From contig JAZNNZ010000108.1 in assembly GCA_045580525.1 (NCBI GenBank), forward strand, positions 1-30,665: a stretch of DNA of 30,665 nt, written 5' to 3'. The position numbers and the translations under genes are program-made. Shown here in pieces: positions 1 through 30,665 of this stretch. The DNA is from Acutalibacteraceae bacterium (lineage in GTDB: Bacteria > Bacillota > Clostridia > Oscillospirales > Acutalibacteraceae). The notes below the pieces were generated by a model that worked only from the letters and a program-made list of their open reading frames with translations, searched no databases and was not told the origin of the DNA. The number at the start of each line of letters is the position of its first letter. Position 1 is the first letter of the stretch.

Positions 1-2
1 AT

Positions 3-62
3 GCACAGACAATTATTGATGCAAAAGAAGAAATCCGCAAGAATCCGCCAAGAGTGGCGTAA
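3..62 (+). CDS. 3' end of an unidentified gene entering from the left (partial)
   Basis: Frame 3 reads AQTIIDAKEEIRKNPPRVA-TAA(60-62) and is followed by terminator-like hairpins. Too short to identify. Confidence 0.4.
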   Translation, partial: AQTIIDAKEEIRKNPPRVA

Positions 63-68
63 AAGAGA

Positions 69-102
69 AATACGGCGTAGCCTTTATCGGCTACACCGTA
101 TT
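69..102 (-). terminator. Intrinsic terminator of the ABC exporter operon
   Basis: On the minus strand AATACGGTGTAGCC-gataaa-GGCTACGCCGTATT forms a 14-bp stem with one G-U pair, followed by TCTCTTTT, downstream of the permease stop at 157. Confidence 0.7.
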
Positions 103-113
103 CTACATACCCC

Positions 114-155
114 GACTGTCCTTAGCCACCTCTGGCTAATGAATCAGTCTTTTTT
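114..155 (+). terminator. Probable terminator for the convergent plus-strand gene
   Basis: GACTG..TTAGCCA-cctc-TGGCTAA..CAGTC followed by a T6 tract (150-155). Confidence 0.5.
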
Positions 156-156
156 G

Positions 157-1989
157 TTAACGTGTCATTACAAGCTCACTTAAATCGGCGCCTATACTTT
201 CTAAATAATTTAAGGTGTTGGTAAACTTATTATTCAGTCTTATTTGACCTACCGAGTAGTACCTGTTTATTTCATCTTCTTTAAGTTCGGTATGGTTTTT
301 ATCGTGGAAATAAAGGGTATCTCTGAAATCAATTTGATAATAATTGCTATAAGGATTTAGCGTTTCACCCGCACCTGCGCGTAGATCCTTTATAAAGGCT
401 TCGCCAAATTCTTCGGCTTGAGTATTATTCATGGTTATTACAGGATCTTCTTCGTAGCGGTCGGTTTCACTGCTATAATAGCAGTTATAAACCGTTACAA
501 TATCGTCGGAAATAACCATATAATCGTTCAAGAATTTTTCATCCTTTACAAGATTATTTATCTTTTCAAGCGAAGCATTATTATAGGTTGTATAGGTTCT
601 TGTAATTCTGGAGCCATCGGTTAAAATATATTCAATATACATTTCACCAATAATTTCAGAATTCGTATTACGTGTTTCAATTATTGCGCTTTGTGCTTCT
701 ATTAAAGCTTCAATATCTTCTTTTTCTGTATAGGTGGTGTTTGCAAAACTATAATTTGTAAATCCCTTATAATAATTAAAACTTGCTTGTTGTATTTCTG
801 AAGACTCTGGAATATAGCTTACAAAACCAAAGGCGTCGTATTTTAGCACTAAACCATAACTAATTGTTACAAGACCGCAGATAACGCCAATAACAATGTT
901 TTTAACTGTCTTTTTAAAGCCGCGGTTTACAATAGCCCCAATTACTACAGACGCTATTGTTGAACCCACAAGCGCAAAAAGTATATAGGTAAAGGTAATG
1001 TTGCCAATCTCAAAGTTTGTAAACATTTCACCCAAGAAAATTGCGGCAACAACACCAACAAGCGCCTGAATAAAATAAGGTACAAACTTAAAGGAATAGG
1101 GCTCACCGGCGGTTTCGGATTTTCTTCTTTTAATTAACACAAAGGTTAATATTAAAGCCACTACCGAAAGAGCCACCCATATTACAAAAATTAAGGTATA
1201 TGGGTTATAGGTATCGTAATCTATATAATAAGATGATGAATATTCTGCATTAAATGTTCTGCCTAAATAGGGGTAATTACCAATAACCGTAAGACCGTAT
1301 ATTGCAAAGCTTAAAACGGGGGACATACCGTAAATAAGCTTGGTGCTTACAAGATTATCTGAAAAACCGTAAAGCATATTAGATGCATAATAAAGCACCA
1401 CTGTAACTAGTATGGGTAGACCTGCTACCGTTACTAAAAAGGAGGTTACGGTATCAAAGGTATGGCCGGTTAAGGTCATAAATAAAGCACCAATAAATAT
1501 TAAGCAAACATTAATTATACTTGTAAATAATAAGATGTTAAATAAATATAAAATATATTCTGCTTCTATACCGCTTACCGCCGCCATAATGCTTGTAAAA
1601 AATACGCTGACAGCCATTGGCAAAATTGAACCTACCGAAGCCGAAGCTATACGAGAAAGCACCACGGTACCGCGATTTATTGGAAGTGCCAAAAACATAT
1701 CTGATGCTTTTTTGCTATGTAAAAAGCTTAAATTTAATACTGTAAGGGTTGCGGCCACCACTAAAGATATTACCCAAACAATAATCATTTTTTCAGGAAC
1801 GTCATAAGCATTTCTTCCAAGCACTTCTGAAAAACCAAGTTCTCCAAGCTGGGTTAAATCGTATATAGGATAAATTAATACCGCTAAAACAATACCTATT
1901 ATGGTAATTGGCAAATTCTTTTTAAAGGTTATGCCAAACATTTTGAAAAATGGAATTGTCTGATTATTCCAAAACTTCTGCAAAGTCAT
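157..1989 (-). CDS. Large ABC-2/YtrC-like exporter permease (610 aa), multi-TM with a hydrophilic C-terminal domain
   Basis: Many hydrophobic segments; motif FLHSKKASDMFLALPINR typical of Firmicutes ABC exporter permeases; RBS AGGAGG; ATG overlaps the ATPase 3' end by 26 nt. Confidence 0.85.
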   Translation of the reverse strand: MTLQKFWNNQTIPFFKMFGITFKKNLPITIIGIVLAVLIYPIYDLTQLGELGFSEVLGRNAYDVPEKMIIVWVISLVVAATLTVLNLSFLHSKKASDMFLALPINRGTVVLSRIASASVGSILPMAVSVFFTSIMAAVSGIEAEYILYLFNILLFTSIINVCLIFIGALFMTLTGHTFDTVTSFLVTVAGLPILVTVVLYYASNMLYGFSDNLVSTKLIYGMSPVLSFAIYGLTVIGNYPYLGRTFNAEYSSSYYIDYDTYNPYTLIFVIWVALSVVALILTFVLIKRRKSETAGEPYSFKFVPYFIQALVGVVAAIFLGEMFTNFEIGNITFTYILFALVGSTIASVVIGAIVNRGFKKTVKNIVIGVICGLVTISYGLVLKYDAFGFVSYIPESSEIQQASFNYYKGFTNYSFANTTYTEKEDIEALIEAQSAIIETRNTNSEIIGEMYIEYILTDGSRITRTYTTYNNASLEKINNLVKDEKFLNDYMVISDDIVTVYNCYYSSETDRYEEDPVITMNNTQAEEFGEAFIKDLRAGAGETLNPYSNYYQIDFRDTLYFHDKNHTELKEDEINRYYSVGQIRLNNKFTNTLNYLESIGADLSELVMTR

Positions 1990-2863
1990 AGCCTAAACCT
2001 CCTAACTCGAATATAAACAGTTCTTCTAGGGTGGGTTGAATGGTTTCAAGTAAAATAGGATCCATTCTGTTTATATGTTCTAGTATTTCTTCTTTTTTGC
2101 CACGTGCTACAAGCTGTACCATTGAGCCGGTGCGCTCAAATTTTAATAAATCCAAACCGCTGAAGTTTTCTTTTTGGGGTATTGCTTTAAAGGCGGCCTG
2201 AATTTTATGCACCTTACCCTTTAAGACATCAAGATTATCATTAAAAATGATTTTACCTTTATGAAGTAACCCTACTTTATCGCACATATCTTCAAGCTCT
2301 CTTAAGTTGTGCGAAGTAATAATTACGGTTAAATCTCTATCGATTATATCTTTTGCAATAAGGCGTTTTAGAGATTCGCGCATAACGGGGTCAAGGCCAT
2401 CAAAGGCTTCATCTAAAAACAAGTATTCAGGACGAGAAGCAAAGGCAAGCATTAATGACGCCTGGCGCATCATACCTTTACTCATATTATTCATTTTGGT
2501 TTTTGGGTTTATTGGAAAAACCTTTCTTAGTTCTTCTAAACGCTCAAACGAAAAGTTTGCATACATTTTGCTGTAAAACTGCGCCATTTCGTTTAGGTTT
2601 GCGCCCTGAAAATAATATGGGGTATCACTTAAAAAGAAAATTTTAGCTTTAAGTGATGGGTTGTCTAAAATTTCTTGATCATCTATAAGTGCCTTTCCGC
2701 TATCGGCTAAATACACACCCGATAAAATTCTAAGAAGTGTGCTTTTGCCGCTACCGTTAGAGCCAATAAGGCCAAATACCTGCCCTTTTTGAATGGTAAG
2801 ATTTATACCATCAAGAGCGGTGTTTGGACCGAAATTTTTAACTAAATCGGAAGTAACAATCAT
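1964..2863 (-). CDS. ABC transporter ATP-binding protein (YtrB-like)
   Basis: Walker A GSNGSGKST, signature variant MSKGMM, Walker B/D-loop LFLDEAFDGLD, H-loop ITSHNL. Confidence 0.95.
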   Translation of the reverse strand: MIVTSDLVKNFGPNTALDGINLTIQKGQVFGLIGSNGSGKSTLLRILSGVYLADSGKALIDDQEILDNPSLKAKIFFLSDTPYYFQGANLNEMAQFYSKMYANFSFERLEELRKVFPINPKTKMNNMSKGMMRQASLMLAFASRPEYLFLDEAFDGLDPVMRESLKRLIAKDIIDRDLTVIITSHNLRELEDMCDKVGLLHKGKIIFNDNLDVLKGKVHKIQAAFKAIPQKENFSGLDLLKFERTGSMVQLVARGKKEEILEHINRMDPILLETIQPTLEELFIFELGGLGYDFAEVLE

Positions 2864-2881
2864 TTCTTTCTTCCCCGCTTT

Positions 2882-3235
2882 CTAAAGATTATTTATAATT
2901 TCAATGATTTCTTCTTTGGTTAACCCTGCGTTTTTGGCGGTTTCTACCGCTTTTGTTAGAGCGTTTTTTGCCCCACGTTTTAGTTCTTCTTTGGCATTAT
3001 CGTTTGCAGAAATAAAGGAGCCTTTACCCGCCACAGAGTAAATAATTCCTTTGCCTTCTAAAATTAAATATGCCTTTTGAACGGTGTTTGGGTTAACACC
3101 AAGTTTTACTGCGAAGCTTCTTACAGAAGGTAGTTTTGTGCCTTCGGGTAATACTCCCAAAACTGCAAGACGGGAAATACCGTTTACAATTTGATCATAT
3201 GCAGGTACGCCACTTTTCCAATCTATCTGTATCAT
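2882..3235 (-). CDS. GntR-family transcriptional regulator, YtrA subfamily
   Basis: wHTH LPSVRSFAVKLGVNPNTVQKAYLILEGKG...GKGSFI, short C-terminal helix, RBS AAGGAGG, first gene of an ABC operon. Confidence 0.92.
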   Translation of the reverse strand: MIQIDWKSGVPAYDQIVNGISRLAVLGVLPEGTKLPSVRSFAVKLGVNPNTVQKAYLILEGKGIIYSVAGKGSFISANDNAKEELKRGAKNALTKAVETAKNAGLTKEEIIEIINNL

Positions 3236-3252
3236 CCATTCGCCTCCTTCAT

Positions 3253-3279
3253 AACTGTACTATCGCGGTTAGTACAGTT
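3253..3279. promoter_or_regulatory. YtrA-type operator inverted repeat
   Basis: AACTGTACTA-N7-TAGTACAGTT, equivalent to ACTGTA-N13-TACAGT, resembling the B. subtilis YtrA box AGTGTA-N13-TACACT. It lies between the -10 and the RBS. Confidence 0.85.
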
Positions 3280-3281
3280 GT

Positions 3282-3310
3282 AATATATCACACTTTTATT
3301 TGCTTGTCAA
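3282..3310 (-). promoter_or_regulatory. Sigma-A promoter of the GntR-ABC operon
   Basis: TTGACA (3310-3305), 17-nt spacer, TATATT (3287-3282). Confidence 0.85.
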
Positions 3311-3337
3311 CAAAAATATCTAAAAATTTTTATGGCA

Positions 3338-3369
3338 AAAAAATTACTCTTATCTAAAGATAAGAGTAA
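3338..3369 (-). terminator. Intrinsic terminator after the XRE gene
   Basis: TACTCTTATC-ttta-GATAAGAGTA followed by ATTTTTTT on the minus strand. Confidence 0.8.
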
Positions 3370-3379
3370 AAATTTTATT

Positions 3380-3772
3380 TTATTCATCACGAGAAAGCAG
3401 TTCGTCAAGCTTTTCTTGCAGTTCTAAGCGTTCTTCTTCAGATAATAAACGGGTTTTTACCAAAAAATCTTGCTCGGTGCTTGAAAGGGTAGCAAACTCA
3501 ATTTTTGGCATTTCTATACCGCTTTGATCACGAAACAATATAGTATCTTCCGTGTGTTCATCAGGGAACATTACCTTACTTGGTGTTATGCGGTAAATTT
3601 TTGCAAGTTTTTCTATAATTTCAATGCCCGGCATTGTGTCGCGCTCATAATAAGCATAGGTTGAACGTTTAATGCCAACAGCTTCCGCTACCTGACTTTG
3701 AGTAAGTCCCATAGATTTTCTTAACGCTATTAAATTAAGGGCCAATTTACTAACATTATCTTTTGTTTTCAA
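3380..3772 (-). CDS. XRE/Cro-CI family HTH transcriptional regulator (~130 aa, TTG start)
   Basis: LIALRKSMGLTQSQVAEAVGIKRSTYAYYERDTMP HTH_3 motif; RBS AGGGGAG upstream of TTG at 3772. The longer ORF-track start at 3928 runs through the tRNA. Confidence 0.85.
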   Translation of the reverse strand: MKTKDNVSKLALNLIALRKSMGLTQSQVAEAVGIKRSTYAYYERDTMPGIEIIEKLAKIYRITPSKVMFPDEHTEDTILFRDQSGIEMPKIEFATLSSTEQDFLVKTRLLSEEERLELQEKLDELLSRDE

Positions 3773-3784
3773 CGTCTTCTCCCC

Positions 3785-3813
3785 TTGACTAATTTTTTTA
3801 AAAAATGTATAAT
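3785..3813 (+). promoter_or_regulatory. Sigma-A promoter of tRNA-Thr
   Basis: TTGACT (3785-3790), 17-nt spacer, TATAAT (3808-3813), 18 nt before the tRNA. Confidence 0.85.
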
Positions 3814-3831
3814 AATAATTGCTGAATATTT

Positions 3832-3906
3832 GCTGATGTGGCTCAATGGCAGAGCAGCTCATTCGTAATGAGCAGGTTGTCGGTTCGATTCCGACCATCA
3901 GCTCCA
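3832..3906 (+). tRNA. tRNA-Thr (anticodon CGT), CCA encoded
   Basis: Acceptor GCTGATG/CATCAGC, D-arm GCTC/GAGC, anticodon stem GCTCA/TGAGC with loop TT-CGT-AA, T-arm GTCGG-TTCGATT-CCGAC, 3' TCCA. Confidence 0.97.
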
Positions 3907-3910
3907 AGTC

Positions 3911-3953
3911 GAGAGCCTCGTCACGCACACGCGTTGTTGAGGCTTTTATTTTT
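3911..3953 (+). terminator. Terminator after tRNA-Thr
   Basis: GAGAGCCTC...GAGGCTTTT stem with an inner CGC-acac-GCG helix, followed by a T-rich tract that overlaps the DUF4364 stop codon. Confidence 0.7.
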
Positions 3954-4509
3954 TATAATTTATATCTTCATCTAAAAGAAGCTCAATAAGTCCTGCATAA
4001 ACATAAGAAGGATCTTCTAAAATGCGCTCTTTAATAAAGTTTGCAGAAATATCATCTGCAACGTTCATTGAAAGCTTAAGCAAAGAATGATCTCCCTCAA
4101 GTATATTTAAAGACACGTTATAGCCGCGCTCTGCTTTGGTAATTTCAATATCGGTTTCCTTTTCGTGTCTGCGGCGGGCCATCATACGCGCAACCACCTT
4201 AATAGCTCTTTCTCTAACGCTTAAAGCTACCGTCTGCTTTAGGGTGTTTGCAAGTTCTGCGCCTTTACTTGTAGCAACAAAACCACCTTCAATTTCTCTT
4301 ATGCACTCATTTTTTATAAGCTCCGAAATAGCTTCGGCACCGTCAAAATAGTTGGTAATGCCTTCATAATGAAGCACCTGAGTTAGCTCGGTTTCTGGAA
4401 CCGGCTCTTTTAAGGCAGATAAAATATAGCATATTAAAATTTTAATTTCAGCGCGATAATTTAGTGCGCCCATACCTTGAAAGGTTGTTTCTCTTTCCAA
4501 AATTTTCAC
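3946..4509 (-). CDS. DUF4364-like conserved clostridial protein (winged-helix-like N-terminus), GTG start
   Basis: EIKILICYIL..PVPETELTQVL...TNYF..AEAISEL and T.KG.ELA.TL...VALSVRE patterns match the DUF4364 family as I recall it. Confidence 0.75.
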   Translation of the reverse strand: MKILERETTFQGMGALNYRAEIKILICYILSALKEPVPETELTQVLHYEGITNYFDGAEAISELIKNECIREIEGGFVATSKGAELANTLKQTVALSVRERAIKVVARMMARRRHEKETDIEITKAERGYNVSLNILEGDHSLLKLSMNVADDISANFIKERILEDPSYVYAGLIELLLDEDINYKK

Positions 4510-4563
4510 CTGTTTATTTAAAATATTTATAGATTATAAATTGTCGAACATTTTCACACTTCT

Positions 4564-4592
4564 ATTATACCTTCTAAATTATATAAATGCAA
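4564..4592 (-). promoter_or_regulatory. Sigma-A promoter of the DUF4364-like gene
   Basis: TTGCAT (4592-4587), 17-nt spacer, TATAAT (4569-4564). Confidence 0.8.
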
Positions 4593-4593
4593 G

Positions 4594-4626
4594 AAAAAAA
4601 GTCAGGTAAATAAAACCTGACTTTTT
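4594..4626. terminator. Intrinsic terminator after leuS (potentially bidirectional)
   Basis: AAAAAGTCAGGT-aaataaa-ACCTGACTTTTT, flanked by A- and T-tracts. Confidence 0.85.
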
Positions 4627-4631
4627 GTTTT

Positions 4632-7022
4632 TTATTTTGCAACGATATTTACTAATTTCCCGGGAACGTAGATTTCTTTTATAATGGTTTTACCGTCTAA
4701 GTCGGCTGCTAGTTCCTTTTTAGCAAGTGCAATTGCATCTTCTTTAGAAATATCGGTTGCAACTACTGCACGAGCCTTAATTTTGCCCATAAGTTGAATA
4801 ACAATTTCTACTGTGTTTTCTTCACATAGTGCTTCATCAAATTTAGGCCACGAAGCATTATGTAAATATTCACCCGTTAGGTTGTTATAAAGCTCTTCTG
4901 TTAAGTGTGGAGCAAAGGGGTTAAGCATAATAAGGAAATCTTTATATTCTTTGTTGTTAATGCTGCCTTTAGCATAAATATCGTTAAGCAGACTCATTAA
5001 AGTAGCAATAGCGGTATTCATTTTAAGGTTTTCAATATCGCTTGTTACCTTTTTAATTGATTTATGGAATGCGGTTTCAAGCTCACTTGAATACTCATCG
5101 CCATCAGTTAACATATAACGCAGTCCTTCGACACGATCTAAAAATCTCTTACAACCTTTAATTGAATCCTTTTTCCAGGGAGCTGCCTTTTCAAAGTCAC
5201 CAATGAACATTTCATATAAACGCATGGTGTCTGCGCCATATTCGTTAACGATATCATCGGGGTTAACAACGTTACCGCGAGATTTACTCATCTTTTCATT
5301 GTTTTCACCCAAAATCATACCATGAGAAGTACGTTTTGCATATGGTTCTTTGCATTTAACAACGCCAATATCATAAAGCACCTTATGCCAGAAACGGCTA
5401 TAAAGTAGGTGAAGTGTTGTATGCTCCATACCACCGTTATACCAGTCAACCGGCATCCAATAATCTAGCGCTTCGCTTGATGCTAATGCAGTATCGCATT
5501 TTGGATCACAATAACGTAAGAAGTACCAGGAAGAACCTGCCCATTGTGGCATTGTGTCGGTTTCACGCTTTGCTTTTGCACCGCAGTGCGGACAGGTGGT
5601 ATTAACCCAATCGGTTAATTTTGCAAGTGGGCTTTCACCTTCTTCTGTAGGTTCAAAGCTATCAGTATGTGGTAACTTTAACGGTAATTCACTATCGGGC
5701 ACGGGTACCCAACCGCATTTTTCACAGAAAACAAGCGGAATAGGTTCGCCCCAGTAACGTTGACGAGAAAATACCCAGTCACGTAATTTGTAGTTAACCT
5801 TTTCGTGACCGATGCCGGTCTTTGTTAAATATTCTTTAATTTTAACCTTTGCATCTTCAACAGAAAGGCCATTTAAAAAGCCTGAATTTACCATAACGCC
5901 TGTTTCGCAATCGGTAAATGCTTCTTTTTCTATATCTCCGCCTGCAACTACTTCAATAATTGGTAAATTGAATTGCTTTGCAAAGTCATAGTCACGGGTA
6001 TCGTGAGCGGGAACCGCCATAATAGCGCCCGTACCGTAAGAAATTAAAACGTAATCCGAAACAAATATTGGAATTTCTTTTTGTGTTAATGGGTTAATTG
6101 CCATAACACCATCAAGTTTTACACCGGTTTTGTCCTTTTGAACTTCAGTTCTTTCAAAGTCGCTCTTTCTGGCTGCTGCTTCTCTATATGCCTTTACTTC
6201 ATCGATGTTTTTAATATTCCATTTATCAATAAGTGGGTGCTCAGGGGCAATTACCATATAGGTTGCACCAAAAAGAGTATCGGGACGGGTGGTATAAACC
6301 GTAAGTTCATCACCCGCTGTTGTTTTAAAATTAACCTCTGCGCCTGTTGAACGACCAATCCAGTTGCGTTGTTGTGTTTTAACCCTGTCAATAAAGTCAA
6401 GATCGTCTAAATCAGAAAGTAGTCTGTCAGCATACTCGGTAATTTTAAGCATCCATTGGCTTTTAACCTTTCTTACTACTTCGCTGCCGCAACGTTCACA
6501 AACACCGTTAACAACCTCTTCGTTAGCAAGAACGCATTTGCAAGAAGTACACCAGTTAACCGCCATTTCTTTTTTATATGCAAGACCTTTTTCAAACAAT
6601 CTTAAAAAGATCCATTGTGTCCACTTAAAATATGCGGGATCGGTAGTGTTAACCTCTCTGGACCAGTCAAAAGAAAAGCCTAACATTTTAAGCTGTCTTT
6701 TAAAGTTTTCAACGTTATTTTTTGTTACAATTTCGGGGTGAATATGTGTTTTAATTGCAAAATTTTCTGTTGGAAGACCAAAAGCATCCCAACCCATTGG
6801 ATATAAAACGTTAAATCCGTTTAAACGCTTTTGACGGGCAATAATATCTAAAGCGGTATAGCTTCTTGGGTGACCAACGTGAAGACCCTGTGCTGAAGGG
6901 TATGGAAATTCAACCAACGCAAAATATTTTGGTTTTTTGCTGTTGTTTTCGGCCTTAAAGGGTTCTTTTTCATCCCAAATATCTTGCCACTTTTTTTCAA
7001 TCTCTTTAAAATCGTAACTCAT
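4632..7022 (-). CDS. leuS: Leucine--tRNA ligase
   Basis: [13 protein letters not shown] (HIGH), [16 protein letters not shown], editing domain TTRPDT...[12 protein letters not shown]. Confidence 0.99.
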
Positions 7023-7381
7023 TATTTATCAGTTCCTTCTAAATCAGAAATATCAACAGGCTTACCGTCTGCCCATAGTCTGTCTAAATTGTAAAATTCT
7101 TTTTCTTTTCTTGTAAAAACGTGCACTATAAAATCGGTATAATCAAGCAGTAACCAGCCGGTTGTTTTACCTTCTCTGTGATGGGGCTCTATTCCTATGT
7201 CGGTCAAAGCCTTTTCAACAGCGTCGCCTAATGCACGAATATGTGTTGAAGAAGTGGCGGTTGCAAAAATCATATAATCTGTAACAACAGATAAATCGTT
7301 AATTTCTACAGCCGAAACATCTTCTGCCTTTTTATCTAAAAGTGCTTTTGCTGCAAGTAGCACCTTTTCTTTTATTGTCAT
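7022..7381 (-). CDS. rsfS: Ribosome silencing factor RsfS (Iojap)
   Basis: [33 protein letters not shown]...[10 protein letters not shown]. Confidence 0.96.
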
Positions 7382-7390
7382 AATTTGCTC

Positions 7391-8524
7391 CTATTTTTGA
7401 TTTTTGTCTTCTTCAATTTGAGAAAGTGTACCACCGGACACTACGTCGCTGGGGTCATATGGTTGGCCCATAGTTCTGAACCATTCGTAAATATAAATAT
7501 CATCTTCATTTAACTTGTCACCATATGGGTTAAAGTGCTCGTTATAAAGCTCTACGTATTCACTCTTATGAACCGCATAAACGCTGGATCCGTTATATTG
7601 GCTATATTGACCGGGTACTGCATAAACACCCATAGACTGCATACTCATACCTTTAACTTCTTTAGCATAACCTAAAATATTATTTAAGGTAATGTCGGTT
7701 TCAATATCGTTATAGCAAGATTTTGCAATGCTTATCATTTCAGAGGTGGTCATATTTTTTAATTCTTTTGCTAAAGCAACGTATGCTAATTGCTGTGCTT
7801 GAACGCGGTCAGCATCACCACGAACATAACCTTCTGAAACGCCGGTACGTTTTCTTATAAATCCAACCGCTAAACTACCCTTTAAAGTAACCTTACCGGG
7901 ACCAACCTTTTGGTTTCTTTGGGTATAATAATCCATAATGGTAATACCATTTTCTTGCTCAATATTGAGCTCTAGTCCGCCTAAAGAATCTATAAGCTTA
8001 ATAAATGCAGGAATATTAAACAGCACGTAATGGTCTAGCGGCATGCCTAAATAACCGTTAATAACACGTCTTAAAGCGTTAATGTTCTTTTCACCCTTAC
8101 GCGGTTGTGCATATACCGCATTAATCTTACCGCCGGAATATACACTGCCTTCTTCACTACCAATGTAAAGGTCGCGCGGTATTTGTAAGAAATTAAGCGT
8201 ATCTTTATCGTGGTCAATACAAGCAATAATAATGGTATCAGTGAGTTTTCCGCCTTCTTCGGGTGGGCAAAGACCGGCTATAAGAATATAGCTTACGCCA
8301 CTGTGCTTACTTGTAAGCAGGTCGCCATAATCGTCGTTATTATCGTCATGGCCAATTGTGATTTCACCAATGCCATAAATATAAGAAGCCATAATGCCTG
8401 TTAATAAAACACTTATTGAAAGTACAATACTGGCAACAATATTAACAATTTTTCTTATACTCTTTTTCTTCTTTTTGTCTTTACGACTTCTTTGCATTTC
8501 GCTAAAGTTGAAGTTGTCATCCAT
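7391..8524 (-). CDS. LCP (LytR-CpsA-Psr) family protein
   Basis: Basic N-terminus, single TM, TDTII, IPRD, KINA, GD..R..Q motifs; usual position between yqeK and rsfS. Confidence 0.88.
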   Translation of the reverse strand: MDDNFNFSEMQRSRKDKKKKKSIRKIVNIVASIVLSISVLLTGIMASYIYGIGEITIGHDDNNDDYGDLLTSKHSGVSYILIAGLCPPEEGGKLTDTIIIACIDHDKDTLNFLQIPRDLYIGSEEGSVYSGGKINAVYAQPRKGEKNINALRRVINGYLGMPLDHYVLFNIPAFIKLIDSLGGLELNIEQENGITIMDYYTQRNQKVGPGKVTLKGSLAVGFIRKRTGVSEGYVRGDADRVQAQQLAYVALAKELKNMTTSEMISIAKSCYNDIETDITLNNILGYAKEVKGMSMQSMGVYAVPGQYSQYNGSSVYAVHKSEYVELYNEHFNPYGDKLNEDDIYIYEWFRTMGQPYDPSDVVSGGTLSQIEEDKNQK

Positions 8525-8525
8525 A

Positions 8526-9635
8526 CTAATCCCTCTTTTTGCTGTACTGATTATATGCTTTTAATGTATCAGGGTGTACCGCCCTTTTTTGTTCTGCTAA
8601 TTCTTGCACGGTAAATTCCGTTGCAATATCAATTGCCTTTTCTAAATCGCAGGCCGCAGCCTCTCGCATTTCTTCCACGCCGTTATAATTGCGGTCAACC
8701 GAAATATAATCTGCAATATAAATTATTTTTGTAAGAAGACTCATATTTTCTTTTGCAGTTGTATGATAACGAATGGCATCAAAAATTTCTTCATCTGAAA
8801 TTTTAAGAATGTTTTTAACATAATGCGCACCTGTTATTGCGTGCCACAGCTTAAAGGCGCTTTTTTCAAGGCTACTCATAATTATACCAAACTCATCACA
8901 CAATTTCAACTGTATGTCTGGCTCTAATTCTTTGGTAATATCATGTAAAAGTCCCGCAGTATAGGCCTTATTTATATCAGCACCATACCTTAAGGCTAAC
9001 TCTTTTGCGCTTTCGGCAACATTCAGGCAATGATTATATCTTTTTTCTTTTAAATTTTCTCTTAATTTTTGTTTGTATATTTCATCAAAACCGTATAGAC
9101 TGTGTGATTTTATATAATCGTTTACGGGTTTTGTAATTAACTCGTCATTTAATGTATTGCGGTATTCACTCGAAGAAATGCCGCTTGGGTTATAATCTAT
9201 TATTTCAAAATTTGCGTTTTCTATTGCCTTTGTGTTTATTTTTCCGTTTCTTGAAAAAACAAACAGCTTACACATATTTAAAATTTCTTGATACTTATAC
9301 CAGGTATCAAAGCTTTCCGCCATATCACCGCCAATAAGCAGTGCCAAATTTTCTTCGCCCTTTTTCTTTAAAGCCAAAAGGGTGTTATAGGTATAGCTTT
9401 TACCCGAAAGTTCTTTTTCAATATCGCAAATTTCTGCTTTTGGTATGTCAGAAAAAGCCTGTTTGCACATATTAAATCTGTCAAAAAACGAAGTGTTTGA
9501 AGCGTCTTTATGCGGAGATAAAAAGGTGGGAACCACAAGTATCTTTTTAACGTCTGTTCTCAACGCTACATTTTTTGCCAATTCAATATGAGCTTTATGG
9601 GGCGGGTTAAAGGCACCGCCAAATATAACCGTCAT
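8526..9635 (-). CDS. nadD: Fused nicotinate-nucleotide adenylyltransferase NadD + HD-domain YqeK (Ap4A symmetrical hydrolase)
   Basis: N-terminal FGGAFNPPHKAH, LIGGD, W, ISSS.YR; C-terminal RYNHCLNVA...AGLLHDITKE...YHTT...IYIADYIS; continuous 369-aa frame. Confidence 0.9.
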   Translation of the reverse strand: MTVIFGGAFNPPHKAHIELAKNVALRTDVKKILVVPTFLSPHKDASNTSFFDRFNMCKQAFSDIPKAEICDIEKELSGKSYTYNTLLALKKKGEENLALLIGGDMAESFDTWYKYQEILNMCKLFVFSRNGKINTKAIENANFEIIDYNPSGISSSEYRNTLNDELITKPVNDYIKSHSLYGFDEIYKQKLRENLKEKRYNHCLNVAESAKELALRYGADINKAYTAGLLHDITKELEPDIQLKLCDEFGIIMSSLEKSAFKLWHAITGAHYVKNILKISDEEIFDAIRYHTTAKENMSLLTKIIYIADYISVDRNYNGVEEMREAAACDLEKAIDIATEFTVQELAEQKRAVHPDTLKAYNQYSKKRD

Positions 9636-9646
9636 AATAAAACCCT

Positions 9647-9937
9647 TTATTTTAATTTAATTTGCTTGTGCTCACGGGACTCACGATACAAAATAAAGCG
9701 TGAACCTATAACCTGCACAACCTCTGCGTTTAATTCTTCTGCAATACTGTCTGCCGCTTCACGAGAGGTAACGGGTGCGGTTTCAAGTACGCGAAGCTTT
9801 ACAAGCTCTTTTAATTCCAGCAGCTCATCTGTTTGCTTTAATAGTTCGTTGTTTATGCCGCCTTTACCAATTTGAAAAACCGTGTTTAAACCGTTTCCCA
9901 TACCGCGTAAAAGGGCCCTTTGCTTACTTGTTAACAT
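9647..9937 (-). CDS. yhbY: CRM-domain RNA-binding protein YhbY
   Basis: MLTSKQRALLRGMG, FQIGKGGI, ELVKLRVL, VQVIGSRFILYR. Confidence 0.95.
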   Translation of the reverse strand: MLTSKQRALLRGMGNGLNTVFQIGKGGINNELLKQTDELLELKELVKLRVLETAPVTSREAADSIAEELNAEVVQVIGSRFILYRESREHKQIKLK

Positions 9938-10509
9938 ATTTTTAATTCCTCTAATTTTTCTTTAAATTTAATTAGTGCGTTACCGCGATGACTTACGCTG
10001 TCTTTATCTTTACCCGATAATTCACCAAAACAACCTATTGGTGTAATAAACAGCGGGTCATAGCCAAAACCGTTTTCACCGTTTTCAGAAAAAGCAATTT
10101 TCCCTTCACAGGTGCCGCGCACCGTAAAGCTAACATTTTCATCTATATAAGCAATTGTACATACAAAACGCGCGGTGCGGTCTTCGTCCTTTACGTTTTC
10201 TAAATTTTTAAGAAGTTTTTTGTTATTGGCTTTATCATCGCCATCTATTCCGGCATATCTTGCGGAATATACACCCGGCTCTCCGCCTAACGCATCAACC
10301 TCCAAACCGCTATCGTCTGCAACAGAAGGAAGTCCCGTTGTTTTAAACGCGCTTTGTGCTTTTAGTAAGGCGTTTTCACTAAAGGTGGCGCCGGTTTCTT
10401 CAACCTCGGGTAAATCGGCAGTTATAAGCTCAATACCCATAGGCTCTAAAATTCTTTTAAATTCTTCTATTTTGTGTTTGTTGTGGGTTGCAATTACTAC
10501 TTTTTTCAT
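9931..10509 (-). CDS. rdgB: Non-canonical purine NTP pyrophosphatase (RdgB/HAM1)
   Basis: ATHNKHK, EETGATFSENA..KA, ADDSGL, PGVYSARY, GFGYDPLF, SHRG. Confidence 0.96.
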   Translation of the reverse strand: MKKVVIATHNKHKIEEFKRILEPMGIELITADLPEVEETGATFSENALLKAQSAFKTTGLPSVADDSGLEVDALGGEPGVYSARYAGIDGDDKANNKKLLKNLENVKDEDRTARFVCTIAYIDENVSFTVRGTCEGKIAFSENGENGFGYDPLFITPIGCFGELSGKDKDSVSHRGNALIKFKEKLEELKIC

Positions 10510-10521
10510 ATGATTTCCTTT

Positions 10522-11424
10522 TTAAAACAGGCTGTCTGCAAATTCTTTATAATTAAATGGTTGCAGATCATCAATGCCTTCGCCTACGCCGATATATTTA
10601 ATGGGCAGGTTAAGCTCATTTTTAACCGAAAGCAATGCGCCACCCTTTGCGGTGCCGTCAAGCTTTGTAACAATAATGCCTGTAACCTTAGTAACGCGAG
10701 AAAATTCTCTTGCTTGGTTAACCGCATTTTGTCCGGTGGTACCGTCAAGCACTAAAAGAACTTCGTAATCATCATATCCTAATTCTCTTGTGGCAACACG
10801 ACCGATTTTTTCAAGTTCGTCCATAAGATTTTTCTTATTATGAAGTCTTCCTGCGGTATCACAAATTATTACGTCGGCATTTCGAGCTTTACCGGCTGAA
10901 ATTGTATCGTATACAACCGATGCAGGATCGGTGCCTTCTACTGATTTTATTAGGGGACAATCGGCTCTGTTAGCCCAAACCTCAAGCTGTTCAATTGCGG
11001 CGGCGCGAAATGTATCAGCAGCCCCTAAAATAACCTTTTTGCCGCTATTTTTAAGCATTGATGCCATTTTGCCAATGGTTGTGGTTTTACCCGCGCCATT
11101 AACACCAATAACAAGTATTAAAGACGGTTTTTGGTTTAGTCTTAGTTCTGCTTCACCACAAAGAAGTTCGGCTACCGTTTCTTTAAGAAGGTCTTTAACC
11201 TCTTCAGGCTCGGTTACGCGCTTATCTTTTACCTTTTCTTTTGTGATTTCGCAAATTTTCATTGCAGTAGCCGCGCCAACGTCACACATAATAAGGCTTT
11301 CTTCAAGCTCTTCAAAAAGCTCTTCATCTATTTTATGAAAGCTTTTTAAAACGTTGTCTACACTACTTGCTATGGCTTCTCTGGTTTTTGTAAGCCCAGC
11401 TTTAATTTTACCGAAAAATCCCAT
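10522..11424 (-). CDS. ftsY: Signal recognition particle receptor FtsY (NG domain only)
   Basis: GVNGAGKTTT, DTFRAAA, DTAGR, TKLDGTAKGG, GVGE..DDL. Confidence 0.98.
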   Translation of the reverse strand: MGFFGKIKAGLTKTREAIASSVDNVLKSFHKIDEELFEELEESLIMCDVGAATAMKICEITKEKVKDKRVTEPEEVKDLLKETVAELLCGEAELRLNQKPSLILVIGVNGAGKTTTIGKMASMLKNSGKKVILGAADTFRAAAIEQLEVWANRADCPLIKSVEGTDPASVVYDTISAGKARNADVIICDTAGRLHNKKNLMDELEKIGRVATRELGYDDYEVLLVLDGTTGQNAVNQAREFSRVTKVTGIIVTKLDGTAKGGALLSVKNELNLPIKYIGVGEGIDDLQPFNYKEFADSLF

Positions 11425-11444
11425 AATAAATCCTTTTGTTTGAA

Positions 11445-14400
11445 TTATAAAGTTTTAAGTTGTTTTTCAAGTTCAGATACGTTTAGTTCAATTAACTTAC
11501 TAACACCTTTTTCTTGCATTGTTACACCGTAAAGCATATCAGCATTTTCCATTGTACCTCTGCGGTGGGTAATACAAATAAACTGTGTTGGAAGGTGGCT
11601 TGATTTAATATATCTTGCAAAACGCTCAACGTTAATATCGTCAAGGGCCGATTCAACCTCATCCAAAAAGCAGAATGGCGGAGCATTAACTTCCATAATT
11701 GCAAAATAAATTGAAATTGCAATAAGCGCCTTTTCACCACCCGAAAGAACGTCAAGTGAAGGAACCTTTTTACCGGGTAAGAGCGCTACAATATCAATAC
11801 CGCTGGTTAATGGCTCTTCAGGGTTAGAAAGCTTTAGTTCTGCGTGGCCGCCGCCAAACATAATTCCAAAGGTTTTTGTAAAGTTTTCACCAATCTTCTT
11901 AAAGCCCTCCAAGAACATTTCTTGCATTTGCTTTTGTAAATCGGCAATAAGCTTTAATAGTTCTGCCTTTGAATTTTCAACGTCGGCAATCTGACCGCTT
12001 AAGAATTCATATCTTTCGCTAACTTCTTTATATTCGTCAATAGCGGCAACATTTACGCTGCCAAGTGATTTAATTTTTGAACGAATTTCTTGTAAACGCT
12101 TTTTGGCTTCACCAATATTTTCAATCTTTATTCCAAGATTTTCTGCATCGGTTTTGGTTAGCTCATATTCATCATAAAGTTTTGCAACAATTTCATCAAG
12201 CTCATTAAGCATAACGTCTTTACGCTCGTTAAGTCTTGCAATTTCACCCGATGCCTTTTCTTTATCGGCTAAAAGTTCTTTTTGCTTTTGACGTAAAGTT
12301 ATGTTACTGCTTTCTAAACCATTACGCTTAATTACTAAATCTTCGCTTGTGCTTAAGTAGGTTGTACCCTGTGTTTTGGTTGAAAGAATATCGTTTTTAT
12401 ATTCTTCAATCTTTGCTTCAATTTCTGCATTTTTAGCTTCAAGCTCATTTATTTCAGCTTCTAAAATCGCTTTTTGACGGTTGGCTTCTTCTTCGCCTAA
12501 AGATAAGTCTGCAATAAATTTATCAAGCACAGAAATATCTTTTTCAAGCTCTGCCGCACGTAAGCGGTGGTCGGTCAGCTTTTCGCCAAGAGTGGTGCGA
12601 AGCTCTGCATTATCGTCGCCTTCTGAAAATGCGGTATTTTCGTTAATTTCATTTTGCTTTTCTTCGCATTGTTTAATAAGAAGTCTTGCATTTTCTGCGG
12701 CGGTTTTAAGCGAAGCAATACGACTCTCTGCGGTATTCTTTTCTTCTTCTGCAGAACTAATTTGTGCCTTTAGATTTTCTAAAAGCTCGTTAACCCTTTT
12801 TAGTTCACCAAGTACACGAATTTTATCTTCTTTGTAGGTTAACGCAGAAGATTCATAATTTAAAATATTTGCATCAATTTCTGCAAGTGCCTGTGCGGCA
12901 GTTTGTAAAGCAGCCTTTTTGTCTTCGGCTTCTTTTTGCAGCTTATCTGCTTTTTGCTTTAGCTTTTCAATATCATCCTTACGAGATAGTGCGCCGCTGC
13001 TTTTGTTAACAGAACCACCGGTTAATGAACCGCCGGGGTTTACAACCTGACCATCTAAAGATACGCATTTAAATTTATAGTTATATTTTTTAGCCAAGGT
13101 TACTGCAGAATCAAGATCTTCTGTAATAACAGTACGGGCAAGTAGCCATTTAAACACGTTATCATAACGATTATCGTAAGAAATAAGCTCACTGGCTTTG
13201 CCAATATAACCGTAGTTATCATCTAAATTATCTTCAACCAAAAGGGTTGGATGAAGTGATTCAATAGGTAAAAAGGTTGCGCGGCCAAGACGTTTTTCTT
13301 TAAGATAAGAAATTGCGCGTTTTGCGTCTGCGTCTTTTGAAACAATAATGTTACTTGCCGCCGCTCCCAAAGCTACTTCAATAGCGGTAGCATATTTGCT
13401 ATCAACCTGAATAAGCTTTGAAACCACACCTTCAATTCCTTGTAGTCTGCGATTATCTTTAGCAAGTAAAATTTCTTTAACAGCAAAAGAAAAGCCTTCT
13501 AAATTCTTATCTAATTCTGTTAGCATTTCTGCGCGACGAATTGCATCGGTAGCTTTGTTTTCAATCTCTGCAATTTCAGCATTGATTTTTTCTACCGCCG
13601 ATGCCCTTGTTTCACGCTTAATTTTATAACCCTTAACAGAGTTTTCAATACCCGCAATTTCGGCTTCAATATTATCTAAATCTGTGTTTAATAAAGCAAA
13701 TTCTTTTTTAAGCTCTTGCTCTTCTGCTTTTAACTTTAAGATTTTTTCTTTAAAGGTGTCTTTGTTTTGTTCAATTTCACCCGCAGCAGAAACCGCGCCC
13801 GAAAGCACCGCTCTTTGCTCACTGATTTTAATGGCAAGTTCGTTTAATCTTAAAGAAACGCTTTCTTTTTGCTTTAATACATTTTCACTTTTTAGTGTTA
13901 AAGATGAAAGTTCAAGCGTTAAATCTTTTTCTTCAGCTAAACAAGCATCTAATTCTTTTTTAAGCTCCTGCTTTTGCAGGTTATGCTCGTTAATTTTTTC
14001 ATCTGCAGAAATATTTGAAAGATTTAGCCTTTCACTATCTTCTTTTATTCTGTTAATGTTTTCTTGATTATATAAAAGGGTGGTTTTTAAAACGTTAATA
14101 TCACCTTCTATACGGGTTACGCGCTGATCGGTTTCACCTGCGTCTACACGAAGGGTATCAATCTTTGCGGTAAGCTCGTTAAAAAGTGTGCTGTTTTCAT
14201 CTAAATTATTTTCTATTTCTTCAATCTGACGATTAAATTCATTATATTGCTCTGTTGCTGCGGCAATTTTATTTTCTTGCTTACGAAGTGTTTCTTTAGA
14301 CTCATCTAAAGTATGTAACCAAACGCCAATTTCAAGCTCCTTCTTTTGAGCCGATAAATCTAAAAATTCGGTTGCGGCTTCACTTTGAGCTTTAAGCGGT

Positions 14401-15008
14401 TCAATTCTTCCCTTAAGTTCGCTTTCAATATCTTTAAGTCTTAAAAGATTTTCTTCTGCAAGTTTTAGTTTTCTTTCACTTTCTTCTTTGCGGTAGCGGT
14501 ATCTTGATATACCCGAAGCCTCTTCAAAAATATCACGTCTTTCGTGAGATTTACTGCTAACGATATTATCAATTTTACCCTGACCAATCATAGAATAACC
14601 GTCACGGCCTAAACCTGTATCCATAAACAGTTCGTGAACGTCTTTTAAACGCACAAAATTACCGTTTATCAGGTACTCACTTTCGTGAGAACGGTAATAA
14701 CGGCGTGTAACAGAAACGGTATCATTATCAAAAGAAAGCGCTCTGTCTTTATTATCAAAATTAATTGTTACTTCGCAAAAACCGTGACCTTTTCTTTTAT
14801 CTGTACCCGAAAAGATAACGTCTTCCATACTTTGTCCGCGAAGCTGTTTTGTGGACTGTTCACCAAGTACCCAACGAACCGCGTCCGAAACGTTGCTTTT
14901 GCCGCTTCCGTTAGGACCAACAACCGCAGTTAAACCGTTACTGAAATTAAGCTTGGTTCTGTCTGCAAACGATTTAAAGCCCTGAATGTCTACTGATTTA
15001 ATTAACAA
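11445..15008 (-). CDS. smc: Chromosome segregation protein SMC (TTG start)
   Basis: GFKSF, GPNGSGKSN, hinge GRATFLP...GGSLTGG, LSGGE, LDEVESALD, long coiled coils. Confidence 0.98.
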   Translation of the reverse strand: MLIKSVDIQGFKSFADRTKLNFSNGLTAVVGPNGSGKSNVSDAVRWVLGEQSTKQLRGQSMEDVIFSGTDKRKGHGFCEVTINFDNKDRALSFDNDTVSVTRRYYRSHESEYLINGNFVRLKDVHELFMDTGLGRDGYSMIGQGKIDNIVSSKSHERRDIFEEASGISRYRYRKEESERKLKLAEENLLRLKDIESELKGRIEPLKAQSEAATEFLDLSAQKKELEIGVWLHTLDESKETLRKQENKIAAATEQYNEFNRQIEEIENNLDENSTLFNELTAKIDTLRVDAGETDQRVTRIEGDINVLKTTLLYNQENINRIKEDSERLNLSNISADEKINEHNLQKQELKKELDACLAEEKDLTLELSSLTLKSENVLKQKESVSLRLNELAIKISEQRAVLSGAVSAAGEIEQNKDTFKEKILKLKAEEQELKKEFALLNTDLDNIEAEIAGIENSVKGYKIKRETRASAVEKINAEIAEIENKATDAIRRAEMLTELDKNLEGFSFAVKEILLAKDNRRLQGIEGVVSKLIQVDSKYATAIEVALGAAASNIIVSKDADAKRAISYLKEKRLGRATFLPIESLHPTLLVEDNLDDNYGYIGKASELISYDNRYDNVFKWLLARTVITEDLDSAVTLAKKYNYKFKCVSLDGQVVNPGGSLTGGSVNKSSGALSRKDDIEKLKQKADKLQKEAEDKKAALQTAAQALAEIDANILNYESSALTYKEDKIRVLGELKRVNELLENLKAQISSAEEEKNTAESRIASLKTAAENARLLIKQCEEKQNEINENTAFSEGDDNAELRTTLGEKLTDHRLRAAELEKDISVLDKFIADLSLGEEEANRQKAILEAEINELEAKNAEIEAKIEEYKNDILSTKTQGTTYLSTSEDLVIKRNGLESSNITLRQKQKELLADKEKASGEIARLNERKDVMLNELDEIVAKLYDEYELTKTDAENLGIKIENIGEAKKRLQEIRSKIKSLGSVNVAAIDEYKEVSERYEFLSGQIADVENSKAELLKLIADLQKQMQEMFLEGFKKIGENFTKTFGIMFGGGHAELKLSNPEEPLTSGIDIVALLPGKKVPSLDVLSGGEKALIAISIYFAIMEVNAPPFCFLDEVESALDDINVERFARYIKSSHLPTQFICITHRRGTMENADMLYGVTMQEKGVSKLIELNVSELEKQLKTL

Positions 15009-15010
15009 GA

Positions 15011-15964
15011 TTACACATCCTTAATTACTTTTAATTCATAGTCCTTAAGATTATCTACATATACACTACAATTATAACCCATTTGGTTTAAAATTTCAAT
15101 GTTTTTACGCCTTTGTCCTATCATTTTTGACACAAAACTTTTATTTACAAAAATTTTGTAATTGCCCTTCTCTTTTAAAAGCCTTAACGCTCTTTGAAGC
15201 ATAAGCTTATTTACCGCAATTTCGCCAAAAGCCGGGTGAAAGGGCCCTGCTATATTATCGGTTACTTCGTGTAATCCTAAACGAATAACAGGTATGTCTT
15301 TTTCAATAAATAGTTCTAAAATTTCTGCAGAAAGCTCTGCTGCTTCTTCAAGTTTCAGCGGGGTATATTCACCCGCGTTATAAAGCTTTTCTAATAAGGT
15401 ATGTTTTATTACAACGGTAGGGTAAATTCTTACACAAGAAGGGTTAAGCGCAATAATTTCTTTTGCGGTAAAAATGTCTTTTTCCTTGCTGCTCTTATAA
15501 AGCCCCAGCATCATCTGTAACCCCAAATTAAAACCGTATTCTTTTATAAGCGCAGATGCTTTTTTTATATCTTCTGAGGTGTGTCCGCGTTTGTTGGCTA
15601 TAAGCACGTCGTCACATATACTTTGGCAACCAAGCTCAATGGTTGTTACCGGGTAACGCTTAATAATATCTAAAATTTCTCTGCTTATACCGTCGGGGCG
15701 GGTAGAAAAGCGTATAGATTTTGCAAGACCTTTGTTTACAAAATAGGTTGCGCTTTCCAGTAGCTCAATCATATAATCGCGTTCAATCAGTGTAAAGCTT
15801 CCGCCAAAAAAGGCAATTTCGGCGTTTGGGTTGTTTGCCGCTAACACACTCTTTTCAATATCGCTTTTTGTAACTATGCCGGTAATAGCCTTTTGGTTGC
15901 AAAAACTACAACGATTTTTACAGCCCATATGTGGAATAAATATAGAAATATTGCCTCTTTTCAA
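15011..15964 (-). CDS. Radical SAM protein (Elp3/HemN-like core, no acetyltransferase domain), TTG start
   Basis: IFIPHMGCKNRCSFCNQ (CxxxCxxC), FFGGSFT, STRPD, IELGCQS, RIYPT; RBS AAGGAAGGTG before TTG at 15964. Confidence 0.88.
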   Translation of the reverse strand: MKRGNISIFIPHMGCKNRCSFCNQKAITGIVTKSDIEKSVLAANNPNAEIAFFGGSFTLIERDYMIELLESATYFVNKGLAKSIRFSTRPDGISREILDIIKRYPVTTIELGCQSICDDVLIANKRGHTSEDIKKASALIKEYGFNLGLQMMLGLYKSSKEKDIFTAKEIIALNPSCVRIYPTVVIKHTLLEKLYNAGEYTPLKLEEAAELSAEILELFIEKDIPVIRLGLHEVTDNIAGPFHPAFGEIAVNKLMLQRALRLLKEKGNYKIFVNKSFVSKMIGQRRKNIEILNQMGYNCSVYVDNLKDYELKVIKDV

Positions 15965-15990
15965 CTGATTTTCACCTTCCTTTAAAAGCC

Positions 15991-16021
15991 AAAAATCGGC
16001 TTTGAGAATTCTCAAAACCGA
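15991..16021 (-). terminator. Terminator-like hairpin immediately after rnc
   Basis: mRNA UCGGUUUUGAG-AAUU-CUCAAAGCCGA (11-bp stem with one G-U pair) followed by UUUUU. Confidence 0.65.
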
Positions 16022-16030
16022 AAAAATTTT

Positions 16031-16681
16031 TTATAACTTAACACCCATAAGCAGTAATGCTTCTTTGGCCGCCATTTGTTCGGCGTTTTTCTTGCTGTGT
16101 CCTACACCCGTGCCAATTACGTTTGAATTAAGGTGCACTTCAACGGTAAATTGTTTATCGTGCTCGGGACCGCTTTCGTTAATTAGCTGATAGCTCAACT
16201 GCTCTTCGGGATTTTTTTGAATAACTTCTTGTAATGCGGTTTTGTAATCTTTGAAGCTTCCGCCAATATGATGCTTTGGCATAAAGCGCAAAACAAACTT
16301 TTTTGCCGCCGCCATACCACCGTCTAAATAAATAGCCGCAAGTACCGCTTCAAAAGCATCAGACACAATAGACGGACGCTTGTTGCCGCCCATAGCCATT
16401 TCTCCTTTGCCCAGTAGCAGCATATCGGGAAGTCCGATTTTTTCTGCAAAACCTGCAAGACTCTTTTCACAAACTAAAGAAGCGCGCATTTTAGTAAGCT
16501 CTCCTTCGTCAACCTCAGGAAAACGCGAAAATAAATATTCACTTACAATAATGCTTAAAACACTGTCTCCCAAAAACTCTAAACGCTCGTTAGATTCTCT
16601 TTTGTGCTCGTTGGCATAAGAAGAATGCGAAAGCGCGGTTTTTAAAAGTTCTTCGTTTTTAAAGGTATAACCAAATTCCAT
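16031..16681 (-). CDS. rnc: Ribonuclease III
   Basis: NERLEFLGDSVL signature, SDAFEAVLAAIYLD, dsRBD DYKTALQE...GPEHDKQF...KKNAEQMAA. Confidence 0.98.
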   Translation of the reverse strand: MEFGYTFKNEELLKTALSHSSYANEHKRESNERLEFLGDSVLSIIVSEYLFSRFPEVDEGELTKMRASLVCEKSLAGFAEKIGLPDMLLLGKGEMAMGGNKRPSIVSDAFEAVLAAIYLDGGMAAAKKFVLRFMPKHHIGGSFKDYKTALQEVIQKNPEEQLSYQLINESGPEHDKQFTVEVHLNSNVIGTGVGHSKKNAEQMAAKEALLLMGVKL

Positions 16682-16683
16682 TT

Positions 16684-17664
16684 TTATAACTTGCCTTCAA
16701 TTTGTTCTATTACTTTATTTTCAGCAAATAGCGCCGCATTATGAATTGCATTTTTAAAGGCAATTTCATTAGAGCTTCCGTGCGCTTTAAAAACAGGCAT
16801 TTTTGTGCCAAGTAATGGCGCTCCGCCAATAGCAGAATAATCCATTTTATCCTTTATTGTATATAAACCTTTTTTAAGACCTAATGCGCAAAGCTTAGAT
16901 TTTAAATCAGAATACATAACACCCTTAAGCATTGAGAAGAAGGTTGATGCTACGCCTTCTACCGTTTTAAGTGCAACATTGCCCGAAAAACCATCTGCTA
17001 CAACCACGTCGTAGTCGCCCGTCATAATATCGCGGCCTTCTGCGTTACCCACAAAGTTGATGTTTGCCTCTTTTAAAAGCTTATGTGCTTCCACGTGGGT
17101 TTCTGTCCCTTTGCAGTCTTCTGCGCCAATGTTAAGCAGTGCTACGCGTGGGTTTTTAACCCCCATAACGTTTTCCATATATACGCTGCCCATAACGCCA
17201 AACTGACTTAAATATTCAGGCTTAACCTCTGCGTTTGCGCCAACGTCAAGCATCATAAAGTTTTGCTTTTTGCTTGGCATTATTGCCGCCAAGGCGCAAC
17301 GTTTTACACCCTTTATTCTTTTAACAATAAAGGTGCCGCCAACAACCAATGCTCCGGTACTACCCGCACTAACTGCGGCATCGGCTTCACCCTTTACCAA
17401 TAATTCAAGGGTTTGCGCCATGCTTGAATTTCTTTTTTCCTTTATAATTTTTGTAGGATCATCTTCAATTTCAATAGTATCTTCAGCATTAAAAATTGTA
17501 ATACCGTCAAGAGAAAGTCGGTTTTCTGCGGCAGTTTTTTTAATTTCTTCTTCTTTTCCCACAAGTGTAATATCAATATTAAACTCTTCTTTTGCAAGTA
17601 TTGCGCCTTTAATACTGGCCAGTGGTGCATTATCTCCGCCAAATGCGTCAACAGCAACTCTCAT
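16684..17664 (-). CDS. plsX: Phosphate acyltransferase PlsX
   Basis: AVDAFGGDNAP, SAGSTGA, LDVGAN, LLNIGAE..KG, DGFSGNVALK, GGAPLLG, HGSS. Confidence 0.97.
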   Translation of the reverse strand: MRVAVDAFGGDNAPLASIKGAILAKEEFNIDITLVGKEEEIKKTAAENRLSLDGITIFNAEDTIEIEDDPTKIIKEKRNSSMAQTLELLVKGEADAAVSAGSTGALVVGGTFIVKRIKGVKRCALAAIMPSKKQNFMMLDVGANAEVKPEYLSQFGVMGSVYMENVMGVKNPRVALLNIGAEDCKGTETHVEAHKLLKEANINFVGNAEGRDIMTGDYDVVVADGFSGNVALKTVEGVASTFFSMLKGVMYSDLKSKLCALGLKKGLYTIKDKMDYSAIGGAPLLGTKMPVFKAHGSSNEIAFKNAIHNAALFAENKVIEQIEGKL

Positions 17665-18954
17665 TTACTTACCTTCTTCGTTAAAAAATTTTAGAGACCT
17701 TTCACTTAAAAGCATATAACGTTTAAGCTTGTCCCTTTCTTTTATGTTAAGTGGCGGCAAAAGTCCAAACGCTGCCCCCATTGGTTGAAAGTTTTTACTT
17801 TCGGTTTTTATGTGGTTTATAAGACCGCCAAGCATTGTGTATTCGGGTAAGTCAAGCTGTGGTCTATTAAGTATACGGTTTAAAGCGCTGATGCCGCAAA
17901 GCAACCCGTGAGCCGCGCTTTCCATATAGCCCTCAACACCGCTTAATTGTCCCGCAATATACACGTTGGGGTGGTCTTTTAAGCTTAAATCATCATTTAT
18001 AAGAACGGGAGAATTAATAAAACTGTTTCTATGCATAACACCGTAGCGTTCAAACTCTGCATTTTCAAGTCCCGGTATAAGCGAAAAGATTCGTTTTTGT
18101 TCGGGAAACTTCAGGTTGGTTTGAAAGCCCACCATATTATACATATTACCGTTTTTTGTTTCTTTTCTTAGTTGTAAATTAGCATAAGGTCTTTTGCCGG
18201 TGTGTGGGTTTAATAGTCCCACCGGTTTTAAGGGACCAAAACGCATTGTGTCTTTGCCCTTTTTAGCAAGTACCTCTATTGGCACACAGCCTTCATAAAT
18301 TTTATCAAAATCATGCAAAAGGGCAATTTCGCCATTTACAAGCTCGTTATAAAAGGTTTCATATTCTTCTTTGTCCATGGGGCAATTAATATAATCCCCC
18401 TCGTCATCGCTGTAACGCGACGCCACAAAAACCTTATTATAATCTAAACTATCGGCATTTACTATTGGAGCTGCGGCATCATAAAACGAAAGCATATCGC
18501 CACAAAGCTCTTTCAGTTTTTCTGCCATAGCACCTTCGGTTAAAGGACCGGTTGCAATAATGGTAATTTCGTCTTCATCTATTTCGGTTTTTTCTTCAAA
18601 AATAACCTCAATATTTGGATTATTTAATATTTCTTTGGTAATATCAGAAGAAAAGCCATCTCTGTCAACCGCAAGTGCGCCGCCCGCAGGCACTTCGTTT
18701 TTATAAGCAACGGGTACTGTAATTGAGCCTAGTAGCTCCATTTCTTTTTTAAGTAGACCCGCTGCAGAATTGATTCTCTTTGCCTTTAAGGAATTCGAAC
18801 ACACAAGCTCTGCAAAATTATTTGATTTGTGCGCAGGGGAATGCTTTTGTGGCTTTTGTTCATAAAACTTAACCTTTATACCGTTTTTTGCAAGTATGTT
18901 GGCCGCTTCAACGCCGCTAAGTCCCGCGCCTATAACGGTAACCGTTTTATTCAT
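17665..18954 (-). CDS. trmFO: Folate/FAD-dependent tRNA (uracil-54) methyltransferase TrmFO (Gid)
   Basis: VIGAGLSG, ELVCSNSL, GALAVDR, IIATGPLT, GFQTNLK, RYGVMHRN, AGQLSGVEGY. Start placed at the ATG overlapping the topA stop (ATGAATAA). Confidence 0.96.
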   Translation of the reverse strand: MNKTVTVIGAGLSGVEAANILAKNGIKVKFYEQKPQKHSPAHKSNNFAELVCSNSLKAKRINSAAGLLKKEMELLGSITVPVAYKNEVPAGGALAVDRDGFSSDITKEILNNPNIEVIFEEKTEIDEDEITIIATGPLTEGAMAEKLKELCGDMLSFYDAAAPIVNADSLDYNKVFVASRYSDDEGDYINCPMDKEEYETFYNELVNGEIALLHDFDKIYEGCVPIEVLAKKGKDTMRFGPLKPVGLLNPHTGKRPYANLQLRKETKNGNMYNMVGFQTNLKFPEQKRIFSLIPGLENAEFERYGVMHRNSFINSPVLINDDLSLKDHPNVYIAGQLSGVEGYMESAAHGLLCGISALNRILNRPQLDLPEYTMLGGLINHIKTESKNFQPMGAAFGLLPPLNIKERDKLKRYMLLSERSLKFFNEEGK

Positions 18955-21040
18955 TACCTTCTGCCTTTTTGTTAGATTTATAATCTCTTGTAGGGCACTC
19001 ACTGTTAATGCAATACTTTCTTCCGCGAATACCCTTTAGCATAAAGCCGCCGCAGGTAGGACATTTTTCGCCCGTGGGTAGGCTTGGTGCTGCAAAATCA
19101 CACTCAGGATAGTTGGTGCAACCGTAGAATTTTTTGCCTTTTTTACTTATACGAGAAACTAATTTTGAACCGCATTTTGGACAGGGTTCTTTAATTTCGT
19201 TTTCGGGTAATGGTTTGGTTGTTTTACATTCGGGGTAACCGGGACAAGCCAAGAACTTGCCAAAACGACCTGATTTTATAACCATCTTTTTGCCGCAATT
19301 GGGGCAAACTTCTTCTGTTTCTTCTGCAGGAATATCTACTCTTTTACCTTCCATTGTGTTTTCTGCCGCCTTTAATTGTTTTTCAAAATCTCTATAGAAT
19401 TTATCAACAGGGCCGGTCCAAATAAGACCGCCTTCTTCAATAATATCGAGATCCTTTTCCATAGATGCTGTAAATTTAACGTCTATGATTTTCGAGAAAT
19501 TCTTTTCTAATAGTTCAATAACAACTCTACCTAAGTTTGTTGGCTTTAACGCCTTCTTTTCGCGCTCAATATAATTACGGGTTAAAATGTTTGCAAGTAT
19601 TGGCGCATAGGTTGAAGGTCTGCCAATGCCATTTTCATCTAAAAACTTAATAAGGGTTGGTTCTGTAAAACGTGCGGGTGGCTGTGTAAAATGCTGACTG
19701 GGTTCAATTTTTTCGCATTTTAGGCCATCGCCCATCGCTAAAGCCGGAAGCTTTGCGGTTTTGGCTTCTGCTTCATCCTTACCTTCAACATATAAAACAG
19801 TAAAACCGTCAAAATGGGTTTTGCTTTCACTGGCTTTAAATAAATAATCGTTTGCAACAATATCAACCGCAATATCGTTTGTTATTCTTTCTGCCATTAA
19901 TGATGCTATAAAACGCTCCCAGATTAACTTGTAAAGCTTATATTGTTCTGTACTCAAGCTATTTTTAACGCTATCCGGTGTAAGCATGGGGTTAGTGGGT
20001 CTTATTGCTTCGTGAGCATCCTGTGCGGATGAACGAGATTTAAAGTATCTTGGCTTTTTGGGTAAATAGTTTTCACCAAAGCTTTTTACAATAAGCTCGT
20101 TTGCAACACGTCTTGCTTCTTCTGAAATGCGCAACGAGTCGGTTCTCATATAGGTAATCAAACCGGTAGTACCTTCACCCAAAATATCAATACCTTCATA
20201 AAGCTGTTGAGCAATTCTCATTGTTCTTTGTGCGGTAAATGATAATTTTCTGGAGGCTTCTTGTTGCATGGTGGAGGTGGTAAACGGAGCCGCCGGCTGA
20301 TGCTTCTTTTGTGATTCTTTAATAGAATCAACCACAAACTCACCGTTTTCAATATTCTTTATAATTTCATGAGCTTCGGCTTCGGTATTAATTTCAACCT
20401 TACCGTTTTTAGTACCGTAGAATTTTGCAACAAAGCTCTTTCTGTCCTTTTTTAAAGTAGCGTCAATATTCCAGAATTCTTGCGGCAGGAATGCTTCTAT
20501 TTCTTTTTCGCGGTCTACAATAAGTCTTAAAGCAACGCTTTGTACTCTACCTGCAGAAAGGCCGCTTTTAACCTTTTTCCATAAAAACGGACTTAATTTA
20601 TAGCCCACTATTCTATCTAAAACGCGTCTTGCTTGTTGAGCGTCAACCAGATTTAAATTTAATTTTCTGGGGGACGCCATACCCAAGCTAACACCGCTTT
20701 TGGTAATTTCGTTAAAGCAAACGCGGTTTTCTTCTTCTAAAGAAAGTCCAAGTATGTGCGCTAAATGCCAACTTATAGCCTCACCTTCGCGGTCGGGGTC
20801 GGTTGCAAGATATACAAACTCGGCCTTTTCGGCAGCATCCTTTAATTTTTTAATAAGGTCTTTCTTTTCGGGCATATTGCGGTAATCGGGCGCATAATTT
20901 TTATCTACACTGATACCAAAACGAGATTTTGGTAAATCTCTGATATGTCCCATAGATGCCATTACATCATAGTTAGAACCTAAATATTTTTTAATGCTTT
21001 TAACCTTGGTTGGGGATTCAACTATAACAAGCTTAGACAA
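18947..21040 (-). CDS. topA: DNA topoisomerase I (type IA) with three C-terminal zinc ribbons, TTG start
   Basis: LVIVESP, ATDPDREGE, SAGRVQS, LITYMRTDS, GIGRPSTYA, CPNC/CPKC/CPTC repeats. Confidence 0.98.
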   Translation of the reverse strand: MSKLVIVESPTKVKSIKKYLGSNYDVMASMGHIRDLPKSRFGISVDKNYAPDYRNMPEKKDLIKKLKDAAEKAEFVYLATDPDREGEAISWHLAHILGLSLEEENRVCFNEITKSGVSLGMASPRKLNLNLVDAQQARRVLDRIVGYKLSPFLWKKVKSGLSAGRVQSVALRLIVDREKEIEAFLPQEFWNIDATLKKDRKSFVAKFYGTKNGKVEINTEAEAHEIIKNIENGEFVVDSIKESQKKHQPAAPFTTSTMQQEASRKLSFTAQRTMRIAQQLYEGIDILGEGTTGLITYMRTDSLRISEEARRVANELIVKSFGENYLPKKPRYFKSRSSAQDAHEAIRPTNPMLTPDSVKNSLSTEQYKLYKLIWERFIASLMAERITNDIAVDIVANDYLFKASESKTHFDGFTVLYVEGKDEAEAKTAKLPALAMGDGLKCEKIEPSQHFTQPPARFTEPTLIKFLDENGIGRPSTYAPILANILTRNYIEREKKALKPTNLGRVVIELLEKNFSKIIDVKFTASMEKDLDIIEEGGLIWTGPVDKFYRDFEKQLKAAENTMEGKRVDIPAEETEEVCPNCGKKMVIKSGRFGKFLACPGYPECKTTKPLPENEIKEPCPKCGSKLVSRISKKGKKFYGCTNYPECDFAAPSLPTGEKCPTCGGFMLKGIRGRKYCINSECPTRDYKSNKKAEGNE

Positions 21041-21053
21041 TTTATATTTCTCC

Positions 21054-21881
21054 TTATTCTATACTTTGACTAACAATTTCATACCTACCCATTGGCGCTT
21101 TTTTAATTACACCCTTTATGGTAAGCGTGAACAAAGCCATAGTAAGTTCATCTTCTTCTAATTCACAATTATTTAATATGCTGTCATATTCCATTATATA
21201 ATCAGTGAAGGTATTATACACCTTTACCGCATTACTTGGCAAGTTAATTTTTAAGGGCGGCAATTTAAACGACTGGTTATCGAATAAAAATACCGTTTGC
21301 TTATTTATACTTTTAGCATATTCTAAAATCTTGTTGCTTCGGCTGTTATCTTTAATTTCAGAAAACACCAAAATATCGCAAAGCTTAACTAAAAGCTCGT
21401 TTTTAAATTTAAAATATTCTTTTTTGCTTGGTGTGCCGGGGTAAAACTCTGATATTGCATTAGTGTTTGCATCAAAATTACCGTCATACATAACCATTAC
21501 TGCGCTTTTAGCGTATTTAGCGGTTAATTCTTCGGTTTCACCCTTATCGCCGCATATAACGGTGTTTTCGGTTAAATTTAAAGCCTTTACAAAGCCTTCA
21601 AGCTTAAGCGCGGTTTTTTCGTCAATATTACTTGGTCCCGCAAAACCGAATATTTTACCTTTAAATTTTACGTCGCCCTTAATATAAAGCACGGGCGGTA
21701 GATCTTTGCGACGGGTAAGGTGTATTTTTACACCCTTTTCTTTACATATATTAATAATTTCTTCTGCTTTTTTATAGGTTTCTTCACAAAAGTCGGTATT
21801 AAACTCTTTTTCAATATCTAACCCCGTTTTGTTAAAGCCTTTCTTTATGGTTACGTAAACCGCCTTTAAAAGCTCACTCAT
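21054..21881 (-). CDS. dprA: Divergent DprA/Smf-like protein
   Basis: Position upstream of topA; PPVLYIKG, ISEFYPGT, C-terminal winged helix (L..L..KG.I....G.Y). Most core motifs are degenerate. Confidence 0.7.
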   Translation of the reverse strand: MSELLKAVYVTIKKGFNKTGLDIEKEFNTDFCEETYKKAEEIINICKEKGVKIHLTRRKDLPPVLYIKGDVKFKGKIFGFAGPSNIDEKTALKLEGFVKALNLTENTVICGDKGETEELTAKYAKSAVMVMYDGNFDANTNAISEFYPGTPSKKEYFKFKNELLVKLCDILVFSEIKDNSRSNKILEYAKSINKQTVFLFDNQSFKLPPLKINLPSNAVKVYNTFTDYIMEYDSILNNCELEEDELTMALFTLTIKGVIKKAPMGRYEIVSQSIE

Positions 21882-22600
21882 TTAACCATCTCCCAAGCAA
21901 TAATGCTTGAAGCCGCCGCTGCATTTAAGCTTTCTGCACGACCTGCCATTTTTATGGTTACAAGCTCATTGCAAATTGCTTTGGCTTGTTCTGTTAAACC
22001 GTTAGCTTCGTTGCCAATAAGCACAATATCTGCGCCAAATTCAAAATCTTTAATGCTCTTTGCATTTGTAACAACCGTACCTACTATGCGTTTGCCGCTG
22101 GAAGCTATATATTCTAGCAGGTCGGTTTGTTCAATTATTGGTAAACGCAAAATTGCGCCCATAGATGCACGAAGCACCTTTGGGGAAAACGGGTCTACAC
22201 CCTTTACAATAAGACCATCAATGCCAAGTGCTTCTGCTGTACGTGCAACCGTTCCCAAATTGCCGGGGTCTTGAATGTTTTCAAACGCCAAGTATTTGCC
22301 ATCTACTTTTAAGGTGGTATCTAACTTTGGTCTTGCTACTACAGCAATTACGCCCTGCGGATTTATGGTATCGGAAAGCTTTTTAAAAACTTCGGGGGTT
22401 ACTTCTTCGTAAAAGCAAGCGCGCGAAACAAGTGCCTCATTATAGGCTTTTTCGGTATAATAAAGCTCTTCAATTTTTTCTGCTTCTAAGCATAGTCTTT
22501 CGCCTTCTAAAACCATAAGGCCGGTTTCTTTTCTGAGCTTTGCAGAAGATACAAGCTTTGCAACCTTTTTTATACGTTCGTTATTTACGCTGCTTATCAT
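21878..22600 (-). CDS. TrmH/SpoU-family RNA 2'-O-methyltransferase
   Basis: EGERL, PQGVIAV, ENIQDPGNLGTVARTA, VLRASMGA, IGNEANGL, AESLNAAAAS; RBS GGGGG before ATG 22600. Confidence 0.93.
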   Translation of the reverse strand: MISSVNNERIKKVAKLVSSAKLRKETGLMVLEGERLCLEAEKIEELYYTEKAYNEALVSRACFYEEVTPEVFKKLSDTINPQGVIAVVARPKLDTTLKVDGKYLAFENIQDPGNLGTVARTAEALGIDGLIVKGVDPFSPKVLRASMGAILRLPIIEQTDLLEYIASSGKRIVGTVVTNAKSIKDFEFGADIVLIGNEANGLTEQAKAICNELVTIKMAGRAESLNAAAASSIIAWEMVK

Positions 22601-22691
22601 ATATTTACCCCCAAACATATTAATTTTACATTATATAAAACAAAAAATAAAGCAAAAAATGCTACCTGTTTTTTAAATTTTCTTTAAGCAG

Positions 22692-22731
22692 AAAAAAGCA
22701 GACTTACGCACACACGCGTGCGTAAGTCTGT
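22692..22731 (-). terminator. Intrinsic terminator of infC-rpmI-rplT
   Basis: CAGACTTACGCAC/GTGCGTAAGTCTG 13-bp stem followed by CTTTTTT on the minus strand. Confidence 0.9.
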
Positions 22732-22736
22732 TTGAA

Positions 22737-23096
22737 TTATTTACCTAATGCTTTAGAAGCAGTTTTTACTAATGAAGCAAAACCTTTTGCATCGTTAACT
22801 GCCATATCAGCAAGCATCTTTCTGTTAATTGTAACGCCTGCCTTTTTAAGACCGTTCATGAAGGTTGAGTAGTTCATACCGTTCATTTTTGCTGCTGCAG
22901 AAATACGGGTAATCCATAGTCTGCGGAAATCTCTCTTCTTTAATCTACGACCGATGTATGCGTAGTTATAAGATTTCATAACAGCTTCTTTAGCTGTTTT
23001 AAATAGCTTCGATTTTGCGCCAAAATAACCTTTGGCAAGTTTTAATACTTTCTTTCTTCTTCTGCGAGTTGTAACTGCGCCTTTAATACGTGCCAT
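22737..23096 (-). CDS. rplT: 50S ribosomal protein L20
   Basis: [45 protein letters not shown]. Confidence 0.99.
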
Positions 23097-23112
23097 CTTA
23101 TGTTACCTCCGT

Positions 23113-23310
23113 TTATTTATAAGGAATCATTTTCTTTATCGCTGCAACGTTAGTAGCATCGGCAACGACAGTTTTGCGAAGATTTCTTAGTCTTTTAGTT
23201 GTTTTCTTGTTTAAAATGTGAGATTTATAAGCGTGTGCTCTTTTTACCTTACCGTTTTTGGTTAGCTTAAAGCGTTTCTTTGCACCGCTATGTGTTTTAA
23301 TTTTAGGCAT
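23113..23310 (-). CDS. rpmI: 50S ribosomal protein L35
   Basis: [23 protein letters not shown]...HIL.KK..KR.R.LR. Confidence 0.99.
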
Positions 23311-23323
23311 TTTTATTTCCTCC

Positions 23324-23845
23324 TTAATTTTTCTTAGAACGTGGGGCTAAAAACATTAGCATATTTCTGCCTTCCATTTTTGCCGGTTTTTCAACGTTTG
23401 CAAACTCTTCACAAGCTTCTGCAAAACGATTCATATTTTCTAAACCGATTTCGGGGTGGCCTAATTCTCTACCGCGAAAGCGAATTGAAACCTTAACCTT
23501 GTTGCCGCTTTGTAAAAACTTAACGGCGTGTTTAACCTTGGTATTAAAATCGTGAACGTCGGTTGAAAGACCAAGTCTGATTTCTTTTGTTTCAACAACC
23601 TTTTGGTTTTTGCGCATTTCTTTTTCTTTTTTTGCCTGCTCATATCTGTGTTTGTTATAGTCCATAATTTTACAAACAACAGGTGTAGCATTGGGAGCAA
23701 TTATAACGAGGTCCAACTCTCTTTCCTGAGCAATTTTAAGAGCCTTTTCGGTTTCCATAATACCCAGCTGATTACCTTCAGAATCAATAACTCTTATTTC
23801 TTGTTCTGTAATTTCCTCGTTAATTGGTAGTTCTTGTTTGCTAAT
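23324..23845 (-). CDS. infC: Translation initiation factor IF-3, AUU start codon
   Basis: [47 protein letters not shown], then 7 nt, then in-frame ATT at 23845. Confidence 0.96.
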
Positions 23846-23859
23846 GTAAATACACCTCC

Positions 23860-23991
23860 AAAAATAAATAAACACGGACAATATTTATACCGTCCGTGCA
23901 AAAAGCTTAAAAAACCCTTATAAAAGGTTTAAACATTTTGACCCTTTAAGACGGAACCATGAGGGTGAGAGATAAACTCTGCTTTATTGTC
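23860..23991 (-). ncRNA. L20 leader (ribosomal-protein autoregulatory 5' UTR) with terminator
   Basis: AAGC-AGAG-tttat-CTCT-CACC...GGGT pattern as in Firmicutes L20 leaders; CACGGAC/GTCCGTG hairpin (23873-23898) plus U-tract just before the infC RBS. Confidence 0.75.
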
Positions 23992-23997
23992 TAATAT

Positions 23998-24025
23998 ATT
24001 TTAACACATATTTTGAATTTGTCAA
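23998..24025 (-). promoter_or_regulatory. Sigma-A promoter of the infC operon
   Basis: TTGACA (24025-24020), 16-nt spacer, extended -10 TG-n-TAAAAT (24003-23998). Confidence 0.8.
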
Positions 24026-24035
24026 GCATTTTTTA

Positions 24036-24068
24036 ATAAAAAACGACCGCACAGATTTTGTGCGGTCG
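24036..24068 (-). terminator. Intrinsic terminator ending the carbohydrate ABC cluster
   Basis: CGACCGCACA/TGTGCGGTCG 10-bp stem followed by a T6 tract on the minus strand. Confidence 0.88.
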
Positions 24069-24087
24069 AAAATTAACAAGCTATAAA

Positions 24088-25512
24088 TTATCTTGCGTTT
24101 TTAAGTTGAGAATTTGCTCTCTTTACGCTGCTTGGGAAACGAGATTTATATTTGTTAATAATAGTTGTTTGTTGTGCAGGAGCTGCACCGGCTAGGTCAT
24201 CACAGAAATTCTTGTATTCACCAGCTGTGCTGTAATCCATAACACCACTTGTAACTAAAACTTGTTTCTTTGCAGTTTTGCTTGTAACAATATTATAAAC
24301 TTCTTTGAATTGAGTATTGTAGAAGGTCTTATCCATATCGCAGTTAGCAGGATCTAAGAAATATCTTAAGAAGTATGCAGCAGCTGCTGGGTTTTTAGCA
24401 CCCTTTGCAACGCCCCAAACCTTAGGACGAACAGGTGTGTATGCAGTACCGCCTGCAGGACCGGGAACGGGAACAGCCTTTAATGCACCAACGCCGCCTT
24501 TTGTGGTAACGTTATCAAACCAGCCGCCTTCGTTATATAGACCGAAAGCAATAGCGCTGAAAATACCGGTAGTACCGTTGGAAATACCTTGTGGGTTCCA
24601 GGTTTTAACTAGGTTATCAGCCATTAATGTTGAAACTTCGTTCCAAGCTGCTGTGATGGTCTTTGTTTTGTTTGCATCGTCTAGGTTGTTAGAGAATTCT
24701 TTGCCGTTATATGATAAGAAGTCAACACCGCTACTTAACATATATAGGTCATAAGATTGTAGGCTCATACCGGAATAGTTAGAACCTTTTTTGGAAACTG
24801 CAGTTGCAATATTCTTTGCTTCTGTCCAGTTCCATTTACCCTGTTTGTATAGGGTGTAAGGATCAGATAAACCAGCTAGAGTGTTGGGGTTATAGTATGT
24901 AACGTAGTTACAGTCTTCTGTTGCCCAAGCACCGTTGATTGCAACAGCAAAGTATTTGCCGTTTACAGAGTAAGAATCCATATAAGGTTTGTACCAAATG
25001 GGATCTGCTAGCTTAAAGGTTGTATCCTTTAAAGATTGTAGTGCTTTTACTACAAAGCCCGGGAAGTCGTCTGAGTTAAAGCAAACAACGTCGGGAGAGT
25101 CTTTACCGGAAATTAAAGATGTTAGCTTTGTTGCATACTCAGCTTCGGTAGTAACTGTAGTTCTGATTTTAATACCGGTTTTCTTTTGGAAAGAATCTAC
25201 TAAAGCTTTTTCTGTGGGTGTATATTGACGCCACATAATAACGTGTAGATTTGAACCGCCAAATTGTTCTTTTGCTGCTGCAACGTAGTCAGCCTCAAAA
25301 GTTGTGCTGCCAGAGTCACCTGCGTTGCCGCCCTGTTGGCCACCTTGTTGACCACCTTGTTGGCCGCCTTGTTGAGTGTCGTCGCCACCAACATTGCCAA
25401 CATCGCTACCTGTGCCGGCAGGGTTATTGCCACAAGCAGTAAACACCATTGTTAAAGCAAGCAACAAGCAAAGAACAACGCTGATTTTTTTAGCAATTTC
25501 TAATGCTTTCAT
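24088..25512 (-). CDS. Family-1 extracellular solute-binding lipoprotein (carbohydrate ABC)
   Basis: Signal peptide with lipobox FTAC (Cys27), low-complexity linker, F.KKTGIKI...KL...I.G.DSPDV, DPYTLYKQGKWNW; RBS GGAGG. Confidence 0.9.
   Translation of the reverse strand: MKALEIAKKISVVLCLLLALTMVFTACGNNPAGTGSDVGNVGGDDTQQGGQQGGQQGGQQGGNAGDSGSTTFEADYVAAAKEQFGGSNLHVIMWRQYTPTEKALVDSFQKKTGIKIRTTVTTEAEYATKLTSLISGKDSPDVVCFNSDDFPGFVVKALQSLKDTTFKLADPIWYKPYMDSYSVNGKYFAVAINGAWATEDCNYVTYYNPNTLAGLSDPYTLYKQGKWNWTEAKNIATAVSKKGSNYSGMSLQSYDLYMLSSGVDFLSYNGKEFSNNLDDANKTKTITAAWNEVSTLMADNLVKTWNPQGISNGTTGIFSAIAFGLYNEGGWFDNVTTKGGVGALKAVPVPGPAGGTAYTPVRPKVWGVAKGAKNPAAAAYFLRYFLDPANCDMDKTFYNTQFKEVYNIVTSKTAKKQVLVTSGVMDYSTAGEYKNFCDDLAGAAPAQQTTIINKYKSRFPSSVKRANSQLKNAR
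25327..25374 (-). repeat. 4 x 12-bp tandem repeat encoding (QQGG)4
   Basis: Plus strand GCCGCCCTGTTG/GCCACCTTGTTG/ACCACCTTGTTG/GCCGCCTTGTTG. Confidence 0.95.
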
Positions 25513-25578
25513 TGTGTTTTTTCCTCCAATTTTATATTTATAAAATACTGTATTTAATACAATTTTTATACTAATATT

Positions 25579-26574
25579 TTAACCTACAATACCTACTCTG
25601 TCAACACTTTGAATGAATTTCTTCTGCATGAAGATAAACATGATTAAGACAGGTAAAATGTAAAGTAAGCAGGCAGCAGATGTTGGACCTGCCGCAGAGT
25701 CAAAAGCAAGACCTTGAGTCTCTAAAACGCTACCAATACCCGCTAATGCTACAGATAGTGGGAAGTCTGTCTGGAAGTATAAAACAGATAGGTAATATTC
25801 GTTCCAGTGCCAGATTATTGAGAATATTGTAACGGTTGTAAATACAACGCCGGAAGAAGGAATAATAACGCTTAAGAAGGTCTTAATGGGACCCGCGCCA
25901 TCAATATAAGCGGCTTCTTCCAATTCTTTAGGTAAGCCTAAGAAGAACTGACGGTAAATAAAGATAAATATACCCGAACGAAGACCTACTGCAAAAAGTG
26001 ATGGCAGATAGAAAGTAAGGGGTGTATTTGTTACGTCAATAACAAACTCGGGGTTACCAAAAAGTCCACCGATAAGGTTTGTAAGTCCAAAGAAATCCAT
26101 AAACCTGAAGTTAAGATATAACGGAATAGATAAAACCTGTACGGGAACAATTGCGGTTAAAAGCACAAGACCAAACAATACGCCTTGACCTTTAAACTTA
26201 AATCTTGCAAAGCCATAGGCTACTACCGCGCAAGAGAAAACCTCTATCATAGCGGAAACTATGCCAACAATAAGTGTTTGAGACAGACCGTTAAGGTAAT
26301 CAAGAGAATTCCATGCCACCTCTAGATTATATGTAGTAGGATGACGGGCAATCCAGATAACGCTTGGGTCTAAAATATCACCGTGTGACATAAGTGTATA
26401 GGCAATCATTGCAAACAAAGGATAAACAATAATGTAACCTACAGAAATTAAGAACACTAAACGAACAATTGTAACCAAAACGTCTTTAACCTTGTTTTGA
26501 ACCTTATTACGATTAAGTCTTTTAACAGCTTCGCTTTGCTCGGGAATAACAATTTTTGTATTTTCTTGTGTCAT
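25579..26574 (-). CDS. Carbohydrate ABC permease (MalG/CUT1-type)
   Basis: AYGFARFKFKG, EAA loop GLPKELEEAAYIDGAG..KTF, WHWNEYY, FIQSVDRVGIVG. Confidence 0.94.
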   Translation of the reverse strand: MTQENTKIVIPEQSEAVKRLNRNKVQNKVKDVLVTIVRLVFLISVGYIIVYPLFAMIAYTLMSHGDILDPSVIWIARHPTTYNLEVAWNSLDYLNGLSQTLIVGIVSAMIEVFSCAVVAYGFARFKFKGQGVLFGLVLLTAIVPVQVLSIPLYLNFRFMDFFGLTNLIGGLFGNPEFVIDVTNTPLTFYLPSLFAVGLRSGIFIFIYRQFFLGLPKELEEAAYIDGAGPIKTFLSVIIPSSGVVFTTVTIFSIIWHWNEYYLSVLYFQTDFPLSVALAGIGSVLETQGLAFDSAAGPTSAACLLYILPVLIMFIFMQKKFIQSVDRVGIVG

Positions 26575-26588
26575 CTTTTGTTACCCCC

Positions 26589-27530
26589 CTAATTCCATTT
26601 TTTAAGCAATAATTGGTTATATAGGAATATAACCGCGCCTATAACAACGCCTATTATTGCGAAGAATACCCATAACATTGCGGCACTCATATCGTAAACC
26701 ATATTGCTCATTAAATTGTATGCCTGCTTTAATACGGGGTTTGTGTTTTGTGTTAATAATTCAATAATAGTAAATACTATAACAAGTAATATTGTATTAC
26801 CTAACATTGGAAGGGTAATGTACCAGAATTCTTCCCATTTTGTAGCACCCTCTACGTGTGAAGCCTCGTAAAGTGATTCAGGAATTGTTTGAAGACCTGA
26901 AATAAACAAAATTACGGGAATACCGCAGGACCAAAGGGTGTTAAAAATGTTGGTAATAAGCTTGGTCATTTCGTTGGTAATGTCTTCGGGTAATTGCAGA
27001 TTTTGCAAAATAGCCGAGAAGTCCATACCACCGCCGCCACCTTCGGTGTAAACGTTGCTGGTTTCACTTGTTACTTGAACAATAGCGCCAACACCACCGT
27101 AAGTAGCTGTTAATTTTTCCATAACAACGCCGGTTGCAATAATAACTGGCAAGAAGAAAATTGCTCTAAAGAATACTCTGCCCTTAAACTTTTGATTTAA
27201 TACCAACGCCAAAATTAACGATACAACAACAATAATAGGTAATGAACGGAAGAATTCACCCAAAGCTGCTGAAAGGTTTTTGGTGTAGTCAGGGTCTATG
27301 TTAAGTATTTCATTATAATGAGCCAAGCCTGCAGGCTCAGTCATCATCATACCGGGTTCAACAAAAACATAGCTGAAGGAGTAAATTAAGGACTGTACTA
27401 GTGGTACGAAGAAGAATAGCAACATACCAACAAGCCAAGGAGAAATAAACATCCAGCCATATAAGCTCTTTTTAGATTCAATGCCTCTAACGTGCTTTTT
27501 ATCTAACTTTTTTAAGAAAGCTTTGTCCAT
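26589..27530 (-). CDS. Carbohydrate ABC permease (MalF/CUT1-type)
   Basis: FISPWLVG..FF..PL..SL.YSF, FRAIFFLPVII, EAA loop IPESLYEASHVEGATKWEEFWYITLP. Confidence 0.94.
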   Translation of the reverse strand: MDKAFLKKLDKKHVRGIESKKSLYGWMFISPWLVGMLLFFFVPLVQSLIYSFSYVFVEPGMMMTEPAGLAHYNEILNIDPDYTKNLSAALGEFFRSLPIIVVVSLILALVLNQKFKGRVFFRAIFFLPVIIATGVVMEKLTATYGGVGAIVQVTSETSNVYTEGGGGGMDFSAILQNLQLPEDITNEMTKLITNIFNTLWSCGIPVILFISGLQTIPESLYEASHVEGATKWEEFWYITLPMLGNTILLVIVFTIIELLTQNTNPVLKQAYNLMSNMVYDMSAAMLWVFFAIIGVVIGAVIFLYNQLLLKKWN

Positions 27531-27543
27531 TTTTACCCCTCCT

Positions 27544-29823
27544 TTACAAAACTTTGAAATCTAATGCAGGAATTGTAACGTTTTCAACAACAGCGGTCTT
27601 ATCTGTAAAGTTTACATATACTGTTTTGCCGTTATCGAACTCTGTTTTTGTAACGTTTTCTGCTAATGTTGTGTGGTTTTTAATCTTTGCAGAAGCAACG
27701 CTTTGTAAGAAGGCGCCGCCTTCATCTAAATATTCTTTAATATAGCCTTTATTATCACTATATAAAGAAGAAGCAAAGATGTTATCATATTGTTTTCTTA
27801 ACTCAATATCGTAGTTATTCATTAATATAAATGAAATACCACTACCCGATTCAATTGCCTTTAAGAATGCCACACGTCTATCAGCAGCATAGTTAATTGG
27901 CTGAATATAGTTTTCTTTATAACCTTGGAAAACTATCTGATATAACGGAACGTCAACATCAAAGGCTCTGTCGTTATTTGAGTTAATTGGACAGCCTGTT
28001 AGCACGTCGCTCTCAACTGCTGCATAGCTAAATGCGCTGTCAACTAAAACCTTATTGTTTTTAGATTGTACTTCTGCAATATATTCTTTAACGTCGCTTG
28101 GCATATTCTTGCGGCTGGTATGTGCATGGTCATCATTATAGTCCGCATATGAGATACTTCCAAGTGTGTTAAATGCTATATTCGAAATATCATATTTTGC
28201 AGCGGTTTCTGCCGCTTTTATAACTGCGTTTTTAAGCTCTTTTCTTGCAATTAAAACGCCTATTCTGCCGCCATCGGATTCTTCAATACGATTACGGGTA
28301 GAAATCATAAATTGTCTAACCTTAACGTTAATACCGGTATTGTTTATTGCGGCATCTCCGTTTTTAGAAAAACCTGCGCCCGATTTTGAGAAGTTAATAA
28401 CGTCAAAATTAAAGTATGCTTCAATACCGTTATCACTTGCAAATTTAACAAATTCGCCCAGCTCATTCTTATTTCCGGTTACGCCCGTAAGCTTAAAGCC
28501 ACCGGCAAGTTTTGAAGCATTTACGCCGCCTTCACCAAAACCGAACATTGTAGCAGAAAGACTGCCGCCGGTTGCATCCTTTAATTCAGAAAGAATTGTG
28601 GTTGCTTGTGCATAGGTTGTAAGAGCTTCTGCCTTTTTATATGGGAAGCCTAAGAATAGTTCATCCTTTAAATAGCTTCCTAAAATTGTAGCATTTAAAA
28701 GCTTGTTTGAACCGGTAACAGAAAGGCCTTCTTTTTCTACAAGGTATTTTTGATAACGCTTGGCTATACCGTAATAGTTAGCATCATCACCTTGTAATGC
28801 ATAATAACCAATAACAATTGGCTCTACGTCGTTAATTTCTTCGGTATATTTATTTCTCCAAATACCCTGTAAATATGCAACGTCGTGTCCACGAACGTCA
28901 ATATAAGCATAGGCTTCAGATACACCGTATTTGCTTTCACCGGCATCTGCTTTAATTGTAGCAAATTCGGCTCCGCTTTCAATAATACCTACGGTTGCGC
29001 TGTTACCTTCTTTAGCGCCAAAGAATGGCATACTGATTGAACTGTTGTTATCAGCATCCTGGTATTTATCAATAGCCCAATCTTCACCGTAAACAGGAGC
29101 AGAAATTGAACGAATAGCACCTGACGAACGCTGGTCTGCATACATAAGTGCACCCGAGCCCGACGGAATAACTAAATAAGAATCTTTGCTTCCGCTTTCG
29201 GTATTTTTAACCGAGCACATAAATGGTGTAATACCAATTGATACAATTTGGTTTTCACTGGCTTCAACTATTTTCTTGGGATCAACCTTAACCTTTACGG
29301 AATCACCTTCTAGGTAGTAATCAACCGTAATAGAGAAGTAGTATTCATCAAAATAGTATGTAACCGAAACACCATTGTCAATTTCTTTTGCGCCTATACG
29401 ACCTAACGTTGAAACCGAACCGCCAACGTTAATGTCTGTAGGCTTAGAATTTAGTGCGAACTGAACCGTTAAGGGAGAATTGATTAATTCATGAACCTTT
29501 TGGGTTTCGTTTAGTTCGTAATAATCATTGGGGTTTGTGCCCCATTTTTTACCGTCTTTTTTGCTAACTAATACAACAGAAGACTGTTCATTGTTCCAGC
29601 CAAGTGTATAGAAATCGTTTTCGGCAATTTTTTCATTGGTGGCAAGTTCATCTACAACGCCGCCAACCTCATAAATTGAAGTGTCATATTCATCGGCTTT
29701 TTCGAATTGTGAACCCCAAACGCCATCGGCCTGGTCTTCGTCCTTCTTTTTACAGCCTGTAAATGCAGTAGCAAGTAAGCAAATTGCCAAAATAAGACTT
29801 AAAAATTTAATATATTTCTTCAT
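27544..29823 (-). CDS. DUF5696-like large lipoprotein of unknown function
   Basis: Lipobox FTGC (Cys24); YLVIPSGSGALM, VYGEDWA, SMPFFG, GYYALQG.DANYYGIAKRYQ.YL, VPLYQIVFQGY, FLKAIESG patterns recalled for DUF5696; typical position between a Yip1 gene and permeases. Confidence 0.75.
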   Translation of the reverse strand: MKKYIKFLSLILAICLLATAFTGCKKKDEDQADGVWGSQFEKADEYDTSIYEVGGVVDELATNEKIAENDFYTLGWNNEQSSVVLVSKKDGKKWGTNPNDYYELNETQKVHELINSPLTVQFALNSKPTDINVGGSVSTLGRIGAKEIDNGVSVTYYFDEYYFSITVDYYLEGDSVKVKVDPKKIVEASENQIVSIGITPFMCSVKNTESGSKDSYLVIPSGSGALMYADQRSSGAIRSISAPVYGEDWAIDKYQDADNNSSISMPFFGAKEGNSATVGIIESGAEFATIKADAGESKYGVSEAYAYIDVRGHDVAYLQGIWRNKYTEEINDVEPIVIGYYALQGDDANYYGIAKRYQKYLVEKEGLSVTGSNKLLNATILGSYLKDELFLGFPYKKAEALTTYAQATTILSELKDATGGSLSATMFGFGEGGVNASKLAGGFKLTGVTGNKNELGEFVKFASDNGIEAYFNFDVINFSKSGAGFSKNGDAAINNTGINVKVRQFMISTRNRIEESDGGRIGVLIARKELKNAVIKAAETAAKYDISNIAFNTLGSISYADYNDDHAHTSRKNMPSDVKEYIAEVQSKNNKVLVDSAFSYAAVESDVLTGCPINSNNDRAFDVDVPLYQIVFQGYKENYIQPINYAADRRVAFLKAIESGSGISFILMNNYDIELRKQYDNIFASSLYSDNKGYIKEYLDEGGAFLQSVASAKIKNHTTLAENVTKTEFDNGKTVYVNFTDKTAVVENVTIPALDFKVL

Positions 29824-29834
29824 TTACTTACCTC

Positions 29835-30665
29835 CTACCTATATCTAATTTCTTGAATGATGGTGCCAATAAAGGTAATCATCTGAGTAATCAGAATACC
29901 AACCATAAAGGCAACGAATACTACAACCGCCATTGCAAGTACTGTAATAATCATAATACCAACGAATTTCAGCATTCCAAATTCGTGAACTTCCATCATA
30001 CCAACACACAAAATTATAATGCTTAATGCTAGACAAACAACGTTTACAACCGTTAAAATTAAGCCTTCTTCGGGGGTAAATACGTTTGAGAATATAGCGT
30101 AGAACACATTAAAAATAACCTGTGGTAAGAAGGCATAACAAGTGGTAATATAAACCTCTTTAAAGGTACCCTTGCCTTCAAATAACGTTGCCATACCCCA
30201 GTTTGCTATTGAGAAGAGCAATATTAAACCTACTGTCATAACAAAGGTATAGGTTGCATTGTATGTACTCTTGTTAAATAGCACGTGCATAAAGCCCGAA
30301 TACATATCCATAGCTAAAGTAGATACAAAGTATAGCACCATAACTATAGTAGCAAGAAGTATTGAACCTTGCTTTTGATATTTAATGGCTTTAAACGAAT
30401 CAAACGGGTGCAGCATTGTGCCGAACATCACCCTTGTGGGTTCGTGTTTAATAAGTGTTAATTTCTTCTTTCTTGAAATAACAAGTAAAGCAATTAATCC
30501 ACCAACTAAAACTGCGGCTACAATAAATATTAATACGAAGTTTTTACTTAGCCAGTCGTTTCTAACAAAGGTAAAGGCATTTGCATATGTTTTTTGATCA
30601 AAACCGTTTCTTGCATATTCCATAGCGGCTTCATAATTGCCTTCAATGTAAGCAGCCTTTGCAAG
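29835..30665 (-). CDS. TPR + Yip1-domain membrane protein, C-terminal part (frame open to window edge)
   Basis: Frame is open from 30665 (LAKAAYIEGNYEAAMEYARNG..., TPR-like), then one TM, HPFDSFKAIKYQKQGS and ~5 TM segments with Yip1-like FKEVYITTCYAFLP. Confidence 0.75.
   Translation of the reverse strand, partial: LAKAAYIEGNYEAAMEYARNGFDQKTYANAFTFVRNDWLSKNFVLIFIVAAVLVGGLIALLVISRKKKLTLIKHEPTRVMFGTMLHPFDSFKAIKYQKQGSILLATIVMVLYFVSTLAMDMYSGFMHVLFNKSTYNATYTFVMTVGLILLFSIANWGMATLFEGKGTFKEVYITTCYAFLPQVIFNVFYAIFSNVFTPEEGLILTVVNVVCLALSIIILCVGMMEVHEFGMLKFVGIMIITVLAMAVVVFVAFMVGILITQMITFIGTIIQEIRYR

Follow-up and report, generated by a model that had tools for sequence, protein, structure and literature searches.

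Twin CUT1-type importer genes linked to an NHL-propeller/Yip1 protein and a GH129-like DUF5696 lipoprotein in an Acutalibacteraceae-like gut bacterium

Five co-directional minus-strand genes at the end of a 30,665-nt stretch of DNA (the window, which is the whole of contig C108 in the MAG of a 1.36-Mb Acutalibacteraceae-like livestock-gut bacterium) are, with near certainty, the latter half of a 'twin CUT1 importer' cassette of eight genes, arranged in the order SBP1 - P1 - P2 - NHL-propeller/TPR-like/Yip1 - DUF5696 - P3 - P4 - SBP2 on one strand. The mechanistic reading that we favour, to which we give as a whole a probability of about 0.5, is that these genes encode twin importers to which the NHL/Yip1 and DUF5696 proteins would belong as accessory subunits.

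The five window genes encode a Yip1 protein, the DUF5696 lipoprotein, two EAA permeases and a lipoprotein SBP (Table 1), with gaps of 11, 13, 14 and 66 nt and a GGAGG-type Shine-Dalgarno sequence before each gene downstream of a gap. A sequence-only reading had described five co-directional genes with these spacings, Shine-Dalgarno sequences and a closing terminator, encoding two EAA-motif permeases, a family-1 binding lipoprotein and a 759-aa second lipoprotein, and ORF, Pfam and sequence analysis, including the EAA loops and lipoboxes, bore out all of it, as well as the absence of an ATPase from the unit (the window holds no ATPase gene). Beyond the terminator lies the infC-rpmI-rplT operon, which has a promoter-like site of its own (24025-23998). 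The promoter-like site at the end of P4 might, on weak grounds, be an internal promoter giving an extra SBP transcript; the number of such sites returned by the consensus scan in this region is not above that in shuffles.

Table 1. Coordinates of cassette features and of the operon end in the window
Feature	Position	Strand	Evidence
NHL-propeller/TPR-like/Yip1 gene, 3' part (last 276 codons)	29835-30665	-	5'-open at contig end; Pfam Yip1
DUF5696 lipoprotein, 759 aa	27544-29823	-	PF18952; lipobox LATAFTGC
Permease P3, 313 aa	26589-27530	-	BPD_transp_1; EAA loop EASHVEGATKWEEFWYITLP
Permease P4, 331 aa	25579-26574	-	BPD_transp_1 1.7e-10; EAA loop EAAYIDGAGPIKTFLSVIIP
SBP2, family-1 solute-binding lipoprotein, 474 aa	24088-25512	-	SBP_bac_8 5.7e-14; lipobox MVFTAC
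Intrinsic terminator, operon end	24036-24068	-	10-bp stem 24068-24044, then T-run
Promoter-like site TTGACA-17-TAAAAT (11/12)	25576-25604	-	Consensus scan; end of P4, upstream of SBP2

The continuation beyond position 30665, which the sequence-only reading had proposed to look for, was located on contig C142 of the same MAG. This contig carries the front half of the cassette: a giant, secreted and non-lipidated SBP1 (970 aa), two permeases and the NHL part of the split gene, whose ORF ends four codons before the window ORF starts, about four codons having been lost between the contigs. The C142 fragment (443 codons) aligns to residues 1-443 of a 723-aa orthologue (L015:7292-9463), and the window fragment corresponds to its residues 448-723 with 91% identity. 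The upstream block described in the sequence-only reading (a larger binding protein, a second permease pair and an NHL domain) is real, on C142 and in all syntenic relatives, and in relatives with DUF5696 proteins 84% and 72% identical to that of the window the eight genes are intact and followed by the same infC-rplT-topA neighbourhood. A second copy starts on C119, and of the five CUT1 permease pairs detected in the genome four come from the cassette. The position near glycosidases given in that reading fails here: the flanks in the syntenic relatives are Metallophos_2 upstream and infC downstream, and neither a CAZyme nor a regulator was found beside the cassette in the host genome or its genus.

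The cassette is strictly conserved as a unit. All 59 related loci, picked by DUF5696 motifs alone, keep the eight-gene order, and the core NHL/Yip1-DUF5696-P3-P4 is kept in 20/20 loci sampled across the phylum (17 genomes, 8 families), in which SBP1-P1-P2 are sometimes missing or relocated; all 20 copies fetched from one genome likewise sit inside cassettes. The identical 21 of 301 genomes (0/280 others) have DUF5696, NHL/Yip1 and permeases of the P3 clade, the three always lying side by side, with adjacency and order unchanged down to ~20% DUF5696 identity. P3 falls within a clade of CUT1 permeases that is confined to DUF5696 loci, as its search of the 301 genomes gave matches of at least 262 bits only in the 21 DUF5696-positive genomes (next best 165 bits), and P4 always adjoins P3 in the related loci. 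The suggested gene-neighbourhood check on DUF5696 homologues thus shows the DUF5696 and Yip1 genes to be tied to the permeases and not accidental neighbours. Mere co-location, with two ordinary CUT1 importers that are independent of each other and a pair of unrelated surface proteins that happen to share a transcript, which is how the annotation of Caldicellulosiruptor bescii would have it (two separate transporters, a hypothetical protein and a GH129; PMC8579813), is already strongly disfavoured and in our estimate very improbable, in view of the exclusive co-occurrence (21/21 genomes), the invariant order, the translational-coupling-like spacing and the dedicated permease clade.

The cassette itself is already annotated in C. 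bescii (Caldicellulosiruptor/Anaerocellum), where its NHL and GH129-like proteins are known from annotation alone: the head of the xylan degradation locus reads xloEFG - Athe_0177 (NHL repeat protein) - Athe_0178 ('putative GH129') - axoFGE (Rodionov et al. 2021, PMC8579813; PMC12285236). Our cassette HMMs match all eight genes of this locus, L090 (SBP of 954 aa, 297 aa, 287 aa, NHL/Yip1 of 716 aa, DUF5696 of 733 aa, 306 aa, 339 aa and SBP of 601 aa), in the same order as on C142 and C108 and likewise without an ATPase gene, while DUF5696 identity between the two copies is low. Athe_0174-0181 are co-induced on xylan and Avicel and lie within the XynR/AraR regulon, and oligosaccharides induce an msmK gene located apart from them (PMC8579813); in vitro binding of XynR to its operator has been demonstrated (PMC12285236), and the published operator has exactly one match in the locus, 147 nt upstream of the cassette. 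Xylanases and xylosidases come after the C. bescii copy, which XynR and AraR control, whereas the window's copy sits beside infC, and xylan-type surroundings (XynR/AraR, adjacent xylanases) are absent from its flanks throughout the genus. A relative (G020) has at least 23 cassette copies, each beside different CAZymes and AraC regulators, and the glycans linked to cassettes (xylan, mannosides, rhamnosides and galactosides) are of very different chemistry. The earlier claim of a link to glycan use is upheld by the xylan induction in C. bescii and the diverse CAZyme neighbours in G020; since the genus has no CAZyme or regulator beside the cassette, the link here is by homology only. We infer that the window's cassette takes up oligosaccharides set free from some complex glycan.

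The window part of the split NHL/Yip1 gene encodes the final TPR-like helices, then a single TM helix, a basic linker and a five-TM Yip1 domain (PF04893; 60.6 bits, E 2.2e-16, cut-off 28.6). What the sequence-only reading had called a TPR/Yip1 membrane protein does contain a Yip1 domain but is not a short protein, being the C-terminal 276 residues of a 723-aa NHL/Yip1 protein cut by the contig end. The TPR label corresponds to a predicted TPR-like helical stack only and not to a Pfam TPR match, of which neither the window protein nor the orthologue has any: the AlphaFold model of the L015 orthologue (pLDDT 82.6) has a stack of five TPR-like helices (407-488), a TM helix (490-514) and the Yip1 membrane-domain helices (549-722). 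NHL scores 46.6 bits in Pfam in the orthologue (the NHL part of the host gene lies on C142, outside the window), and Foldseek relates the predicted six-bladed propeller to TRIM71/Thin/PknD-derived propellers (TM 0.72-0.80 by target).

These likenesses bear on whether NHL/Yip1 and DUF5696 might act away from the substrate, as factors for the assembly, stability or regulation of the transporter, for instance as an assembly modulator of the YknW kind or as a sensor outside the cell, akin to PknD, by which the transporter is gated. The propeller is similar to the extracellular sensor domain of PknD and to TRIM-NHL binding platforms and not to enzymes, the genes show a strict 1:1 stoichiometry with P3-P4, and YknW, a member of the Yip1 family, modulates assembly of the ABC transporter YknXYZ in Bacillus subtilis (PMC4887032). 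We nonetheless hold such a role to be improbable, because DUF5696 and the propeller diverge far more rapidly than the permeases do (mean identity 37-43% versus 52-67%), as expected for substrate-facing parts and not for generic assembly factors. Among 30 cassettes, mean pairwise identity is 32% for SBP2, the fastest-evolving part, 37% for DUF5696, which is almost as fast, and 67% for P1 and P2; within the host genome, two paralogous propellers are 35% identical, compared with 61-62% for their permeases. A glycosidase fold would also be odd for a pure chaperone, and a signalling output domain is absent.

The DUF5696 protein matches its family with 416.3 bits (cut-off 25.6) over profile positions 5-612 of 612, and its AF2 model (pLDDT 90.4) predicts a beta-sandwich, a (beta/alpha)8 barrel and a further beta-sandwich, a three-domain GH129/GH101-like fold. 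Foldseek aligned the model with 5opq (E 6e-33, TM 0.61/0.69) and 5wzn (E 2.5e-25), the DUF5696 profile found 5opq among PDB sequences (6.5e-12), and hhalign against Pfam GH129 gave a probability of 92%; the GH129 family model (PF11308) was not matched in the Pfam scan of the protein, which returned DUF5696 only. Neither of the GH129 catalytic residues, an Asp nucleophile following beta4 and a Glu acid/base following beta5, is conserved: the hhalign alignment to Pfam GH129 members, which is not based on coordinates, places Asn552 at the Asp of 'FIDCD' and Asp595 at the Glu of 'GSEGG'. In 73 sequences the nucleophile column holds S18/D15/R11/N10 and also G, and the acid/base column D27/S13/N9/E7 and also T, both varying among close relatives (65-86% identical) and among 20 paralogues of one genome. 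As modelled, DUF5696 is a GH129-like fold without the canonical catalytic pair and most likely a pseudo-glycosidase, that is, a lipid-anchored, glycosidase-derived protein that binds or presents glycans.

The catalytic face carries conserved acidic residues after beta3 (D474), beta4 (D561) and beta6 (D622) and from the N-domain (D248), and polar residues on it are conserved across the 73 sequences (D248 71/73, D561 70/73, D622 66/73, N644 72/73). The D248/D561/D622/N644 pattern counts against the pseudo-glycosidase reading, as does the precedent of GH97, a relative of the GH129-type fold that catalyses with relocated residues; conservation of these residues across cassettes for different glycans agrees better with a shared chemistry, either catalysis or a Ca2+ site, than with substrate-specific binding. 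DUF5696 could instead be an active lipid-anchored surface glycosidase or other glycan-active enzyme with non-canonical catalytic residues, trimming or debranching oligosaccharides at the importer mouth, with the rest of the cassette as described. We consider this a minority possibility. The fold is also GH36/GH31-like with an intact barrel, conserved acidic residues lie on the catalytic face, D561 aligns with the conserved YDDY Asp of Pfam GH129 members, Asp occupies the canonical nucleophile position in 15 of the 73 sequences, and the 61 residues between D561 and D622 resemble the nucleophile to acid/base spacing of clan GH-D. The C. bescii authors, too, annotate Athe_0178 as a putative extracellular GH129 (PMC8579813). 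What weighs against an enzyme is that the canonical columns vary even between those close relatives, that no carboxylate pair is universal (among the 20 paralogues the D561 position is Asp in 15 and the D622 position in 7), that a single catalytic centre is unlikely to serve glycans of such different chemistry and that the conserved Asp has a non-catalytic option, as acidic residues of NagBb hold a sugar-binding Ca2+ (PMC8106489).

In the twin-importer reading, P3-P4 with SBP2 and P1-P2 with SBP1 would form two type-I ABC importers, both energised in trans by an orphan MsmX-type ATPase, and NHL/Yip1 and DUF5696 would be accessory subunits on the extracytoplasmic side, dedicated to the P3-P4 importer. 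The membrane domain of Yip1 type would dock on the permeases, as YknW does in the YknWXYZ system, and hold the six-bladed propeller above the membrane, while the role of DUF5696 would be to recognise the substrate and hand it on to the SBPs and permeases; such capture and hand-off by the accessory proteins is plausible. Two features of CUT1 importers (TC 3.A.1.1), a pair of EAA-loop permeases and a cluster-1 SBP, are present, SBP2 having a Gly/Gln-rich tether after the lipobox Cys and a remote likeness only to solved sugar SBPs (6rjy 9e-4, 5ysb 3e-3). The shared MsmX-like ATPase put forward earlier is likewise plausible, as an orphan MalK/MsmX-type ATPase is encoded on C67 (386 aa; ABC_tran, OB_MalK and TOBE_2; no neighbouring permease), its putative pairing with the cassette being by exclusion. 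Only tentatively do we go further and propose a separate class of type-I ABC importer that cannot do without the NHL/TPR/Yip1 protein and the pseudo-glycosidase DUF5696 as extracytoplasmic subunits, a Gram-positive counterpart of SusC/D-type capture-and-import machines in which DUF5696 would be the primary receptor for long glycan chains, Yip1 would be built into the membrane part and the propeller would dock the giant non-lipidated SBP.

Much less is understood of how Gram-positive gut and rumen bacteria retain complex glycans and supply ABC importers with them than of the Bacteroidetes Sus paradigm, and the cassette is widespread and retained even in this reduced genome. If the two signature proteins are true transporter subunits, they would represent a new ABC importer architecture and a clear example of how a glycosidase fold can come to serve as a receptor, and would improve the prediction of glycan use from genomes; C. 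bescii offers a genetically tractable host with a xylan-induced copy of both.

Compared with known systems, the cassette resembles the MsmX/MsmK-sharing CUT1 importers (MalEFG-type) in its two EAA permeases, family-1 lipoprotein SBP, lack of an ATPase gene in the operon and an orphan MalK-type ATPase elsewhere, but classical CUT1 systems have no obligatory propeller/Yip1 protein or GH-fold lipoprotein and do not come with a second importer or a 960-aa non-lipidated SBP, and P3 forms a clade of its own. With GH129 (the NagBb alpha-N-acetylgalactosaminidase, 5wzn, and the ZgGH129 3,6-anhydro-D-galactosidase, 5opq) and GH101, DUF5696 has in common the predicted three-domain fold and a remote but significant sequence kinship, whereas it is lipid-anchored, always encoded within an ABC operon and not conserved at the canonical catalytic positions. 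The B. subtilis YknWXYZ system also ties a Yip1-domain membrane protein to an ABC transporter; YknXYZ, however, belongs to the MacB-type exporters and includes a membrane fusion protein, in contrast to the type-I importer of the cassette, and YknW lacks a propeller or TPR ectodomain. The Bacteroidetes Sus system relies on a SusC TonB-dependent transporter and SusD, of which the cassette has no homologues and its host no outer membrane, so that the functional analogue once suggested holds as a working analogy only: as in Sus-like systems and Gram-positive PULs, many paralogous copies accompany different CAZymes and AraC regulators (G020), and surface lipoproteins are encoded beside the transporter. 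A Gram-positive PUL comprises a CAZyme and a regulator, which places the window's copy outside that definition, whereas both are present around the G020 and C. bescii copies.

ORF calls, Pfam matches, gap lengths and a predicted hairpin bear out what the sequence-only reading had described for the five minus-strand genes at 24088-30665, namely their order, spacing and Shine-Dalgarno sequences, the terminator, the EAA-motif permeases and the lipoproteins. The intergenic gaps measure 11, 13, 14 and 66 nt, a strong Shine-Dalgarno sequence precedes each gene, and lipoboxes are present in the DUF5696 protein and in the binding protein SBP2. The window is one whole contig (C108) of a 1.36-Mb MAG in 241 contigs (about 90% complete), whose closest named relatives are Acutalibacteraceae MAGs of animal and human gut origin; the public runs with the sequence come from gut or manure metagenomes of pigs, cattle and sheep (word share at most 0.26), and no RNA-seq run with the locus was found among the public runs searched. 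Beyond the terminator lie infC-rpmI-rplT, a SpoU methylase gene, a weak DprA, topA, trmFO, plsX, rnc and smc, the DprA-like ORF (21054-21881) giving only a partial Pfam match of 26.6 bits, below the cut-off of 29.6. The predicted sigma-70-like site ahead of the SBP2 gene may act as an internal promoter giving extra SBP expression. Directly after its lipobox Cys, SBP2 carries a Gly/Gln-rich low-complexity tether, (GGQQ)n, at residues of about 30-65 (25330-25430), where relatives have Gly/Thr- or Asp-rich linkers instead.

Features of the window operon, of the modelled NHL/TPR/Yip1 orthologue and of the MalK-like ATPases (nucleotide positions refer to the window unless another contig is named)
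Feature	Location	Strand	Basis or remark
Yip1 gene (5'-open fragment)	29835-30665	-	Pfam
DUF5696 gene	27544-29823	-	Pfam, 416 bits
Two permease genes (P3, P4)	within 24088-30665	-	Pfam BPD_transp_1 x2; EAA loops in both
Binding-protein gene (SBP2)	within 24088-30665	-	Pfam SBP_bac_8
Near-consensus sigma-70-like site, TTGACA-17-TAAAAT	25576-25604	-	overlaps P4 end; upstream of SBP2 gene and 66-nt AT-rich spacer
Terminator, 10-bp GC-rich hairpin and T-run	24068-24036	-	closes the unit
Propeller, six-bladed	residues 41-405		orthologue model
Five TPR-like helices	residues 407-488		orthologue model
TM helix, then basic loop	residues 490-514 (TM)		orthologue model
Yip1 domain, five helices	residues 549-722		orthologue model
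ATPase 1	C56		within conventional CUT1 operon
ATPase 2	C44		PotA-like
ATPase 3, orphan, 386 aa	C67:11586-12746 (locus L108)		ABC_tran, OB_MalK and TOBE_2

The first window ORF has no stop ahead of the contig end and starts inside a TPR-like helix. Another contig of the MAG, C142 (6.8 kb), has co-oriented ORFs for a 970-aa SBP, two permeases and an NHL-repeat protein, the NHL one being cut by the contig end. When both fragments are aligned with the intact 723-aa NHL/Yip1 orthologue of a relative (locus L015), residues 1-443 fall on C142 (85% identity) and residues 448-723 in the window (91%), leaving a gap of 4 codons, about 11 nt. By this alignment the first window gene is truncated and its operon goes on in C142, where the NHL domain, second permease pair and larger binding protein suspected beyond position 30665 are found. 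The intact order in two relatives, whose DUF5696 proteins share 84% and 72% identity with that of the window, is SBP(960)-P(312)-P(299)-NHL/Yip1(723-726)-DUF5696(759)-P(313-326)-P(331)-SBP(472-473), hereafter SBP1-P1-P2-NHL/Yip1-DUF5696-P3-P4-SBP2, and in both the infC...topA neighbourhood follows the cassette as well. A paralogous front half (P-P-NHL/TPR/Yip1) lies at C119:1-3419 (L110) and is open at both contig ends; the matching DUF5696, P3, P4 and SBP2 half is absent from the assembly. The C119 and C142 copies are 35% identical in their propellers and 61-62% in their permeases. The assembly breaks at the cassette probably because of this second copy.

Among 59 loci picked solely by two DUF5696 peptide motifs (DUF5696 identity 30-72%), the order SBP1-P1-P2-NHL/Yip1-DUF5696-P3-P4(-SBP2) recurred in all, wherever the contig permits. 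In one relative (L065, about 10000-12260) the DUF5696 gene is in two ORFs of 352 and 397 aa, which likely reflects a frameshifted gene or pseudogene, or else a misassembly. Across 301 genomes drawn evenly from the phylum, DUF5696 occurs in 21, and the NHL/TPR/Yip1 profile scored E < 1e-80 in exactly these 21 and gave weak generic NHL matches elsewhere; matches to the P3 profile of at least 262 bits are likewise confined to them, the next best being 165 bits. NHL/Yip1, DUF5696, P3 and P4 adjoin in 20/20 regions (17 genomes, 8 GTDB families), with NHL/Yip1 either fused or split into an NHL protein of about 500 aa and a Yip1 protein of about 210 aa, while SBP1-P1-P2 is missing in some regions and shifted downstream in others. 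The invariant core is therefore the back half, the very block flagged in the sequence-only reading. The coupling of the extra proteins to the permeases proposed there is well founded, given the shared 21/301 genomes, the 20/20 adjacency and the exclusive P3 clade: DUF5696 and Yip1 genes of this type did not occur independently in the genomes sampled, a pattern seen in many families, although related genomes do not count as independent samples.

The model of the NHL/TPR/Yip1 orthologue (pLDDT 82.6) begins with a cleavable signal peptide, after which come the domains listed in the table; Pfam detected NHL and Yip1 in this protein and gave no TPR match. Structurally the propeller is similar to TRIM-NHL domains and to the extracellular sensor of PknD, which are binding platforms rather than enzymes. 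A literature search for Yip1, NHL and ABC together returned nothing relevant, and the sole studied bacterial Yip1-family protein found was YknW, an accessory subunit that modulates ABC transporter assembly (PMC4887032). A lipobox Cys is present in 37/41 SBP2 and 53/57 DUF5696 proteins, whereas 43/51 SBP1 proteins (about 960 aa; loci L022-L080 and C142:3204-6113) lack a lipobox and start with a type-I signal peptide. An untethered SBP of a Gram-positive cell needs a partner to hold it, and the propeller/TPR ectodomain would be a candidate retainer of non-lipidated SBP1. Mean pairwise identity in 30 complete cassettes was 67% for P1/P2, 58% for the SBP domain of SBP1, 52% for P3/P4, 44% for NHL/Yip1, 37% for DUF5696 and 32% for SBP2. 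Together with the divergence of the two propellers within the genome relative to their permeases, these low values indicate that DUF5696 and the propeller change like substrate-facing parts. Mirror-tree/partial-Mantel analysis of the 30 cassettes gave modest excess correlations of 0.40 (DUF5696-P3), 0.47 (P4-propeller) and 0.30 (DUF5696-propeller) on raw values of 0.8-0.96, to which we give no weight as this type of test is unreliable. Ligand prediction for the SBPs from solved structures yielded family-level similarity only.

Searched with Foldseek, the AlphaFold model of the DUF5696 protein (pLDDT 90.4; 53-sequence alignment) matched first ZgGH129 (5opq, E 6e-33) and the GH129 enzyme NagBb (5wzn, 2.5e-25), then GH101, GH36 and GH31, and the family profile reaches 5opq (6.5e-12) and 5wzn (5e-7) on sequence alone. 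Aligned directly to the PDB sequences, a barrel-half HMM did not reach the catalytic strands, so these were mapped by hhalign through Pfam GH129 members and by VP(L/F)Y spacing. Hhalign to three such members (probability 92%) placed the Asp of 'FIDCD' at Asn552 and the Glu of 'GSEGG' at Asp595, and the 'GFRFD' strand of the GH13 branching enzyme encoded in the genome aligned at the same beta4 position. Sato et al. 2017 reportedly give D435 and E478 as the catalytic pair of NagBb, and the VP(L/F)Y motif, which NagBb shares, puts these residues at the same two strand ends; for ZgGH129, the title of PDB 8rzk names D486 as catalytic residue. In 73 DUF5696 sequences the canonical columns read S18/D15/R11/N10/G5 (Asn552 position) and D27/S13/N9/E7/T7 (Asp595 position), and both differ even among proteins 65-86% identical.

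Highly conserved instead are D248, D561, D622, N644, E658 and N738. Their places in the secondary structure put D474, D561, D622 and N644 on the barrel's catalytic face, D561 within a YSDY motif aligned with YDDY of GH129 members, and E658 and N738 look structural in the model. Such residues could serve a non-canonical catalysis, a serious rival reading given that catalytic residues are relocated in GH97, within the same structural clan as GH129-like folds. Of 20 DUF5696 paralogues sharing 18-47% identity within one genome, 15 have Asp at the D561 position and 7 at the D622 position; no universal carboxylate pair exists, and the sugar recognition of NagBb through a Ca2+ held by acidic residues (PMC8106489) offers a non-catalytic reason for the conserved Asp residues. 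On these grounds and the variable canonical columns, we favour DUF5696 as a glycosidase-derived binding protein, with a probability of roughly 55-60%, and consider catalysis by other residues a less likely but serious rival. No article matching DUF5696 or PF18952 was found in the full-text literature. A weak second DUF5696 match on C8 (L004:517-2502, minus strand) was rejected as a paralogue, since it is the GH13 glycogen branching enzyme, of eukaryote type and 661 aa long (PDB 7p43/4bzy, E about 2e-200); homologues of about 664-682 aa occur in 8/18 same-genus genomes searched.

Three MalK-like ATPases are encoded in the genome, and all CUT1 permease pairs of the assembly outside C56 come from the two cassettes. 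The C67 orphan has neither permease nor SBP genes around it and is, from its domains and setting, the likely candidate for an MsmX/MsmK that would energise the cassette importers in common, which makes the earlier proposal of a shared MsmX-like ATPase plausible.

The link to glycans comes from relatives. The operon of the Caldicellulosiruptor bescii xylan degradation locus (XDL) is written 'xloEFG-X-GH129-axoFGE-xynF...' (Rodionov et al. 2021, PMC8579813), with Athe_0174-0176 as SBP and two permeases, Athe_0177 as the NHL/Yip1 and Athe_0178 as the DUF5696 gene, and Athe_0179-0181 as two permeases and SBP; these genes are all induced on xylan and Avicel and are assigned to the XynR/AraR regulons, and msmK is under separate regulation (PMC8579813). 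XynR binds the XDL operator in vitro (2025; PMC12285236), and the published 28-nt operator-plus-flank has one exact match, in the C. bescii locus L090, where it precedes the SBP1-like gene by 147 nt. Cassette HMMs recover all eight genes there, with a 1370-aa ORF next in line at the XynF position, so the cassette had already been annotated, and its transcription shown to be induced, in one organism. A 3.7-Mb genome of the same family (G020) has at least 23 DUF5696 genes, and 20/20 copies fetched sit in cassettes (L111-L130) flanked by GH38, GH16, GH36, GH78, GH130, GH1, GH2, GDSL esterases and AraC regulators, with different CAZymes per copy, a multiplicity that by analogy is PUL-like. The xylan induction and these flanks give glycan import, as first proposed, a firm footing.

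Proximity to glycosidases, also suggested, holds for G020 and C. bescii but not for the window's own genus, where DUF5696 occurs in 18/18 genomes and neither CAZyme nor regulator was found beside the cassette at the loci examined; in the set of closer Acutalibacteraceae loci, GHs of classical families rarely adjoin it. There, giant CBM_4_9/Flg_new_2 proteins, in which Pfam recognised no catalytic domains, make up 17/78 downstream genes, and a divergent AP_endonuc_2 gene (xylose-isomerase-like TIM barrel) 10/95 upstream genes (L046-L057). Esterases of the CE2/GDSL type with dockerins, and a GH2 enzyme resembling beta-mannosidase, are encoded in the source genome and hint at plant hemicellulose; giant secreted dockerin type I proteins (C89:4015-9891 and C4:3260-8693; L101, L102), one with CE2_N and two GDSL esterase domains, suggest cellulosome-like surface display in this 1.36-Mb genome.

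The sequence-only interpretation is thus partly supported as a whole, and its putative capture and hand-off mechanism for the extra proteins is a reasonable one. Annotation and induction of the cassette were known from C. bescii, with both signature proteins still uncharacterised; new here are the junction of the two contigs, exact counts of co-occurrence, the exclusivity of the P3 clade, the difference in anchoring between SBP1 on one side and SBP2 and DUF5696 on the other, the ranking of component rates and the back half as invariant core. Set beside known systems, the cassettes are CUT1 importers, or transport cores of Gram-positive PULs, equipped with two accessory proteins that are dedicated to them and uncharacterised.
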